Shown: positions 1 through 64,000 of the stretch, piece by piece
How the letters are laid out: every line of letters starts with the position of its first letter
How positions within the stretch are numbered: position 1 is the first letter of the stretch
Source: a virus
Taxonomy: Duplodnaviria; Caudoviricetes
Strand: one strand, 5' to 3'
DNA length: 64,000 bases
Virus record (IMG/VR): IMGVR_UViG_3300010163_000001
Coordinates: 32,001-96,000 of that record
Program-made: the position numbers and the translations under genes
The notes under the pieces: model-generated
Told to the model about the DNA's origin: nothing
What the model saw: only the letters and a program-made list of their open reading frames with translations
The model's database searches: none

Positions 1-336
1 CCAAAATGTAAAAAATACATGAATGTTTTGATCTGTAGAAATCCCTGCATCAATTATGGCAGTTTCCTTATGATGCGAGTAGTGCACATTAAGAATGATA
101 TCAAGGATAAAACACTTACAATTCCGAGCAATATCTTAGTTGCTACCAATGCAGACTTCGACGGGGATTTGTTTAATATATTCAGAGTTATTGGAGAATA
201 TTTTAATAAAGAATTCTCCAAATGTCTAAATCCAAGATACAATTTGTATATCAGTAGAATTAACGGAAAAGTTAACATGGAAGCAGTTCCATTGAAAGAT
301 GAAGCTGCTGCTTTCTACCAATTTAACAATTTATAA
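1..336 (+). CDS. rpoC: Phage multisubunit RNA polymerase beta' N-terminal subunit, 3' end (gene starts before the window)
   Basis: Frame open from base 1; RNP motif and catalytic NADFDGD; protein ends shortly after, as in split jumbo-phage beta'. Confidence 0.9.
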   Translation, partial: PKCKKYMNVLICRNPCINYGSFLMMRVVHIKNDIKDKTLTIPSNILVATNADFDGDLFNIFRVIGEYFNKEFSKCLNPRYNLYISRINGKVNMEAVPLKDEAAAFYQFNNL

Positions 337-341
337 AAACG

Positions 342-378
342 ATAAGATAGACAGATGCGAAATCATCTGTCTATCTTA
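342..378. terminator. Bidirectional intrinsic terminator
   Basis: ataagatagacagatg / catctgtctatcttat inverted repeat between convergent genes. Confidence 0.8.
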
Positions 379-396
379 TATAGCTATATACTGGTA

Positions 397-951
397 TTAC
401 ATACTTCCGGCTGCATATCCAGCAGCAAAACCTTGAGCATTTGCTGCTGCTTTTTCATCGTCTGCAATAAATTTATCAACCAAAGATTTTATTTCGGAAT
501 AATTAATCGTTTTACCTATATTTTCGATATATAGAGTTCCATCAACAACAAGTTCATTTCTTCTCTCACATACTAAGTCGATTGACTTCCACTGATATTT
601 CATATCTTTTACTCGATCACCTTTTTTTGACCATGGCATTCCCGTTTTATCAAAGTATTTATAGTTGATTGCACGTTTAATATATCTTCCACTATTAAGC
701 AAGTATCTTATACTATTTAATATAGTCATTACAGGGAATATCTTACCAGTAAATCTAGAAACATCTACATTACATGGAATCGTTTCACCGTTCAAATCCA
801 ATTCACATGTAAATTTAGTTTCTCCCTCCTTCAGCTTCTGTTTCACTTGTGCAAGAGTTTTCTTGTGAAATACATTGTCAAATACTCCTTCTTCTGCAAT
901 CATCATATCATCGCAGTAGTTAATAAATGATTCTAATGTGTAATTATCCAT
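397..951 (-). CDS. Putative head-packaged protein with FxxYCD...EG propeptide
   Basis: N-term MDNYTLESFINYCDDMMIAEEG; AGGAGG RBS; AAC-N7-TAA at 973-985. Confidence 0.65.
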   Translation of the reverse strand: MDNYTLESFINYCDDMMIAEEGVFDNVFHKKTLAQVKQKLKEGETKFTCELDLNGETIPCNVDVSRFTGKIFPVMTILNSIRYLLNSGRYIKRAINYKYFDKTGMPWSKKGDRVKDMKYQWKSIDLVCERRNELVVDGTLYIENIGKTINYSEIKSLVDKFIADDEKAAANAQGFAAGYAAGSM

Positions 952-972
952 AATTTTATAATCCTCCTTTTA

Positions 973-985
973 TTATAGAAAAGTT
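973..985 (-). promoter_or_regulatory. AAC-N7-TAA putative nvRNAP (middle/late) promoter
   Basis: AACTTTTCTATAA just upstream of the RBS; motif recurs more than 10 times. Confidence 0.65.
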
Positions 986-1071
986 GAAAAAAAAATGATT
1001 CATGCTTTTAAATATAACCGAGATAGAAAGTATCTTCCATCCCGGTTATGTATCCTATTTTTTTTAATTTT

Positions 1072-1269
1072 TTAAAGCATTTTTTGTAATTCTCTCTTAT
1101 CTTTCATTAAAGAATAAAATCTTTCAAAATAACGAGCATCTCGTGGTTTGCTTCTATATTCTGATTGTAATAAGCGAATTTCAAGCTCCACGTTTTTTAA
1201 ACTTCTACTAATTTCATCAGTTGTGCTATCAATATCTCTAATACGACTTACAATTTCTTTTCTAGTCAT
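1072..1269 (-). CDS. Small coiled-coil hypothetical protein
   Basis: ORF with AGGAGG RBS. Confidence 0.7.
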   Translation of the reverse strand: MTRKEIVSRIRDIDSTTDEISRSLKNVELEIRLLQSEYRSKPRDARYFERFYSLMKDKRELQKML

Positions 1270-1334
1270 ACTTATTCCTCCTTTCCTTTATTATATTAAA
1301 ACAATACACGAATCAAATTTATTAATTTACGCTT

Positions 1335-1343
1335 ATATATTAT
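1335..1343 (+). promoter_or_regulatory. ATATATTAT putative early (virion RNAP) promoter
   Basis: Recurring motif upstream of small-gene operons. Confidence 0.55.
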
Positions 1344-1427
1344 TTTTTTGAAAGGAGAGAAACGAAGAATATAAAATATCAAAATAATCAGTACCTAATT
1401 ATAGAAGAAAATAAGGAGGATTTCTAA

Positions 1428-1628
1428 ATGAAAATGAAAAAAGTAGAGTGTATAAGTCAGAGATCTGTATCGTCACTGAATACCATCGAGATTGGAAAAA
1501 CATATTATCTTGATATTACATCAATTGATGGAGATTCCGATGGTGACTGGTATGGAGATATATATGAAGACAATAAAAAGAATAACTATATTAGTCATCT
1601 CAAGTTAAGTCACTTTAAATCATGTTAA
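1428..1628 (+). CDS. Hypothetical protein
   Basis: ORF with AGGAGG RBS. Confidence 0.7.
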   Translation: MKMKKVECISQRSVSSLNTIEIGKTYYLDITSIDGDSDGDWYGDIYEDNKKNNYISHLKLSHFKSC

Positions 1629-1659
1629 TATTTTTAAATAAAAAGAGGAGGAATAATAA

Positions 1660-1965
1660 ATGAGATATTTAGTATATGATAAAATCCATATTGAAAATGT
1701 AATGATCTATTGTAATAAGGATGGAAAGGAAACGGCAGAGGATATTGCCAAAGCAATTACTACCCATTTCTTTGTAGGAAAATTTAACGCAAGAGAACAT
1801 ACTTCCGTTACTTATCCAATAAATAATGATGAAAATATGTTTATTTTAAGAGATACAAACGGTTACAACAATATTTGGCAAATATGTGGGAAAGTATCCG
1901 ATTATACAGATGCGATTATTCCGCACTTGTATAGAGTTAGAAAAATCGGAACTATGTTTGAATAA
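1660..1965 (+). CDS. Hypothetical protein
   Basis: ORF with GAGGAGG RBS. Confidence 0.7.
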   Translation: MRYLVYDKIHIENVMIYCNKDGKETAEDIAKAITTHFFVGKFNAREHTSVTYPINNDENMFILRDTNGYNNIWQICGKVSDYTDAIIPHLYRVRKIGTMFE

Positions 1966-1987
1966 AAAAGAAAGCAGGTGATTTCTA

Positions 1988-2455
1988 ATGGCAAAAGTAT
2001 TAATAAGTGGAAATATGGGAATAAAAGAATTTAAGTTACCTTTTAAGCATCATTTCGATGAACCAAATCAAAACGGAGTTTTGTTTGATAGGGATTCATT
2101 TCTTAAGGCATATCAAGAGCGCATAACATCATTACAAAGTATGTACAATGGAATACCGGTAACGACAGGCTATTTACCAACAGACGGATTTCATATAAGA
2201 GAATTTGCACTTATTAATCCAGTTTATATCGTTGGATTTTTGACAGATTTTGATATTGATTTAACAGAATGTACCATTAGGGTTGATACTGAGCGAAATT
2301 TATATGCAAGAAGATTGGAAATGTTACTGGAGAGTGGTGCGGGTTTTTTAAATATAGTAGGGAGATATCTGGGAGAGTCAGAAATGGGTCCTGAGAAAGA
2401 AAAGATTTTCTATATAAAAAAATTAATCTGCTTTGAGTGTAGAGATTTAAATTAA
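1988..2455 (+). CDS. Hypothetical protein (weak resemblance to prohead protease N-terminus)
   Basis: ORF with AGGTGA RBS; PNQNGVLF segment. Confidence 0.6.
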   Translation: MAKVLISGNMGIKEFKLPFKHHFDEPNQNGVLFDRDSFLKAYQERITSLQSMYNGIPVTTGYLPTDGFHIREFALINPVYIVGFLTDFDIDLTECTIRVDTERNLYARRLEMLLESGAGFLNIVGRYLGESEMGPEKEKIFYIKKLICFECRDLN

Positions 2456-2509
2456 CATATGAAGTATTTAGATGGATGGATATTGGTTACATATCCATCC
2501 ATCTTATTT

Positions 2510-3775
2510 CTACTCATACGTAGAAATTATTTTTTTATAAGCATCTCGTAATTGTTTCCCTGAGATATACTTGCTGACAAGTTTATTTTCAGAATTTACC
2601 CACCAATAAGTTACACCATCTGCATTTCTTGGTATAATTTCTAAAAACTTCTTTGCTGTAAGTGCAATGTAATTTCCGGAAGTTAAATTCATTTTAGAAA
2701 TAATTTCTTCTCTTTCTTCTTTTGTTATATGTCGAGAAGGTTTCTCATTTCCAATTATACAATAACCATATTCAGATAGTGACTGTAAATCCATTTTTTC
2801 AATATATTCGAGTTCTTTATCATGTCTATCTTTCATTTTATAAGCTTTATTCGCTTTTCTATTTTCTTTCAAGTTCATGAAAAATCCCTTTTCCATAGCA
2901 GCATCCATAGCATCACAGTAATCCGCATATGCCTCTTTTGTAATACTCACATTTTGATCATTCAAATCAATATCAACTTCATTTATCTGATTGATTAATT
3001 TTACTTGTAATGCTTTGAATTGCTCTGTAAGATTTATGAGGGAAGCACAATGATTTAACAACTGATTATTTCTCTTAATATGTTGAGATAACTTACCAAA
3101 ATGTCTTTTTATAAAGTTATTATTCTCCTGATAAGTCTTTTTAACAACTTCAAGATTATACTTTAATCGTTGCATTCCCTCTAATCGAGTATCAAATTCT
3201 CTCTTTACTTCCTTTTGTAAAACATCTACAGAATAACTTTTTGGATGTTCTGTAGGTATATCTCGATGTGCTTCTTCTAAAAGAGCAGTTAATTTACTTT
3301 TTTGTCGATCCGCCTGTATCATAAAGTTCGTAAACGCTTCCAAATTATCTCTTTTTGTATTTTTCTTACTTTGAATTTTAAGAGATCCTTTTACCCCGTC
3401 TCCAACATAATTCATAGCCTTATCTTCAAAAGATAATCCTTTGTTAATCTGATGATCAATTTTGTTCAAATGATCGACTGTCATAAAGTAATCATCAATA
3501 ATTGGTCTTGCCTCTAGGATATAGTTCATATACCCAAATTCATCGACCGCAAACTTGCCTCCTCTTATTTTAGCAATTTGATTGGAAAACATTCTCCAGA
3601 TTGCCTTTAGAGACCCAATAAATTTTAGTACAAGACCTAATAGCCAATTTACGAAAACTTTTAATTGTGTTAATACTTTATTTGCAATGGCTGATCCTGG
3701 TGACACAGTATTTATATCAGGACCCATTGTTTCTTCAAAAGCTATAGAATTATCATAAAATGTAGAGATATCCAT
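2510..3775 (-). CDS. Putative internal head protein with AxE cleavage sites
   Basis: IAFE near the N-terminus followed by an amphipathic helix; internal YCDAMDAAMEKG. Confidence 0.55.
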   Translation of the reverse strand: MDISTFYDNSIAFEETMGPDINTVSPGSAIANKVLTQLKVFVNWLLGLVLKFIGSLKAIWRMFSNQIAKIRGGKFAVDEFGYMNYILEARPIIDDYFMTVDHLNKIDHQINKGLSFEDKAMNYVGDGVKGSLKIQSKKNTKRDNLEAFTNFMIQADRQKSKLTALLEEAHRDIPTEHPKSYSVDVLQKEVKREFDTRLEGMQRLKYNLEVVKKTYQENNNFIKRHFGKLSQHIKRNNQLLNHCASLINLTEQFKALQVKLINQINEVDIDLNDQNVSITKEAYADYCDAMDAAMEKGFFMNLKENRKANKAYKMKDRHDKELEYIEKMDLQSLSEYGYCIIGNEKPSRHITKEEREEIISKMNLTSGNYIALTAKKFLEIIPRNADGVTYWWVNSENKLVSKYISGKQLRDAYKKIISTYE

Positions 3776-3790
3776 TTTATTATCCCTCCT

Positions 3791-5005
3791 TTATATTAAT
3801 AAATTATTGATATCTACTTCATCAAAATTAACTTTAGCAACATGAAAATTCTTCATAGATGCATTTAGAAAAGTATTTGATACCCTTCCAGCAGTTAATC
3901 CAGAATTTTTAATACCCATAATATAGAATCGATCTCCTGCACATTTATTACATATCTTATCATATTTGCAAAACATGGGGGATCGTATTTTCACCTTCTT
4001 ATTAATATATTTATCTCTGTTATCTGGAGATAGCATTTCAGTTGTCCCATTCTGTTTAATTATATACTGGAAGTAATAATCTGATATATTGTCTTCCGTT
4101 AAAAAGATAGTAAGACCTTTTTTTGATCCACAATCAGACCCTTTTTCATCATTCTGAATTGCTTGGTATGCAGCATAATATTGCTTTGTTTGATATCCCG
4201 ATACTTGCGTTCCGATTGCTTTCGGATGAGCCGCATTAACCACCATATTTCCTGCAGCTACAAGGTCTTCTTTTTTAAGACCCTCAATATAATTCGAAGT
4301 TACCATATCAAACTCTCCGTCAGTCCCTGGTTTTGCAATTGGTCCTAACATAAGATTCATATTTTTATAGTCGTTTTCAAAAGAACCTCTACCACCAGAA
4401 TCAAAAAGAGTAATACCCGGGTCTTTCTTTAATAATTCATGTGATTTTGCAACTAGGGTATCTTCTATATCTGTCATATCAGTAGGTGTTTCAATTGTTC
4501 TTTCCTTAAGGAGTTTATTCTTTTCCTTTGTAATAGAAATATTTTCCTGTAGTAATCCCCTCGTGTAAGAAGGACTAAATATGGTAACTGCTTTCATTCC
4601 ATAGAATTCGTATTGTTTCAGCCATTTGATAAGAGTTGGCTCTACTGGAATCTTTTGTGTCATAAGTCCTTCTGAAAGCAAAGCAACTAATTTCTTAAAA
4701 CCTTTTTTATTAACTACTTCATTGTAAAAATGATTTGGGATTATTGGTTCTAACATCCCTTCTACCATAATTTTATTGAATAGAATGCTTCCTACTGTTG
4801 TATCGACAGCTTCAATGTTTATATATTCACCGGCTTCCAAGTGTACCGGAGATTTTGTATCAAACTTTGGGTTTTGGATTTGCCATTTTCCGTCAACCTT
4901 TTTTGCCGTTTTCCCAAATAAGTTTGACATCAACGTTATGGTTAGATCTTCTTGTTTTATAGAAAGGAGTTCCTTCTTTTCTTCCAAAGTTAAACCTTTC
5001 GCCAT
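3791..5005 (-). CDS. rpoC: RNA polymerase beta' C-terminal subunit (probably virion RNAP)
   Basis: GGRGS, SNYIEGL, TQVSGY bridge helix, DCGS, RSPMFC..ICNKC Zn site, SMKNFH trigger loop; start placed at ATG 5005 after GGAAGGTGA; AAC-N7-TAA at 5030-5042. Confidence 0.9.
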   Translation of the reverse strand: MAKGLTLEEKKELLSIKQEDLTITLMSNLFGKTAKKVDGKWQIQNPKFDTKSPVHLEAGEYINIEAVDTTVGSILFNKIMVEGMLEPIIPNHFYNEVVNKKGFKKLVALLSEGLMTQKIPVEPTLIKWLKQYEFYGMKAVTIFSPSYTRGLLQENISITKEKNKLLKERTIETPTDMTDIEDTLVAKSHELLKKDPGITLFDSGGRGSFENDYKNMNLMLGPIAKPGTDGEFDMVTSNYIEGLKKEDLVAAGNMVVNAAHPKAIGTQVSGYQTKQYYAAYQAIQNDEKGSDCGSKKGLTIFLTEDNISDYYFQYIIKQNGTTEMLSPDNRDKYINKKVKIRSPMFCKYDKICNKCAGDRFYIMGIKNSGLTAGRVSNTFLNASMKNFHVAKVNFDEVDINNLLI

Positions 5006-5091
5006 TTCATCACCTTCCAATATATGATATTATATAAGGGTTTTCAGCATAAAAAAAGAGGACACTGAAATGTCCTCCTTTATAAAACTAG

Positions 5092-5793
5092 TTATTCTTT
5101 ATCAAATGGATTTTTAGGTATTTCTAAATCAGATTCTGATTGTTCATTCGACTCTGATTTCGGAGACTCCTCTTTATTAGAATCTCCAACAACGACCTTT
5201 CCACACATTGTCGGCATTCTACATGCGCATCTAGCATGAAGATTATCCTTTATATTTGGAATAGCCTCATCGTCTAGCAACTTTATATCTAAAACTCCAG
5301 TAAGTTTCCATTTTTTTAACGTATATTTCAAATCAATTAGCCTTTGATTTTTTGAACCTCTGAACTTTAATGATGGGTCTTTTAATTCCTCTACAAAAGG
5401 TCCATCTACCAAGACGTCAATATCATTTAATAATAAAAGGATTTGCTCATCTTTTTTTTCTAAAATTTCTTCTAATGTATGACCCGTGTATAACCAAATA
5501 TTTTTTTCTGGAAATGAATATTTTGAAGTATGTGCTAAATATTCGAGATACCCAGGATGATCAAAATCTAAAGGTTCCCCTCCAAGTATTGTTAATCCTG
5601 TTATGTAGGGTTTCTCAAGTTCATGAAAAATTTCATTTGCAGTTTCAGATGTAAATGAACATCCATAATTAGGATCCCATGTTTCTTTATTAAAGCATCC
5701 TTTACAATGTAAAGTACAACCAGATACAAATAAGGATACTCTTACTCCTGGTCCATTTGCTATATCATACGTCTTTACCTGTGCATAATTCAT
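5092..5793 (-). CDS. nrdG: Anaerobic ribonucleotide reductase activase (radical SAM) with C-terminal extension
   Basis: DIANGPGVRVSLFVSGCTLHCKGCFN, GGEP, DVLVDGPF, RGSKNQR. Confidence 0.95.
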   Translation of the reverse strand: MNYAQVKTYDIANGPGVRVSLFVSGCTLHCKGCFNKETWDPNYGCSFTSETANEIFHELEKPYITGLTILGGEPLDFDHPGYLEYLAHTSKYSFPEKNIWLYTGHTLEEILEKKDEQILLLLNDIDVLVDGPFVEELKDPSLKFRGSKNQRLIDLKYTLKKWKLTGVLDIKLLDDEAIPNIKDNLHARCACRMPTMCGKVVVGDSNKEESPKSESNEQSESDLEIPKNPFDKE

Positions 5794-5853
5794 ATTAATA
5801 ACCTCCTTATCTATTTTTATTTTAAAGAAAAGTTCCTATATCAATAGAAAATG

Positions 5854-5866
5854 AACATTTATCTAA
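5854..5866 (+). promoter_or_regulatory. AAC-N7-TAA promoter (divergent partner at 5822-5834 on the minus strand)
   Basis: AACATTTATCTAA directly before AGGAGG. Confidence 0.6.
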
Positions 5867-5881
5867 AGGAGGTAAAATCAT

Positions 5882-6529
5882 ATGAATTACACTTTAGATA
5901 ATTTTCAATGTTATTGTAACGATATTTCACTTATAGACATTGGAAATGAAGGATATATCTTCTCCAAAAAAGATACTATTTACGGATTAGATAAATGGGA
6001 ATCTGGTGAATCTAATATACTCTTAATTACTGGCTTGTCTCGTTCTGGGAAATCAACACTTGCTGAAGAAATGACAAATAATAATGCCTGTGTTCATAAC
6101 TTAGAACTTGATATGATTGAAAATTGGAATTGTTTTAATGGTACTGGATATACGATTGATGATATAGATCCAATAATGAGAGAGTTCTTTACTAAATCTG
6201 ATCTCGGAAAACTAGTTTATGCGAATGGGATGAACGGATTGTCTATAGAAGGTCCCAATTTATCAAAAATTATGAACGATTCAATCAAATGGTTATTGGA
6301 ATATTGTGAAAAAGAATGCCCAAATGATAAAGTTATTATGGAAGGAGTGCAGATTTTCTATGATTTAGAAATAGATGTAGCATTAAGATACCCATTGATT
6401 ATCAAGAATACATCCATGATGAAATCATTTATGAGAAGATCGACTCGTTCATTTAAGACTTTAAGAGATTACATTAAATCAGAAAAAGATTTAAATAAAT
6501 TTAGAAAAAATATGAAGGATAGACCATAA
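5882..6529 (+). CDS. P-loop NTPase/kinase with FxxYC...EG propeptide
   Basis: Walker A GLSRSGKST, VIMEG Walker B-like; N-term MNYTLDNFQCYCND...GNEG. Confidence 0.75.
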   Translation: MNYTLDNFQCYCNDISLIDIGNEGYIFSKKDTIYGLDKWESGESNILLITGLSRSGKSTLAEEMTNNNACVHNLELDMIENWNCFNGTGYTIDDIDPIMREFFTKSDLGKLVYANGMNGLSIEGPNLSKIMNDSIKWLLEYCEKECPNDKVIMEGVQIFYDLEIDVALRYPLIIKNTSMMKSFMRRSTRSFKTLRDYIKSEKDLNKFRKNMKDRP

Positions 6530-6549
6530 AAAGTCTATCCTTCATTTTA

Positions 6550-7215
6550 TTATTCCCAGCTACCTTTAGCAGCTTTAATCATTTGCATAAATTCGAATAA
6601 TTCTCTAATGACATATGCATCATAAAGTGCATTATGTTTCTTAGTGGAAAGAGCGTCTGGAATTTCTGTCTTTTTTACAACAAGATCGCGATCTAATCCC
6701 ATTTCATTCATCATGATCAAATAATGAACAACTTGAGCTTCTCTAGACCAATCAAATACTTCTTTTTCGTTAGAATGGTCAATGGCTGCCATATCCTGAT
6801 TAATATCATGACAACATGGTGAAACATTCTCTGGAAGATCAAACGCTGTTCCGAAAATATCAACGAGTAGTACCATATCATAATGGCAAACATCACTTAC
6901 CAATGTAACTGAATCAAATTGCTTAAACCAGTCGCTAAGATATTTTTTTAACTGATCTTTTGAGCAGAGAATCGCAACATCTGCAATACTGTCATGTTCT
7001 ATAGTTTGTCGTTGATTGCCGAAACTCGTATCTAGTATATTCTTGAAATAAAGATTTTCATATACATTTTCCTTAAACCACTCATCTGTTTGTGACCTGT
7101 CAAAATCATTGCATTCCGCGTAGAATGTTCTTCCATCTGCTGATACAAGACCAATACTTACTAAGGTAGTGTCCTTATGTAGTCCTGTAAATTCTGTGTC
7201 AAAAAATACATACAT
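6550..7215 (-). CDS. DEDDh 3'-5' exonuclease (Rv2179c-like)
   Basis: FFDTEFTGL, YD, HNALYDA motifs. Confidence 0.85.
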   Translation of the reverse strand: MYVFFDTEFTGLHKDTTLVSIGLVSADGRTFYAECNDFDRSQTDEWFKENVYENLYFKNILDTSFGNQRQTIEHDSIADVAILCSKDQLKKYLSDWFKQFDSVTLVSDVCHYDMVLLVDIFGTAFDLPENVSPCCHDINQDMAAIDHSNEKEVFDWSREAQVVHYLIMMNEMGLDRDLVVKKTEIPDALSTKKHNALYDAYVIRELFEFMQMIKAAKGSWE

Positions 7216-7237
7216 CTTTCTTCATCCCTCCATATTT

Positions 7238-7861
7238 TTATTCTGTGTACTTTTTGTAAATTGTCAACTTGTTAGTCTCATTATCCACTGAAATAGTGCA
7301 TGTTTTTGCTTCTGCTCTAGTGGAAATTCCTGCGTTTATCAAAATATTGTTTATATTGATATCTGTTTTTAATGCGTCTTTCATTTGATCAATTGAGTCT
7401 AAACATTCTTGCTTAAAATTCTTAGTTTTTGCAAATTTTGTTTTTAACCCAATCCCAAGACCAGTTCCACCAACACCAATAATTGTGCCAATTGGAGCAC
7501 TAGATGAAGTAGCTATTGAAGCGGCTACTGTTCCCATAGATGCAATATTAAGCACTGCTGCTGTAGCTCCTATAATAATTATCATAGTAGGGATATACCG
7601 GCGAACTAACTTGTCTTTAAAATTAAAATTATCATTTTCAATCATTTCATAGAATTCATTTAACTTTTCCATATATTCTCTTTCTATAATGATAACTTTT
7701 CTGAGACTTTCAGTCGTTTCTATTCTATCGGTATATTCTCTACTGATTCGTTCTGCTTTTTCCCAAGTCATTTTCATTGTTTTATATGACTCTAGTGCAG
7801 GGGAATTTTCTTTTTCATTACCTTCCATAGTTAAATAATGATAAGGCGTGTAAAATCCCAT
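7238..7861 (-). CDS. Putative virion protein with ALE site and hydrophobic Gly/Ala-rich segment
   Basis: Start at ATG 7861 after AGGAGG; PALES; AAC-N7-TAA at 7896-7908. Confidence 0.55.
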   Translation of the reverse strand: MGFYTPYHYLTMEGNEKENSPALESYKTMKMTWEKAERISREYTDRIETTESLRKVIIIEREYMEKLNEFYEMIENDNFNFKDKLVRRYIPTMIIIIGATAAVLNIASMGTVAASIATSSSAPIGTIIGVGGTGLGIGLKTKFAKTKNFKQECLDSIDQMKDALKTDININNILINAGISTRAEAKTCTISVDNETNKLTIYKKYTE

Positions 7862-7956
7862 TTTATTTCCTCCTTTCCAAGAAAAGAATATATCATTATA
7901 GAATGGTTTTTGTTTTTGTAGAAACCTTAATATAAACAAGATTAACTGAAAGGTCG

Positions 7957-10716
7957 GTGATAAACTTGGTTAAAAAGAATGATTATGAAACGTATTTTCT
8001 AAATAATCTATATGATGATGAATTAATAACCGGAAAATTTGCTGCAATTCAGAATAGAATATATAATGATATCTTAAAAGGAAAAGAAGCAATTCAGAAT
8101 AATAAAGTGATTAATGGTCATACATGTGATATTGTATTGGACGAAGATCTTAATTTTAAGTATGATGTTCCTCCTAGATCATATAGTGTCCAATTACGTG
8201 GACGTATCATTCCTTATTATTCAGAAAGCGAATTTGCTTTTAAATATGGATATGGAAATGTAATCTCTTCAATGGATATAATGGAAGACTCAACGGTATT
8301 TAATAAGCATTTATACTTTTATATTAACGGATATCTCATCAACAATTTAAAAATTGTTATTAACGAAGATGATGCTATCATTTTCATTCCTACTTCAGTA
8401 GATGATAACGTAAATATGAACCAATTTCAATTAGAAGAGATTATATCAGAAGGAACTACATGGTCTCTGTTTTTTGATACGAAATCAGATTTCTATTCTG
8501 GGTATATGAGTAGATCAAAATTATTTACAGACAATAAAATCTATATATCCAATTTAACAAAACATAAAACTTATAATCGGTTAGTAAAGAACAATTCTTG
8601 GACTTTATATATAACAGTAAAACGTAACTCAACTGACATTATGGTAGGTACAAATGTAAAAATGCAGTCAGATGCAAATGGAGAATATTTCTTACTGTCT
8701 GATAATTTTAAGAATTTCATTTATGATAAGTCAATGAACTTTAGATGTCTCATTGTAAATGAACCAGAATCTACAGGAAACGGAATATATATTAATCGAA
8801 ATGAAACAGTTCCAATATTTACAATTCCTTTTGAATTAAATCCAATTCCATTGAAAAATTTAATTATATGGAAATATGACGCAGAAAACAATATAAAACA
8901 CTTTCCAATTGCATGTTACGACCAGATATCTTTGATATACCCTAATATATATGATTTTACAAGAGTTCTTACAAGTGAGATTTATCCTATCATGTATGAA
9001 GACTCTATAGATTATTTGAAGAAATCAAATATTGGGAAAATTGAATTAATGGATACGGAAGGAATAGATAACCTTGGTTACGATCTTTATGTAGAGTGGG
9101 TAGAACCTCATGGAGATTCTAGTAAATATGATTCTTACATTCAGGATTATATTGACTGCTATCAAAATGAATTTGCTGATATGATTATAAATCATAGAGC
9201 AGATCCATTAATTATCAATTTTAAACCGATTAGTGGAGCTGATATTACATCAGAAGATTATTATAGCTCCCAATATAAAGGAGATTACAGAGGATGGAGA
9301 CTACAGAAACTTATTGAAATGATGGGAGATAACCCTGGAAGATATGATGAGATATTTAATCTTTTATATTATAATAATAAAAAATACATCTCAAGATCTT
9401 ACACATATGAAAGTCATCCTCATATCTATGATAGAAACATTATGACGAATCGAGATTTTTGCGAGGATAAACAAGAATTAGTGATTGATTTTATGGAACC
9501 TCAAGCATATTTAAGAATTCATGATTTTATGTCAGTAAAGAAGCCATGTTTTATTTATACAAATGGGGTAAGACATGAAGTGACCTATGTTAGTAAATGG
9601 GGTCATATATTATATATCTATTTCCCAGCAGAACTTATTGCGAATCATGAGACAATCCAATTAAATTTAGATTTAGTAAACGAACCTATCAAAAGTGTAA
9701 ACTTTATTATGGGAGATAAATATAGTGTAGAATCAAAAGAATCTTTAGAAGGATTATCTTTAAGTGACTTAATCTTTTACGGAGTAGATGATGGAGAAAT
9801 TTATGATGAGGAATGGTTCAACTTTTATGCTAAGATACAGAAAGTACAACTTAAATACTTAGGCGATAGCAAAATTGATGCAGTATCTGCAATGGATAGT
9901 GATTATGCATTATATGATAGAGTAAAAGTACAAGTTGATCCTTATGGAGAAAAAGATTGCATTATCGTAAAAATGGACTGTATCGAGCATAAAATAGAGA
10001 ATACATTATCTGAAAAACCTATAGATATGAGCAATCTCATTATATATCCTTCAGAAGAAGTAAAGGACCTATTAGTAGGGAAACGTATCGGAATATCTTC
10101 TACGAATTTTTATTTAAAGCGTGTATTTAAAATGGACCCTGATTATATAAAAACTAATGGGTTTACTTTTAAACTCGATAACTTTATAGGAAAATCATCG
10201 AAATCGCATTTTCGTGTATATATAGATGGAAAGAGGACTTCATTATTTGAAATTACACCATGTAATTACAATGAAACGCTAACAATCACAAATATAATCC
10301 CAGAAGGAAGTGTTGGATGGGATGAAGGGGGATATTCACAAGACGTTGTAATTGAATATATTGGATTTAATGAAAAGGTATTATTCTCTACAACAATTAA
10401 CAATTTAAAAGAAACAAATGATGAAATCTTATACCTTGAAAACTTTTTAGAAACTCCATTTAATAAATTAGCATTTAAAATTTATATTGATGGGTATCGA
10501 ATTTCAGACGATCAAATAAAGATAGTTAGTCAGGGTAACATGATCATGATTAATCCAACCTATTATCCATTTACAGATGATAGTATTATTACAGTATACC
10601 AACAGGGACATGATAAAAACTTCTTTAAAGAAGAAATGCTACCATATCAATTTTTAGATGAGGTGGTTCAAAATGATCCAGTGTTCAGACAATACTTAAT
10701 TAACAAATACAAATAA
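7957..10716 (+). CDS. Large putative virion structural protein (beta-rich)
   Basis: 919 aa; repeated (F/V/I)YI(N/D)G motifs; AAC-N7-TAA at 7923-7935. Confidence 0.55.
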   Translation: MINLVKKNDYETYFLNNLYDDELITGKFAAIQNRIYNDILKGKEAIQNNKVINGHTCDIVLDEDLNFKYDVPPRSYSVQLRGRIIPYYSESEFAFKYGYGNVISSMDIMEDSTVFNKHLYFYINGYLINNLKIVINEDDAIIFIPTSVDDNVNMNQFQLEEIISEGTTWSLFFDTKSDFYSGYMSRSKLFTDNKIYISNLTKHKTYNRLVKNNSWTLYITVKRNSTDIMVGTNVKMQSDANGEYFLLSDNFKNFIYDKSMNFRCLIVNEPESTGNGIYINRNETVPIFTIPFELNPIPLKNLIIWKYDAENNIKHFPIACYDQISLIYPNIYDFTRVLTSEIYPIMYEDSIDYLKKSNIGKIELMDTEGIDNLGYDLYVEWVEPHGDSSKYDSYIQDYIDCYQNEFADMIINHRADPLIINFKPISGADITSEDYYSSQYKGDYRGWRLQKLIEMMGDNPGRYDEIFNLLYYNNKKYISRSYTYESHPHIYDRNIMTNRDFCEDKQELVIDFMEPQAYLRIHDFMSVKKPCFIYTNGVRHEVTYVSKWGHILYIYFPAELIANHETIQLNLDLVNEPIKSVNFIMGDKYSVESKESLEGLSLSDLIFYGVDDGEIYDEEWFNFYAKIQKVQLKYLGDSKIDAVSAMDSDYALYDRVKVQVDPYGEKDCIIVKMDCIEHKIENTLSEKPIDMSNLIIYPSEEVKDLLVGKRIGISSTNFYLKRVFKMDPDYIKTNGFTFKLDNFIGKSSKSHFRVYIDGKRTSLFEITPCNYNETLTITNIIPEGSVGWDEGGYSQDVVIEYIGFNEKVLFSTTINNLKETNDEILYLENFLETPFNKLAFKIYIDGYRISDDQIKIVSQGNMIMINPTYYPFTDDSIITVYQQGHDKNFFKEEMLPYQFLDEVVQNDPVFRQYLINKYK

Positions 10717-10754
10717 AAAAAGGGTCGGAATCTTCCGACCCTTCTTCAGATGAG

Positions 10755-10958
10755 TTAGTACAAGGCATTCCGCTTTGCTACTAACTCATCTCTTTCATCC
10801 ATCAACTTCTGGATCAAATTGTATACTCCCTCTGAATGATCAGGGTGCATACTCGATGTCCTTTCCAACTGGCTGACACGATAGTCAATTTGGCTCAGAC
10901 GATTTGATATTTGGTCCACTGTTAATTCCTTCTTTTCTTTTTCTAAAATTTCGCTCAT
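10755..10958 (-). CDS. Small early hypothetical protein
   Basis: AGGAGG RBS; ATATATTCT at 10999-11007; hairpin terminator at 10716-10743. Confidence 0.7.
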   Translation of the reverse strand: MSEILEKEKKELTVDQISNRLSQIDYRVSQLERTSSMHPDHSEGVYNLIQKLMDERDELVAKRNALY

Positions 10959-11028
10959 TTTTTAATCCTCCTATGTATCTTTTACTTTATACATTAGAAG
11001 AATATATTATATTAAAACGTTTAAATAC

Positions 11029-11859
11029 TTAGAGTAAATCGTAAGATGAATTCGGATTAAATACTGATTCTAAAATAATGCTTGTATATGCATCTGTTGC
11101 TTTATTGAATAATTGAAAATTCTCTTCTATCGCTTCGAATAATCTAAATATTAAGATTACTCTATTCCTTGAGTCTTCCACCTTTTCCATCATGGAAAAC
11201 GGCTCTGTAATCCTTGCAACAAACCCTCTTGAAGCACCAGAATATTCTTTTGTTGCTAGTTCATTCATAGCTTCACCAGAATTAAGAATATCTCTCAAAT
11301 CTAATAGACTCCTACTAATAATTATATTTTTATCAAGAATATCCGCAAATTCTTTTTTAATTGTACTATCCAATGTATCTAGAACTGTACTAAACAATTC
11401 CATTCTGTTTATAATTGCTATAACAGAATAATCTTCTGGTCTAATTAAAGGATCTAACTTATAGTCTCTTATCATAAGTTCATCCATAGTACAGAATCTA
11501 TCAGTAGAAAATGTGATATCTTGAACAATATTATTCTCATCATAAAGAATAATGGAAGTGTTTGGTTGTAGATCCATATTTTTTCGTTCACTGATCCTAC
11601 TCATCATTATATTATAATTTCTTCTTACTTCAGTATAGATATTTAAGAATTCAGCTCTGGAATTTTCCGCTTGAACTTTTGACAAGGATACTAATTTGCT
11701 GAGATCATCTGAAGCTTTTTTAAGTTCATCAAACATATCCAATATATCCATTGGAATCTTAGCTTCCTGAATTTTATCATATGTCTCCTTCATTATTCTG
11801 GAAGTTGTTTGTAGATTATCCATAAGAGACATGATTGATGATTTTACAATATTTCCCAT
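11029..11859 (-). CDS. Hypothetical protein (probable virion operon)
   Basis: Long ORF with AGGAGGTG RBS. Confidence 0.65.
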   Translation of the reverse strand: MGNIVKSSIMSLMDNLQTTSRIMKETYDKIQEAKIPMDILDMFDELKKASDDLSKLVSLSKVQAENSRAEFLNIYTEVRRNYNIMMSRISERKNMDLQPNTSIILYDENNIVQDITFSTDRFCTMDELMIRDYKLDPLIRPEDYSVIAIINRMELFSTVLDTLDSTIKKEFADILDKNIIISRSLLDLRDILNSGEAMNELATKEYSGASRGFVARITEPFSMMEKVEDSRNRVILIFRLFEAIEENFQLFNKATDAYTSIILESVFNPNSSYDLL

Positions 11860-11872
11860 ACATATTCACCTC

Positions 11873-12949
11873 CTAAAAAGTAATATCCCCGCCGAATGCG
11901 GGATTGTTAAATTCTGAAGGTGCATAGTTTGTGCGGTTTGTTTTTTCAATATCTTTCGTTGCTTCTGCATTTTCTTTCAATAATTTTGTTTCAATAAATA
12001 CAGCAAGTCTTTCAAGTCTATCGGCTAATTTTTGATGTTTTGTAATAACTGAATCAGGAGCTCCTTCTTCCTTTTCCTGTTCAATACTAAATTCTATGAA
12101 TTCTTTATTTGTTTTTGCAGAATCTCTAACACCTTTTGCTGCTTTAAAGAATAAGTATATTACATATCTTATAGCAAAAAAGATTCCAATCGCAGCAATA
12201 ACCCAAACTAAAGGTTTTGGCATTCCGAGCAAAAATGTTCCTGCTCCTTTTACAACTTCCCCTAAGTTTTTACTATCTACGATGATGCTAATCGGTCCTG
12301 CTTCTGTTGCCGGCGAAGCAACTGCTCCATTAAATAAAGATGGATTTTTCTTGAGTTCAGACATAAATGTTGCCCACTGTCCGGAATCATAGCTCTTAAT
12401 CATTCCTTTTACTGATTTCAACAGAAGAAGATTCTTTTTCTTTGTCTTTTTAAAGTCAAATTGAATACCTGCATTTTCCCTCATCATTCTTGTATATATC
12501 AATACACAAAGATTAATCATCTCATGAAGAGAATATACTGCAGTGCAATAAGAGAGTTTTACAATTTCGATATCACGAGTATAACCAAACTCATAATCTT
12601 TTCTACATGATATAATCATATCATGTAATTTATTCATTAGCTGAACCTCTTCACATTCTTTTCCTTCAAATAATTTATTTAAATAATCCATCCCGGTAGT
12701 AATGATTCCATACTCTTTATATGCAGTAAGGTTTCCTTTGGAATCGGGTATAGCACCAAAATCAATATTACTCTTTGACATGATATCAGTATATAACTTT
12801 TGTAACAACTGCGCATTTGTTTCAACAGTTCCCTCTAAGACAATATCGAAATAATTCATTCTGTCTTTTGGGTCTTGCGCAAGCCTCATATCATAAAATG
12901 ATTCCATAACAGATCCATTATTCATTAATAATGCTTGTAATTCTGTCAT
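11873..12949 (-). CDS. Putative virion structural protein with hydrophobic segment
   Basis: Start likely MTELQ after AGGAGGAG; VME and ATE sites; LVWVIAAIGIFFAIRYVIYLFF. Confidence 0.55.
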   Translation of the reverse strand: MTELQALLMNNGSVMESFYDMRLAQDPKDRMNYFDIVLEGTVETNAQLLQKLYTDIMSKSNIDFGAIPDSKGNLTAYKEYGIITTGMDYLNKLFEGKECEEVQLMNKLHDMIISCRKDYEFGYTRDIEIVKLSYCTAVYSLHEMINLCVLIYTRMMRENAGIQFDFKKTKKKNLLLLKSVKGMIKSYDSGQWATFMSELKKNPSLFNGAVASPATEAGPISIIVDSKNLGEVVKGAGTFLLGMPKPLVWVIAAIGIFFAIRYVIYLFFKAAKGVRDSAKTNKEFIEFSIEQEKEEGAPDSVITKHQKLADRLERLAVFIETKLLKENAEATKDIEKTNRTNYAPSEFNNPAFGGDITF

Positions 12950-12962
12950 TTTAATCTCCTCC

Positions 12963-14360
12963 TTATTTTCTTCCAAAGATTTTAATAATTTCATTCTGGT
13001 TTAAGAGATCGTTTGTTTTATTTACAGAACTCTTTAAAGATGTTATTGTTGTATAACCCCAATCTGTGTCGCAATCAAAGAGAACCTTTAAAGTTCCTTG
13101 CTCAGTATCATAAATACCAAATGCTAACAAATAGTAACTGTTTAACAATTTAACGGCATTCTGTAAAACATCCAAATCTACATGACATTCATCTTTAATT
13201 CTTGCTGCTTCATAAGTTGTAATAATAATTGTCGTTGTCGGAAGAACTTCATTGTTAAAAAATTTTCCAACACCATTGAGGCGCTTTCTCTTCTTTAACT
13301 GCTTAAGGAATCTCTTCTCCATCTGCTCATTCTGAGAATTAACCTTACTCCTTGCATCAGATACTCCAAAGATAGCATCAAATGTACCAACTTCTCCTTT
13401 AGACCATTTTAAAAACTTAAAGATGGTTCTGGAATTTCTGCAAGCTTCAGACATAGAAGCAATCATCAAATTAGTAGGAACTAATCTAGGCATAACTTTT
13501 ACGCCAATCGTAAGATTTATAGACGGAGTTTTCCCGCCTTTCACAAGAACCTGTACATTCACCATTGTTGGTTCCATACTTTCCATTTGAGGATTTTTTA
13601 CAACTTGATTAAATTGAGTCTGAACAACTGGTTTCCTTATATCATCCTTAACAGTTTGAGTTTTCTCTATATTACCATCTTTATCTCTAGTAATAGTTGT
13701 TTTCGTCGATGTTCCCCTATTATAAACACCATCATTATACAAAGAGGTTTGTTTTGCTCCCATATCATTAATATGATCACCAAAACTATTAACAATATCC
13801 TGAGCATCTTCTTTTGCAATTTTCATAGCATTGATTTTTTCTTTGATAATTCGTTCCGTTCTTGTATATGGCTTATAAGAGTCATTCAAAGATTCTGTAC
13901 AGAGACTGTCTTTAATATCCCCGGACGCATACATATTCAGTGCTACCAAATCCATAGCAGGAATATTATGATTTACAGTTGCCTTTACTTCAGCATCTTC
14001 ATACCCTTCCATCCCTAATGCCTGCTGTACACCTTTGATATCAGCCGATAATAATGATGCGTTATTATTATGAAACTTTTTTACATAATCGGATGCATTA
14101 TCCACTTTATCCATATCCATTAATGGATTTAAAGAGTATGCAGTTGCTACTGCAGCAGCATAAGTCATTTGAAATCCTTTTGCCAATGCCAGTTGAGCAT
14201 CTGAATCAATTCCGGATGACATAATAAGTGGGTACATATACATACCCGGACTTGCCATTGTCATAATACTTTTACGCTGAGATAGTTTCATTAGACTACC
14301 CACATTTTTAACACCTTGCAATACCTTTGCAGTCATTTCCGCTTCGTTTGCAATTTTCAT
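12963..14360 (-). CDS. Putative virion structural protein
   Basis: 465 aa; ANE, GME and AKE putative protease sites. Confidence 0.55.
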   Translation of the reverse strand: MKIANEAEMTAKVLQGVKNVGSLMKLSQRKSIMTMASPGMYMYPLIMSSGIDSDAQLALAKGFQMTYAAAVATAYSLNPLMDMDKVDNASDYVKKFHNNNASLLSADIKGVQQALGMEGYEDAEVKATVNHNIPAMDLVALNMYASGDIKDSLCTESLNDSYKPYTRTERIIKEKINAMKIAKEDAQDIVNSFGDHINDMGAKQTSLYNDGVYNRGTSTKTTITRDKDGNIEKTQTVKDDIRKPVVQTQFNQVVKNPQMESMEPTMVNVQVLVKGGKTPSINLTIGVKVMPRLVPTNLMIASMSEACRNSRTIFKFLKWSKGEVGTFDAIFGVSDARSKVNSQNEQMEKRFLKQLKKRKRLNGVGKFFNNEVLPTTTIIITTYEAARIKDECHVDLDVLQNAVKLLNSYYLLAFGIYDTEQGTLKVLFDCDTDWGYTTITSLKSSVNKTNDLLNQNEIIKIFGRK

Positions 14361-14498
14361 ATAATCTTACCTACCTTTCTAAAAAATTATTATTTTTGTT
14401 TCAGTAGTATGCATTATTTATCTGTTGTTATCGCGGGGTATTATGACATTTATAATAAAAAAAGTTGGGGTGAAAACACCCCAACTTAAGACACGGAT

Positions 14499-15035
14499 TT
14501 AGAAATTCCAAATCCGCCTTAACGAAGTTCTGTCTGCTTCCTCATCATAGTAACGAGTTTTACCATAAGTTCTAAGGAATTTCTTATATTCCCTTTCTTG
14601 ATCCCTTCTACCTGTACCTACGAAATCATCTTCCCGGTATAAAACATTCCTTTTTCCGCGATAATATTCTCTTTCAATGTCTCTCGCATAGTCATGCTTA
14701 TGACCTTTTTTCTTTTTCGGCTTGAGATCCTTACGAAGGTTTTTCTTTACGTCCTTCATCAGAGGATGAAGTTTATCCTGTTCACGGACATCTGCATAAT
14801 TTCTTCCAAGTGCTGCTGTTGTAACAGTCTCATTATTTTTGTTGGTGTACATATCCCATTTATTCTTCAAGAATTTGAAGATGAGAACGATCACTGCGAT
14901 ACTTACTCCCGCAATAAGACCTACTTTAATCAACCCAATTAAACCAGCACCTTGTATTGCTGCCCATATAGCACTCATTCCGCCACCTAATGCTGCAACT
15001 ATTTTTGCAAGTCCTGCTTTTGCTGCTGCCATCAT
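14499..15035 (-). CDS. Early membrane-anchored protein with basic C-terminus
   Basis: Hydrophobic Gly/Ala-rich N-terminus; AGGAGG RBS; ATATATTAT at 15107-15115; terminator 14460-14487. Confidence 0.7.
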   Translation of the reverse strand: MMAAAKAGLAKIVAALGGGMSAIWAAIQGAGLIGLIKVGLIAGVSIAVIVLIFKFLKNKWDMYTNKNNETVTTAALGRNYADVREQDKLHPLMKDVKKNLRKDLKPKKKKGHKHDYARDIEREYYRGKRNVLYREDDFVGTGRRDQEREYKKFLRTYGKTRYYDEEADRTSLRRIWNF

Positions 15036-15193
15036 GATCTAATTCCTCCTTTCTTCAAACGCTTTGATTAATATTTTAACAACGACATCTCTTTTTTCAC
15101 CTAGAAATAATATATCTTTATTTTACGAGTTTTCGGAAACAAACGAGTTAATATTACAGTTATAATGATAAAAAAGGTGGTGACAAATTTCAT

Positions 15194-16474
15194 ATGGCAA
15201 CAACAAGTTCATTGGTTAATACTCTTAAATCAAAGAGCTCTTATACTTATAATGCAAAAGGAAAAAAGGTTACTTCGCCTCCGAAATATATTACAAATAC
15301 TGCGAATGAACTTCGTAAAGGAAAACGAATGAATCCAAAAAATAAGGAAGCAGTTGGGATTACTAGTAAAATAGATAAAGGGATGAAATTTAATTTAAAT
15401 ATGAATCGTGGTTCTGGTAGTAGAACCTATAATATGACGCACTATTTTGATCGGCTATATTCTATTTATCCAGAAGAAGAAATAGAAACCTTCTGCCCAT
15501 ATGTTTTTATTGTAAGACCAGATTTAAACATCTTGGATACACATGGGAATAAATTGGTTAGTATTACGAATACACAGCGAGAAACTGGATATTATCCAAA
15601 TACATCTCCAAGTAAAGATCCATTCTTTATATATATGAGAAAAGACCACCCGAATATGTTAAGATCAATTTCTGGAGATGAAATGAGTGGACATGATTTT
15701 ATTTCTTATCTAGTTGGAAGGACAGAATCTTTACAAATTCCAGATTATCAAGTTAAAGATTATAATATAAATCAACCATATACAAATTTCAACCTCCCAT
15801 ATGCAAGTCATGCAATAGCATCTACTACTGGGGGACAGGTAGAGGTAACATTTCGAGATGACAAAGATTTACGTATACACAAAATGATTCAAGCATGGTT
15901 ATACTACATTGATGGAGTAACCAGAAATGTATTTGGACCAAGATTGAAATATATTCAAAATAATAAATTTGACTATATGTGCAGTATTTACTATATGCTA
16001 TGTGGACCAGATGCAACAACATTAAAATATTGGCATAAATTTACAGGAGCATTTCCTATATTAGCTCCAAATAGTGGACTTAGTTTTAATTTAAGAGGAA
16101 AAATTGAAAGTCAAATGTCTGTAACATTTGCATATTTTTATCAAGAACCTATGAATTTAGCGTCTTTATATGACTTCAACAAGAATGCTCATGTTATAGA
16201 GTCTGGAACACCTTATATTCCGTTATATAATACAAGGACAATTAAATCTACTGGAATGACAGCATACTCTTCAACTGCTGTAACAACTAATGGACAAAAG
16301 ATTGGTTCATTGGCTAAGAAGTTTGATAAAAAAACAGGGCATAATAGAGATGTGAATATTCCATCTGTATTAGGAGTTGGAAACGGAATGGCTGGATGCC
16401 CTTTTATAGTGAGGGAAGATTCAGATTACAAACTTAGATGGAAAAAAGTACCTACAAGTTTGGGAAAATTTTAA
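15194..16474 (+). CDS. Putative virion tail-tube-like/baseplate protein
   Basis: YVFIVRPDLN motif recalled from jumbo-phage virion proteins; adjacent to baseplate-like gene. Confidence 0.5.
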   Translation: MATTSSLVNTLKSKSSYTYNAKGKKVTSPPKYITNTANELRKGKRMNPKNKEAVGITSKIDKGMKFNLNMNRGSGSRTYNMTHYFDRLYSIYPEEEIETFCPYVFIVRPDLNILDTHGNKLVSITNTQRETGYYPNTSPSKDPFFIYMRKDHPNMLRSISGDEMSGHDFISYLVGRTESLQIPDYQVKDYNINQPYTNFNLPYASHAIASTTGGQVEVTFRDDKDLRIHKMIQAWLYYIDGVTRNVFGPRLKYIQNNKFDYMCSIYYMLCGPDATTLKYWHKFTGAFPILAPNSGLSFNLRGKIESQMSVTFAYFYQEPMNLASLYDFNKNAHVIESGTPYIPLYNTRTIKSTGMTAYSSTAVTTNGQKIGSLAKKFDKKTGHNRDVNIPSVLGVGNGMAGCPFIVREDSDYKLRWKKVPTSLGKF

Positions 16475-16496
16475 AAGAAAGGAGATGTATATTTTC

Positions 16497-19400
16497 ATGA
16501 CTAATCAAAAAATGCTCGGTAGTTCTATAGAAATTCAGGATTACTGGATCAATAAAATAGCACCAAACTACTTTGATTTTGAAAATGTAAATAACTATCG
16601 TTCTGGTGTATTTGGATATATCAATGAAGTCATGTCTACAGTTGCAGCAGATGCATTCAATGCTATGAATATAGCAAGACGGGAATTTTATCCGATTACT
16701 GCAAAGTATCCCAAATCTTTATATAAAATGGCAGCATTACAACAGTTATCTATTCCATTAGCAACTCCGGCTGTGTGCAATGCTGTTTTACTTTTAGATA
16801 GGGATGAAATAATTGCGAATTCGACATATAAAAATGGAGCATATACTTGTATTATTGATAATACAGCAAAAATATTCGCAGATAATTTACAATTTTCTCT
16901 TATGTATCCAATTATTATCATTTCAAATGAATCAAATGGGGTATGGAATCATACGATTCATTATCTTAAAACATATTCAAATGATTTGGATACTGAGAAT
17001 ATTAGTTCTACGTATATTGTAAATAAAACCACTTTTCAAGAAGGCAAAAGATATTTAATGATGATGGTTTTGTTAAAGCAATATTCAGTGACTTCTATTC
17101 CAGAAACTATTAGCAACGATGCAATGATAGATAATGTGAACTTTACTTTTAACTTTACATCTGGTTTGGCAAATTTTGAAGTATTCTATACAGAAGAACC
17201 AGGTGTATCAAAGACGATTCAATTAAAGAAATTAATGTATGGGCAGGGAGTAGTAACAAATCCATTTTGTTATTATAGATTATTATCAAATGATTCATTA
17301 GAAATATCCTTCCCAAAAAATCCATATTTTACTCCGATGTTAAATGCAGAAATACGAGTAGATATTTACACATGTGAAGGAGTGAAAGGAAATTTTCCTT
17401 TATTTAAAGGATCTTTATCTTGTGTAATGGATTCTGAGACATATCCTTATAATAACAATATGAAAATGATGGGAGTTATATCTGGAGGTAGTGTAAAAGG
17501 AAAAGATATGCCCACCATAGAGGAATATAAAAGAGATATTCAAGCAGCATATTCAACGAATTCAACTATTACAAGTACATCAGATTTACAAATATGCTTT
17601 GATAAGCTATCAACTGGAAGGAATAAAGTATCTTTTCGGAAAAAACGAGCAGACGCATTTGACCGTATTTATGGAGCATATGTTTTACTAAAAGATAGTG
17701 AAGACAATGTTATCCCAACAAATACTCTCACATTGAATTTGACTTTAAACGATTTCGATATTTACAACGAAGTAAGTCAGAAGGCTATTATGTTACCTGG
17801 CGCAATTTTTGAATATGACCCAGAGAGTTTTACATCCGAGATATATACCGGAATAAAATCCACAGATTTAAAGCTTTTAGATGATTTAACAGAATATGAT
17901 GAATCATATGAACGGTTCTTGTATGCCAATCCATATTTGATATCAATTACGTTAGATCCTAATTCAATTGAATATTATGACAACTCAGTTGATACGGTTA
18001 TATCAATTGATCATTCCTATATGAACGATCAATCTATTATCCAATTTATTGGAAAGAATTTAACAATGCACAGAAATGCAATGAATGGAGAAAATTTTTA
18101 TAAAATATCTATTGAAGTTACTCCATCTACAGAAATACCTGTAGAAAGTGTTATTAAAATTCCTACCGAAGAAGATGATGATTATTATATCCGAGCGCAA
18201 CATAATGGTGTTGTAGAATCTATTAAATGGGAAGAAGATATGGTCATGTGTACTTTGTTATATGACGATAATTCAAGAGAATCTTTCCAAGTAAATTCTT
18301 ATATAGAGAATTCAGGCGGAACATATGAGTATCAAACAGGATATGCTCCGAATTTCGAAGTTTACGATACATTCATTGAAGGAGATATTATCGCAGTAAA
18401 AAAAGTAGAAGATCTTGGTGCGATTCGCGCTTGCATTGATATAAATGAAGCCCTTCTGAAAAATGGTTTATATATACCAATGTGTGTTGAAGGATTTAAT
18501 GAAAGCACGTCAACCTTTACACTGGCTGGCTATGTCTCTACCGATGATATAATTAATGACAATGAAACTATTTTATTAGACCATGGAATTTATTCTGAAG
18601 ATGGTCATGAAGACGATGGTTTTTCTATTCAGTATAAAACTGTAAAATTAGAAGTATCAGTATTTTACAAATACAACGATTTTAATATTGATCATTTGTG
18701 GAATAATTTTGATTATCTTAGAACTCATACAATGACAAATACTTATTCTGATAATTCAGAAAATGGGATTGCTGTCATTCGAAATATAGACTTTATCCGT
18801 TCAACTGTTTTATTTACAGAACCACAAGATATGGGTCCTTCTGAAGAAACAATTGAAACACCAACTATATCAGAAGATGACGACGAAGATTTTGAAGAAG
18901 AGATCGAAGAGGAAGAAGAACCACTGGATGAAGAAGTGGAACCAATACAATTTAACGATAACGATTTTATTATTTGCATTAAAGAAGTTCCTTTAGTAAA
19001 AGCACAATGGATTAAATCATCTGAGAATTTCTTATATTTGAGCCAAGAAGTGAAAGGTGACTTTGATAATTTAAAGCTTCTTTATTATAATTTGGAGAAT
19101 AATTTTGGATTTGATATGAAGTTTTACAATAGTTATGGAAAGAGTAGAACATTTAAAGTTGGCTATAAGAATATATGGGAACCTTTATCACATGTAAATG
19201 TGGGATTATATTTCGGCATTTATATCCCAGCCACAGGAACTAAAGTTGACTTTATAGATAAATTCCGCGCTTATGTGAAAGAACTAATAGAATCTATTAA
19301 TTCTTCAGCTAGTTCGGGACAAAGCATTTACATTATGAATTTAATAACTGACATTAAGAATGAATTTAAAGACATTGGATACATTGAATATTATGGATTT

Positions 19401-19616
19401 AATAATTATGGAACTGATATTCAAAAAATAGAACCATTTCCAACATCAGAAATGAGTGATCAACTGATCAAGGAATATATTCCTGAGTTCATAAATATTT
19501 CGTCACATAAAGAAAATGGCGTGAATATTCCAGATATTTATGTAGAGTTCTTAAATCAGACAGACCAAGCAACCGAGCAACAAAGTTATAATTTAAGAAA
19601 TGGAGGTTCAAAGTAG
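16497..19616 (+). CDS. Putative baseplate wedge protein
   Basis: ~1040 aa; GVFGY near the N-term, CEGVKGN, GG..GKD motifs reminiscent of gp6/baseplate-J-type proteins; start moved to ATG 16497 by RBS spacing. Confidence 0.55.
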   Translation: MTNQKMLGSSIEIQDYWINKIAPNYFDFENVNNYRSGVFGYINEVMSTVAADAFNAMNIARREFYPITAKYPKSLYKMAALQQLSIPLATPAVCNAVLLLDRDEIIANSTYKNGAYTCIIDNTAKIFADNLQFSLMYPIIIISNESNGVWNHTIHYLKTYSNDLDTENISSTYIVNKTTFQEGKRYLMMMVLLKQYSVTSIPETISNDAMIDNVNFTFNFTSGLANFEVFYTEEPGVSKTIQLKKLMYGQGVVTNPFCYYRLLSNDSLEISFPKNPYFTPMLNAEIRVDIYTCEGVKGNFPLFKGSLSCVMDSETYPYNNNMKMMGVISGGSVKGKDMPTIEEYKRDIQAAYSTNSTITSTSDLQICFDKLSTGRNKVSFRKKRADAFDRIYGAYVLLKDSEDNVIPTNTLTLNLTLNDFDIYNEVSQKAIMLPGAIFEYDPESFTSEIYTGIKSTDLKLLDDLTEYDESYERFLYANPYLISITLDPNSIEYYDNSVDTVISIDHSYMNDQSIIQFIGKNLTMHRNAMNGENFYKISIEVTPSTEIPVESVIKIPTEEDDDYYIRAQHNGVVESIKWEEDMVMCTLLYDDNSRESFQVNSYIENSGGTYEYQTGYAPNFEVYDTFIEGDIIAVKKVEDLGAIRACIDINEALLKNGLYIPMCVEGFNESTSTFTLAGYVSTDDIINDNETILLDHGIYSEDGHEDDGFSIQYKTVKLEVSVFYKYNDFNIDHLWNNFDYLRTHTMTNTYSDNSENGIAVIRNIDFIRSTVLFTEPQDMGPSEETIETPTISEDDDEDFEEEIEEEEEPLDEEVEPIQFNDNDFIICIKEVPLVKAQWIKSSENFLYLSQEVKGDFDNLKLLYYNLENNFGFDMKFYNSYGKSRTFKVGYKNIWEPLSHVNVGLYFGIYIPATGTKVDFIDKFRAYVKELIESINSSASSGQSIYIMNLITDIKNEFKDIGYIEYYGFNNYGTDIQKIEPFPTSEMSDQLIKEYIPEFINISSHKENGVNIPDIYVEFLNQTDQATEQQSYNLRNGGSK

Positions 19617-19618
19617 AT

Positions 19619-21172
19619 ATGGTTAATAAATTACTAGCAAAAACCGCATTGGAAGATAAATTCCGAGATTTATTATTTCATGCTATCGTAAATGAAGCAT
19701 TTTTAAATGCAATACCCATTAAAAAAGAAGAAATCTCTCCACAAGAAAAAACATTATTGACTCGTTATTCATATAATATAGTAAAAGGACTTGGAGGAAT
19801 CCCTGCTTTAGAGAAAGCAATTGATTTAGATAATAAGTCACTTGAACAGAATTTATTCCTTGCAGATATATATAATTTATGTAATAATATTGCAAAGGAA
19901 GCGGCAGGAAGAGTTGTTTCAGAAACAGATTGGACAGACCCAAAGACAGATTTAAAGACAGTTGTGAATAGTGCTACATTAACAGAAAAAGAATTTAATA
20001 AGTTTGCAAAAAATGCGGATAATATGAAATTAGATGATGTTTCCGATATCATCAAACAAAAAACAGTTGCAGTACTGAAAGATGAGCAGGAACAGTATCA
20101 AAAAGAAGAGGATTTAAATGCAGAATTGAAAGAATCCTTAGCTGCATCTGAAAACTTTTCTGACTTTTCAAATGATGCATATTTGGATATATTTATTGAT
20201 AAAACTGCACCAAGACATCATATTTCTGTATTTTCAAAATTACAAGAAACTGCAATGGAAGCAATGGATGTTTGTAAAGTTCATAATGATTGGGATTATT
20301 TCCCTATTGTCAACAAAGTTACCTTTGAGTCGTTATTGAAAGACTTCAAAGTGGAACAGAATATTGACTTTGAAACAGCAATGGAAAATATGAAGGCAAT
20401 TTCTAACGAAGAGGTTTGTACAATACCTCATGAAAATCGACCAAGAATCGCGACTTTGGTATCTATTATTATATATACCATTTTAGAAACACTAAAGACA
20501 ATGAATATATTTTGCCCATCTCAGGCTACAATAAAAAACTTTGTGAATAAACCTGTTGACACAGTCACAATTGCAAATGCAGATAAAAATGAAATTATTA
20601 CAAAAGTTAATAATTTAATTAATGAATGTAGTATGGAAGACTACAGCAAAATGGATACACATGTTTTAGCAAATCAATTAGCAAAATCAAAACAGGTTTC
20701 TGAGTTAGCTCAAGAAATGTTAATTCAGGATGTTAGCGATAAGAAATTAGTTGATATGGTTACCAGATTGGATGAGAATATTGCTGCAATGGAAAACGTT
20801 TTACACGAAAAGGATCGTTTAAATAAAGAAAAGGCACTTGCAACCGAAGGATTTTATGATAATCTTGACAGGTCTCGGGATATTGCTCAGTTTAACAAAA
20901 TCAGTAATATGTATGGAGTTAATCCTCTGGTTTCTGAAATCATATTAAAGGTCAATCCGAATACTATCTCTAGTGTAATAGATGTAGAGTGTGCAAATGA
21001 ATCCCATCATATAATAAAGAAAAGTTTCATAAATATTTCTACTGCATGTGAAGCATCTGAGTATTTGAATTATCTTACAGAATTATATCAGAGATCCAAA
21101 TTATCCAATTGTGGAAAGAAAGCTTCTATTCTTATCAATGATGGTAAGGGAACTAAAATTCCTTTATCTTAA
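19619..21172 (+). CDS. Putative virion (head) protein with many AxE sites
   Basis: ALE, AME, ATE, ANE, ACE motifs; helical composition. Confidence 0.5.
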   Translation: MVNKLLAKTALEDKFRDLLFHAIVNEAFLNAIPIKKEEISPQEKTLLTRYSYNIVKGLGGIPALEKAIDLDNKSLEQNLFLADIYNLCNNIAKEAAGRVVSETDWTDPKTDLKTVVNSATLTEKEFNKFAKNADNMKLDDVSDIIKQKTVAVLKDEQEQYQKEEDLNAELKESLAASENFSDFSNDAYLDIFIDKTAPRHHISVFSKLQETAMEAMDVCKVHNDWDYFPIVNKVTFESLLKDFKVEQNIDFETAMENMKAISNEEVCTIPHENRPRIATLVSIIIYTILETLKTMNIFCPSQATIKNFVNKPVDTVTIANADKNEIITKVNNLINECSMEDYSKMDTHVLANQLAKSKQVSELAQEMLIQDVSDKKLVDMVTRLDENIAAMENVLHEKDRLNKEKALATEGFYDNLDRSRDIAQFNKISNMYGVNPLVSEIILKVNPNTISSVIDVECANESHHIIKKSFINISTACEASEYLNYLTELYQRSKLSNCGKKASILINDGKGTKIPLS

Positions 21173-21180
21173 AAAATAAA

Positions 21181-21210
21181 AAAAAGAGATTCCATTAGGA
21201 ATCTCTTTTT
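21181..21210. terminator. Bidirectional intrinsic terminator
   Basis: aaaaagagattcc-atta-ggaatctcttttt. Confidence 0.85.
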
Positions 21211-21211
21211 T

Positions 21212-21504
21212 ATTACTATGCATATCTACCTCAAAACATTGCTCTACCCTTCGCATCTATTCCCACACATATCCATGCTCCGCACTTCCTATTCGTAACA
21301 ATACCGTGCTAGGCTTTTCCTTATCAAGACTTAACTACGCCCAGCTTCTCCTATACATAACATAGCTTAACTGTACACTACAATGCTGCGCCATTTCATT
21401 ACTTACCACACTGTACTGGGCTATTCCTTTTCTATACTCAACCAAGCAACTCATTTCCTATGCATTACTACACTCTACGTTACGTTACAGTACCACTCCT
21501 TTAC
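21212..21504 (-). ncRNA. Pentamer-periodic (G-N4) repeat array 1, candidate non-coding RNA
   Basis: ~57 consecutive G-initiated units, mostly 5-mers, punctuated by GG hexamers; no ORF of 60 aa or more; lies between a stop codon and a terminator. Confidence 0.75.
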
Positions 21505-21505
21505 A

Positions 21506-21799
21506 TTACCAATGTCCAGTTTTTAGTCGTTGTTTTATTTCTAACTCTTTTTTGAATTTTTTTCTTTCCTTACGATATTTTCTACTATATTTCATAAGGA
21601 TCTCATGAACCATCTGTGTGTTTATTTGGTCATTGCTCACTGGATTTACATCATACCAATTTTCTCCGAGCAAATAATCCTTTAGAAAATATAATGCATC
21701 GCTGTCCGTTGTTGGTGGATTGAACAAATTGCTTTTCTGGTTTGGCTTATTATCCTCTTCGTTAATATGTTCTGTAAATGTTTTTCCTTTTGCATACAT
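21506..21799 (-). CDS. Hypothetical protein
   Basis: AGGAGG RBS; immediately upstream of array 1. Confidence 0.75.
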   Translation of the reverse strand: MYAKGKTFTEHINEEDNKPNQKSNLFNPPTTDSDALYFLKDYLLGENWYDVNPVSNDQINTQMVHEILMKYSRKYRKERKKFKKELEIKQRLKTGHW

Positions 21800-21837
21800 G
21801 TCTTAAATCCTCCTTTCCAGAGGAACAATATGTGTTT

Positions 21838-22065
21838 CTATTTTCGTATAGTAATAGTGTCTTTAAATTGTGTAATATAAATACACATATCAATATATTT
21901 CATAGTTGTTTTTGTAGATACGAAATTTATAGCATTGGCAATTTCATTTCTAACATCATCTTCTGTTTTATCTTTGACCATAATACAATCGTTATGATCA
22001 AAAGGGCCATATAGATTTTCACATGCATCGATTATATCATTTTTAACATCTTCTAAAACTTTCAC
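21838..22065 (-). CDS. Hypothetical protein
   Basis: GTGA overlap with the rusA stop. Confidence 0.6.
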   Translation of the reverse strand: MKVLEDVKNDIIDACENLYGPFDHNDCIMVKDKTEDDVRNEIANAINFVSTKTTMKYIDMCIYITQFKDTITIRK

Positions 22066-22748
22066 CAGTAGTCATCTCCCTCGGTATAAATTTCTATAAT
22101 ATGTCCTAATTCAATAGCATCTTTGAATGATTTCGAAGTTGTTACTCGTCGTTTATTAAATTTGGAATCAAACCCTTTCTGATAGTTAATCATAATTTCT
22201 ACTCTTGGTTTTACAGAATAATATTTTTCAACTAATCCTTTTGAAATAATATTATCATTTGTAATAAGAATCTTTTGAACCATATCAGAATATGTCTTAC
22301 CTAAATTATCCCAATCTGGATTTGATATTGGAATAATACTTTGTTTTTCTGCTCGGTATATTTCAATTCGATTCATAGATGAAATTGGGGTAGGCATAAA
22401 CGTTCTTACACTAAAATGGGTTTGTGTATAAATAATTTGATATTTTTCTACAATAAATTTCTTTAAAAGTTTCTTGTTTTCAGAGGCTCCCATAACATAA
22501 AAAGAACCTGTTTTACTTGAGTATCTTGGTCTTGGAGATGGGTTAGGGACAATTGGAAGAATTACCCTTAGTGTTTCCCAAGGAATCTCTTTTTCATGCT
22601 GTGTATCTTCTTCTATCTTTTTGAAATCTTTTTCTTTTAGCTTTAGTGAATCTTCCAAATATTTTAAAATTTCATTTGTTTCCAACGGAATATTTCCATA
22701 TTTCATTTCATACATTTCTAATTGTGCTTCACAACGTCTTTCTTTCAT
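22062..22748 (-). CDS. rusA: RusA-family Holliday junction resolvase
   Basis: PSPRPR, PDWDNLGK..SD, ND, KYYSVKPRVEI. Confidence 0.85.
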   Translation of the reverse strand: MKERRCEAQLEMYEMKYGNIPLETNEILKYLEDSLKLKEKDFKKIEEDTQHEKEIPWETLRVILPIVPNPSPRPRYSSKTGSFYVMGASENKKLLKKFIVEKYQIIYTQTHFSVRTFMPTPISSMNRIEIYRAEKQSIIPISNPDWDNLGKTYSDMVQKILITNDNIISKGLVEKYYSVKPRVEIMINYQKGFDSKFNKRRVTTSKSFKDAIELGHIIEIYTEGDDYW

Positions 22749-22769
22749 AATTTTATATCCTTCTTTATT

Positions 22770-24440
22770 TTATCCTATTAATGAAGTAAGTTTTTTTATC
22801 TCATTATAAATTCTTGAGTCTATTACAGATCTTGCAATATTTGTTGGTATGTCTAGAGCTTTATTTTTCATTACTCTTAATGCTAAATCTACCTTGGCAT
22901 CAAGATTATTTAATTTTAAGTCAACACCACACATATTTCCTAAATATTCTAATAACGCAGTATTCTTCAGAAGAAGTAATGGATCTGTTGCGCTTGTTAC
23001 CATCAAATTAGAATATAATGGAACAATTTCAAATCGTGCAGTTATTTCAGTTGGTAATCCATCAACTGTCCAACAAGTTCCGTCATCTCCACCCCTACTA
23101 AAATCTAATTTTTGTATGAACGCTAAATCAGAACTAAAACTACCAGTTTCAAATGCTCTTACTAAATATGGATACGTATACATATTACTTGATAGTTGCT
23201 TTGGAGTCGCTAATGCAAGTAAATGTAATGAGGGTAAAATAACATATTTAAAAATACTTCGTTTATCTCCATAAATTGATGTGAATTTTAATTCCACTGA
23301 TAATGCTTTACTATAATCCATTCCAGTTATCATTTTTGGAAATACGAGTCGACCGCCATTTAAATAATTCTTTGCAATTGTAGCCATTCCTCCTAAGAAT
23401 TCACTTTGAGTTCTAGCTTCTTTCATCACAGACTCAATATCAGCACTTGCTTCTGGAGTAATTGCTCCACCAAATAAAAATTGAATATTTTGAGCTAATT
23501 CAGAAAAGTTACTTTCTGAACCGAATTGTTTCTCCAAGTATGATTGTCCTGCAGTTGTAGAAATCGACTCAGATACTGAAGTGCCCGAATGATTAATAAA
23601 AAAATGAATGTAATGATCATCACCTACTGCAGAATTAAATACACGCTTGGTTTCATCAAAAAGATTTTTTGATGCTTTTGCACCTGACGCAGTTGTATAA
23701 TACCCGTAGTCGAAATCACCTAACGGAATTGAACTTCCATATATAATATTTGTGACATTCTGAAGTCCCATTAATCTTGCAGCTACTCGAGCTAGCATAT
23801 TAACTACATTCATATAATCTGTGTACCTAGATTTAAATGCATACAATTGCCCATTTGAGTCTATTTCATTATCCGCTTCTGCTAAATTTAAAATTCCATC
23901 AGTCATTGCTCCTTTTATTCGTGAAAAAAATTGATTTTTCTTTTTTGAGGAAAATCCAGGTAAATAATCTACCGTTCCTGGGCATAATGATAAAATTGAT
24001 GGATTAGAAAACCATGTTCCACTCATTACTCTACCAGTTTGGATTTCTGGATCTGGTAAATCATAATATGGATCAACTTCTTCTGTAAATCTTGGAGGAG
24101 AACCAAATGCATGTAAATAACGAAGCATCATTTGTGCATAAGATTTATCACTGTTTCCAGTAATACTTTTTTGACCTTGTACTGTATCTGTATTTTCTGC
24201 TTCTATTCCAGAGTTATTACTTGTACTGCCCCCACTAATCTTTGTTAATGCGGACATAACAATCCATCTTGGTGTTCCAGAATTTGCTGCATTACCATAT
24301 TGCTGATTATTTGCTCCCGGCCCTTTTTCATATATTTTAACAGTATTTCCTTCTGAATATTTAAACGTGACATTTGATGTTGTGTCTTTTGATTCAAATG
24401 CTACTGCTCCACCTTTACCAACTCTATAAACATCTGCCAT
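22770..24440 (-). CDS. Putative virion tail/baseplate protein
   Basis: 556 aa; AAC-N7-TAA at 24467-24479; WTVDGLP motif. Confidence 0.5.
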   Translation of the reverse strand: MADVYRVGKGGAVAFESKDTTSNVTFKYSEGNTVKIYEKGPGANNQQYGNAANSGTPRWIVMSALTKISGGSTSNNSGIEAENTDTVQGQKSITGNSDKSYAQMMLRYLHAFGSPPRFTEEVDPYYDLPDPEIQTGRVMSGTWFSNPSILSLCPGTVDYLPGFSSKKKNQFFSRIKGAMTDGILNLAEADNEIDSNGQLYAFKSRYTDYMNVVNMLARVAARLMGLQNVTNIIYGSSIPLGDFDYGYYTTASGAKASKNLFDETKRVFNSAVGDDHYIHFFINHSGTSVSESISTTAGQSYLEKQFGSESNFSELAQNIQFLFGGAITPEASADIESVMKEARTQSEFLGGMATIAKNYLNGGRLVFPKMITGMDYSKALSVELKFTSIYGDKRSIFKYVILPSLHLLALATPKQLSSNMYTYPYLVRAFETGSFSSDLAFIQKLDFSRGGDDGTCWTVDGLPTEITARFEIVPLYSNLMVTSATDPLLLLKNTALLEYLGNMCGVDLKLNNLDAKVDLALRVMKNKALDIPTNIARSVIDSRIYNEIKKLTSLIG

Positions 24441-24491
24441 TTATAAATTCACCGCCTTTTAATAAATTAAAAGTTTGTTAAAGGCGCAGTC

Positions 24492-24527
24492 AAAAAAAGG
24501 ACTCCGCTTTTACACGGAGTCCTTTTT
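24492..24527. terminator. Intrinsic terminator
   Basis: aaaaaggactccg...cggagtccttttt. Confidence 0.8.
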
Positions 24528-24547
24528 ACATTATATCAGGAAGGACT

Positions 24548-25054
24548 TTAAAATTCAGGGCGGGAATAATCAGCATAATATAAATTCCCGGTATTAAAGA
24601 AACTTAATAACATTTGAATCTGTTCAGTTCTTAAACGGAACTTCTTAATCGGAATGATATACGAATCATCTTCCTTTTCAAATCGTATTACGGTACTACG
24701 TTTTTTGTCGCTGCTTTTAATCACTGCAGTCTGTGAATCTGAAAGATTCACAGTACACCCACCAACTAGGTAAGAATAACTCAGAGTTTTTATTATTTCC
24801 TCAATCATCTCCCTACTGGAATTATTTCTCAATGAAAGATAAATTCCTCCATTTTCTTGTTTTGGGTATCCGACCTTAAATTTAGGTCCATCAACCGAGC
24901 CTCTAGAGTGATAAGGAGTATACTTTTCCTTTACAAATGTGGTAAATCCAATAAGTAATACTTTGTTTTTGGGGTTACTGTTATACTGACCAGGGTGTAG
25001 GTATAGAGATGATGAAATCTCTCTAGCATTAATCGATACTGCATATTTAGGCAT
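24548..25054 (-). CDS. Hypothetical protein
   Basis: AGGAGG RBS. Confidence 0.7.
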   Translation of the reverse strand: MPKYAVSINAREISSSLYLHPGQYNSNPKNKVLLIGFTTFVKEKYTPYHSRGSVDGPKFKVGYPKQENGGIYLSLRNNSSREMIEEIIKTLSYSYLVGGCTVNLSDSQTAVIKSSDKKRSTVIRFEKEDDSYIIPIKKFRLRTEQIQMLLSFFNTGNLYYADYSRPEF

Positions 25055-25182
25055 TTAACATTCCTCCTTTTTAATTGTTTTTATGTCCTTCACATCAAAA
25101 AATATGTGTTTATAAATTGTATTAGTGAAATAACATTTTTATTAACAAATACCTTCCATGACAAGAAAGGAGACTTCTCATT

Positions 25183-25926
25183 ATGAATATGAAGCAGTGG
25201 ATGGAAAATCCAATGGGAAAAGGTTCTACTGTATTGCAATTGCGTGTCTTGAGGGAAAATCTTGATAGACAGTATATGGAAATAAAAGGGAAAATTAAGG
25301 TAAAGTGGTTTTCAATTGGAGAGAAATATTACGTAGCACATATAAAAGTTCCAAGCCTTAGTGTAGACAGATTGTCCTATGATGTATTATTGGAATTTGA
25401 TATGGAGACTTTACCGAAGAATTCTATTGTGATGAATGAATGTGCAATGAGAGTTTTTTCAAATTGCCCATCTTTCACATATACGTATGCCCATGTTTAT
25501 ATGGAGCAAGGAAATCTGATTCAATGGTGTAAAAGTAAGTATCCTTCAAAAGTATTTTCAAAGGATCCAGTGAAAAGAAATCCTCAAAAAGTACTGAATT
25601 ATGAAAGAAGTTTATACTTCGCAATTAAATATATTACATCTGAAGGGAGAAACTACAAATCAAAACTTATAAACGGAATGATCAAGGTAACCAATCCGAG
25701 GTCAATTTCTCAACTAGTAAAATCATCAGATGAAATTTTAAAGTTATACGAATATGGGAAAAGTAAAACGAAAAATAAAGAGAAAGAAAAGGAACAAGAA
25801 AAGAAAAAAACTAAAAAAGATACTAATAAAAAGAAGAATAAAGGGGGGAAAGGAAAAGTACAGACAGTAAAAAAAGTGGCAACTACTAGAAGTACGAAAA
25901 AAGTAAAGAAGATTAAAAAAATATAA
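25183..25926 (+). CDS. Hypothetical protein with Lys-rich C-terminal tail
   Basis: AAGGAG RBS; last ~55 aa are K-rich. Confidence 0.7.
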   Translation: MNMKQWMENPMGKGSTVLQLRVLRENLDRQYMEIKGKIKVKWFSIGEKYYVAHIKVPSLSVDRLSYDVLLEFDMETLPKNSIVMNECAMRVFSNCPSFTYTYAHVYMEQGNLIQWCKSKYPSKVFSKDPVKRNPQKVLNYERSLYFAIKYITSEGRNYKSKLINGMIKVTNPRSISQLVKSSDEILKLYEYGKSKTKNKEKEKEQEKKKTKKDTNKKKNKGGKGKVQTVKKVATTRSTKKVKKIKKI

Positions 25927-25977
25927 TTATCTATATTAATAATATGGATAAACTTCAAAAAAGGAGGAGAATATAAT

Positions 25978-27522
25978 TTGAAGAGCGCAACTGAAACAAT
26001 CAATGAAACACCTTTAACAGAAGAGATTCCTATGCTTACGGAGTGGCATAGTGATGAAAACACAAATTATATGGAATTTAAGGGGGAATTTGTAGAAGCA
26101 AAATATAAATTATTAGGATTGCATGAAGATAATAAGCTAGGTTTCTTCATAATAAACAAGAATCATTATAAAGATCGTATGGAAGATATCTGCAATACAA
26201 TCAATTATTTCCTCACGTTCTTTGATCCAGAATTGGAGTTATTTAATTCCATGTTACAAGTGAAATTTATCATAGACCAGAGACCTAAATTATCAAAAAA
26301 AGCATTTCAGAAATTTGTAGTAGATGAAATTGTTACTGATAGCTTTATAAAGAAGATAAAGAATATGATGAAACATCTATATCGAATTAATATTGATACA
26401 GATGCGGAAGGAAAATATAAGAATACACCAAAAATTACAAATGAACAGGCAAAAATTATTGTAGCAATATCTTTTGCGATCCGATGCATTCTTCCTATCT
26501 GTATACATTTTTCAGATACGAATGTCAATTTCTTAAATAAAAAGAGTTACATTTCATGTTTTGACAAAATTATTATGAAAATCATTAAAAAGTTTGAAAA
26601 AGGCGAGGTAGAAATATTTAATTCTCTTTGTGGATTCATCAAATATCGTGTAGATCGTTTATGGTCTAGTGATATAGGTATCTGTTTGAAAAAGAAGCAG
26701 TTATATGGAATCACAAAAGAATTATATTTAGAAGAGGTAATACATGAAGTTATATTGGTAAAGAGTTTGTATAAATTGACTTATTATCGCTCTGTTGTGT
26801 CATTTATCGACGGAGTAATATTCTCATATCATTATAATTTCAAGATAGAAAATTTCAAATTCAAACCAATTGAAATTGATACATCTGATACGTCATCGGA
26901 TGATTCTGAACGATTATCTCATATGGAAGCAATTGAGATGATGGTTTATATGATTGATGAATCAAATGCTTTGATTAACGAAGTAAATTCAGAACGTGTT
27001 CTAAAATCTATTCGGAAAAAATTTAATATTCATATTTCAGATGAAGAAAGAGAATTTTATGATAAACGACTAAAGATATCTCCAGTAACAAAGTTTTTTA
27101 TAGAATCATTTTATAATAGGTATTTTCATGAACCAAATGCAATTATTAACATGGAGAGAGATGTTATCATAGAACTTGTAATCTATATGAAGAGATATCT
27201 TCAATATAAGGGAATGATTTTACTTCCTCAATTATGTACTGCAAAGATGAGAGGGAAATACAAAGAGAACATGATAAAAAATTCGAAGTTTATTGAACGC
27301 GCAACTACATCGGATGCATGGAATAATGTAATCAAAAGACGATTTACATACGTAAATGAGTTGAATGATAAGGAAGACCATTTATTAAAGAAACTATCAT
27401 CTTTTATAAATTCTCAATTTGAATTTGTTGATTTCAATGGGCCGGATGATGGATTACTATATGAAGATATAGATCAAGATCTGATTATCAAAGAATTTTC
27501 AGAGTTTTTGACCATTATATAA
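25978..27522 (+). CDS. Possible nvRNAP promoter-specificity (sigma-like; AR9 gp226/phiKZ gp68-like) subunit
   Basis: ~514 aa helical protein; AISFAIRCILPICIH resembles my recollection of the gp68/gp226 family; not verified. Confidence 0.4.
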   Translation: MKSATETINETPLTEEIPMLTEWHSDENTNYMEFKGEFVEAKYKLLGLHEDNKLGFFIINKNHYKDRMEDICNTINYFLTFFDPELELFNSMLQVKFIIDQRPKLSKKAFQKFVVDEIVTDSFIKKIKNMMKHLYRINIDTDAEGKYKNTPKITNEQAKIIVAISFAIRCILPICIHFSDTNVNFLNKKSYISCFDKIIMKIIKKFEKGEVEIFNSLCGFIKYRVDRLWSSDIGICLKKKQLYGITKELYLEEVIHEVILVKSLYKLTYYRSVVSFIDGVIFSYHYNFKIENFKFKPIEIDTSDTSSDDSERLSHMEAIEMMVYMIDESNALINEVNSERVLKSIRKKFNIHISDEEREFYDKRLKISPVTKFFIESFYNRYFHEPNAIINMERDVIIELVIYMKRYLQYKGMILLPQLCTAKMRGKYKENMIKNSKFIERATTSDAWNNVIKRRFTYVNELNDKEDHLLKKLSSFINSQFEFVDFNGPDDGLLYEDIDQDLIIKEFSEFLTII

Positions 27523-27539
27523 AAGAGGAGAATAAAATA

Positions 27540-27773
27540 ATGAATGCTGGGACTAAACTTGTAAAATGGTATCAATGGTTATTAAAAAGTTTTACAGGAA
27601 AAGATTATACAGAAGAAGATGTCCAACGAATGTTAAAGAAAAATTATGGAGAGGGAGGACAAGAATCAGAAGATGTAATACAAATGCAGACGCCAAAATT
27701 AAAAGATAAAAATGGAAATATAATTGAGGTGAAAACTCCTAAACCTGAAATATTTGAAGATTCCATATTTTAA
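27540..27773 (+). CDS. Hypothetical protein
   Basis: GAGGAG RBS; terminator 27772-27809. Confidence 0.65.
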   Translation: MNAGTKLVKWYQWLLKSFTGKDYTEEDVQRMLKKNYGEGGQESEDVIQMQTPKLKDKNGNIIEVKTPKPEIFEDSIF

Positions 27774-27861
27774 AAAAGAAAGACTCCCAAAAGGAGTCTT
27801 TCTTTTTTTGTCATGAATGCTTTTTTTTTCAACTTTTTTATAAGAAAGGATGTGATGAAGT

Positions 27862-28281
27862 ATGCATGACCTAGAAAATTTCATCAATTATTGCGATAAT
27901 ATGAAAATCGTACAGGAAGGATTTATTAAAGAACATCGTGAAATAAGAGAAGGTAAAAAGAAATTAAGATCTGAAATGCCAAATTATAGTAAGATGGTCA
28001 AAGATATATTAGATAATGCTAAAATTCCATATACTAAAATAAGTATTGATAGACCAAAAAAAGTAGAAAGACGTTTAATGAAATATGGTGATCGTGCAGG
28101 CTGTACCGTTAAAGTGTTTATAGATGAAAAGCATTCTTATAAAGCTTCAAATGCAATTGCAAATGGGCTTGATAAGAATCCTACTATGCGTAAACGAGAT
28201 TGGGAAGTTACACCAAACAATAATAATTATAAAGGATATGTATCAGCAAGATTTATAACTACTGATCATGATCAATACTAA
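27862..28281 (+). CDS. Putative head-packaged protein with FxxYCD...EG propeptide
   Basis: MHDLENFINYCDNMKIVQEG; AAC-N7-TAA at 27831-27843. Confidence 0.65.
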   Translation: MHDLENFINYCDNMKIVQEGFIKEHREIREGKKKLRSEMPNYSKMVKDILDNAKIPYTKISIDRPKKVERRLMKYGDRAGCTVKVFIDEKHSYKASNAIANGLDKNPTMRKRDWEVTPNNNNYKGYVSARFITTDHDQY

Positions 28282-28319
28282 AAAAAAAGGGTTCCCTTAG
28301 GGAACCCTTTTGATTGCCA

Positions 28320-28586
28320 TCAGGACTGAGACAACAATTGTCTGCAATAGTCCAATTTCCGTTGAATGTCCTGATGCTGCTTTTCTACTTCTGCATCCAA
28401 ATCCGCTTCGGCTTCTTTGCGGAGATTCTCGTCATATTCATGCTTGGCAATACATTCCCGTATACGCTCCATTCCCATCACATGAATGGTTTTCAGATGC
28501 ATTTTCTGAAACTCCAAATTGGATAACTCCTCGTCCAGAATTCCATTTTGCCTCTTTACATCTTCAAAATATTTATTATTAGCCAT
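28320..28586 (-). CDS. Small early coiled-coil protein (cassette payload)
   Basis: Conserved leader cassette upstream; terminator 28281-28310. Confidence 0.75.
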   Translation of the reverse strand: MANNKYFEDVKRQNGILDEELSNLEFQKMHLKTIHVMGMERIRECIAKHEYDENLRKEAEADLDAEVEKQHQDIQRKLDYCRQLLSQS

Positions 28587-28674
28587 AATACTTATCCTCC
28601 TTTGTTCTTTTATTTTCTTCTTATAGCTATAAAAAGAATATATTAGAAAAAAGAGGAGAAAAACGGAAATTAAT
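28578..28674 (-). repeat. Conserved promoter-leader-RBS cassette, copy A
   Basis: 28578-28645 is 68/68 identical to the reverse complement of 57876-57943. Confidence 0.9.
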
Positions 28675-28997
28675 CTGTTTCAATAGAATATAAAATCGTA
28701 TAAAGTGCATCTTGTCTATCAGTAGACAAACTCCTATATATGTCTATGATTTCTTGCTCCCTTGATGAAACAATTATAGGAATAATTTTATCATCTGGAG
28801 AGGTAAAGAACTCACCCAACGTGATATCAAACGCTTCACATATACCTTCTAATGTGTCAACATTGCATCCCTCCCTTCCATCTAATATTTCTTCAAGATC
28901 TGCAACTGCCATACACGTATTTTTTTGACAGTTCATGTACCGTCCAACCAATATCATTCATGAGTTGTTTAATTCTTTTAACTACATCAAATCCCAT
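28670..28997 (-). pseudogene. XRE-family HTH regulator, frameshifted in an A7 tract
   Basis: AGGAGG then ATG 28997 MGFDVVKRIKQLMNDIGWTVHELSK; removing one A (T7 at 28920-28926) joins it to the 28670-28957 frame, giving a full paralogue of 29058-29366. Confidence 0.75.
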
Positions 28998-29057
28998 TTT
29001 CTTGTCCTCCTTGGATGTTTCATCCGTAATGTTATTAATGATACAATAATTTCTCTT

Positions 29058-29366
29058 TTATTTCAATAAACTGTAGATTGCATTTCGCTTTTCATCATCA
29101 AGACTTCTGCAATATTCTATAATTTTATTTTCCATAGAGTTAACCATAATGGAAATCGTCCGTTCATCTGGACTTTGAAAGAGTTCGGATAATGTTATGT
29201 GTAAAACATTACAAATATTTTCCAACTTTATTAAAGATGGTTGAGTATTGCCTCTCAGGATATTCTTCATGTCCTCTAATTCTATACCAGATGCTATTGC
29301 TAATGTTTCATCACTCCACCCATTATCATGTTTCAATTTCTCAATTTTATCATAGATATTAACCAT
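29058..29366 (-). CDS. XRE-family HTH transcriptional regulator
   Basis: GWSDETLAIASGI...ILRG..QPSLIKLENICNVLHITLSELF; ATATATTAT at 29402-29410. Confidence 0.85.
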   Translation of the reverse strand: MVNIYDKIEKLKHDNGWSDETLAIASGIELEDMKNILRGNTQPSLIKLENICNVLHITLSELFQSPDERTISIMVNSMENKIIEYCRSLDDEKRNAIYSLLK

Positions 29367-29479
29367 AGTTCTTCACCTCCCTTTTATATTATTTCATTGG
29401 AATAATATATGACATTTTTAAGTATGAATAGATTCAGTAAAACCTAAATATAAGAAATATAATAGAAAGGAGAATATAC

Positions 29480-30055
29480 ATGAATGATTTAAATAGATTT
29501 ATTAACTATTGCGATAATCAAGCAATTGCACAAGAGGGTTTCTTTACTAAATTAAAAGAAAAATTTAGTAAAAAATCAGATTCAACATCTTCATCTTCAA
29601 CACCATCTTCTTATGTATGGTATAATGGTGTTTCGGGATATGACCCAATTTATAATGATAAAGAAAAAAGGATAGAACTCGTTAAAAAAGCACTTCAAAT
29701 AGCAAATTCTTTAAGAAAAAATACTATTTTTAAAGAAAATGGTAATGGGATAGATTTATTTAAAAATACAAAAGATCTTTTAAATGGAAGTGAATATGAT
29801 ACTGAAAGATATTATGAATTCATTGAAGGAAAAAATAATGCTTGTGTTATAGGATCGTATTTTCAATGGGATTATGCAAAAACTGTAAATCAAAATGCAA
29901 GGGAACTTTATAGCAATGGGCCTACGCCAGTAGACGAATTTATTTATGACCAATTAAAACCTAAAATACAAAAATCTTTAAAAGGTGTATATGTTACTGG
30001 TGAAGGCGGAGATTGGGATGATGGCCCAATTGAATTAGTTATTGAGAGGTGGTGA
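29480..30055 (+). CDS. Putative head-packaged protein with FxxYCD...EG propeptide
   Basis: MNDLNRFINYCDNQAIAQEG; AAC-N7-TAA at 29441-29453. Confidence 0.65.
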   Translation: MNDLNRFINYCDNQAIAQEGFFTKLKEKFSKKSDSTSSSSTPSSYVWYNGVSGYDPIYNDKEKRIELVKKALQIANSLRKNTIFKENGNGIDLFKNTKDLLNGSEYDTERYYEFIEGKNNACVIGSYFQWDYAKTVNQNARELYSNGPTPVDEFIYDQLKPKIQKSLKGVYVTGEGGDWDDGPIELVIERW

Positions 30056-30534
30056 TTCATTTGAATAATAATTATGCAATTGAATCATTTATTTCGTATT
30101 GTGATGATATGATGATTGTGACAGAGGGATTTAAAGAAGAACTTGAAAAGGTAAAAGCTTGGTTAATAAAGCAGTTTAACAGAATACTTGATTGGCTCTA
30201 TAAAGCTGTATCTAAAATGAAAGATACCCATTTTAAAGTAGAACGAAATAACTGGAAAATCAAACTTATGAATATGATTAAAAGAGCCAAGTTAGGGCTT
30301 TCTAAATCTAAATCTCTTAATAATCAGAATCCAGAATTAGCTAACAAGCTAAAACAAGAAGTGGAAGATTTGGATAAAGAGATAAAAGAATTGGATCAAA
30401 ATCCAGCATTTCGTGCTATGAAAAATGGTGCAAAAAAAGCACTTGGTATTTACAAAGAAACTAAACGTGAAGCAAATCATAAAACCTACGATATCAATAT
30501 TAACTTTAATAAAAACAAAAAAACGGATTCCTAA
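30049..30534 (+). CDS. Putative head-packaged protein with FxxYCD...EG propeptide (start may be TTG 30061)
   Basis: NNYAIESFISYCDDMMIVTEG followed by an amphipathic helix. Confidence 0.65.
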   Translation: MVIHLNNNYAIESFISYCDDMMIVTEGFKEELEKVKAWLIKQFNRILDWLYKAVSKMKDTHFKVERNNWKIKLMNMIKRAKLGLSKSKSLNNQNPELANKLKQEVEDLDKEIKELDQNPAFRAMKNGAKKALGIYKETKREANHKTYDININFNKNKKTDS

Positions 30535-30560
30535 AATGGAATCCGTTTTTAACAGGCCGC

Positions 30561-30758
30561 TTAATTGCGCTCGCGGTCTCTTCTCAATACTTCTTCAATG
30601 TCACGCTCGCGGATACGCCTGTCGATGAGGTTGATAAGCCTTTCCTCTTTCCTCTCCATGCCCCTGCAAACCAGCAGCGCAGTAACGGTTCTTGCTACGA
30701 AGAATACCACTCCCCAAACCGTTCCACATACTAATAATTTTCCAACTTTCTTAGCCAT
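30561..30758 (-). CDS. Small early membrane protein (cassette payload)
   Basis: One hydrophobic helix; visibly GC-richer; cassette leader upstream. Confidence 0.7.
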   Translation of the reverse strand: MAKKVGKLLVCGTVWGVVFFVARTVTALLVCRGMERKEERLINLIDRRIRERDIEEVLRRDRERN

Positions 30759-30814
30759 AACTTATTTCCTCCTTTTCGTATTTTCTTTCTTATAGCTATT
30801 AAAAGAATATATAA
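30751..30814 (-). repeat. Promoter-leader-RBS cassette, copy C
   Basis: TATATTCTTTTAATAGCTATAAGAAAGAAAATACGAAAAGGAGGAAATAAGTTATGGCTAA. Confidence 0.8.
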
Positions 30815-30863
30815 GTAAAGATAGTTAATTTCCGTTTATAAAACTACCAACTCTTTTATAAAG

Positions 30864-31766
30864 TTGGATAGAAAGGGGATAAAGAAAATAATGGAAATAG
30901 AAAAGACATATACATTTGAGGAAGTCAAGAAAAATATTATGTATTTTTCATCTGAATTAATAAATGAGTCATCAAATAGTTTTGTACTACTCCAATATGG
31001 ACCGTATCTAGTTTTAAATAAAATCGACTATTTTTACTCCAACCTCCCAAGTATTAAAAATGATATTTTAAAATTAATGGTATACGTAGGAAAATTGATA
31101 GATATATGCGAAGAAAGAAAACCAATAGGAAATATCAAAAAAGAAATTGTTTCGGTTGTGAAGAGTATAGAAAACTTTAAATATAAACATAGAGTTCATG
31201 AAATAGGAACTGATTTTATTGCAAATATACAGAAAGAGCAGTTAAAAAATAAAATATTAGAAAGTGCAATCTTAAATTTTGCTCCCATTGTATTATATAG
31301 CGGGACATTAAAACCACCAGAAACAACTGCATCTGATTATAATACAATAACACAATCGTATGAACCAGATTTTTCTGAATTAGATAGATTAATTGAAGAG
31401 TATGTTTTTGATAACATTGTTGGTATTATGAAAATGCCAGAAGCATTTATTAATATTGACTATTTATCTGAAATAGGAAGAAATTCTAATATTGGAAATA
31501 TTCCTATGGATTTTATTCATCTTCATCATGAAATGACTGCCGGTTTAAATATCGCTTCAGAATCTGAAAAAATTATTAAAATGTATTTTGTTTTAGTATA
31601 TTTAAGATATGTAGTTCGTAGTGATGGATGGAGGGATTTTTTTAATGATGTATTTAAAATAAATAATATCTATAACAAAATAAGTAAAGGAGAAAGGATA
31701 AATCTTCCAGTTGCCATGGAAGCGTTATCAAAAGTTTCTCCATCTAACCTTGCTATTCTGACATAG
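30864..31766 (+). CDS. Hypothetical protein (start may be ATG 30891)
   Basis: 300-aa ORF; AAC-N7-TAA at 30849-30861. Confidence 0.65.
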   Translation: MDRKGIKKIMEIEKTYTFEEVKKNIMYFSSELINESSNSFVLLQYGPYLVLNKIDYFYSNLPSIKNDILKLMVYVGKLIDICEERKPIGNIKKEIVSVVKSIENFKYKHRVHEIGTDFIANIQKEQLKNKILESAILNFAPIVLYSGTLKPPETTASDYNTITQSYEPDFSELDRLIEEYVFDNIVGIMKMPEAFINIDYLSEIGRNSNIGNIPMDFIHLHHEMTAGLNIASESEKIIKMYFVLVYLRYVVRSDGWRDFFNDVFKINNIYNKISKGERINLPVAMEALSKVSPSNLAILT

Positions 31767-31866
31767 CATGATAAAAAAAGTTGCGCTTTGGATAACAAAT
31801 AATGTATCCATTTTTCTTCAAAAACTCCTGTGATAAATGGTAGTTGGGAAACCCAACTACCATTTA

Positions 31867-33090
31867 TTAACCTCTTAATTGTACAATAGAAGATACACTA
31901 AAATAGTCTCCTTCTTTTGAAAATGAATGAGATGCATGAACTAATCTATATTTTCCATTATACTTTTTATAAGCAGACCCATTAATTGAGACGATAAAAA
32001 GTTTGTTTATTGTGAGCATATCAATATCTTCGTTCATTAATTGACAAGAAATTACTTTCTTTGATTCATTTAAAGTGTTTTTTACAGAAGTAGCATTTAA
32101 TGATCCGGTTCTAACACTTGTAACAGTTTTTGCTTTCTTATTTGTCTTTACAATTTTTCCTTTATTATTTACAGATACTGTGTTACTTCCATATGACTTC
32201 TTGATAAGTTCTGATTTGTCATCAAATGATAATTCAAATGCATTGATCACTCCATAATTATCTGTAGTATTCTCATATGCTCCTCCAGTTTGATTAGCCG
32301 GATCACCTTTTGACGCAGATGTGATATAAACCAATCTACTTTCTCCTGGTTCATATGCAGTACATTCTGGAGATTTATCTATGAGATACATTCTTTTAAT
32401 ACCAAAATACAAAATAGTGCCTTTTTTGTGAGGTTTACAATCATCACATACTTTTTTGATACAATCACAGAAGGGTAATGGTTCTATAACAAATTGATCG
32501 TATGACTTACTATTTGTTACCGGAGACATTAGAACCTTCTTAATATTAACTTTTTCCAATATATAACCTATTGCGTCTGTTAAATTTGATTTTCCTAATG
32601 GTCTATTATCTATAACAACATCATATTTTTTATAATAATGCTCATTGTAGAGTAACATAGAAAATGTTGTTAATTGTCCATATTGACTTTCTTTTGATTC
32701 TATTATTTCCTGAATTTCCTTTGTCAAATCAACTGGACTTGATCCTATAAATGCATGGAATGTTTTATTAAAGCACGTCTTAAAAGATATACCTTTAACA
32801 CTTGATATGTTAACAGTTTCTTTAAATTTCCCTTTCTGAAGAGCTAATTTTAATTTTAAGGTACTTCGAATGCTTGGATCTGTAATTTGTCTATAAATAC
32901 TATTTGGAATAGAAACATCTATTGTGAAATATGGAAAATAAAACTTTTCAAAATCCTCTACGATATTCATTCCTGTACATAATGTGGGTTCGATATCATA
33001 ATATTTTGTATTTTCACCTTTTCCATATTGTAAAGTGATTGTCTTTATCTTGTATTTATACAGAGATAATTTTACTTTTTCCAAATCCAT
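31867..33090 (-). CDS. Putative baseplate hub/tail protein
   Basis: C-term YNGKYRLVHASHSF typical of gp27/gpD-like hubs; AAC-N7-TAA at 33118-33130. Confidence 0.5.
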   Translation of the reverse strand: MDLEKVKLSLYKYKIKTITLQYGKGENTKYYDIEPTLCTGMNIVEDFEKFYFPYFTIDVSIPNSIYRQITDPSIRSTLKLKLALQKGKFKETVNISSVKGISFKTCFNKTFHAFIGSSPVDLTKEIQEIIESKESQYGQLTTFSMLLYNEHYYKKYDVVIDNRPLGKSNLTDAIGYILEKVNIKKVLMSPVTNSKSYDQFVIEPLPFCDCIKKVCDDCKPHKKGTILYFGIKRMYLIDKSPECTAYEPGESRLVYITSASKGDPANQTGGAYENTTDNYGVINAFELSFDDKSELIKKSYGSNTVSVNNKGKIVKTNKKAKTVTSVRTGSLNATSVKNTLNESKKVISCQLMNEDIDMLTINKLFIVSINGSAYKKYNGKYRLVHASHSFSKEGDYFSVSSIVQLRG

Positions 33091-33282
33091 ATTTTTTCAC
33101 CTCTATTCACGATTTTATTATAGGTAGGTTGAGTTTTATTCGATTTTTAATAGAAATTTATTAACTGATATATTATTAATCTGGAATAAAATATAATTAT
33201 TCCATAAATAATTATATAAGGATTATACTTAATAATCCTAAAAAATCCGTTAAAATAAGTTTTATTAAAAGGAGGATTAAAA

Positions 33283-33954
33283 ATGGCAGAACAAAACACT
33301 ACTTCTACCCCAACAGGTGGACAACAAAACAATGGATTATCAAAAGAGATAATTGAACAGCTTAAAAAGATGGCCGTGACAGCACATAATTTATGGGGAC
33401 TTCCTCCATGTGCAAGTGAATGGATTCTTACCGCGGACCAAATCAAGAAAATCGTAAGACAACAGGCGGAAGCATTCTTGGATGACATCAAGTATATTAC
33501 GTTGGAAGGTAATTCAAGAAGTGGCGCAATTGATGTTTATGTTTGGGTTCCGAAGAACAGCAGAAACGTAATGGATAATACTTTGAAAGAGAGTGGCTCT
33601 GCAATTTCAAAACCCATGAGAAGGTTTTCTTCAAAGATGAAAGAATTCATGGGAAAATATTGTAATAAGAATGAGCAGAGATTGATAACAGATGCAAACG
33701 GCGGTCCAAATGTCGGAATCAAAATTCAATGCGATACTGCATTAAAAATCTTCTTTGATGAAAATGGTACAAATTACCAAAAAGTTTACAAAGAAAAAGG
33801 TCACCGGAAAATGGTTCTCTTATTTAAAGCAACCTTGAAAGAGAAAGACAATGACCATACCTACAGTGAAGTAGTTGCATTGAAGGTGAGAAAAGGATTC
33901 CAGAATGACAGTATGGGAGAACCGAAAGCACAAAGATCATATAATGCAAGATAA
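33283..33954 (+). CDS. Hypothetical early protein
   Basis: AGGAGG RBS; ATATATTAT at 33168-33176. Confidence 0.75.
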   Translation: MAEQNTTSTPTGGQQNNGLSKEIIEQLKKMAVTAHNLWGLPPCASEWILTADQIKKIVRQQAEAFLDDIKYITLEGNSRSGAIDVYVWVPKNSRNVMDNTLKESGSAISKPMRRFSSKMKEFMGKYCNKNEQRLITDANGGPNVGIKIQCDTALKIFFDENGTNYQKVYKEKGHRKMVLLFKATLKEKDNDHTYSEVVALKVRKGFQNDSMGEPKAQRSYNAR

Positions 33955-34009
33955 TTAAAAACGAGGGCATTGGCGAATTGTCAATGCCCTCTTTATCTTT
34001 ATATATAAG

Positions 34010-35128
34010 GTGGTGATTTTTTATATGGATAGTCATTTCAATGGATATAAAGCAAGATATGAGATTTTGAATAAATACATGATTCCAATATGTAATTCAC
34101 AGATAGTATCTTCCATAAATATTTTCATTAATTTAGACGATTTGTTTCATGTGTTACATAATCCCCTAATTAATGATGAATTTCAAGTTTGTGGAAAAGA
34201 TGCACCGAAACAATTAATCTCAAATATATTTAATCTCATTGGTCATTATAGGTACTGGGCAATTAAAAATCATTATTCTTGTAAAGTTTATGCGATTTAT
34301 ACTTCCACAATACGAAGTTTCAAGAATAATGTTTACATCCCTTCTTATAGAGAACATTTTAAGAAAATTAACGCGATGGAATACACAAGTTGTTACTTTG
34401 TAAATAATGCAATTCAATTAGCATCCCCATTACTTGCTATCATAAGCAAGTATATACCAGACATTTATATTATAGATTCAAAATATTTAGAGCCAAGTAT
34501 GATTCCCTTCTATATATCAAGTAATGTTCATAAAGCAGATTGGAATCTTATGGTATCTAGAGATTCCTACGATTTGCAATATGCGTATAGAAATAGATGG
34601 AGTTTACTAACTCCAAAAGGAGATAATAGTAAAGTAATCAACCAGCATGGTATATGGAACTATGTAAATGAAAAAGAACATGTTTTTAAGGAAGAAGTTG
34701 ATTTGAAATATCCATACGAATTATTTATCTTATCAAAAGCAGTTGTCGGTGATCGATATCGTTCCATTCCCAGATTAAGAAGGATTGGATGGAAGACTTT
34801 ATTTAAGATGCTTGATCAAGTAATAAAAGAAAATGAGGGAGCCGGGGAAACTACATTAAAATTAAAACTGATAGAAAAGATTAAAGGAAGATCATCTTTA
34901 ACAAATAATATGATTAATGACAATCTGAATGCAATTAATATGGAATTACAAGAAGAATCTATGATGAATATTGATAAAGCATTGATCAATGATCAAATTA
35001 TAGATGTTCCGGATTATAATAACTTACAAGAGATGAATCGTACTAGATTTTTAGAATATCCATTAAACTTACAATTCTTATGTAATACAAAAGCAACAAA
35101 TGAACCAAAATCCCCATTTGATATTTAA
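34010..35128 (+). CDS. 5'-3' exonuclease / flap-endonuclease-like protein
   Basis: VSRD, H3TH-like VGDRYRSIPRLRRIGWKT. Confidence 0.65.
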   Translation: MVIFYMDSHFNGYKARYEILNKYMIPICNSQIVSSINIFINLDDLFHVLHNPLINDEFQVCGKDAPKQLISNIFNLIGHYRYWAIKNHYSCKVYAIYTSTIRSFKNNVYIPSYREHFKKINAMEYTSCYFVNNAIQLASPLLAIISKYIPDIYIIDSKYLEPSMIPFYISSNVHKADWNLMVSRDSYDLQYAYRNRWSLLTPKGDNSKVINQHGIWNYVNEKEHVFKEEVDLKYPYELFILSKAVVGDRYRSIPRLRRIGWKTLFKMLDQVIKENEGAGETTLKLKLIEKIKGRSSLTNNMINDNLNAINMELQEESMMNIDKALINDQIIDVPDYNNLQEMNRTRFLEYPLNLQFLCNTKATNEPKSPFDI

Positions 35129-35166
35129 TGGGGATTCTTTTTTTATAAGTTTTATGAAATGGGTGT

Positions 35167-35607
35167 ATGATAATGTCGGAAGAGTTTTCAAAAAAGATGA
35201 ATAAACGAGAAGTTCTCAAATATCTAAATGCTTTTTCAAAAGAATATCCAAAAGATCGTTGGTGAGTATCTTATAAAGCTGCATTAGTTTTGTATGGGGT
35301 ATTTGAAGAAACAAATGATATTGATATTTATGTTTATGATGATCTATGCCACCAACTAATAAAAAGATATCCGTATGTTATTGCTCCATATGACAATGCT
35401 CTTCGAATTACAATTAATGATAGACTAGAAGCTTTTTCTTATAATGGGGAGCCACAAACTTTTACTATAATAAACGGATTTCAAGTAGATTCTATAGATA
35501 ATATTTTTAATTATTATAAAATAATGAATCGATCAAAAGATCAAAAAACTCTAGAAAAAATTAGGCAATATCAAAATCATAACAAATTAAAAGAAAGGAG
35601 ATACTAA
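35167..35607 (+). pseudogene. Small nucleotidyltransferase-like gene interrupted by an in-frame TGA
   Basis: ...MNKREVLKYL...KDRW*VSYKAALVLYGVFEETNDIDI; TGA at 35263-35265. Confidence 0.6.
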
Positions 35608-35608
35608 A

Positions 35609-35950
35609 ATGGCTTATTCCACAATAAGTGATTTACAAAGATACTTTGAAAACACTCCGGAAGAATACTCTTTTGCTATGGAGAAATTGACTGCAGAACA
35701 AAAGAGAAATCTTCCAGATGATTGTTTCGGATTACCAGAAAAGAGAAAATACCCATTGATTGTAAAAGGTGATGGAAATGATTGGACACACTTAAAAAAT
35801 GCTATTGCATACTTTAATACGTGTAAAGATGAAGAGGACAAAAAAATTCTTGCTGAGAATATTGCAAGGGTCATAAGAGAAAATAATGTGCAAGTAAAAA
35901 TATCTCCAAATGCTAAGATACGAAATTATGCAGACTTTGAGGGATTGTAA
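35609..35950 (+). CDS. DUF6582-like small protein with AME site
   Basis: LPDDCFGLPEKRKYPL...HLKNAIAYF. Confidence 0.6.
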   Translation: MAYSTISDLQRYFENTPEEYSFAMEKLTAEQKRNLPDDCFGLPEKRKYPLIVKGDGNDWTHLKNAIAYFNTCKDEEDKKILAENIARVIRENNVQVKISPNAKIRNYADFEGL

Positions 35951-35968
35951 AATAATGGGAAGACCAAT

Positions 35969-36346
35969 TTAGTTGGTCTTCCCATTATTAATTCCCACTG
36001 TTAAATCAATAAATAATCTCTGGCACCTATTTGAAAAATCATTCACTACTGATTCATTCTCAAATGGAAGTTGAATAGGTTTATAATTTTCTATTTTGGT
36101 AATAAACTCACTAATCAAGCCACAAACCTCATCAATTATTTCATTCCGATTTTTAATTTCGCTAATAACGGGAGCTTTTAATTTTGTATTCCCAATTCCT
36201 TCCAAATTTTTTTGAGAAGAGATCTTTCCATTGTGAGTTGGTGTAATAAATACTTGGTCAACTTCTTGAGGACCATCTCTCAAGGCGACTTTTAATACAG
36301 GATGACATAATTTTCCAATTTCAATTAAGTTTAAAGCTATTGTCAT
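35969..36346 (-). CDS. Hypothetical early protein
   Basis: AGGAGG RBS; ATATATTAT at 36371-36379. Confidence 0.7.
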   Translation of the reverse strand: MTIALNLIEIGKLCHPVLKVALRDGPQEVDQVFITPTHNGKISSQKNLEGIGNTKLKAPVISEIKNRNEIIDEVCGLISEFITKIENYKPIQLPFENESVVNDFSNRCQRLFIDLTVGINNGKTN

Positions 36347-36476
36347 AATTCATACCTCCTATCTATTAAAATAATATATAGATAAAAAATCAATCCTTTA
36401 TAATATAAAATTTAGTTTTTATTATATTTTGTACCTTTACATAAGTAAAATTATATATAAAGGAGGTTTGATAAAT

Positions 36477-36602
36477 ATGAATGGAGAAAATCTATTAGAA
36501 AAAATTGACGAAAGCATTAATTCTCTATTAAAGAAACTTTTCAAAGTATTAGGTGTTGTATTTGTTATAATTTTAATTATGAGAGGAGTGAATATTTTAT
36601 GA
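36477..36602 (+). CDS. Small membrane protein (41 aa, below ORF-track cutoff)
   Basis: AGGAGG RBS; MNGENLLEK...VLGVVFVIILIMRGVNIL. Confidence 0.55.
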   Translation: MNGENLLEKIDESINSLLKKLFKVLGVVFVIILIMRGVNIL

Positions 36603-36754
36603 AGAAATATAAACTCATTTGGTATGATATAGATGAAGCAAAACAAACTGACTTCATTGAAGCTGAAAATGAAGAAGATGCTAGAAAAAAAGGATATTCA
36701 AAATATAATGGAAATCCCCCTGCTAAAATGTTATCTATTGTAGAGGAGGAATAA
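36599..36754 (+). CDS. Small hypothetical protein (51 aa)
   Basis: GAGGAG RBS, ATGA overlap; IEAENEEDARKK. Confidence 0.6.
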   Translation: MKKYKLIWYDIDEAKQTDFIEAENEEDARKKGYSKYNGNPPAKMLSIVEEE

Positions 36755-36756
36755 GT

Positions 36757-37140
36757 ATGTTATTAAATGAAATTATAAATATTTCATGGATCATAATCCT
36801 GATAACAATTGCAATTCTTACAATAATTTTTGTATCTACAAAGTACTTTCTTCCTGTTTATAAGATGAAGATATCAGAAGTTTCATTTCTTGAATTATTA
36901 CAGGCGTTAAATGCAATTGTACAGACAGAACTGGATATATGGGAAAATAATGTTTTTGAAGATAAAGGAGCTTTGACGAATAGTAACTTTGAAAATTATT
37001 ATGATGAAATTTCAGTCCATATTATCAAATCATTGTCTCCAACTTTCTTTCTTAATATCGGAAAATATTTATCAGAGGATGCAGTAGTATCTATTATTGG
37101 AAGAAAAGTTAGAGAATATTTAGTAAGCAAAATAAAATAA
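36757..37140 (+). CDS. Membrane-anchored hypothetical protein
   Basis: N-terminal transmembrane helix. Confidence 0.65.
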   Translation: MLLNEIINISWIIILITIAILTIIFVSTKYFLPVYKMKISEVSFLELLQALNAIVQTELDIWENNVFEDKGALTNSNFENYYDEISVHIIKSLSPTFFLNIGKYLSEDAVVSIIGRKVREYLVSKIK

Positions 37141-37183
37141 AAAAAGGGACGCTCATAATCAGCGAGCGTCCCATGTTTGATTC

Positions 37184-38419
37184 CTAGTTAAAATTATTAC
37201 ATTTAGACGATAATACCGCTTGTGTAAACATTTCAATAGGTGCATTATTATACATTCCAATTTTTTTCAGAATTATTCGTTCTGGAGTCCCATTCATCAT
37301 GTCCAATGCTTCTTGAACGGTTCTATTCCCATCCAATCCTGCCTTAAATACAATTCCTTTGTAGGGATGATTTTGTAATAGTTTACCGATTGGCTTTACA
37401 TCACACCCATAAATATGCTTATAAAGGTTTCTCGCTGAATCTAATATTCTTTTAGAAGAATATAAAAATTCTGTAACCTTGTAGTCATAGTACTTTAAGA
37501 TATGTGCACATTCTGGATGATCTTCGCATATCATAGGAATACGTATTTTGTTTTCATATATCAGTTTGATCAGCCTTTCTACTGCTTTTGTACTTTTTAA
37601 ATCCATAATATGATGTAAAATTAAGTAGATGCTAGATTTTACTTTTATCCTATGATATTGTGCATCTACTACTACAAACCCCTCGTTATTACAATGGGCA
37701 ATTTTTCCATCGTAAGTTGTGTTTAGTTTCTCTACCTGAGAGATACATTCATTTAGATTTGTAAGAGGATGTTTTGTTACAATACTCATTCCTATATCCT
37801 CGTTAATCTCTTTTCCGGTGCGAATATTTCTTGTACCAATATGAATTAAATCATAGACATCATATTTTATTACAACAGTTGTCTCTGGAGATATTAACTC
37901 GAAGATATAGGTTAAATCTTTATTAAGCAACCCATCTCTAATTAACTCGTTTATATGATCTATTGTCTCACATTTATCAATTATTGTCTGAAAACTAATA
38001 TCGCTGTCTTGACGAATATAAGCATCTTTCGCATAAATCATTCCGGATGTTGCCCATTCCCATTTACCATGATATTCATCCCACCATAACTTCATCATGG
38101 AACCATCAATCTTACTCTGTACACTTGCAGTTGACCAGTCAATTTGATCTGCATATGGTTCATCGTATCTCCCAAATTTATTAAATGCCCAGCAGGCAAC
38201 ATCTCTTGTTTTTTCATTAATAATAATTCCTCTAGCTTCTTTAACTACTGGGTCATTAAAATTTGCACCTATTCCATAATATAATAATACATATGGATTA
38301 TTCGGATCATCTTCCCGAACATCTTTTATGGTGATATCTGGATACTTAGAAGCCATGAAATTTCTCCAATCATTTCCATGCTCTTCCATTAAATTACATA
38401 TAAGTGATGCTTTTGTCAT
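37184..38419 (-). CDS. T4 Rnl1-type RNA ligase
   Basis: EARGII, FNKF, KIDGS (motif I), FELISP, EGFVV, RIKVKS. Confidence 0.85.
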   Translation of the reverse strand: MTKASLICNLMEEHGNDWRNFMASKYPDITIKDVREDDPNNPYVLLYYGIGANFNDPVVKEARGIIINEKTRDVACWAFNKFGRYDEPYADQIDWSTASVQSKIDGSMMKLWWDEYHGKWEWATSGMIYAKDAYIRQDSDISFQTIIDKCETIDHINELIRDGLLNKDLTYIFELISPETTVVIKYDVYDLIHIGTRNIRTGKEINEDIGMSIVTKHPLTNLNECISQVEKLNTTYDGKIAHCNNEGFVVVDAQYHRIKVKSSIYLILHHIMDLKSTKAVERLIKLIYENKIRIPMICEDHPECAHILKYYDYKVTEFLYSSKRILDSARNLYKHIYGCDVKPIGKLLQNHPYKGIVFKAGLDGNRTVQEALDMMNGTPERIILKKIGMYNNAPIEMFTQAVLSSKCNNFN

Positions 38420-38442
38420 TATTCTTCAATCTCCTTTTTATT

Positions 38443-39156
38443 TTACCATAAGGTATCAATGTTTTTTATCTTCCATTTTCGTATTTCACTATAGCACAGA
38501 TTTTCTATTTCACGCTTCCTCGTGTCTATCTCGTCTTCCGATAGTTTTTCGAAAAAGTCTGGATATTCAAAATACAAAAACGTGAATGCGTCTCTAGAAG
38601 ACTCTGGTTCTTTAAATATCTCGTAAATGGGGTCATCTTTCATTTTTACATAATTATTAATCATATGATGTGTGATTTTTCCACTACGAGTTATAATAAT
38701 TTTATGCGCATACCCGAATTCCAAGGACGGATAATCTGTAACTAATGTATCAATATTATCCTCTGTATAAACTTCTATCTTTTTACAATTTATACCATTC
38801 ATTATAAATAATTCATCATTTTCCTTCTTAAAATAAGTTGTAATATTACTAGCTAATCTTTTTGATTTAATCAGTCCCTCACTATACATACGATTTGCAC
38901 TATCGACAATAATATAAAGGTCATTATCTTCATTATTTATAACAGAACTATCTCCAATATATACGGAAATAATATCTTCCCCTTTATTATGAACTGTACT
39001 TCGAACAGTTCTTCTTAAAATATTATCGATAGCTCCATTCTTACACTCTTCAAGGGTATACCAATATACTGCCTTTCCGTCTAATATAAAATCAAGCTTA
39101 TATGATTGATCAACCCCTAAAGATAATAGTAGATTTAATAATCCAACAACTGTCAT
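38443..39156 (-). CDS. Hypothetical protein, paralogue of 39173-39892
   Basis: Start MTVVGLLNLL after AAGGAG; shares N- and C-terminal motifs with its neighbour. Confidence 0.7.
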   Translation of the reverse strand: MTVVGLLNLLLSLGVDQSYKLDFILDGKAVYWYTLEECKNGAIDNILRRTVRSTVHNKGEDIISVYIGDSSVINNEDNDLYIIVDSANRMYSEGLIKSKRLASNITTYFKKENDELFIMNGINCKKIEVYTEDNIDTLVTDYPSLEFGYAHKIIITRSGKITHHMINNYVKMKDDPIYEIFKEPESSRDAFTFLYFEYPDFFEKLSEDEIDTRKREIENLCYSEIRKWKIKNIDTLW

Positions 39157-39172
39157 TATGTTTCTCCTTTCG

Positions 39173-39892
39173 TTAATTCCATATTTCGTCAAGATGTTCA
39201 ATTTTCCATTCCTTTATCTTTTCATAACAAAGATCCTCTATATATTTTTTTCTTGTTCGTTTTTCTTCTTCTGTAAGTAATCCATAGTCAAGTTTATCCT
39301 CAAAATAGATAAACCTGAAAGAAATACTACAATAACATTCTTTTTCAAGGGTCCATCTATTTTGATCAGGTTTTTTGCAAGACTTAGCAACTGTATGTTT
39401 TCTAACAGATCCAGCTACAGATATCTCGATTTCATGCTTATAACAAAATACCACTTCATTATAATCCTCGATTAAATCAACAATGTTTTCTTTTGTATAA
39501 AGTGGAACCACCGAATATGAAAAATCAAAGTTTGTTTCAGAATTTGACCCATCCATACAACTTACAATGTTTTGAGCGAGCTCATGATCCATACAAGCGG
39601 CAATTTGATATTCTCTTCTAGTAGATTCTCTTTTTTTATTTATCAGAAATATTGACTCACAATTAGGATGCTCGCTTTCAACATTCGGTTTTTTTGTTGC
39701 CTCTATAAGAAGTGTATTGTCATTAGGGAAATATGTTGCTGTTCGCACATACTTCTTATAATAAGGAAAGAATAATTTATATTGACTAAGCGTTGCACTC
39801 GCAGAATCTTTCTCTTCACTTTTAATTTCAATCTTCATTTTAGGGTCAACTTTTAATCCATTCAATAGATTTATCAGTCCAACAATTCTCAT
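39173..39892 (-). CDS. Hypothetical protein, paralogue of 38443-39156
   Basis: MRIVGLINLL...IEDLCYEKIKEWKI. Confidence 0.7.
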   Translation of the reverse strand: MRIVGLINLLNGLKVDPKMKIEIKSEEKDSASATLSQYKLFFPYYKKYVRTATYFPNDNTLLIEATKKPNVESEHPNCESIFLINKKRESTRREYQIAACMDHELAQNIVSCMDGSNSETNFDFSYSVVPLYTKENIVDLIEDYNEVVFCYKHEIEISVAGSVRKHTVAKSCKKPDQNRWTLEKECYCSISFRFIYFEDKLDYGLLTEEEKRTRKKYIEDLCYEKIKEWKIEHLDEIWN

Positions 39893-39910
39893 TTTATTCC
39901 CTCCTTGTTT

Positions 39911-40084
39911 TTAGTCCGAAATATATTGAATCAGGTCTTTTTTTGTAATTCTATACACCTTATCTCCAATACGTTTTGCCGGGATAGTCCCATCCTTCAA
40001 TAGTTTGTAAACTAAATTTTTCCCAATTCCCAAAATTTCCATAACTTCTTGTGGGGTAAGTACGTCCGGATATTTCTCTAACAT
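39911..40084 (-). CDS. Excisionase-like HTH DNA-binding protein (57 aa)
   Basis: MLEKYPDVLTPQEVMEILGIGKNLVYKLLKDGTIPAKRIG..YRITKKDL; AAGGAG RBS. Confidence 0.8.
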   Translation of the reverse strand: MLEKYPDVLTPQEVMEILGIGKNLVYKLLKDGTIPAKRIGDKVYRITKKDLIQYISD

Positions 40085-40330
40085 TTTAGTTTTCTCCTTT
40101 TCTTATTGTAATAAGTCATCTTGTGCCTTTATTTAAGAAATCCTACAATCTCTCAACTTTTCCCAATATCTTTCCAACGCGATGATATTCGCATATCGAT
40201 AACATTTTTCGAATAGCATATACATATTGAAGTTATAATCACGCTGCGATAAAGGCTGTGATAAAAAGTCATGAATTTCATTCAGATCTTCAATTGTATA
40301 TCTCATTTTAAATCACCTCTTTTCATATTA

Positions 40331-40693
40331 TTAAACAATGATAATTGAACTTTTTACAAGAAGATACCCCCCTCTTTGTGGAAAGATATCTCTTTCATAA
40401 AGAGTATCTGTTACTTGAACTGCATTCAATACCTGTTTTGGAAAATAAAAATTATCGATGAAATCAGCACATTCTGCACTTGTATTAAATAATACAGGAC
40501 GTTTTGTTAAATTCATCGACTCTTTGATTGCCATTGTAAATACTCTGGAATAGAATTTCTTATCATTCGTATCTTCCTCCTTTCCTTCAAAAGAAAGACC
40601 AACAAACCATTTTCCGATAATTTCTTCTTTCTTTTCTAATTGTGTGACATTGAAACTTTGTCTCCTCCATGTAATATGACCATTATATGCCAT
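40331..40693 (-). CDS. Hypothetical protein
   Basis: Start MAYNG after AGGAGG. Confidence 0.65.
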   Translation of the reverse strand: MAYNGHITWRRQSFNVTQLEKKEEIIGKWFVGLSFEGKEEDTNDKKFYSRVFTMAIKESMNLTKRPVLFNTSAECADFIDNFYFPKQVLNAVQVTDTLYERDIFPQRGGYLLVKSSIIIV

Positions 40694-40800
40694 TTTATTA
40701 TTTCCTCCTTTCATAAAATAAATATATCTTTAAAAATCACAATGATAAAAAGTGGTGATAAATAAAATATATACTCATCACCACTTTTATCAGTTATATC

Positions 40801-43602
40801 TTAATATAAATGTAATACACGTTCGTTAATTTCTTTTGTCTTTCCTTCGTTCCATCCTGCTTCAAGTGTTCCAAGATAACCACAAGTTCTACGAACTACA
40901 ATTAACTTATGAATATCCGTACATCCACATTTTGGACATTGCCATACGCCTTCGTCATTGGTTTTTATTTCTCCATCAAATCCACATTCACTACAATAAT
41001 CAGATCGTGTATTAAACTCTCCATATCTCACATTATCATAAATGAATTTGATAAGTTCTTCTACTGCTTCCACATTGTTATTTAAATTTGGAATCTCTAC
41101 ATAGGAAATACATCCGCCAGAAGAAATATTCTGATAAACGGATTCCAATCCCAATTTAGAAAAAGCATCAATTGGTTCTGTAGGTGTCACATGATACGAA
41201 TTTGTCAGCCAGCCTTTATCTGTAATTCCTTCTACATCTCCGTATACCTTCTTAATCTTTTCACAAAGACTATAACATACAGATTCTGCTGGAGTTCCAT
41301 ATAAACTAAACCCAATATCGGTAGATGCTTTCCAATTATCAGTTGCAGCTCTTAATGCATTCATGACCTTTAATGAAAATTCCCTTCCATATCCTTCTGT
41401 ATGGGATTCTCCTGTGATATATTTCACACACTCATATAAACCGATATATCCAAGTGAAATAGAAGAATAATTTCCATGTAATAATGGATCAATTACTTCA
41501 CCAGGTTTCAATCTAGAAATTGCACCGTCTTGCCAATGTATTGGACTAACATCTGATTTAACACCTTCTAACGCTTTATGTCTACACATTAATGCATCGA
41601 AGCATATTGCCAACCTGTCATTTAATAAAGACCAGAATGTATCTTCATCTCCTTTTGCATCAAGTGCAAGCATGGGTAAGTTTAAAGTGACAACACCTTG
41701 ATTAAACCGTCCTTCCCATTTATATTTACCATTTTCATCTTTCCATGGTCCTAAGAAAGATCTACAATTATGGGAATAAATATTATTTACTTCAAAGTGT
41801 TCTGATTCTGTAGTTACATCATATGACCAATCCGCTAAAGTAAACTTCTCTACAGAGTCAACTTCTGTTTCTGTCAATGTATTCAAAGCAACTTCTTGGT
41901 GGAATTCCTCTGTTAATACAGACTTATGCTCCTCATTGTATCTGTCTATTATTTCACTATGCGCACGAAGTCCATGCTCCATATCAAACGTAGTAATAAT
42001 ATCACCATCAGGTTTCAAATTAATAGCTTGCACTTCACCTCTATTTTCTGTATCAAATGGATGATCGTAAGTGCATTTTAAACTCAATCCATTTTTCATA
42101 GTTACTTTTACCCAATCAGTAGCTTTATTTTTAATAATTCTTTGTAATTTTACGTAACCTTTCTTTGTATCCCATACTTTGAAATTTTCTTTTTCATCAG
42201 TAATGTCCATATATAAATAATCTCGATTTCCAGGAATTTGTTCTTTTACTTCATATTTTCTAGCAAGCCTCTTCCATATATTAGAAAAGGTATCTTTTCC
42301 ATAAATGGAAGTATCTTCTTCATCAACAAAAGAATACATAATTGATGAATCACCGGATACACATCCCATACAGCCAAATACTTCGCCATCATACTGCTCT
42401 TTCATGATCTTTTCACTGATGTAATCAGGATACATGCGTTTCGCAGAACATTTTGCGGCAAGATGAGTAAGATAATCATATTTTCCACCCTTTAAGCAAT
42501 TACTTTCTGTTAATACATATACTAATTTTGGAAATGGTGGTGTGGTATAAATGCCATCTTTGTTTTTTAATCCTTCTAAACGTTGTCTAAGAATTTCTTC
42601 TATAATCATTGCATTTTCTTCAATGTACGGATCATCATCCCTCAAGTACATAAAAATTGTTACAAAGGGTGACTGTCCATTCGTCGTCATTAGACTATTT
42701 ATCTGATATTGAATACATTGAATACCAGCTTTCAATTCAATTTGTAATTCCTCTTTTACAAGAGAACTTATTAATTCTTCTAATTCATCAGCCTTTTCCT
42801 GAGGCATATCTTCGTGTCCATACCATTTATATACAGTATCACGAATGCGTTTCTCAAATTTCTCTTTTGTATATGCTAAATATTCTCCTAACACATCCGA
42901 ATAGAATGTTTGTCCACCATACTGATTACTAGCAATATCAGCCATACTTTGAGTTATTACATTACAAGCAACCCTAAATGATTTTGGCTTTTCAATTGCA
43001 ACGCCATGAACCAATGTCCCATTATGAAGCATATCTCTAAAGTTTGGAAGGCAACAATTGAACTCGGGCATCATAAAATAATCCATATCATGAAAATGTA
43101 TAGTCCCTCTATCATGAGCTTCCACAATATTCCTTGGTAATAAGATCCTAGCTGCTAAGTCTTTACTAACCTCTCCAGCTATCAAATCTCTTTTTGTAGA
43201 GTTTATCGTTGACTTTTTATTCGAGTTTTCTCTTGCAACCAATTCATTTTCATCCTTTAAAAGGGACATAATAGACTCATCCGTAGAATTCGATTTACGG
43301 ATAAGATTTCTTTTATAACGGTACGTAATATATCTACGAGCAACATCAAATTTATTTAAGAACATAAGTTGATCTTCAATTAAATTCTGAATAGATTTTA
43401 CATCAGATACAGGTTCTCCTGATTCTGAAACAAATTGTGCAATAGATTCAATTTGATTATTTGATAAATAGGATTTTTCATCCTTTTTAAATAATTTCGT
43501 TTCTTCATTTGCTTTTTCTATAGCAACAATAATTTTACTAATGTTAAATGGAACTACTGTCTTACCATCCCGTTTTATTACTGATTTAATCATTAAATCC
43601 AT
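40801..43602 (-). CDS. nrdD: Anaerobic ribonucleoside-triphosphate reductase with ATP cone and intein
   Basis: VIKRDG ATP cone, HFHDMDY, NCCL, QYGGQ, GQSPF, MG[intein]CRSFL, TPAES, TNSYH, CxxC pairs, RRTCGYLG. Confidence 0.95.
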   Translation of the reverse strand: MDLMIKSVIKRDGKTVVPFNISKIIVAIEKANEETKLFKKDEKSYLSNNQIESIAQFVSESGEPVSDVKSIQNLIEDQLMFLNKFDVARRYITYRYKRNLIRKSNSTDESIMSLLKDENELVARENSNKKSTINSTKRDLIAGEVSKDLAARILLPRNIVEAHDRGTIHFHDMDYFMMPEFNCCLPNFRDMLHNGTLVHGVAIEKPKSFRVACNVITQSMADIASNQYGGQTFYSDVLGEYLAYTKEKFEKRIRDTVYKWYGHEDMPQEKADELEELISSLVKEELQIELKAGIQCIQYQINSLMTTNGQSPFVTIFMYLRDDDPYIEENAMIIEEILRQRLEGLKNKDGIYTTPPFPKLVYVLTESNCLKGGKYDYLTHLAAKCSAKRMYPDYISEKIMKEQYDGEVFGCMGCVSGDSSIMYSFVDEEDTSIYGKDTFSNIWKRLARKYEVKEQIPGNRDYLYMDITDEKENFKVWDTKKGYVKLQRIIKNKATDWVKVTMKNGLSLKCTYDHPFDTENRGEVQAINLKPDGDIITTFDMEHGLRAHSEIIDRYNEEHKSVLTEEFHQEVALNTLTETEVDSVEKFTLADWSYDVTTESEHFEVNNIYSHNCRSFLGPWKDENGKYKWEGRFNQGVVTLNLPMLALDAKGDEDTFWSLLNDRLAICFDALMCRHKALEGVKSDVSPIHWQDGAISRLKPGEVIDPLLHGNYSSISLGYIGLYECVKYITGESHTEGYGREFSLKVMNALRAATDNWKASTDIGFSLYGTPAESVCYSLCEKIKKVYGDVEGITDKGWLTNSYHVTPTEPIDAFSKLGLESVYQNISSGGCISYVEIPNLNNNVEAVEELIKFIYDNVRYGEFNTRSDYCSECGFDGEIKTNDEGVWQCPKCGCTDIHKLIVVRRTCGYLGTLEAGWNEGKTKEINERVLHLY
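41767..42363 (-). mobile_element. Mini-intein (199 aa) in NrdD
   Basis: CVSGDS N-terminus, CTYDHPF block B, SYDVTT..HF....IYSHN/C C-terminus; no LAGLIDADG motif seen. Confidence 0.9.
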
Positions 43603-43761
43603 TCCTTTCTTTTTTATATTTATAAAATTGTAAAAATGAATATACTTTTTACACTCATTTTTACAATTAACTCTGAAAATATCAGAGTTAAAGTCTTTTT
43701 ATCAGTATCCCCCTTTCTACTTAAAATAATATAGAAATCCTTATATTTTTACACTTAAGAC

Positions 43762-43803
43762 AAAAAAAGAAAGGCTCCCATAAAAAGGAGCCTTTCTTTT
43801 TTT
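43762..43803. terminator. Intrinsic terminator
   Basis: aaaaaaagaaaggctcc...ggagcctttcttttttt. Confidence 0.8.
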
Positions 43804-43819
43804 GTAATCACGATCACTT

Positions 43820-44017
43820 TTAGTCTGTGATCGTGATTACTTCTTTTTCAGCCGGTATTGTATCCAGTATCATGATGGTCATCGGTTCAATCGGCTTTCT
43901 GTCGTCGTCGTCGCCGCCGAGCTCTGAAAACTTACTGACGTTTGCTGTCTCGATAAGTTTCTTCAGCAGCATCTTTTCGAATTTCCTTTTCAAAAAATAA
44001 CTTTTAATTTTAGCCAT
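43820..44017 (-). CDS. Small early protein (cassette payload)
   Basis: Cassette leader upstream. Confidence 0.7.
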   Translation of the reverse strand: MAKIKSYFLKRKFEKMLLKKLIETANVSKFSELGGDDDDRKPIEPMTIMILDTIPAEKEVITITD

Positions 44018-44094
44018 AATATTTATCCTCCTTATGTTTTATTTTTCTTATAGCTATTAAAATAATATGTATATAAATAAGGGGAGAAAAACGG
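44010..44094 (-). repeat. Promoter-leader-RBS cassette, copy D
   Basis: CCGTTTTTCTCC...CATATTATTTTAATAGCTATAAGAAAAATAAAACATAAGGAGGATAAATATTATGGCTAA. Confidence 0.8.
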
Positions 44095-44128
44095 TATATG
44101 AATAAAATTCATATACCGTTTATTTATA

Positions 44129-45838
44129 TTAATCAAGTACTTCGTCAGATTCCCCAAACGAAGGAATAGTTGGATCAGGAGTTACTGGCGTATCTGTTCC
44201 TGTTTCTTCATCTTTTTTCTCTTCCCCTGTTTCGGGATGACTAATTGGATCATCTTCCTTTGGTTGATCTGACCCTGGATCCGTTGTTGTAGGTGTATCT
44301 GGGTCTGTTTCTTCTTCATCATCCTCTTCCGAAACATATTTTTCGAGATTCTGTACCTTACCATTAATTTTAACAACCGGGAGGTTATTCTTATTAAAGA
44401 GCAAATATTTTCCACCACTTGAGTACAAATAGAACAATTGAAGATTGTCTTTATGAATGGTTTTATCAATATTGATAACCGCATTACTCCAACTTGTTGT
44501 ATATTCTGCAGGTTGAATAAGAAGAATTCCCGCATACTCCTCATCTGTATCTGTAGCATTATAGGTATTTCCAACAATATTAAGAATATATTGAGGATTA
44601 TAACCGGTTCCTAACCGAATTGCATTTTTCGAAACTTCCCAAATATTATTCTTAATATCAATTGTAGCCCCTTCCGCTACATTATAAATGTTAATATGAT
44701 TATGAGAGCAACTATTTTCTGAGAAATAATTGTTATTAAAGAAACTACCGTCTTTTAATCTGCAACGTAACTGGAATAGATTATAGATATCTCTTCCACC
44801 CGGATTTCCAAAATAGCAACCGGAAACTTGAACTAACATTGGATCAGAACTTTCTGTTCTTATACCAAAGACTTCTTTCCTATTAAGATCTTCATTTGGT
44901 GTAATACCAGAAAAGATGCAATTCTTAATTATAACAGAATTTGCTTTTCCCAATTCTAAAATTGCGTCCTTTGTAAGTACTAAACCATCCAATACAACAT
45001 CCACATTCCCATTTATTGTAATCTTTCCAGAAAGTACAGTTTCATTCGCAAATTTAATTTTGTCTCTAGTTGTCTTTGATGCTGAAAGACCAGCCTTATT
45101 TCCCATAAGTGTTACAGATTTAGAGAGTGTAAGTTCCTCTGTAAACTCACCAATTCCAAGCTGTAAAGTATCTTCAATACTTGTTAATGCATCATTAATA
45201 GAGTCATATGGCGTAACAGGTGAAATAGCTTCACCAATAGATTTGACCAAATTCACATTGATACTTTTTATTTTTCCGTCTACATTAAATTTTAAAGATT
45301 CAGGCATAAGTTTCTTATTATACGTAATGGCGACTAACCTTCCAGATAAATATGCTTCGTCTCCCTTTGAAAGATACTCTAAATCTTTCACATATTGCCC
45401 TTCTTCTAAGCTGAACGTATTCACTGTATTATCGGACAGAAGAACTTCATCATCAAAACCATATGCTAACCAAGTTTTGATTCGGTCAACATTTTCAATT
45501 CCTTCATCTTCAAGAATTTCTTTCACTGGAATATTTTGAAGGTTGGAATTGAATTCTTTTGATGCATCAATAACAATTATTTCAGGTGTTACGTCGAATT
45601 CAAAGTAAGAACGTAACTTACTAGCATTTGTATAAAAACGCTTTACTGTATTTATTTTTGGTATAATATTTGCTACCCGCCCAGTAATCTTTTCAATCTG
45701 TTTATCACAAACATACCGAAAATCCGTTACTTTGTCATTCACAGTGAATGTTTTCATTGTATCGGTTCCATCTTCAAAAATGACTTTTATAAATAAAGTC
45801 AGAAATGGGGTAATTGTATTATTTACAATCCTGGACAT
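44129..45838 (-). CDS. Putative virion protein with right-handed beta-helix region and acidic Pro/Thr tail
   Basis: Asn/Ile-rich repeats (IKNCIF, FNNNYF, IKNNIW, IVGNTY); AAC-N7-TAA at 45865-45877. Confidence 0.55.
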   Translation of the reverse strand: MSRIVNNTITPFLTLFIKVIFEDGTDTMKTFTVNDKVTDFRYVCDKQIEKITGRVANIIPKINTVKRFYTNASKLRSYFEFDVTPEIIVIDASKEFNSNLQNIPVKEILEDEGIENVDRIKTWLAYGFDDEVLLSDNTVNTFSLEEGQYVKDLEYLSKGDEAYLSGRLVAITYNKKLMPESLKFNVDGKIKSINVNLVKSIGEAISPVTPYDSINDALTSIEDTLQLGIGEFTEELTLSKSVTLMGNKAGLSASKTTRDKIKFANETVLSGKITINGNVDVVLDGLVLTKDAILELGKANSVIIKNCIFSGITPNEDLNRKEVFGIRTESSDPMLVQVSGCYFGNPGGRDIYNLFQLRCRLKDGSFFNNNYFSENSCSHNHINIYNVAEGATIDIKNNIWEVSKNAIRLGTGYNPQYILNIVGNTYNATDTDEEYAGILLIQPAEYTTSWSNAVINIDKTIHKDNLQLFYLYSSGGKYLLFNKNNLPVVKINGKVQNLEKYVSEEDDEEETDPDTPTTTDPGSDQPKEDDPISHPETGEEKKDEETGTDTPVTPDPTIPSFGESDEVLD

Positions 45839-45941
45839 ATAAATTCCTCCTTTACGCTATTATTTTACCAAGATGTTCTGAATATATTCAATCAATTTCG
45901 TAAACTATTAATAAAAATATAATCAAAATATTTAAAAAACA

Positions 45942-45980
45942 AAAAAAGAAAGTATGCTTTTTTAACATACTTTCTTTTTT
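45942..45980. terminator. Intrinsic terminator downstream of array 2
   Basis: aaaaaagaaagtatg...catactttctttttt. Confidence 0.8.
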
Positions 45981-46108
45981 ACATCTCTGCACTAGACGAA
46001 ACACACTTAACTTTACTTCACAGAACCATAACAAACCATACTCCGCATAACCTTACCCATCCTCTTCTATACATTACTTTACTTCACAGAACCACAGCAT
46101 AGCTGTTC
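45978..46108 (-). ncRNA. Pentamer-periodic (G-N4) repeat array 2, candidate non-coding RNA
   Basis: ~26 consecutive G-initiated units with GG hexamers; 19-nt direct repeat at 46010-46028 and 46076-46094. Confidence 0.7.
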
Positions 46109-46122
46109 TATTTGTCTAATGA

Positions 46123-46662
46123 CTATGCAAAAATTTCATCCGCTCTTCTTGCCATGTCTTCAAAGGAAATCGAACCATTATACAATTTTCGACGACTCCT
46201 CTTGTTGTATATTACAACATTTGACACAACATTTTCTCCTTCAATACATTCTATATCAATTGGCTCTTGATTTTTAAGCTTACTGATAAATTCCGGAATC
46301 GTATTTGCTATACTTAATAAAGATGTCATGATATACCCTTCTAGAGTATCATCGTCATCCATGTCAATGACATCCTGCATTCCCATAACTTCCAAGCTAG
46401 TAACCTTCCCACCTGTTGTGTGGAAGATAATTGCTTCATGCAGCAAACCGAGCATTGCTATTTTCCGGTATTCATCTTTCCCGGCGCTGTCTATCAGTGC
46501 AGATGCCAATTGCTCAGGTGTAAAGGAGCCATTTAATCTCGGATCGCCGTCGAATTGCATTTCAGTAAGTGCCATCATTTGTTCTGTGATAATGGCAATT
46601 GCCATCGTAACTTTTAGTTCTCCCCATGCGTCCTTAAATTGATCAATAATATTGTTTTTCAT
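46123..46662 (-). CDS. Hypothetical early protein upstream of array 2
   Basis: GGAGG RBS; ATATATTAT at 46710-46718. Confidence 0.75.
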   Translation of the reverse strand: MKNNIIDQFKDAWGELKVTMAIAIITEQMMALTEMQFDGDPRLNGSFTPEQLASALIDSAGKDEYRKIAMLGLLHEAIIFHTTGGKVTSLEVMGMQDVIDMDDDDTLEGYIMTSLLSIANTIPEFISKLKNQEPIDIECIEGENVVSNVVIYNKRSRRKLYNGSISFEDMARRADEIFA

Positions 46663-46746
46663 TATAATTCCTCCGTTTCTTAAAATTGATTTAGTTTCTT
46701 TACCTAAAAATAATATATGTGTAATTCTCGAGTAATTTCAATGAAA

Positions 46747-46983
46747 TTACTCTATTTTAATACCTTTATCGTCGAGATAAAACTCTGTTCCTCGAAGTAG
46801 AATGTCACATCCGGGGACATGCATACTGTTAACACTTCCAAATCCTTTTACTTTCATTTCATCAAAGATGTGAGGTACATGATCAATATTTATATAATTT
46901 TCATATACGTCACCGATACTAGTCAACATTATGGAGATTGCATCGGTCTTTGCAACCTTCTTTCTAAGCTTCTTAAACTTCAA
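46747..46983 (-). CDS. Hypothetical protein
   Basis: AAGGAG RBS, TTG start. Confidence 0.6.
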   Translation of the reverse strand: MKFKKLRKKVAKTDAISIMLTSIGDVYENYINIDHVPHIFDEMKVKGFGSVNSMHVPGCDILLRGTEFYLDDKGIKIE

Positions 46984-46999
46984 TAAGATTATCTCCTTT

Positions 47000-47383
47000 C
47001 TAACTTGTAATTCCCTTAATCCAAGTTCCCATCATATCTGCTAATGCGCTAACTTGCGGTAGATAATCGGGTCTCTGAACACTAAATTCTACTGATATAT
47101 CTTTAGATGGATTCGGATTTACTCTCTCATCAGGTTTCATCTTCATATCTTTTGGTTCCGGATTAATAGGAGAAGACATTTTGGTTGGATAACATCCTGT
47201 GAATACTTTGATACTTTGAGGATGTTTTAAATCCATTCTCTTGGAATCAATAATGTGAATGATATCTCGACCATCCCCTTTTGTATATTTGGATGCAACC
47301 CTCATAATCAATTTTCTACGAAATCCGTAATAGGTTCTACAACCAAGACGACGTTGTATTTTCTTCTTTATCCGCTTATTCAT
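47000..47383 (-). CDS. Hypothetical protein
   Basis: ORF in operon. Confidence 0.65.
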   Translation of the reverse strand: MNKRIKKKIQRRLGCRTYYGFRRKLIMRVASKYTKGDGRDIIHIIDSKRMDLKHPQSIKVFTGCYPTKMSSPINPEPKDMKMKPDERVNPNPSKDISVEFSVQRPDYLPQVSALADMMGTWIKGITS

Positions 47384-47401
47384 AAGTATTTTCCTTTCTT
47401 G

Positions 47402-47881
47402 TTACAGCCACCCATTATCAATATAGTCAAAAAGATCTTGATCAATTAATGGAGAATTTTCATTTCTAAGTTCTTTTAAATAATTATAAACATCATAGTT
47501 GTATCTAAATGCCCAAAGAATTAAATTGTATTCATCAACTCTCGAATCTGCACCTTTTTCAATTAATGATTTAATGACATCTAAATTTATAACTTGTGGT
47601 TCTCCTAAAATAACCTTTGTAGCATACCATCCATGAATTTCAGGACCATCTTGTATCATGGATTCCGGACAATAAATCGGGGTTTCACCTTCTGGCAATG
47701 TTACAGTACAGATAATTGGACCATAATGAAGGTATGCAAAAATATGCTTTATGTCTGTGAAATAGCATACCATCTGATCTCCGTCTTCGGTTTTAACTTG
47801 ACTAAGATCATTAAAACCCGTCTTATACTTATATCCACATCTAGAACAACTGGCGCTAAGAACTTTGTAATACTTTTCCAT
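47402..47881 (-). CDS. Protein resembling the Mimiviridae ankyrin-protein N-terminal domain plus one ankyrin-like repeat
   Basis: YKYKTGFN, YFTDIKHIFAYL.YG, KVILGE, SLIEKGADSR. Confidence 0.55.
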   Translation of the reverse strand: MEKYYKVLSASCSRCGYKYKTGFNDLSQVKTEDGDQMVCYFTDIKHIFAYLHYGPIICTVTLPEGETPIYCPESMIQDGPEIHGWYATKVILGEPQVINLDVIKSLIEKGADSRVDEYNLILWAFRYNYDVYNYLKELRNENSPLIDQDLFDYIDNGWL

Positions 47882-47936
47882 TTCTATTCTCCTTTCTTTA
47901 GAATTAGTTTGATTATTTTTGAGACAGCAAAAACAC

Positions 47937-48155
47937 TTAAAAATTTTTTTTGATAATACTCAAAAGGACATGACTAATGAAGTATTCGATTAATATTAAA
48001 CCAAACACAAATAGCGTATTAAGTAATACTTTTATTATGGAATGACACTGTAGGGAACTAATGAATGGAATCATGATATATAAAAGAGTTCCACCAACTA
48101 TTCCAATTAATAAAATAGATAAAACTGATAACACAGTATAAATTGTTTGCTTCAT
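47937..48155 (-). CDS. Small two-TM membrane protein
   Basis: Two hydrophobic helices. Confidence 0.6.
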   Translation of the reverse strand: MKQTIYTVLSVLSILLIGIVGGTLLYIMIPFISSLQCHSIIKVLLNTLFVFGLILIEYFISHVLLSIIKKNF

Positions 48156-48490
48156 TAATCATCGTTCCTTTCATAATTATCGTTTATGAAATCTTCCCAG
48201 CTATTGTAAAGTAATAATACCTCTGTATCACCGTTATCAAATTGTGAAAAGACATATTTATCCGTCACAATTAACAGAGTATGGATACAGTTACATCCTT
48301 CAGGAATTGGTTGAACACATTCATGATCATACCTTAAATGTAATAACTCAAAATCCTTATTTAATACTACTAATGGGTCAGTATCCTTCCAGAGGCAAAT
48401 TAGAGATGCTTCTTTTCCTTCATAATTTGCAATCTTCTTTATCTTTGCGTCTATCTTTGCTACTAGGTCTTTTGTTGCTTCCATATACAT
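48155..48490 (-). CDS. Hypothetical protein
   Basis: AAGGAG RBS. Confidence 0.65.
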   Translation of the reverse strand: MYMEATKDLVAKIDAKIKKIANYEGKEASLICLWKDTDPLVVLNKDFELLHLRYDHECVQPIPEGCNCIHTLLIVTDKYVFSQFDNGDTEVLLLYNSWEDFINDNYERNDD

Positions 48491-48525
48491 ATCTCCTTTC
48501 TAATGGAAAATTTGTGATACATGTA

Positions 48526-51180
48526 TTATACATGTATCACATTTTTATAAGTGTCTTGATTCACTACTTCATCCGTTGTCATAATAACTTGAACTGGATA
48601 ACCTGTGAATACATTTTCATCGTGAGTAATAAGAAAGCTTTGCTCACTATGAATATCATCTAGATATTTAAATAATATAGCAATGAATTTCTGCTTTTCG
48701 TTTTTATGAAGGGGAGCATCCATTTCATCCAATAAAGGAATATTATATTGGAGAGATCCTGTCTTCTGTACCAATGCAAAAGACATGACAGTTGATACAA
48801 TACTGGTTTGTCCCTGTGATGCTTTACTAATATCATCAATCTTCTGTCCATTGATCATATATGGAATTTTAAATTCATTTTCTGTAATGTCAAACTCTAA
48901 AATTTCTATGTTATCTTCACATACAAAGTATAGCATGTCATTGATAATATCTTTGCATGATTCTAAAAATAATTGTACCATTACTAATGGAATTCCTTTT
49001 TTGGAGCTAACGGCATCTACCATATAACTCATCCATTTTTGTTCTTGAAGTACTCTATTTAGTTCTTCTGAAGTATATTTCATATCGTTTATCTTTGTCT
49101 TTGTTGCATCAATTTCTTCTGATAATTTTGATAACTTTTCTTTTGATAGAAGTAAATCTCTTTCCATAGAAGTAATAACTACAAAGTTATCTTCTATCTT
49201 CTTTTTATTGTCCAAGTAGTCAACCAATTCTTTCTCAGCAATATTCAATTTACTAATAATTTCTTGATGCCTCATTTCATGAGTTGATTTATCAGAAAGA
49301 ATCACATAGATATCATTGTACGATTTTAGTTGAGTAGTTGCGTCGTTTCTTTTCTTCTCCAATTCTTCAATTTCTTCTTCTAAGTTTTTCTTTTCTATTT
49401 CTAATGATGCTATAATATCTTCAATAGAGTTATCTTGGTTCATCTCTAATTCATTTAATTCTGACTTTATATCTTTTAATGTTTCTAATAAAGATGCATG
49501 TTTATCTTTTTTCTCTATCATGTCAATCGTATCTACAATTTTGTCATAATTATACCATGCTTCATATCTACCAGTGGTAACAATCTGTAATAAATTATCG
49601 CACCTCAATGCACCAATTGTCTTTAGAATTGGTCTCATCTTATTCCAATAACCTTTTAATGTAGTTAACTTAGAATAGATAAGTGAATAGTCTGAGTATT
49701 TATATATCTCCACATCAATATCTTGAATTTCAGTCTGATAACCTATAATTTCTTCATCTGCAGAACTGTTTTTTCCAATCTTTTTTTGCACAATAGATGG
49801 ATGTGTTGCATAAAATGGACAGCTCTTTGTAGGACAGAATGGAGGGAGATATAATTTTCCTAATGGTTCATAAGTTTCTGAGAATCTTAAATTATTTATC
49901 ATCTTCTGTAACTTTAATTTTCGATATTCTAATATTTCAATCTGTTTCTTTGCATATGTAATTGCAGAAGAATCAGAATTATATAATTTTTTAACGATAT
50001 CTGAATCATAATGAAGAAGTTCATCAATTAACATATTTACAAGGTTCAAATCTTCCATAAAACCTGTTAAAAATGCAGACGAATAGGAACATTTAAATCC
50101 TCTTAGTTCATTCCTATATTTCTCCTCTTGTAAAATCAGATCGTTATAAGTTTTCTTTAAACTAATCATATGATCTTTGTTGCACGAAATAGCTTGGACG
50201 CTTCTCTTATTATTCAATTCTTTAGATATTTCATCATGTCTCTTTTCTAAAGTGTTTATTTTTTCAGAATAAGAAGATATTAAAGAGTCATACTTTCCAA
50301 TATCCCTACTTACTTCTGTAATTGATGGGTATTCTTCAAATGTTTTTAACAGCTCATCTAGTTCATCCTTTGTATGCTTCATTAATTCAATATCGTTTTG
50401 TAGTATATTTCCTTTTTCCAAGAAATCTTTCCGAGATAGATTTCCTGCAAGTGTCTTATTTTCTGCTTCTAATGCAAATTTCTTCTGAGTCAATTCTTCA
50501 ATAACGTGATTTAATAAATTATAAGCTTCTTCTAGTTCTTCTAAATCTTCTTCATATTCATCAATCGGTTTCTTACCATATACATTTAACCGATTCATTA
50601 ATACAGATGCAGAAGTATTAAGATTTCTTAATTCTTGAGACCAATGTTTATGAAGAAGTAAGTAAAACTCAGTTTCTGATAATAATGATGCAATATATGC
50701 TTTTCGTTCTGTTGCTTTCATATCAATAAAGTTAATTACATTTGGTCCTAATCGGATGAGTCTTAAAAATGATGGATTAATTCCAAATTCTAATTCGATA
50801 ATTTCTTCAAAGGTGTTTCTATTTCCATTCGGATTTAATTCTATACCATCTTTTTCTACATAAGACTTTTTCGAATGGGTAGTTCCAGTCCATGTGTACT
50901 TATGAGTTATAACATATTCATGACCCATATGACTATACACAATAACTTTTAACCCATCTTTCTCTTTTATAATTGGATCATCATTATTCCGGACGTCTAA
51001 TGTTCCAACTGTAGAAAACGGTTGTAAATGAGATAAGATATATGTTTTTCCACTTCCAATCTTACCAATAAACACATTAATACGTTCTCTTGAATCTCTT
51101 AAATTAATATGAATCCGCTCTTTTCCTGTCCCGGCTAATATAGGAGCGAAATTTTCTAAGATTAGTTCCTCTATTCTCAT
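48526..51180 (-). CDS. sbcC: SbcC/Rad50-like SMC ATPase
   Basis: GKIGSGKT, coiled coils with central CPTKSCP hook, ASQGQ signature, LLDEMDAPL, ITH. Confidence 0.9.
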   Translation of the reverse strand: MRIEELILENFAPILAGTGKERIHINLRDSRERINVFIGKIGSGKTYILSHLQPFSTVGTLDVRNNDDPIIKEKDGLKVIVYSHMGHEYVITHKYTWTGTTHSKKSYVEKDGIELNPNGNRNTFEEIIELEFGINPSFLRLIRLGPNVINFIDMKATERKAYIASLLSETEFYLLLHKHWSQELRNLNTSASVLMNRLNVYGKKPIDEYEEDLEELEEAYNLLNHVIEELTQKKFALEAENKTLAGNLSRKDFLEKGNILQNDIELMKHTKDELDELLKTFEEYPSITEVSRDIGKYDSLISSYSEKINTLEKRHDEISKELNNKRSVQAISCNKDHMISLKKTYNDLILQEEKYRNELRGFKCSYSSAFLTGFMEDLNLVNMLIDELLHYDSDIVKKLYNSDSSAITYAKKQIEILEYRKLKLQKMINNLRFSETYEPLGKLYLPPFCPTKSCPFYATHPSIVQKKIGKNSSADEEIIGYQTEIQDIDVEIYKYSDYSLIYSKLTTLKGYWNKMRPILKTIGALRCDNLLQIVTTGRYEAWYNYDKIVDTIDMIEKKDKHASLLETLKDIKSELNELEMNQDNSIEDIIASLEIEKKNLEEEIEELEKKRNDATTQLKSYNDIYVILSDKSTHEMRHQEIISKLNIAEKELVDYLDNKKKIEDNFVVITSMERDLLLSKEKLSKLSEEIDATKTKINDMKYTSEELNRVLQEQKWMSYMVDAVSSKKGIPLVMVQLFLESCKDIINDMLYFVCEDNIEILEFDITENEFKIPYMINGQKIDDISKASQGQTSIVSTVMSFALVQKTGSLQYNIPLLDEMDAPLHKNEKQKFIAILFKYLDDIHSEQSFLITHDENVFTGYPVQVIMTTDEVVNQDTYKNVIHV

Positions 51181-51668
51181 TTATCATCACCATTCCTCAA
51201 TATACAAGGATAATCTTGTGGAGATATAAATGTTTCATTCGCTTTACATAACGCGGATAAAAGTTCATATTTATCTTTATGACTTAGACTATCGATATAT
51301 TCTCGTATATCAGGTTCGTCGGCAACTTTTGGACAAGGTATTTTGTCATTCCTAGTAAATGTTGATGATTCTGTATATTCTCGTATACGTTGAACTTCTT
51401 TTAATATAGAAGTTAAAGTTTCTTCTAATAATGAACCGTGTTGTGTTGGTTCTAATTGATAAGGATCCTTACCTTTCAAAGGATTTACTTCTATTAAATC
51501 ATTAATAGATACCCCCATTTTTTTTGAGATTTTGTAGAAAAAATTTATGGATGGGCAATACCCTTTCATATATCCTTTCAGTAAACTCATACTAATGCCG
51601 GTTTCGATAGATAATTTGTTTAAATCTATATTTTGATATTCAAACCACTCTTTCAAATAGTGCTTCAT
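51177..51668 (-). CDS. XRE-family HTH protein
   Basis: LNKLSIETGISMSLLKGYMKG..PS....KISKKMGVSINDL. Confidence 0.75.
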   Translation of the reverse strand: MKHYLKEWFEYQNIDLNKLSIETGISMSLLKGYMKGYCPSINFFYKISKKMGVSINDLIEVNPLKGKDPYQLEPTQHGSLLEETLTSILKEVQRIREYTESSTFTRNDKIPCPKVADEPDIREYIDSLSHKDKYELLSALCKANETFISPQDYPCILRNGDDK

Positions 51669-51688
51669 AAAATGTTTACCTCTCTTTC

Positions 51689-52366
51689 TTAAACTTCATA
51701 AGACTCTTCTGATGATACAACAATAGGTTCTGATAATTTCTCTCCTATTACATCCTTATCTGATAATTCTTCAATTGTTACAGTATACTTCAAATTTAAC
51801 GCATCAATGAAGCGATTGAATATTTTCATGCTTAATGTATTATCACTTCGAAATACTTGCTTTAGATTAAATAACGTATTCTTATTTGGAAATCTGTCCT
51901 TATAGTGATCCAAATCAACTTTCTTTATTAAAAGAGATTTCTTAGCCGCCAATTTCAAAATATCATCATGCTCTGTTATTTCAGGTCGAAATATTTTTGC
52001 ACTTTCTGGAATAGCAACCAACAAATCTTCTTTTGTATTTGCTGTATCAATTATTGATACTGTATTCTTTATAGCCATAGCCTTCTCTATACTATAGTAT
52101 TCCTTTTCTTCTTCTGTAGTAGGTGGTACGAGGATAAACTGATTATTTGATACAAAATGATAGATACCTGGTTTATGATTTACCACATTATCATTATATT
52201 TTCCTCTATAGAAATAGAAATAATCCCCATCAAGATAAGCAATATCTTCCTTAAAATCATCCTCACTAGCATTTTCCAAATCCGGCATCAATTCAAAATC
52301 ATAAATACCATCATCTGTTACAATAATAGACTCACCTTTCGTATAATTCATAGTTGAATTTTCCAT
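51689..52366 (-). CDS. Hypothetical protein
   Basis: AGGAGG RBS. Confidence 0.7.
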   Translation of the reverse strand: MENSTMNYTKGESIIVTDDGIYDFELMPDLENASEDDFKEDIAYLDGDYFYFYRGKYNDNVVNHKPGIYHFVSNNQFILVPPTTEEEKEYYSIEKAMAIKNTVSIIDTANTKEDLLVAIPESAKIFRPEITEHDDILKLAAKKSLLIKKVDLDHYKDRFPNKNTLFNLKQVFRSDNTLSMKIFNRFIDALNLKYTVTIEELSDKDVIGEKLSEPIVVSSEESYEV

Positions 52367-52483
52367 GTTAAATTCCTCCTTTATTTGAATATTTTCTATG
52401 ATACTTCAAAATAATTAATATATCATCTTTTTTCAACAAAAAAAGAGGTGTGCTAGCGTATTGATAACACACCTCCAAAAAGT

Positions 52484-52960
52484 CTACCGCCGCATATAGT
52501 ATTTTGCGGTAACTTTATTGATAGCTTCCTTTAAAAGTAAAGATGCTGCATTATTTTTGTATATGTTAACATAAGTTATATTAGGATGAATATTTGATAA
52601 CGTCGCTGCCATTGTACTAAGGGCCCGTTGTCCACTATCCTCCTTAACATATACATATACTGGAGTATCAATATGAAGAATTTCCAATTGATATAATAAA
52701 GCAAATCCAAACTCTGTTGAGAGCATTTGAATTTCTTGAGAAAACATCATATCGAGGTTCATTATGATTAAATCATATCCACGACACGCATTTTTTATTT
52801 TTTCTCTGGATTCCTCGAGGCTGTCGGCATGATCAATCTCGCAATATGAGTATCTATTCAGATGAGAAAGTTCTTCAACAATGCTATTTTTAATCTCATC
52901 ATCATGCTCAATAATCATTATTCTAGCCGTAGTTGGTTTAAGTATCTCATGAAATTCCAT
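52484..52960 (-). CDS. Atypical response-regulator receiver (REC) domain protein
   Basis: RIMIIEHD, YDLIIMNLDM (acceptor D replaced by N), GFALL, TPVYVY. Confidence 0.7.
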   Translation of the reverse strand: MEFHEILKPTTARIMIIEHDDEIKNSIVEELSHLNRYSYCEIDHADSLEESREKIKNACRGYDLIIMNLDMMFSQEIQMLSTEFGFALLYQLEILHIDTPVYVYVKEDSGQRALSTMAATLSNIHPNITYVNIYKNNAASLLLKEAINKVTAKYYMRR

Positions 52961-52961
52961 T

Positions 52962-53468
52962 TTAGTTCCCCTTTTTTATCCAATCTTTTTTAATAATACT
53001 GCTCACAACAGTTACAAATTCATCTTTTGACAACGCACTTATATTCTTGCTTGTTTCAGTGTTTTCCTCGAATTGCAATTCAGACCCTCCATTAAATAAG
53101 ACAACGTCTACCACATTGGAAAAGTTTCCGGTTACGTATTTCCGGTACGTAATAAAGTCAATCGGCTTTGCGCGTGAATAAATTAGAACAGGGGTGCTTA
53201 TATGCCAAAATTCCAATGTGTGTAAAAATGTAAGGGCAAATTCTTCTGATATAGTTGGAGTGTCATTCGAAAACTTCATTTCTCGATCCATAATAATTAG
53301 ATCATACCCATTTTTGGGATCAGATATTTTTTCTCTTGCATCAAAAAGAGTTTTTGATACAGTAACCGAAGGACATCCGGCATAAATTGAATCTTTTGAA
53401 ATACTGCGGACAACGTACTCATCATTTTCAATTATTAATACTCTTAATTCTGGTTTTTCAACTTTCAT
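52962..53468 (-). CDS. Response-regulator receiver (REC) domain protein
   Basis: Start MKVEKP after GGAGG; RVLIIEND, YDLIIMDREM, TPVLIYS; ATATATTAT at 53499-53507. Confidence 0.75.
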   Translation of the reverse strand: MKVEKPELRVLIIENDEYVVRSISKDSIYAGCPSVTVSKTLFDAREKISDPKNGYDLIIMDREMKFSNDTPTISEEFALTFLHTLEFWHISTPVLIYSRAKPIDFITYRKYVTGNFSNVVDVVLFNGGSELQFEENTETSKNISALSKDEFVTVVSSIIKKDWIKKGN

Positions 53469-53511
53469 TTTTATTATCCTCCTTTTTTCTATATAAAAAT
53501 AATATATGTTA

Positions 53512-54141
53512 TTAATCGAATGGTGTCTTTTGATTCTCTTTTGTAATATTATTATCATACGCATGATTTTCTATAATATAATTCATGCATAATAAACTCA
53601 TTGTAATTTCATTGGTAAAGCTAAAATCTTTTAATATTCCGAATAATATTCCAATCTCTTGAAACGTTAGTGATATACAATAATTTGATTTATTCACATA
53701 TAGGTGAATCCCTTCATATTCTTTATCACCTATATGTACAATTGTTGGTATTGCTTGCATTACAGATTGATCATAATCTCCTTTATGAGTAGTTTTTGAC
53801 AATCTCTTATAATCTGCATTAAAAATTAGATGGTTATCATCATTCAATAGAAATAAGTCATTAAACTTATCATCATAAAACCATTTCATGATATCATTAA
53901 AGAATGATATCACATGAAATAAATTCTTCGGTGTAATTTTATATGACGCTTTTGCATAATCATATTCTTCTGCTATATTTTTTGGTGGTTTATATCTTAT
54001 ATATAATACAGGATTTACATTTATTAGTAGATTACTTTTTCCTTTCCCATTTAACATTCCGTTTGGGAGATGCATGAAAAAGTCTAAATCCATTCTTGAA
54101 TTTGACCATATTTTCCTTGTTATTTTATTTATTGAATTCAT
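53512..54141 (-). CDS. Hypothetical protein
   Basis: GGAGG RBS. Confidence 0.7.
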   Translation of the reverse strand: MNSINKITRKIWSNSRMDLDFFMHLPNGMLNGKGKSNLLINVNPVLYIRYKPPKNIAEEYDYAKASYKITPKNLFHVISFFNDIMKWFYDDKFNDLFLLNDDNHLIFNADYKRLSKTTHKGDYDQSVMQAIPTIVHIGDKEYEGIHLYVNKSNYCISLTFQEIGILFGILKDFSFTNEITMSLLCMNYIIENHAYDNNITKENQKTPFD

Positions 54142-54180
54142 GCTTATCCTCCATATATCTTTTTAAAAGGTTGTAAAAAA

Positions 54181-54210
54181 GTGAATAGAAATGTTAACAT
54201 TTCTATTCAC
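54181..54210. terminator. Palindromic intrinsic terminator
   Basis: gtgaatagaaatgttaacatttctattcac, with a T-tract on the minus strand. Confidence 0.75.
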
Positions 54211-54212
54211 TA

Positions 54213-54383
54213 AAAATAATATGTCGTCATAAAAATAAGACGGAGGTAAACCCACCCAAGCACTTTATTTTATGCTATGGGTGGGCTACATGAGAAAACA
54301 CCAAACGTCGAAAAGTTCCTGCAGGAACGCTAATCAGAGGAGCTACCTCTATATAGGGTAATTCCGCCTATATTATCCTATAT
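54213..54383 (-). ncRNA. Candidate multi-hairpin ncRNA
   Basis: AAC-N7-TAA at 54383-54395, four or more hairpins, terminator at 54181-54210, no RBS/ORF. Confidence 0.45.
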
Positions 54384-54410
54384 TATATAAAAGTTATTCT
54401 GATTTATTTT

Positions 54411-55880
54411 TTAATCATAAATTTTAATTCGTGTAACTTTCTTGATTTTTGTTTCTTCTAAGTAATCTATACGTGTCTTTAATTTCTTTTTCGTGTAAGG
54501 AAATCCCATATCTGCAAACATGAAGTAAAATACATCAGATCCATCTGCCAAAGGTCTTGCTCTTCCACTACTTTGATTATCGTCTATTTTTGTGCAAATA
54601 CTGCATGATATTACATACTTTATCAAAGAGACATTGAGACCTTCGCTAAATGACTGATACGTAGATACAATCATATCACATGAGTTTTTACATTCCTCTC
54701 TTTCTTCATCTGGAACTTTCCCATGATATCTTCCAATCTTATATATATCTCCATATTTTTCTAGTAGAATCCTATGCAATTCATCTGTGTGCTCTATTAA
54801 ATTTACTAAAATAAGTATCTTATAGTTATTTTTATTTGTCTTTCTAATCATATCTAAGACATATTCTAAAGTGGAGAAGAATATGTCTTGTTTAAATTGA
54901 TATTTCATATATTCGTAGAAACTAAATCCTCTTTTCGTATATACAGAAGCTCTATCTAATTCAGAAGGTCTTGAATTGTATTGCACAATAATTGCTACCG
55001 TAAATTTTAGAGTATTCATCAATTCTGCAGATGGTCGAATAATTGGAACATTATGAAAGATATTATAATACAATCGCTCTTTCTCTTTATCCGATTGACC
55101 ATAATCCCCTGATAAGTAAATCGTTTTATCAATACTTGTAAATGCGTTTATTTTAATAATGTTTGAAATATTTCTATGAGACTCATCAAATACTTTGAAT
55201 CCTATTTTCATTTTTTCCATTAGTATATTAAGAGAATGAAACCCATATTTTTTTCCAAATGAGTTTAATAATCCTGGAGTACATAAGAAGATATCATATT
55301 CCCATACAGGGAAATCACCAAATGCAATTTTCTTTAATAGTAAGGAATCGTCAATAAGAAGTATACGAGATGGATCCATTGTAGAATCTTCCTTTATAGC
55401 AGATACCCATTGTTTTAGGATGTCTTTCTTATAACACATAATCAATGTTTTTACATTGAAATATGAGATTAGATAAATCGTAAGTAACGTTTTTCCCAAT
55501 CCTTGAGATAAGTAAACAAACCACTGTTTTTTCTTTTCTGATGATAAAATTTGTTGAATAATTACATACTGAACTTCTCTTGGTGTGATATTATCATTCA
55601 AATGAAATGGTGAATTCAATGATTCTTCTTTTGTTGGTAGTATATCTACCACCTTATAAGTTGGAAATTGTGCTTGTAAGAATAATCTGTCATGTAAGTG
55701 TGTTACGAAACATGGATCTGTATTTTCGTAATCCAAATAAAAACCGGTTACTGGATGTCTGGTGTGTCTGACTTTGTCATAGGTTGATGTAAGCTTTTCT
55801 AAATAATAATTTTGCTTTTTGTGATATGGAGTTATTCTAACTCCAGTGGTTGTTATTTGTATTTCTCCTTCTGCTTTCAT
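54411..55880 (-). CDS. SF2 DExH helicase (UvsW-like)
   Basis: QGLGKT, FDESH, QSSGRAR. Confidence 0.85.
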   Translation of the reverse strand: MKAEGEIQITTTGVRITPYHKKQNYYLEKLTSTYDKVRHTRHPVTGFYLDYENTDPCFVTHLHDRLFLQAQFPTYKVVDILPTKEESLNSPFHLNDNITPREVQYVIIQQILSSEKKKQWFVYLSQGLGKTLLTIYLISYFNVKTLIMCYKKDILKQWVSAIKEDSTMDPSRILLIDDSLLLKKIAFGDFPVWEYDIFLCTPGLLNSFGKKYGFHSLNILMEKMKIGFKVFDESHRNISNIIKINAFTSIDKTIYLSGDYGQSDKEKERLYYNIFHNVPIIRPSAELMNTLKFTVAIIVQYNSRPSELDRASVYTKRGFSFYEYMKYQFKQDIFFSTLEYVLDMIRKTNKNNYKILILVNLIEHTDELHRILLEKYGDIYKIGRYHGKVPDEEREECKNSCDMIVSTYQSFSEGLNVSLIKYVISCSICTKIDDNQSSGRARPLADGSDVFYFMFADMGFPYTKKKLKTRIDYLEETKIKKVTRIKIYD

Positions 55881-55936
55881 ATAAACCTCCTTTCAAGTAA
55901 TAATCACGGGTAGGATTTTTCCTACCCGTGATTTCC

Positions 55937-56101
55937 TTATTTAATATTTAATTCTGTCTTTACCTGATTAAATGTATCTGTAACTATTTGCTCTGTTAAT
56001 TCATCATAATCTTCAATGTTTTCAACCTTTGTCTTTGGAAACATTCTGGTACGATTTCCTTTTTCATCTATTGTATCAACATAACCATTGAACTCTTCCA
56101 T
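55937..56101 (-). CDS. Small protein (54 aa)
   Basis: AAC-N7-TAA at 56124-56136; MEEFNGYVDT...; terminator 55903-55932. Confidence 0.55.
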   Translation of the reverse strand: MEEFNGYVDTIDEKGNRTRMFPKTKVENIEDYDELTEQIVTDTFNQVKTELNIK

Positions 56102-56158
56102 AACATCCACATCCTTTCAAATATTATATGAATGTTTTTAAAGATATGAAGCGTATAA

Positions 56159-57790
56159 TTATTCGGAATCTGGTTTATCTGTAATTAGAATATATAACAT
56201 CCTCATACATGTCGAGTTCCATCTTGGGATTTCAAATTTTATAATAGAGGAACCAATAGGATTATCATCATCTATAAAAAGTTCCCCACTCATATGGACA
56301 ATTCCATCATCATAATGAGAGTGATTTGTAAGTTTCTTGTGGTGTTTTTCATCCAATTCAATATCTTTATCGCAAAAGGCAGTATAAACTTTCAATTCGT
56401 GACAACGAGATACACATGAATCAGAATATGGTTCTGTAAACCATAATTGATAATCATATCTTCCTGCCCCTAATTCAAACGCCCAATAAAGCATATTTTC
56501 GTTACGAATATCCCTCATCTGTCCCCATTCAAATGATGAGCAGGCATCTAAAGCAAATTCTTGTGTTGGTATGGAATTTCGTGTTTCTTCAAAATCCAAT
56601 AGTTCTTTCTTTGTACCATCTGGTAGTGCTATATCAAGTGTATTATCCCAAAAATATTCAACCAGTGGAGTACCAACAAATTTCTTTATTTCAGATGGAT
56701 AATCTATAATATCATGTGGAATACTATGATTTGGTTTATCACATGGACGATGATGGTGATGATGATGCTTAGGTGGTTTACAATCTGTGGATCCAAGTCC
56801 TCCACATCTATCGTCTTTAATATATTTATCATCATCAATCGTAACACCATATGGAAGGAATATTCCTTGACAAAATGCTTTTCCGGCTTCAAAATTTTGT
56901 GTATTTCGATTAATTCCAAGTAAATTCCTCCATTTTGTTAAAAATGAAGCAGGATTCGGATTTGGAGGATAATCTAAAAAGACAAAAATATGTCCTTCAT
57001 TATCTGCTTTAAAATAATCGGCATCTACAACTCCAACCGTATTTGTTAATCGAATACCCGTCTTACTCCCAATTCCGCTTCTTGGGAATAAAAATAATCC
57101 CCAATTAGGATTTGTAAAAACAGTTCGGATTCCAGTAGGGATTTTAATTGTTGTACCTGGGCATAACTCAAAGCTAAATGGTGCAAAAAAATCATACCCA
57201 GCAGAATCCGTTGTAGAACGTTTCGGCAATTTGATATTTTTATACATTTCCTTTAATTCATTAGGAGAAAAATCCGCTTGTGGAAATGTCTTCGTCATAT
57301 CCTTTACATATTCTTCAAGAGAGACTTTTTCAAATCTTGCTACCTTATTTTTACACTCAATATTTTTCCAATTCATAGGTTTTACTTTATTCAGTGCTTC
57401 TGTAAATTCATTTGTTTCAACATCTGGACGGAATGGGATCTCTGCGATTAATGTTGAATTGAGCATTTCATCTGTATAATTATAATGGTCAAATGTTCCG
57501 TATACGATAACAGGAATTTTGTATGTAGGAAATCCTGTTATCCACTTTAATAAATCAAAAGATAAATCTTCCGTCATCATAGTATCTGCTATATTAAATT
57601 CCCTTATTCTTGACCCAAGAATAATCACATCTAAATCTCTTTTAAAACGAAAAGATGACATAATTTGATTCATGGCGTCTTGTTTACATGTAACATGTGT
57701 TACACGTAGATCTTGTCGATTTACTTTCTTTAAATAGTATTCTAAGATACTATATTTGTAATCATTCGATTCAACTACTAATATATCCAT
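56159..57790 (-). CDS. dut: Trimeric dUTPase fused to an N-terminal REC-like domain and a C-terminal unknown domain
   Basis: SAGYDF, PRSG, GVVDADY, CQGIF, RCGGLGST; N-term MDILVVES...DVIILG...IPVIVY; His6 linker. Confidence 0.9.
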   Translation of the reverse strand: MDILVVESNDYKYSILEYYLKKVNRQDLRVTHVTCKQDAMNQIMSSFRFKRDLDVIILGSRIREFNIADTMMTEDLSFDLLKWITGFPTYKIPVIVYGTFDHYNYTDEMLNSTLIAEIPFRPDVETNEFTEALNKVKPMNWKNIECKNKVARFEKVSLEEYVKDMTKTFPQADFSPNELKEMYKNIKLPKRSTTDSAGYDFFAPFSFELCPGTTIKIPTGIRTVFTNPNWGLFLFPRSGIGSKTGIRLTNTVGVVDADYFKADNEGHIFVFLDYPPNPNPASFLTKWRNLLGINRNTQNFEAGKAFCQGIFLPYGVTIDDDKYIKDDRCGGLGSTDCKPPKHHHHHHRPCDKPNHSIPHDIIDYPSEIKKFVGTPLVEYFWDNTLDIALPDGTKKELLDFEETRNSIPTQEFALDACSSFEWGQMRDIRNENMLYWAFELGAGRYDYQLWFTEPYSDSCVSRCHELKVYTAFCDKDIELDEKHHKKLTNHSHYDDGIVHMSGELFIDDDNPIGSSIIKFEIPRWNSTCMRMLYILITDKPDSE

Positions 57791-57846
57791 CTTTATAAAA
57801 ATCTCCTTTCTTCTATATGTTTTTATTATTGATTGGTTCGTATATA

Positions 57847-57943
57847 ATTAATTTCCGTTTTTCTCCTTCTTTCTTTAATATATTCTTTTTATAGCTATAA
57901 GAAGAAAATAAAAGAACAAAGGAGGATAAGTATTATGGCTAAT
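57847..57943 (+). repeat. Promoter-leader-RBS cassette, copy B
   Basis: Inverted near-identical copy of 28578-28674. Confidence 0.9.
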
Positions 57944-58303
57944 TTAAGACTTATTGATTTCGGACAAGAGGTTAGTGTATCACTCATTGAAAGTGATGAC
58001 CGCTGTTGTTTCATTGTTAATAAAACAATGTCAGAAGGAAATCAAACCCTTCTGAAGAGGACTCTTCTGACGGCAACAATCGGATTTCAAACAAAAATGT
58101 TTGTAAATCCTTCGTCTGGGATTGTCAAGATTGCAACATATGTGGATGATAACAACCCAGAATTGGATTGTGATATCGAAATGACCGCATCAGACGGCTG
58201 GCGAATGGTGGCAGCAAACTCCGGAAAGAAACAAATCTATGCTCTTACCAAAGAAAATGTTTATGATATAATTGAGCATTTTAAAAGAATATATTGCTGG
58301 TAA
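57935..58303 (+). CDS. Early hypothetical protein (cassette payload)
   Basis: Cassette leader; hairpin terminator ~58312-58353. Confidence 0.75.
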   Translation: MANLRLIDFGQEVSVSLIESDDRCCFIVNKTMSEGNQTLLKRTLLTATIGFQTKMFVNPSSGIVKIATYVDDNNPELDCDIEMTASDGWRMVAANSGKKQIYALTKENVYDIIEHFKRIYCW

Positions 58304-58361
58304 GATGCAGTAAAGGACGGGTGGAATATTACAATTTCCGCCCGTCTTTTTTTGTCTTACT

Positions 58362-60365
58362 TTAATCAATATAATTACTTAAGTCTCTAATGAATAATGC
58401 ATCCAAATGACTTGGAGCATCCTTTTCATATAATTCTGGAGAGATTAATTGTTGTTTGATATATCCATATGATAGAGAAACTAAAGCAGACGGATTATTC
58501 TTTAATCCATTACTAACCGGAACAACACATACATCATCCGGGTCTCCATTTCTACTCCAATCTGGATATTTTAAAATATTGGTCTTTCTCCGAATTAATC
58601 CTTTGATGATAGATTCGATGTGTACCAAATTAATATTAATTCCAATGGATATAAAACTCTCTGCTAACATCTGACAAATATCAGAAAGAGAATTTTCCGA
58701 CGTATTTTTCTTACTCAATATTTTCTCAATTAATTTAATTGGCTCTGTTAATTCTTTATTCTTAATTTCTACTACAAATAAAGTAGAGTCATCATCATCG
58801 ATAACTGCTTCTAATGGAATAGGAGCGACTTTTCCTTTCAATGCTTTAAACGCTTTTGTTAATTTTTCAGAAAGGTACATATTAGAGCTATTATCCTCCG
58901 AAATATTGTAAACTAATTTTCCCTTTCTATCTACAACTTTAAATTCCTTTGTATAATAGTAATCCTTATCATCATCCTGTTCTACTTGCACGTTATCTAA
59001 TAAAAGATACAATTCTTGTTCATTTGTAGGATTATCTGATACGGATATCTCAGTTGAATTTATTTCAAATAATTCATTAAATGATTCATCAAAACTAATA
59101 GTAGATGATTCTGTTCCTTGGTAATGTTTTGATGATAACACAATTTGTCCTAATGGATTACTTCCTTTTGTAGCAGCATAACTACCAACCGAAAATAAAT
59201 CTTGATTAATGTCAAATAAGGTACCATAACATTTTCTACAGATACCTTCTTTTGAATTACAAGTTGCAGGAGAAGCAAAATTTACTTTCTTCCCAATCAA
59301 ATCTTTGTCTTTTTTTGAATTTAATAATTTCAGGTTTCCCCTTGTGTCATAATAATATCTTCCATCCAATAGATTCAAAAAGTTATCATCTTTAATTAAA
59401 TATGTGATATAATGTATAGAATTACAAGTTTCATAATCACTTCTTAAGTAGCTGGGAGAAGTTGCTAACATATTGATACGCTTGCTAAATGCCCCGGGTT
59501 CTCCCATCTTCTGTTTTGTCATAATTAGAGATTTTCTGGCAGAGCAAGCCTCTATATATTGATAACTTGGTTTACTTAATCCTCCGACCAATAGGTTCGT
59601 ATCTAAGATTAATGGGATTGTGTTTCCATTGATATCTGACTTCATACCAATCTTACAATATAATTCTTTAAACTGACCCTTCGAAATATTCTTACCAGAA
59701 AGAAGAAGTGGTTTCAAGTCACAATCTACTTGTGTAAATAATTCAATTAATCGATTCGTTCTCCGGTCTAATTCTTGTTCAATTTCCATTGGTTGTAAAG
59801 ATGGGTCAATCTTTCCAAAGATAAGCTCAGAAATTTCTGGACACTTCTTTTCTGCTTGATAAATGTCATAAATAGAAGTAGACATCCCCATTAACAAACA
59901 GAATGCATTTGAAATTGCCCGTATATTATGAAAAATTTCATCACATATCTTATTCTTACTGTGAAAATCTCCTTCAAAATAAGGAAAGATTCGATTATCC
60001 ATGTAATCTACTAACATTTTAATTGTATTTGGTTGCGAAAAGTCTATGATAAATGTTTCATCTAATACATCACTTCGATCCATATCCATAAATCCATACC
60101 AAACAACAAGATTCGAAATGAAATTGTTTAAGGGTAACTCATACATCTTCTTATCGTCTTTATGAAACTTGAAATGAATGATTCTATGACGAATCTCTTC
60201 TATTTCAAATCCCAATTTCATAATATCAATCATCTGCTGTAATATCAATTCATAACATTTTACATCTGATAGTACGTCATCCATAATCAAATACATATTA
60301 GGATTGTATTTATCTAGCAGGACTTCTAAGGAATCCTTTGGCTTGTTATAATAATCTATCCACAT
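58362..60365 (-). CDS. rpoC: Non-virion RNA polymerase beta' C-terminal subunit
   Basis: ARKSL..MGEPGAF bridge helix, GRYY, SPATC...ICRKCYG Zn site, QIVLSSKH trigger loop. Confidence 0.85.
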   Translation of the reverse strand: MWIDYYNKPKDSLEVLLDKYNPNMYLIMDDVLSDVKCYELILQQMIDIMKLGFEIEEIRHRIIHFKFHKDDKKMYELPLNNFISNLVVWYGFMDMDRSDVLDETFIIDFSQPNTIKMLVDYMDNRIFPYFEGDFHSKNKICDEIFHNIRAISNAFCLLMGMSTSIYDIYQAEKKCPEISELIFGKIDPSLQPMEIEQELDRRTNRLIELFTQVDCDLKPLLLSGKNISKGQFKELYCKIGMKSDINGNTIPLILDTNLLVGGLSKPSYQYIEACSARKSLIMTKQKMGEPGAFSKRINMLATSPSYLRSDYETCNSIHYITYLIKDDNFLNLLDGRYYYDTRGNLKLLNSKKDKDLIGKKVNFASPATCNSKEGICRKCYGTLFDINQDLFSVGSYAATKGSNPLGQIVLSSKHYQGTESSTISFDESFNELFEINSTEISVSDNPTNEQELYLLLDNVQVEQDDDKDYYYTKEFKVVDRKGKLVYNISEDNSSNMYLSEKLTKAFKALKGKVAPIPLEAVIDDDDSTLFVVEIKNKELTEPIKLIEKILSKKNTSENSLSDICQMLAESFISIGININLVHIESIIKGLIRRKTNILKYPDWSRNGDPDDVCVVPVSNGLKNNPSALVSLSYGYIKQQLISPELYEKDAPSHLDALFIRDLSNYID

Positions 60366-60379
60366 ATCTTCATCCTCTC

Positions 60380-62104
60380 CTATCCTATTTTAATCGTATC
60401 TGGTTCTTTTTCAACGATTTCTATTTTTTCATAAGCAAACTCCTTTTCAAACGCATTTGATTTCTTTGAAATACAATCAATATAATCTTCAAATGTATCA
60501 AGTGATAATTTACGATCGATTCCAAATTCATCTTTCAAATCTCTTTCAAAGAAATACCGTTCCTTACAAGGTTCTTTTTTATCTGTAAAGAAGAATCCAT
60601 CATATAGTTTTACAAATGGTACAATAGAACCTGACATACCACAGTCACTATTTGAAGTCGTGAATAGATCAACTACTCCGACCATGGATGGATGCAAATA
60701 ACGATATTTATCAGAAATCATCTTTGAATTTTCGTTTCCTAATGCATTAACACCTTTACAGGTAAATGCAAAATCATTCATGAATGCCATATCGTTTGAT
60801 GCATCATCTGATTTCACCATATCATTCATATTTCTCATACCAGTCAATATGATATCAGAATTGAAATTGAATAATTCTAATAAAGTATCCATTGTATTCA
60901 TTTTGGATTTATTTTTCCGCTCAATTAATTTATTAATGTTTTCTGAAATTTTCCTTCCCAATGTTCCTACTACGATTGGCTCATTCTTTCGTATTCTCTT
61001 ATTTGCAATATCAATATTTACCCGTTCTTTTAATTTATCAAAATTTGACATCATCCAATACATGATTTGATAGACATTACTCTTATATACTTCTGGTAAA
61101 CGTATAGACTCTATAGAAAAAGAATCTAATAATCGTTCTACCATATGGATGAAAGTCCTTCCTTTTTCATAAAAAGTTAATAGGTTTTTATTCTTTACAG
61201 ACCCGATATATCCAATACGACAGGTCCAATACTCTTGATCTTCTAAGAGATCCATTGAAACCGGAAAGTCTCTATTCTGAAGATGAACTGCCATACATAC
61301 AAATGATTTTACTAAATCAAATCTATCAAATATTTCCCGTACAGCAGTTACATAACAATCATTACACTCAAAAATATAACATTCTTTTTCATCTTTCTTT
61401 GTATAATTCCTCTTGAATTTCACAATTCCGTCCATACCAAAGAATTTTATTGTCTTCTTCATTCCCATCTTTGCTGCATAGATCATTAGTGGATTAACAA
61501 ATTTTACTCTTTTCTTTTTAGAAGCATATTTTCCTTTCTTTCCAGAGGAATCTTGTGCATACGAATAGATTGGAAGTACAAATGTAGTCCCATGGATATC
61601 TGGTGTTTCTTTAAATTTGTTATGGTATATCATAATAGGCATTCTGGATTTCATAGTGACCTTTCCACGTTGGGAATATGTGGATGCATCTACTAACTGC
61701 CATATAATTTTCATCTTCTTATTGTTAATTACACAATACCCATCATGTACAGTCGGAACTAAAATTCGTTTTACAATTTCTTTTGAATGCAAATTCGTCT
61801 CAATTCTTATTCTGAAATCAATTTCATGAAATCTTGTATCTAACATGTAACTGTGTTTTGGTATTTGTATACTGGACAGATCCTTTTTCTTATAGTTGAT
61901 ATTAACCATATGATTATTGATATCAACTTCATCTTGATCCTCAATGATTTTATAATCAAGAATTTTGATATTTTCAATAGATTCAAAATCTTTCATACAT
62001 TGAATTACATAGTAATCCATTGGTTTATCATATGCAGATGTTAAAAAATCCATATTAAGCTCTGATTCATGCTCATTTGGAAATAGTGCAATATAATCTA
62101 GCAT
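60380..62104 (-). CDS. rpoB: Non-virion RNA polymerase beta N-terminal subunit
   Basis: DGYCVINN...QL, YRYLHPSMVGVVD..TTSNSDCG (fork loop 2 region). Confidence 0.85.
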   Translation of the reverse strand: MLDYIALFPNEHESELNMDFLTSAYDKPMDYYVIQCMKDFESIENIKILDYKIIEDQDEVDINNHMVNINYKKKDLSSIQIPKHSYMLDTRFHEIDFRIRIETNLHSKEIVKRILVPTVHDGYCVINNKKMKIIWQLVDASTYSQRGKVTMKSRMPIMIYHNKFKETPDIHGTTFVLPIYSYAQDSSGKKGKYASKKKRVKFVNPLMIYAAKMGMKKTIKFFGMDGIVKFKRNYTKKDEKECYIFECNDCYVTAVREIFDRFDLVKSFVCMAVHLQNRDFPVSMDLLEDQEYWTCRIGYIGSVKNKNLLTFYEKGRTFIHMVERLLDSFSIESIRLPEVYKSNVYQIMYWMMSNFDKLKERVNIDIANKRIRKNEPIVVGTLGRKISENINKLIERKNKSKMNTMDTLLELFNFNSDIILTGMRNMNDMVKSDDASNDMAFMNDFAFTCKGVNALGNENSKMISDKYRYLHPSMVGVVDLFTTSNSDCGMSGSIVPFVKLYDGFFFTDKKEPCKERYFFERDLKDEFGIDRKLSLDTFEDYIDCISKKSNAFEKEFAYEKIEIVEKEPDTIKIG

Positions 62105-62415
62105 TCTGATTCCTCCTCATCTACAAAGTCATCGAAATTCTGCCGAACATAATCTACTTCAAAATGTTTCCTTAGAGTTCGGCATTGTATACATTCAGCA
62201 TTGACATCTGTCATTTTTTGAATAGCGCATTCTAACGAACATATGTCAAATGAATCGAATGAATCTTCTGGATGTGGTACATTATGATCCGAAGTATATC
62301 CAGAATAATAGTAAGCACCCTTTGGAATTACTTTTCCACATACATCACATATTACTCTATGACCAATAGGCTCCTTAGTCTGAACGATCTTCTTTTTCTT
62401 AGATTCTATTATCAT
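62098..62415 (-). CDS. Small Cys-rich (Zn-binding) protein
   Basis: CDVCG, CSLEC, CIQC. Confidence 0.65.
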   Translation of the reverse strand: MIIESKKKKIVQTKEPIGHRVICDVCGKVIPKGAYYYSGYTSDHNVPHPEDSFDSFDICSLECAIQKMTDVNAECIQCRTLRKHFEVDYVRQNFDDFVDEEESEC

Positions 62416-62528
62416 AATATTTTATCTCCTTTTCTATTAAATTTTCTATGATATGCAAAAAGATTTGCTTTTATAATTTCAATTAGAGGTTACGGACTTG
62501 ATATAATCCGTAACCTCATTTTATTCTC

Positions 62529-63005
62529 TTAAACGTCCTCTAATACTAATCCTGTAATAATTTTAATCTCGTTTTCATCGATATTCATCTTGTAAGAAAC
62601 AAGTCTCTTATCATATACATCAATGTCAAAAGGTTTTCCATTTAAAGTAATTGTGAGAAGCCCATTATGAAAATTCGGATCTCCTTCATCTAAGAGATCC
62701 ATACTTTTCAATGTTTCTGTATCCATTGTGAATGTAGCGATAGAGACTATCTGCCCATTAAAACTGTTCTCATCATTTTCCAAGCTCGAAAATGCATCTT
62801 TCATTAAATCAGATATATTTGTATTTCGGATTAAATCTGCGACTGCATCTTCCTCAGATACTGCTAACAAATCCACATCCGTACGTATTTTCATCTCATC
62901 AACCACACCATCTTTCAATGGCTTCATGAAAAATGCCTTGTAAAAAGTTATCTTTTTATTCTTTAATAGTTTAGACGGAAAGTCTTTTATATCTGTTATT
63001 TTCAT
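62529..63005 (-). CDS. Hypothetical protein
   Basis: AGGAGG RBS. Confidence 0.7.
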   Translation of the reverse strand: MKITDIKDFPSKLLKNKKITFYKAFFMKPLKDGVVDEMKIRTDVDLLAVSEEDAVADLIRNTNISDLMKDAFSSLENDENSFNGQIVSIATFTMDTETLKSMDLLDEGDPNFHNGLLTITLNGKPFDIDVYDKRLVSYKMNIDENEIKIITGLVLEDV

Positions 63006-63014
63006 ACATTCCTC

Positions 63015-63785
63015 CTATTCTTCACCAAAATCGTCATCATCATCTCCATCAGTGTCTTGGTCTGATTTAATGATTAACTTTGCTCCCATACCAGGTCTGA
63101 GATTTATTACACAGCCTTCCCCTTTCTTTGTGGCGTGAAATTCAATGATATCATTAAAGTTAATTGTGGTAGATTGCTTTCCACTTAACACCAGTTTCCT
63201 TACCAATTCCATATAAAGATTTGTAAGGAAGATATATGTTGTTGCAATTGCTTCCCATTCTTTTGGAAGTAATATACTGTGTTTATCGGCAATAATCCTT
63301 CTTGCAACTTTGTCAATTTTCTTCATTGCATTTGTCAGTTCATCATTATCTGGATAGATATATGCAGCATCAAGTGCAATAAATTCAATTTCCCTCTTAT
63401 CTGGAGGAACATCATTTGAAATAATTGCATCAACATCTTTACCAGGTCGAAATACAACATTAATATTTCCAACCTTTTCCGAACTTTCATTTTTCTTGTT
63501 TGTTGCAAATACCTTTACCAATGAATAGAAATCAATCATATTGGCTTCCGGATCGGATAATACTTTTATACCATTATTTCTGATATGAGAATAAATTGCG
63601 CTAATAATTGATTCTACGGTTTTCAACGCAATCGTGTTTGCTTCCCAATCATTGTTAATAAAAAGTCGATGACGGAGCCTTAATTCCTCTTTTGTTTTCC
63701 TGTCAACATTTAATAAATCTTCCCTCTGCACTGGTTCATTTGGGATGGCGAAATGTGTTTCGCCTTGCACTTGCATATCTGTCAT
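63015..63785 (-). CDS. Hypothetical protein, possibly tandem HU/IHF-like domains
   Basis: Two similar halves ending VFRPGK and LRPGM; ATATATTAT at 63831-63839. Confidence 0.55.
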   Translation of the reverse strand: MTDMQVQGETHFAIPNEPVQREDLLNVDRKTKEELRLRHRLFINNDWEANTIALKTVESIISAIYSHIRNNGIKVLSDPEANMIDFYSLVKVFATNKKNESSEKVGNINVVFRPGKDVDAIISNDVPPDKREIEFIALDAAYIYPDNDELTNAMKKIDKVARRIIADKHSILLPKEWEAIATTYIFLTNLYMELVRKLVLSGKQSTTINFNDIIEFHATKKGEGCVINLRPGMGAKLIIKSDQDTDGDDDDDFGEE

Positions 63786-64000
63786 GTGTATTTTTCCTCC
63801 TTTAATTTTATTTTTTCTGTCACCATAACAATAATATATTAATGAAATTAAAATTAAGATAGATAAGGGCTTAGCCCTTATCTATCTTAATTTGATAGTA
63901 ATTTTCTTTTGATTTATTTTATTATTCACACGTCTAAATATCTTTTCAAATTTTACTAAATCCGTAGTTAAATCTTCAACTAATTTTTCAAAGTCCTCAT

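What the first reader, a model, noticed from the sequence alone, without database searches (positions are those of the whole stretch)
21212..21504. Pentamer-coded repeat array 1: G every 5th base, punctuated by GG-hexamers; candidate programmable guide-RNA array
Seen: the minus strand parses as gtaaa | GGAGTG gtact gtaac gtaac gtaga gtgta gtaat gcata | GGAAAT gagtt gcttg gttga gtata gaaaa | GGAATA gccca gtaca gtgtg gtaa gtaat gaaat | GGCGCA gcatt gtagt gtaca gttaa gctat gttat gtata | GGAGAA gctgg gcgta gttaa gtctt gataa | GGAAAA gccta gcacg gtatt gttac gaata | GGAAGT gcgga gcatg gatat gtgtg | GGAATA gatgc gaagg gtaga gcaat gtttt | GAGGTA gatat gcata gtaat. About 57 units in a row start with G in an AT-rich genome. 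Position 2 is mostly T/C and positions 3-4 vary freely. It is not a simple tandem repeat, has no long ORF, and fills the gap between a stop codon and a terminator. Inference: a fixed scaffold interleaved with variable dinucleotides is what a protein-filament-bound RNA with a non-contiguous targeting code would look like. The hexamers could mark processing sites for 26-41-nt RNAs. From unverified recollection, similar pentamer arrays occur beside Cas7/RAMP-like genes in Firmicutes phages (VIPR-type systems). No such protein is recognisable here, so any partner would act in trans.
Basis: partly seen in the sequence, partly recalled or inferred. Interest (0 to 1): 0.95.

Follow-up and report, generated by a model that had tools for sequence, protein, structure and literature searches.

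The report
VIPR guide-RNA array, jumbo phage
The odd stretch with a G at every fifth base is real and is most likely a string of guide RNAs for a VIPR system (a CRISPR-like phage system first described in 2026); its Cas7-like partner protein lies about 23 kb away, just outside the window, so this is a new example of a known kind.

Summary
Confirmed. Window 21212-21509 (- strand) holds 58 phased units (48 pentamers, 9 hexamers, 1 tetramer), nearly all starting with G. The chain score is 43, against at most 9 in 20 shuffled genomes. It fills the gap between the stop codon of a Tad8-like gene and a strong terminator. It is one of six such arrays, all on the - strand, in a complete 254.6-kb jumbo phage genome.

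VIPR is already published (bioRxiv 10.64898/2026.04.26.720920 and companion papers), including single-G repeats and staggered arrays. This scan has noted VIPR systems before in at least 27 other genomes.

What stands out here is that the arrays are unlinked from vipr and dispersed at operon 3' ends. Array 1 is also absent from the closest syntenic relatives. No targets or RNA data were found.

The parts
21212..21509 (-). vrRNA-type array 1: 58 units phased on G, about 9 super-units (41, 31, 35, 41, 31, 31, 26, 36 nt plus short ends), each bounded by G-Y-A-A-N-G|G-A-A/R
   Evidence: chain score 43 against a shuffle maximum of 9; no excess RNA structure; no open frame.
21180..21211 (-). intrinsic terminator that closes the array transcript (14-pair stem followed by a T run)
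21506..21799 (-). Tad8-like (anti-Thoeris) gene. Its stop codon overlaps the first array unit, so the array is probably transcribed as its 3' extension.
   Evidence: PF25189, E 7.9e-25; in syntenic relatives the terminator follows this gene directly and there is no array.
45982..46108 (-). second, shorter array of the same grammar (26 units). It lies after the 179-aa ORF 46123-46662 and before a terminator-like hairpin.
   Evidence: score 18.5

Best explanation
Array 1 is a multi-guide vrRNA array of a VIPR system.

Proposed mechanism:
1. The array is transcribed on the - strand as the 3' extension of the Tad8-like gene and ends at the terminator (inferred from the layout).
2. The phage's own Vipr protein is a minimal Cas7-like RAMP encoded 23 kb away at genome 29111-29872 (-), with its own ribosome-binding site and terminator. 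It polymerises on the RNA, one protomer per pentamer, gripping the fixed G (inferred by homology to the SUSP1 cryo-EM work).
3. The +1 slips at G-Y-A-A-N-G|G-A junctions divide the transcript into about nine short guides of 5-8 pentamers. They may be cut there or read as staggered units (inferred).
4. The variable bases of each pentamer pair with DNA in a gapped register, and the bound filament silences genes of competing phages, satellites or the host (by analogy only).

In the G-loop, the published G1 contact D177 is replaced by Q, while the G2-stacking W178 is kept. This would fit a repeat that keeps only one G followed by a pyrimidine-biased base.
For: - Six - strand arrays score 16.5-84, against a shuffle maximum of 9.
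- One ORF in the genome matches a type II Vipr profile at the G-loop. A profile-profile alignment is collinear over 183 columns (E 0.009).
- The top BFVD hit is a viral 'RAMP superfamily protein', 41% identical.
- 80/80 viral loci (directly flanking) and 76/80 bacterial-genome loci (within the 3-kb flanks) that encode relatives carry same-strand arrays by the gene. They share the single fixed G, the 26/31/36-nt super-units and the junction consensus.
- The papers describe Vipr plus pentamer vrRNAs, the alternative repeats YNNNG and NNNNG, staggered arrays and non-canonical motifs such as WGT/NN.
- The array has no coding potential and no excess fold.
- The genome has no CRISPR-like repeats, and the Pfam RAMPs model (PF03787) finds no match in it.
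Against: - There is no expression or processing evidence; no sequencing run was listed.
- No target stood out. Self-matches and matches in 1.3 Mb of related phage DNA equal the shuffled controls under 9-14 pairing rules. Two 18-base gapped patterns gave 0 hits and 6 hits in IMG/VR; the 6 hits are 4 unrelated sequences. One 16-base pattern gave 1 hit against 3 control hits in 401 Clostridia genomes.
- Sequence similarity to the characterised type II Vipr is weak (13 bits).
- The vipr gene is not next to any array here.
- The guides are shorter than the published 9-16 repeats and have no structured 3' tail.
- With only two bases read per pentamer, a 31-nt unit would specify about 12 nt. Shuffled guides of this size find a perfect match in the 254-kb genome about 20% of the time.
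Confidence: 0.85

Rival explanations
1. The components are the same (the Vipr-like RAMP plus the arrays), but the complex reads RNA or uses a denser code. Only the phased G would be flipped out and up to four bases per pentamer would pair, as Cas7 backbones flip every sixth base. The short units would then be specific enough, and the target could be mRNA.
For: The nearest solved folds are RNA-targeting Csm3 and type VII Cas7. Only one base per pentamer is fixed. A two-base code gives low specificity for 5-8-unit guides.
Against: One 24-base pattern (four of five positions from an array-1 guide) has no exact match in IMG/VR or in the JGI metagenome collection. Four-of-five rules gave no excess over shuffles locally. 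Published VIPR types all bind DNA with a dinucleotide code. These tests covered very few guides.
Confidence: 0.08
2. The arrays are not guides for the phage's own use. They would be decoys or sponges that titrate Vipr proteins of rival phages, or that regulate the phage's own Vipr, like the published orphan vrRNAs.
For: Orphan and solo vrRNAs that redirect a rival's Vipr are documented. The arrays here are unlinked from vipr, and array 1 follows an anti-defence gene.
Against: The genome encodes an intact cognate Vipr with its own expression signals. The arrays share the grammar and junction motif of arrays that flank vipr in 156/160 relatives.
Confidence: 0.04
3. The array is a binding platform for another RNA- or DNA-binding protein unrelated to Vipr (for example a TRAP-like ring reading spaced triplets), or a DNA-level structural or slippage element.
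For: TRAP-type sites also have a period of about 5. Period 5 is half a DNA helical turn.
Against: No TrpBP homologue was found in the genome. Only G is fixed and there is no (G/U)AG triplet. All six arrays are on one strand and each sits between a stop codon and a terminator. The arrays co-occur tightly with one RAMP family. The non-G positions are too diverse for a decayed microsatellite (121 distinct pentamers among 290).
Confidence: 0.03

Closest known systems
VIPR systems with alternative repeats (YNNNG, NNNNG) and staggered vrRNA arrays (bioRxiv 10.64898/2026.04.26.720920, methods and legend of fig. S18), and non-canonical motifs such as WGT/NN (bioRxiv 10.64898/2026.10.21.760802)
   Same: A stand-alone minimal RAMP, a pentamer repeat with a fixed G and a pyrimidine-biased next base, many guides packed head to tail and out of phase by one base, and carriage by a phage.
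   Different: Here no array adjoins vipr. Six arrays are scattered over 183 kb at operon 3' ends. I could not see the figures, so I cannot say whether the 5k+1 super-units with the G-Y-A-A-N-G|G-A junction are what the paper calls staggered arrays, nor which of the seven types this clade belongs to.
Type II VIPR of Escherichia phage SUSP1 (Vipr 195 aa + Vap1 + four vrRNAs; KT454805 27.5-29.5 kb)
   Same: The Cas7-like fold, the G-loop motif G-x-G-x-W...G-R-F, a period-5 RNA, and an array ending at a terminator.
   Different: SUSP1 has GGY/NN repeats, 9-16 per guide, a pseudoknot tail, a vap1 gene and vrRNAs flanking vipr. Here there is one fixed G, 5-8 repeats per unit, no tail, no recognisable vap, and D177/R179 replaced by Q/H.
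Orphan or solo vrRNAs in VIPR-null phages and satellites (bioRxiv 10.64898/2026.10.15.759431)
   Same: vrRNA arrays that sit away from any vipr gene and must be loaded in trans.
   Different: This genome is VIPR-positive, so the trans partner is its own.
Class 1 CRISPR backbones (Csm3/Cas7 filaments on crRNA)
   Different: There are no CRISPR repeats, no cas10, cas5, cas6 or adaptation genes, and the step is 5 nt instead of 6.

Membership tests
VIPR (Vipr + vrRNA) | Glycine-rich loop and thumb hairpin | tested here: met
   The near-invariant G-L/I-G-Q-W-H-N-S-G-K-G-R-F aligns with the SUSP1 G-loop. The model has a beta-hairpin at residues 147-171. This rests on a model, not an experiment.
VIPR (Vipr + vrRNA) | Non-CRISPR context | tested here: met
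   No CRISPR-like clustered repeats in the 254.6-kb genome. The Pfam RAMPs model (PF03787) finds no match in the genome. The vipr gene is monocistronic.
VIPR (Vipr + vrRNA) | Tandem pentamer repeats (>= 4 units) with a fixed G-containing part alternating with variable bases | tested here: met
   58 units in array 1 and 418 units in the six arrays; G at 96% of phased positions.
VIPR (Vipr + vrRNA) | Canonical GGY/NN repeat | tested here: not met
   Only one G is fixed, followed by T/C in 77% of units. This fits the published alternative classes YNNNG and NNNNG rather than GGY/NN.
VIPR (Vipr + vrRNA) | Array physically flanks the vipr gene | tested here: not met
   The nearest array is 23 kb from vipr, and there are no arrays in the flanks. 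The feature is met in relatives: 80/80 viral loci (directly flanking) and 76/80 genome loci (within the 3-kb flanks). The closest jumbo relative, L086, is also unlinked.
VIPR (Vipr + vrRNA) | Sequence homology to published Vipr proteins (PSI-BLAST family of X1U2U4) | tested here: inconclusive
   hhalign against a type II alignment gives E 0.009 over 183 collinear columns. hmmsearch gives only 13 bits. X1U2U4 itself was not available.
VIPR (Vipr + vrRNA) | Conserved structured 3' tail on each vrRNA | tested here: not met
   Units abut each other with only a G-Y-A-A-N-G|G-A junction. The array folds no better than shuffles. The papers say array architectures differ between types.
VIPR (Vipr + vrRNA) | Gapped (1-nt skip) recognition of natural targets | tested here: inconclusive
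   No excess over controls in the own genome, 1.3 Mb of related loci, IMG/VR patterns or 401 Clostridia genomes. Only a handful of guides could be searched widely, and only as exact matches.
VIPR (Vipr + vrRNA) | vrRNA expressed and co-purifying with Vipr | not testable with these tools
   No sequencing run was listed for this phage.
VIPR (Vipr + vrRNA) | Accessory vap gene next to vipr | tested here: inconclusive
   The downstream 189-aa gene is shared only with the closest jumbo relative and has no Pfam match. Common neighbours in smaller phages are SSB-like and SbcC-like replication genes.
CRISPR-Cas class 1 | CRISPR repeat-spacer array and further cas genes | tested here: not met
TRAP-type RNA attenuation site | TrpBP protein and (G/U)AG triplets | tested here: not met
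   No PF02081 match in the genome; no fixed triplet.

The most novel reading that the evidence does not exclude
In this jumbo-phage lineage VIPR has been taken apart. One unlinked vipr gene serves about 70 very short guides, each about one filament turn long. The guides ride as 3' extensions on operons of different function and timing (anti-Thoeris gene, tubulin, others), so that guide supply follows the infection programme. The single-G repeat may expose more than two bases per unit. Array 1 is absent from the closest syntenic relatives, which would then show guide cassettes moving into 'stop codon-terminator' gaps as mobile modules.
Probability: 0.2. Interest if true: 0.6.

Novelty: new member of a known kind. 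Interest (0 to 1): 0.4.

Why it matters
This extends a months-old class of RNA-guided systems in three ways.
- It gives a complete 254.6-kb jumbo phage of gut Clostridia-type hosts, distantly AR9/PBS1-like, that carries VIPR.
- It shows that vrRNA arrays need not sit next to vipr, so locus-based surveys will undercount guides and may call such arrays orphan.
- It points to a very large clade: more than 5,000 protein clusters, mostly from gut metagenomes. In this clade guides have one fixed G, 5-8 repeats and a conserved junction instead of a tail. That makes it a compact format worth testing for processing and for its pairing code.

The position of array 1 directly behind an anti-Thoeris gene hints at a shared counter-defence transcript.

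Tried and rejected
- **Pfam RAMP model:** PF03787 found nothing in the genome.
- **Candidates next to the arrays:** the proteins between the 212-kb and 215-kb arrays (245, 346 and 146 aa) and the other array neighbours are not RAMP-like. They have no Pfam or PDB sequence match and no homologues near vipr elsewhere.
- **Rfam:** no family matches in the window.
- **DNA relatives:** blastn against the GenBank phage collection found none. No IMG/VR relative of the convergent 517-aa gene was found. The Tad8-like gene is absent from two held jumbo records. The L086 record is not held for whole-record search.
- **Sequencing runs:** none was listed.
- **Target searches:**
  - Self-matches and matches in related loci equal the shuffled controls under 9-14 pairing and skip rules.
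  - Two 18-base gapped patterns from a 9-unit guide gave 0 hits and 6 hits in IMG/VR. The 6 hits are 4 independent, unrelated sequences.
  - A 24-base four-of-five pattern from an array-1 guide gave 0 hits in IMG/VR and JGI metagenomes.
  - A 16-base pattern gave 1 hit against 3 control hits in 401 Clostridia genomes.
- **Thumb arginine:** I considered mapping the published R138 onto this protein and dropped it, because the R-P motifs lie on different strands of the hairpin.
- **TRAP-like site:** rejected.

Full report
**The observation**

On the - strand, window 21212-21509 reads as 58 consecutive units phased on G: 48 pentamers, 9 hexamers and 1 tetramer. The first unit overlaps the TAA stop of a 97-aa ORF (21506-21799). 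The last unit abuts a 14-pair terminator (21211-21180).

I scored chains of G at steps of 5, with penalties for steps of 4 or 6 and for non-G units. The array scores 43. The maximum over 10 Markov shuffles of the whole genome, both strands, is 9.

The hexamers are +1 phase slips. They cut the array into pieces of 11, 41, 31, 19+16, 41, 31, 31, 26, 36 and 15 nt. The stretch is G-rich and C-poor, closed in all six frames, folds no better than shuffles (z -0.31) and matches no Rfam family.

**The genome and the other arrays**

The window is bases 32001-96000 of a complete 254,592-bp IMG/VR virus record with inverted terminal repeats. The phage is a distant AR9/PBS1-like jumbo phage (DNA polymerase 27% identical).

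The same detector finds six arrays, all on the - strand:

| Genome coordinates | Units | Note |
|---|---|---|
| 123232-123871 | 126 | follows a tubulin-like gene |
| 211948-212449 | 98 | |
| 214952-215393 | 86 | |
| 53216-53509 | 58 | this finding |
| 77982-78108 | 26 | window 45982-46108 |
| 236736-236856 | 24 | |

Each of the four I read base by base starts just after an ORF stop and ends at a terminator-like hairpin. The upstream genes are unrelated to each other: Tad8-like, a tubulin, and unknowns.

Pooled, internal pentamers read G 96%, then T 62 / C 15 / A 20%, then three positions near background. Super-units are mostly 26, 31, 36 or 41 nt, and there are about 72 in all. Junctions have the consensus G-Y-A-A-N-G | G-A-A/R.

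**What is known**

VIPR is published. Its components are a minimal RAMP (Vipr) and vrRNAs of GGY/NN pentamers. The protein forms a filament with one protomer per repeat, and the NN bases pair with DNA while skipping one target base.

The methods of the first paper list the alternative repeats NNNGG, YNNNG and NNNNG, and staggered arrays. A later paper lists non-canonical motifs such as WGT/NN. Another describes orphan vrRNAs loaded in trans.

**Finding the protein**

The genes beside the arrays are not RAMPs. I located the SUSP1 locus in KT454805 and built a type II Vipr profile. I then searched all 832 stop-to-stop ORFs of the genome with it.

The only ORF matching at the G-loop is genome 29114-29962 (-). 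Its C-terminal N-Y-G-A-L-N-G-L-G-Q-W-H-N-S-G-K-G-R-F lines up with SUSP1 N-A-G-N-L-C-G-V-G-D-W-R-P-R-F-G-R-F.

The gene (CDS 29111-29872, 253 aa) has its own ribosome-binding site and terminator and no adjacent array. It lies 2.1 kb before the window and 23.3 kb from array 1.

Supporting evidence:
- Its family is very large: 5,139 clusters at E <= 1e-3, typical length about 198 aa, no Pfam domain.
- Profile-profile alignment to type II Vipr is collinear over 183 columns (E 0.009). Plain profile scores are weak (13 bits).
- The top BFVD hit is a 41%-identical viral protein already named 'RAMP superfamily'.
- There is no second copy in the genome and there are no CRISPR-like repeats.

**Link between protein and arrays**

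All 80 IMG/VR loci encoding relatives have same-strand period-5 G arrays directly upstream and/or downstream of the gene. So do 76 of 80 loci in bacterial genome assemblies, within their 3-kb flanks; these are mostly gut Clostridia MAGs. They share the single fixed G, the 5k+1 super-units and the junction motif.

A distant jumbo relative (G001, 243 kb) keeps one 4.7-kb cluster of about 890 units right after vipr. The closest jumbo relative (L086, Vipr 62% identical) has a solitary vipr, like this phage, and an array 7.6 kb away. Dispersal is therefore a trait of this lineage.

**Array 1 in relatives**

Four contigs with the same synteny (556-aa gene at 70% identity, then RusA, then Tad8-like, then the convergent 514-518-aa gene) have only 52-70 nt between the Tad8 stop and the next gene. 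That is room for a terminator and nothing more, and the detector finds no array in them.

Neither a sequence nor a peptide is conserved at this spot. The array is either a lineage-specific insertion between the stop codon and the terminator, or it has been lost in the relatives.

**Mechanism**

Shown:
- the array, its strand and its terminator;
- a cognate-type RAMP in the same genome;
- family-wide co-occurrence of gene and arrays.

Inferred:
- transcription with the Tad8-like gene;
- coating by Vipr with one protomer per pentamer;
- division into 5-8-pentamer guides at the junctions;
- gapped pairing with DNA and silencing of rivals.

In the G-loop, the published G1 contact D177 is Q here, the G2-stacking W178 is kept, and R179 is H. 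This fits a repeat that retains one G followed by a loosely pyrimidine position. It rests on alignment only.

Which bases are read is open. Positions 4-5 are closest to background composition in this phage. The paper's register (YNNNG) would put the read bases at positions 3-4.

**Targets**

None was found. Guides this short cannot be discriminated by exact-pattern scans of very large collections, so this result is inconclusive.

**Verdict**

This is a real vrRNA-type array of a VIPR system. It is a new member of a known kind, notable for the unlinked, dispersed arrays and for the short tail-less guides. This scan had already flagged VIPR systems in at least 27 other genomes, and other first readers noted the sister arrays of this genome.

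Noticed in passing
window 21506-21799 (-): A 97-aa Tad8-like protein (type II Thoeris inhibitor family PF25189, E 7.9e-25) lies directly upstream of array 1. Syntenic relatives have 114-122-aa versions followed at once by a terminator.
   Followed up: partly
window 22062-22748 (-) and 22770-24440 (-): A RusA-like resolvase and a conserved 556-aa protein (some relatives carry an SH3 domain, PF08239) form a block shared with many 220-285-kb metagenomic jumbo-phage contigs.
   Followed up: partly
genome 29111-29872 (-), i.e. 2.1 kb before window base 1 (L005:7112-7873): This is the Vipr-like RAMP gene. It is monocistronic. The jumbo-phage versions (249-265 aa) carry a low-confidence insert and a basic C-terminal helix that the usual ~198-aa family members lack.
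   Followed up: yes
L002:6949-7450 and L002:9953-10394 (genome 211948-212449 and 214952-215393): Two long arrays bracket a three-gene cassette (245, 346 and 146 aa, no known domains) and share an identical stretch of about 42 nt near their 5' ends. Array 1 begins with the same G-T-A-A-A-G-G-A-G-T-G-G head.
   Followed up: partly
L001:7233-7872 (genome 123232-123871): The largest array of this genome (126 units) follows a tubulin/FtsZ-like gene (PF00091, E 4.4e-8).
   Followed up: partly
L063:10718-15394 (G001 52661-57337): A distantly related 243-kb jumbo phage has a single array cluster of about 4.7 kb and about 890 units immediately after its vipr gene. It is by far the longest seen here.
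   Followed up: partly
L112-L191: Relatives of this Vipr occur in bacterial genome assemblies, mostly gut Clostridia MAGs (Lachnospiraceae, Oscillospiraceae, Ruminococcaceae) from rabbit, ruminant, chicken and human samples. This suggests the host range of the clade.
   Followed up: no
L046, L053, L057, L061 and similar loci: One sub-group of relatives has arrays reading G-C-A-N-N (C 83-96%, A 72-92%). These also score on the opposite strand, so their fixed part differs from this phage's G-T/C.
   Followed up: no

Follow-up and report, generated by a model that had tools for sequence, protein, structure and literature searches.

A G-periodic pentamer array in a low-GC jumbo phage genome is a probable guide-RNA array of a non-canonical VIPR system

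A 131-nt intergenic array of G-initial pentamers in a jumbo phage genome is most probably a guide-RNA (vrRNA) array of a VIPR system, of a non-canonical, staggered class in which a single G is fixed. The array is one of six in this genome that share a common grammar. Arrays of the same grammar recur in other phages beside homologues of a candidate Vipr protein that the genome encodes.

VIPR, a CRISPR-like phage weapon, was first described in 2026 as a lone RAMP protein, Vipr, together with vrRNAs of 5-nt repeats; canonical vrRNAs have 9-16 repeats of the form GGY/NN and carry a tail that is structured and conserved (bioRxiv 10.64898/2026.04.26.720920,.720927). The VIPR preprints also distinguish seven types and describe repeat variants (YNNNG, NNNNG) as well as 'staggered' arrays, in which the vrRNAs are displaced by 1 nt. 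In a later preprint, Vipr-like folds are accompanied by non-canonical arrays of the WGT/NN and TGH/NN kinds. Solo vrRNAs located away from vipr have been published as well, along with decoy and redirecting vrRNAs (bioRxiv 10.64898/2026.10.15.759431), so adjacency of array and vipr is typical but not obligatory. To date, VIPR has been characterised in a few E. coli and Pseudomonas elements.

The DNA under study, referred to below as the window, is a 64,000-nt stretch of a single 254,592-bp IMG/VR virus record (IMGVR_UViG_3300010163_000001). The record has inverted terminal repeats, a GC content of 31.5% and an estimated completeness of 100%. Feature coordinates are collected in Table 1.

Table 1. 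Arrays, repeats, genes and other features, by position in the window and in the 254,592-bp genome
Feature	Window position	Genome position	Strand	Basis or remark
Array 2, candidate VIPR vrRNA array	45978-46108		-	sequence, periodicity statistics and unit parse
Array 2, extent in genome-wide scan	45984-46111	77984-78111	-	period-5 G scan
19-nt block tggttctgtgaagtaaagt, copy 1	46076-46094		-	exact-repeat search
19-nt block tggttctgtgaagtaaagt, copy 2	46010-46028		-	exact-repeat search; 66 nt downstream of copy 1
Intrinsic-terminator-like hairpin	45942-45980		-	directly after array 2; 17-pair stem, then T run TGTTTTTTAA
179-aa ORF, array 2 in its 3' region	46123-46662		-	ORF list
Sigma-70-like match TTGAAA-18-TATATT, 10/12	46712-46741		-	consensus only; upstream of the 179-aa ORF
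Array 1	21213-21506	53213-53506	-	period-5 G scan
97-aa gene, array 1 in its 3' region	21506-21799		-	Pfam Tad8 match, E 8e-25
Array 3	outside window	123218-123874	-	period-5 G scan
PhuZ-like tubulin gene	outside window	123889-125136	-	Pfam Tubulin match, E 4e-8
Array 4	outside window	211966-212452	-	period-5 G scan
Array 5	outside window	214933-215417	-	period-5 G scan
Array 6	outside window	236734-236880	-	period-5 G scan
Possible single-unit seventh array ggtaaagtaatggctacgtatggtgatgtgtagaacag		182850-182935	-	intergenic; right before a terminator hairpin
Vipr-profile hit, P0244		29111-29947	-	collinear with Vipr through the C-terminal G-loop
406-aa AAA ATPase gene		26156-27376	-	IetA-like; PADLOC E 1e-18

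The array downstream of the 179-aa gene

Read on the minus strand, array 2 is a run of 26 short units, nearly all of them G-initial and most of them pentamers. Its phase shifts at GG hexamers (46093/92, 46052/51 and 46027/26) and at two tetramers. The first-pass annotation had described the sequence and the pentamer pattern in these terms, and the statistics bear it out. Within the 131 nt there are 27 pairs of the periodic base at a lag of 5, against 12.8 ± 2.5 in shuffles of the same composition, and none of 20,000 such shuffles reached that number. At lags 2-4 and 6-9 the count is 6-12 pairs, and at lag 10 it is 22. When 100-nt windows are scored, array 2 and array 1 reach 21-23, compared with a window mean of 2.7 (sd 2.4) and a maximum of 18 in 200 whole-window shuffles.

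The array begins 15 nt past the stop codon of the 179-aa ORF and runs into the terminator-like hairpin, which agrees with the earlier statement that it abuts a terminator. Neither Pfam nor PHROG matches the 179-aa ORF. In the window, nothing was returned by a tRNA scan or by Rfam at gathering thresholds, megablast and tblastn of the locus found no match among cultured phages, and searches with the two proteins flanking the array yielded no relatives. An early-type promoter had been placed at 46710-46718, and that position is covered by a sigma-70-like site, by consensus match only. In this phage group, weak Rpb1/Rpb2 RNA polymerase domain matches (L016:6849-8336 (+), and L006, L008 and L014 at about 17-20 kb) suggest that phiKZ-like multisubunit RNA polymerases may be present, and host-type promoter scans may therefore not apply.

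Two exact copies of a 19-nt block lie within the array, as had been noted, and the second enters out of the preceding phase. Array 2 is also the least regular of the six, with its two tetramers and with hexamers GGTTCT and GGTTAT in place of GGAAWW, and it may be a decaying or recently rearranged copy. Such features would suit a derelict or decoy copy, that is, a VIPR-derived remnant or a sponge for a competitor's Vipr protein: the array is short, it slips twice at tetramers, it lacks GGAAWW hexamers, its duplication is out of phase, and the VIPR literature includes decoy and redirecting vrRNAs. We nonetheless consider a derelict or decoy origin distinctly unlikely. G still starts 23 of the 24 parsed units, the stop-codon-to-terminator placement of the other five arrays is kept, and the phage keeps an intact gene for the candidate Vipr, P0244, which is described below.

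Six arrays with one grammar

A period-5 G scan over all 254,592 bp recovered six long arrays, every one with its G on the minus strand. Array 2 had been counted as the second of two, about 24.5 kb from array 1. The distance is correct and so is the existence of a second array, but the count falls short: the genome has six arrays and possibly a one-unit seventh. Together the six span about 2.2 kb and hold about 420 units. Array 1 has 56 G-initial units, with GGAAWW-type hexamers every 26-41 nt, followed by a terminator. Shorter period-5 segments (54-84 nt) across the whole genome fall mostly within genes and are at chance level; shuffled genomes yield 380-570 qualifying windows of this kind.

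The arrays are dispersed over the genome, as the first-pass annotation had proposed from two of them, and their placement is uniform. Each one opens directly behind a minus-strand gene's stop codon, with its G on the sense strand of that gene. A terminator-like hairpin follows in five of the six array sequences read. The upstream genes are unrelated: they encode a Tad8-like protein, the 179-aa protein, a PhuZ-like tubulin, and proteins of 146, 160 and 238 aa, the last of these adjoining a divergent family B DNA polymerase gene.

Two of these genes have recognisable functions. Tad8 is a type II Thoeris inhibitor, and the 97-aa gene with array 1 in its 3' region is an anti-defence gene. The PhuZ-like tubulin gene lies directly upstream of the largest array (657 nt). 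Tubulin homologues number more than 120 in metagenomes, many of them on 200-285-kb contigs, and look like members of a large clade of uncultured low-GC jumbo phages.

All six arrays share one grammar, by unit parse and by the logo at unit boundaries, in agreement with the earlier claim for two. About 95% of the units are G-initial and about 82% are pentamers. Across the roughly 420 units, a pyrimidine stands at position 2 in 71% (U 57%, C 14%), and positions 3-5 are A/U-rich but variable. The units that are not pentamers are mostly GGNNNN, and the spacing between these GG hexamers is quantised at 5n+1: 31 nt occurs 18 times, 26 nt nine times, and 36 and 41 nt seven times each. The most frequent spacing, 31 nt, equals six repeats plus an extra G. 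A weak, hexamer-anchored boundary logo shows a last pentamer of the form G-(U/G)-A-A-(U/A), then the extra G, and then a next unit that is often GAAWW; it can be written G-K-A-A-W | GG. Taken together, the 5n+1 spacing and the boundary logo indicate that the arrays are strings of 5-9-repeat units, each shifted by one base. The genome holds about 56 GG-delimited guide units of at least four repeats.

Tandem 5-nt repeats with fixed and hypervariable positions are what identifies a vrRNA, and the arrays have them, in the form of the published 'related consensus' class and not of GGY/NN. A guide of 9-16 repeats with a conserved structured tail, as in type II, is not what is found here. The units have 5-9 repeats, no conserved structured 3' tail is seen in the arrays, and the only hairpin is the terminator.

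A candidate Vipr protein

The SUSP1 locus (GenBank KT454805.2), with a 195-aa Vipr, a 146-aa Vap1 and GGU-NN arrays on both sides, served as the reference for a protein partner. A phmmer search of every ORF in the genome with SUSP1 Vipr returned no significant hit. A profile built from 118 SUSP1-Vipr homologues gave two weak hits among the genome ORFs, and only one of these is collinear with Vipr through the C-terminal G-loop. The protein, P0244, has 253 aa when the start codon behind a strong AAAGGAGG site is taken, and its gene lies about 2.1 kb before the start of the window. The direct HMM hit is weak (E 0.29). The N-terminal stretch of P0244 reads MKKMKVCIKFKEGLLGSCPADPE where the Vipr consensus has MKKLKIKITGTSPLLMH..ADPLNP, and its C-terminal loop reads YGALNGLGQWHNSGKGRFTW where the consensus has AGALIGLGDWRPRFGRFEVE.

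Comparison of families and of folds is more informative. A family-family hhalign of 49 P0244-family members against 35 SUSP1-family Viprs aligns 187 columns, end to end, with a probability of 76% and an E-value of 2.3e-5. The AF2 model of P0244 has a pLDDT of 89.5 and a pTM of 0.81. The best 50 PDB matches to this model in Foldseek are all chains of CRISPR RAMP effector complexes, with a best E-value of 3e-6, and come from types III, VII, IV-B and I-B and from Cas7-11. In VIA-align, an all-against-all structural search, CRISPR RAMPs fill the first 31 rows, and Csm3 is matched with a Z of 12.8. The Pfam RAMP family PF03787 has no match in this genome, although controls matched, so P0244 is found only by the Vipr profile and by structure. 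A Vipr is defined as a small RAMP with an RRM core, a thumb and a glycine-rich loop, akin to the published Vipr family, and by model, fold searches and family comparison P0244 qualifies as one. On the strength of profile comparison, fold and context, P0244 is a predicted homologue of SUSP1 Vipr; direct sequence similarity between the two is insignificant.

The alignment also offers a possible link between protein and repeat code. In SUSP1, each Vipr protomer takes up one repeat, and the filament that the protomers build repeats every six subunits; of the two G bases in GGY, the first is read by D177 and H17, and the second stacks against W178. In the hhalign residue pairs, W178 corresponds to a near-invariant W207 and D177 to Q206, while H17 falls in a gap. 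As judged from this alignment, retention of the Trp, replacement of the Asp by Gln and the gap at H17 would fit arrays that keep one G and not two.

The P0244 gene is monocistronic, has its own terminator and is without an adjacent array. The nearest array is 23 kb away and the farthest 207 kb, all six being placed in the 3' regions of other genes. Downstream of P0244 are genes for proteins of 189, 198 and 145 aa and for a 406-aa AAA ATPase. None is recognised as a vap gene, and they are without counterparts in homologous loci. The ATPase, which ends this string of genes, is IetA-like. Three genes between arrays 4 and 5 (245, 346 and 146 aa) were considered as vipr or vap candidates and dropped; they have no Pfam matches and, by eye, two look helical and one is too small. 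A regex search for the G-loop in all ORFs was uninformative.

Linkage of the protein family to arrays in other phages

The P0244 family is large, with 1,438 representatives (50% identity clusters) at E <= 1e-3 in a full-library search and at least 564 loci in IMG/VR, of which 80 were fetched for a linkage test. An array of at least 100 nt on the strand of the gene is present in 74 of these 80 loci. The loci contain 125 arrays in total: 98 lie within 300 nt of the P0244-family gene and on its strand, and only four are on the opposite strand. Loci from other collections agree, with a same-strand array of the same grammar beside the homologue in all six examined from ENA and GenBank. Two of these are short ENA/Logan contigs with the array directly beside the gene, one array being about 900 nt long with GCAAAGG every 31-46 nt, and four are GenBank records of human-faecal phages, each with an adjacent same-strand array.

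The homologue genomes range from 35% to 59% GC, and all have G at position 1 and a pyrimidine bias at position 2, which is U in AT-rich genomes and C in GC-rich ones. GG resets again occur at 5n+1, with a mode of 31. Conversely, no real array is present in about 150 kb of DNA from related jumbo phages, taken from around the tubulin gene and lacking a P0244 homologue; an apparent array in one related locus (L014) lies inside a coding region and was set aside as chance. This linkage of gene and array is the strongest evidence for the VIPR reading.

Several of the homologous loci are instructive in their own right. In a 49%-GC genome, the array at L018 700-1440 (+), of about 900 nt with GCAAAGG every 31, 36, 41 or 46 nt, is the cleanest example of the 5n+1 unit grammar. 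Two jumbo-sized contigs, L064 (IMGVR_UViG_3300035520_000350, 243 kb) and L070 (IMGVR_UViG_3300035499_000517, 258 kb), have a P0244 homologue and three to seven arrays. There the arrays are packed into the 5 kb downstream of the gene, as opposed to the dispersed arrays of the present genome, and dispersal therefore appears particular to this lineage.

Turnover of the arrays

In a set of related phages, identity is 91-100% between the P0244-family genes and 48-100% between the arrays that flank them, and some arrays are wholly replaced, so the arrays turn over faster than the gene. Where arrays of near-identical phages can be aligned, variation affects 10-13% of columns at the periodic G and 0-9% at the extra G, against 32-73% at positions 2-5. 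This is a fixed scaffold with fast-changing information, as expected of guides. The place of array 3 is taken by a different, 178-nt array in the closest relative (tubulin 80% identical), and six relatives with tubulins 41-75% identical have no array downstream of tubulin.

Duplication contributes to this process. Arrays 4 and 5 share an identical 42-nt block (aaaggagtggaatgg...ggtgaggt), so that one or two guide units are present twice, and array 1 starts with atgtaaaggagtgg, which is related to the block aaaggagtggaatgg. The proposal that arrays grow by unit duplication and diversification is thus upheld in part, by the duplicated blocks of 19 and 42 nt. It gives only part of the picture, since related phages replace whole arrays while the protein gene hardly changes.

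The same observations bear on whether the arrays act on the transcripts that carry them. They could be cis-acting 3' UTR elements coated by the RAMP or by another RNA-binding protein, with no DNA targeting, the coat controlling the stability, translation or localisation of the upstream mRNA. Every array in this genome does lie in the 3' region of a gene, including those for the tubulin and the Tad8-like anti-defence protein, and not beside the protein gene. The array RNA is also C-poor (7.9% C, 30% G), and it should therefore be largely unstructured and open to coating. Two findings make a purely cis-acting role very improbable: in 74 of the 80 relatives it is the RAMP gene itself, not some other gene, that has arrays at its flanks, and the rapid turnover of the variable positions around a fixed G is guide behaviour for which a coating site would have no need.

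Scarcely credible is a binding site for a TRAP-like ring protein (NAG triplets with two-base spacers) or a helix-phased signal at the DNA level, even though TRAP sites such as the Bacillus trp leader have a period of 5-6 nt and the mean unit length of 5.11-5.14 nt gives 10.2-10.3 bp per two units. TRAP target RNA is made of (G/U)AG triplets with 2-3 nt spacers and AG is needed, whereas the periodic G here follows an A in only 38% of units, and the genome has no match to TrpBP (PF02081), for which the B. subtilis control matched; moreover, the arrays share the strand of the gene before them and, in relatives, that of the RAMP gene (121 of 125), which points to RNA and not to duplex DNA.

Comparison with known systems and a working model

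As in the type II VIPR of SUSP1, the candidate protein of the VIPR system proposed here is a lone, small, phage-encoded RAMP with a C-terminal G-loop (GxGxW..G.F), and the RNA consists of 5-nt repeats with a fixed G and other bases varying. The SUSP1 arrays have GGY/NN repeats, 9-16 repeats per guide and a structured tail, and lie directly beside vipr-vap1 (L015 27601-27980 and 29142-29254). Here, by contrast, one G is fixed, the guides appear to be of 5-9 repeats, with an extra G marking their limits, neither a tail nor a vap is seen, and the arrays are far from the gene. Judged by text description, they resemble the non-canonical and staggered VIPR arrays, with W-G-Y-N-N or a G followed by four loosely constrained bases, and with one-base shifts.

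Guide arrays away from any vipr gene are also known as the solo or orphan vrRNAs of SUSP1-family phages and satellites. The published solo vrRNAs occur in elements that lack vipr and exploit the protein of another element, whereas this phage has its own vipr-like gene with the arrays elsewhere. Finally, there is a likeness to the Cas7 backbone filaments (Csm3, Cmr4, type VII Cas7 and Csf2) in fold and in the pairing of one protomer with a fixed-length RNA segment. The Cas7 filaments of class 1 CRISPR have a 6-nt period, a contiguous spacer between CRISPR repeats, and other Cas subunits. The period here is 5 nt, and the PF03787 search of the genome found no other RAMP gene.

By analogy with SUSP1, array 2 would be transcribed with, or just behind, the 179-aa gene, and the transcript would end at the terminator. 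P0244 protomers would then bind one repeat each and form a helical filament, which may grip the fixed G together with the adjacent bases and leave the variable ones exposed. Each unit of 5-9 repeats between GG boundaries would serve as a single guide that recognises a competing mobile element through gapped pairing with its double-stranded DNA and silences it.

A search for targets under twelve pairing rules, covering 0.87 Mb on both strands (the phage's own genome and the related and homologue loci), found no excess over shuffled guides, and two exact 1-nt-skip patterns had 0 hits in IMG/VR. Guides of 5-9 repeats carry little information for such a search. The lack of a self-target signal agrees with the published absence of self-targeting.

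Outlook

VIPR has been known as a kind of system since 2026, and this work adds a complete 255-kb low-GC jumbo phage with scattered guide arrays. The points of note are the clear 5n+1 grammar and the scattering of arrays over 3' regions in a jumbo phage that encodes a tubulin. The one-G grammar and the aligned G-loop residues, with the Trp kept and the Asp changed to Gln, provide a testable link from protein sequence to repeat code, and the 5n+1 units prompt one to ask what determines guide length. Arrays of this kind also explain long 'empty' 3' regions in annotated genomes, which gene callers may fill with false ORFs.

A broader proposal, which we regard as unlikely, is that this phage, with its tubulin and its multisubunit-RNAP-like genes, has transferred all its VIPR guides from the vipr locus to 3' UTRs behind genes of varied function, among them the anti-Thoeris gene, the tubulin gene and the gene before the DNA polymerase. 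Guide supply would thereby be tied to the transcription programme of those mRNAs. The guides themselves would form a distinct short and tail-less class, about one filament turn in length (six repeats plus one G), cut or phased at GG. If true, dispersed guides would give an RNA-guided system a new form of organisation and timing, and would make it the first such system tied to a phiKZ-like style of replication.
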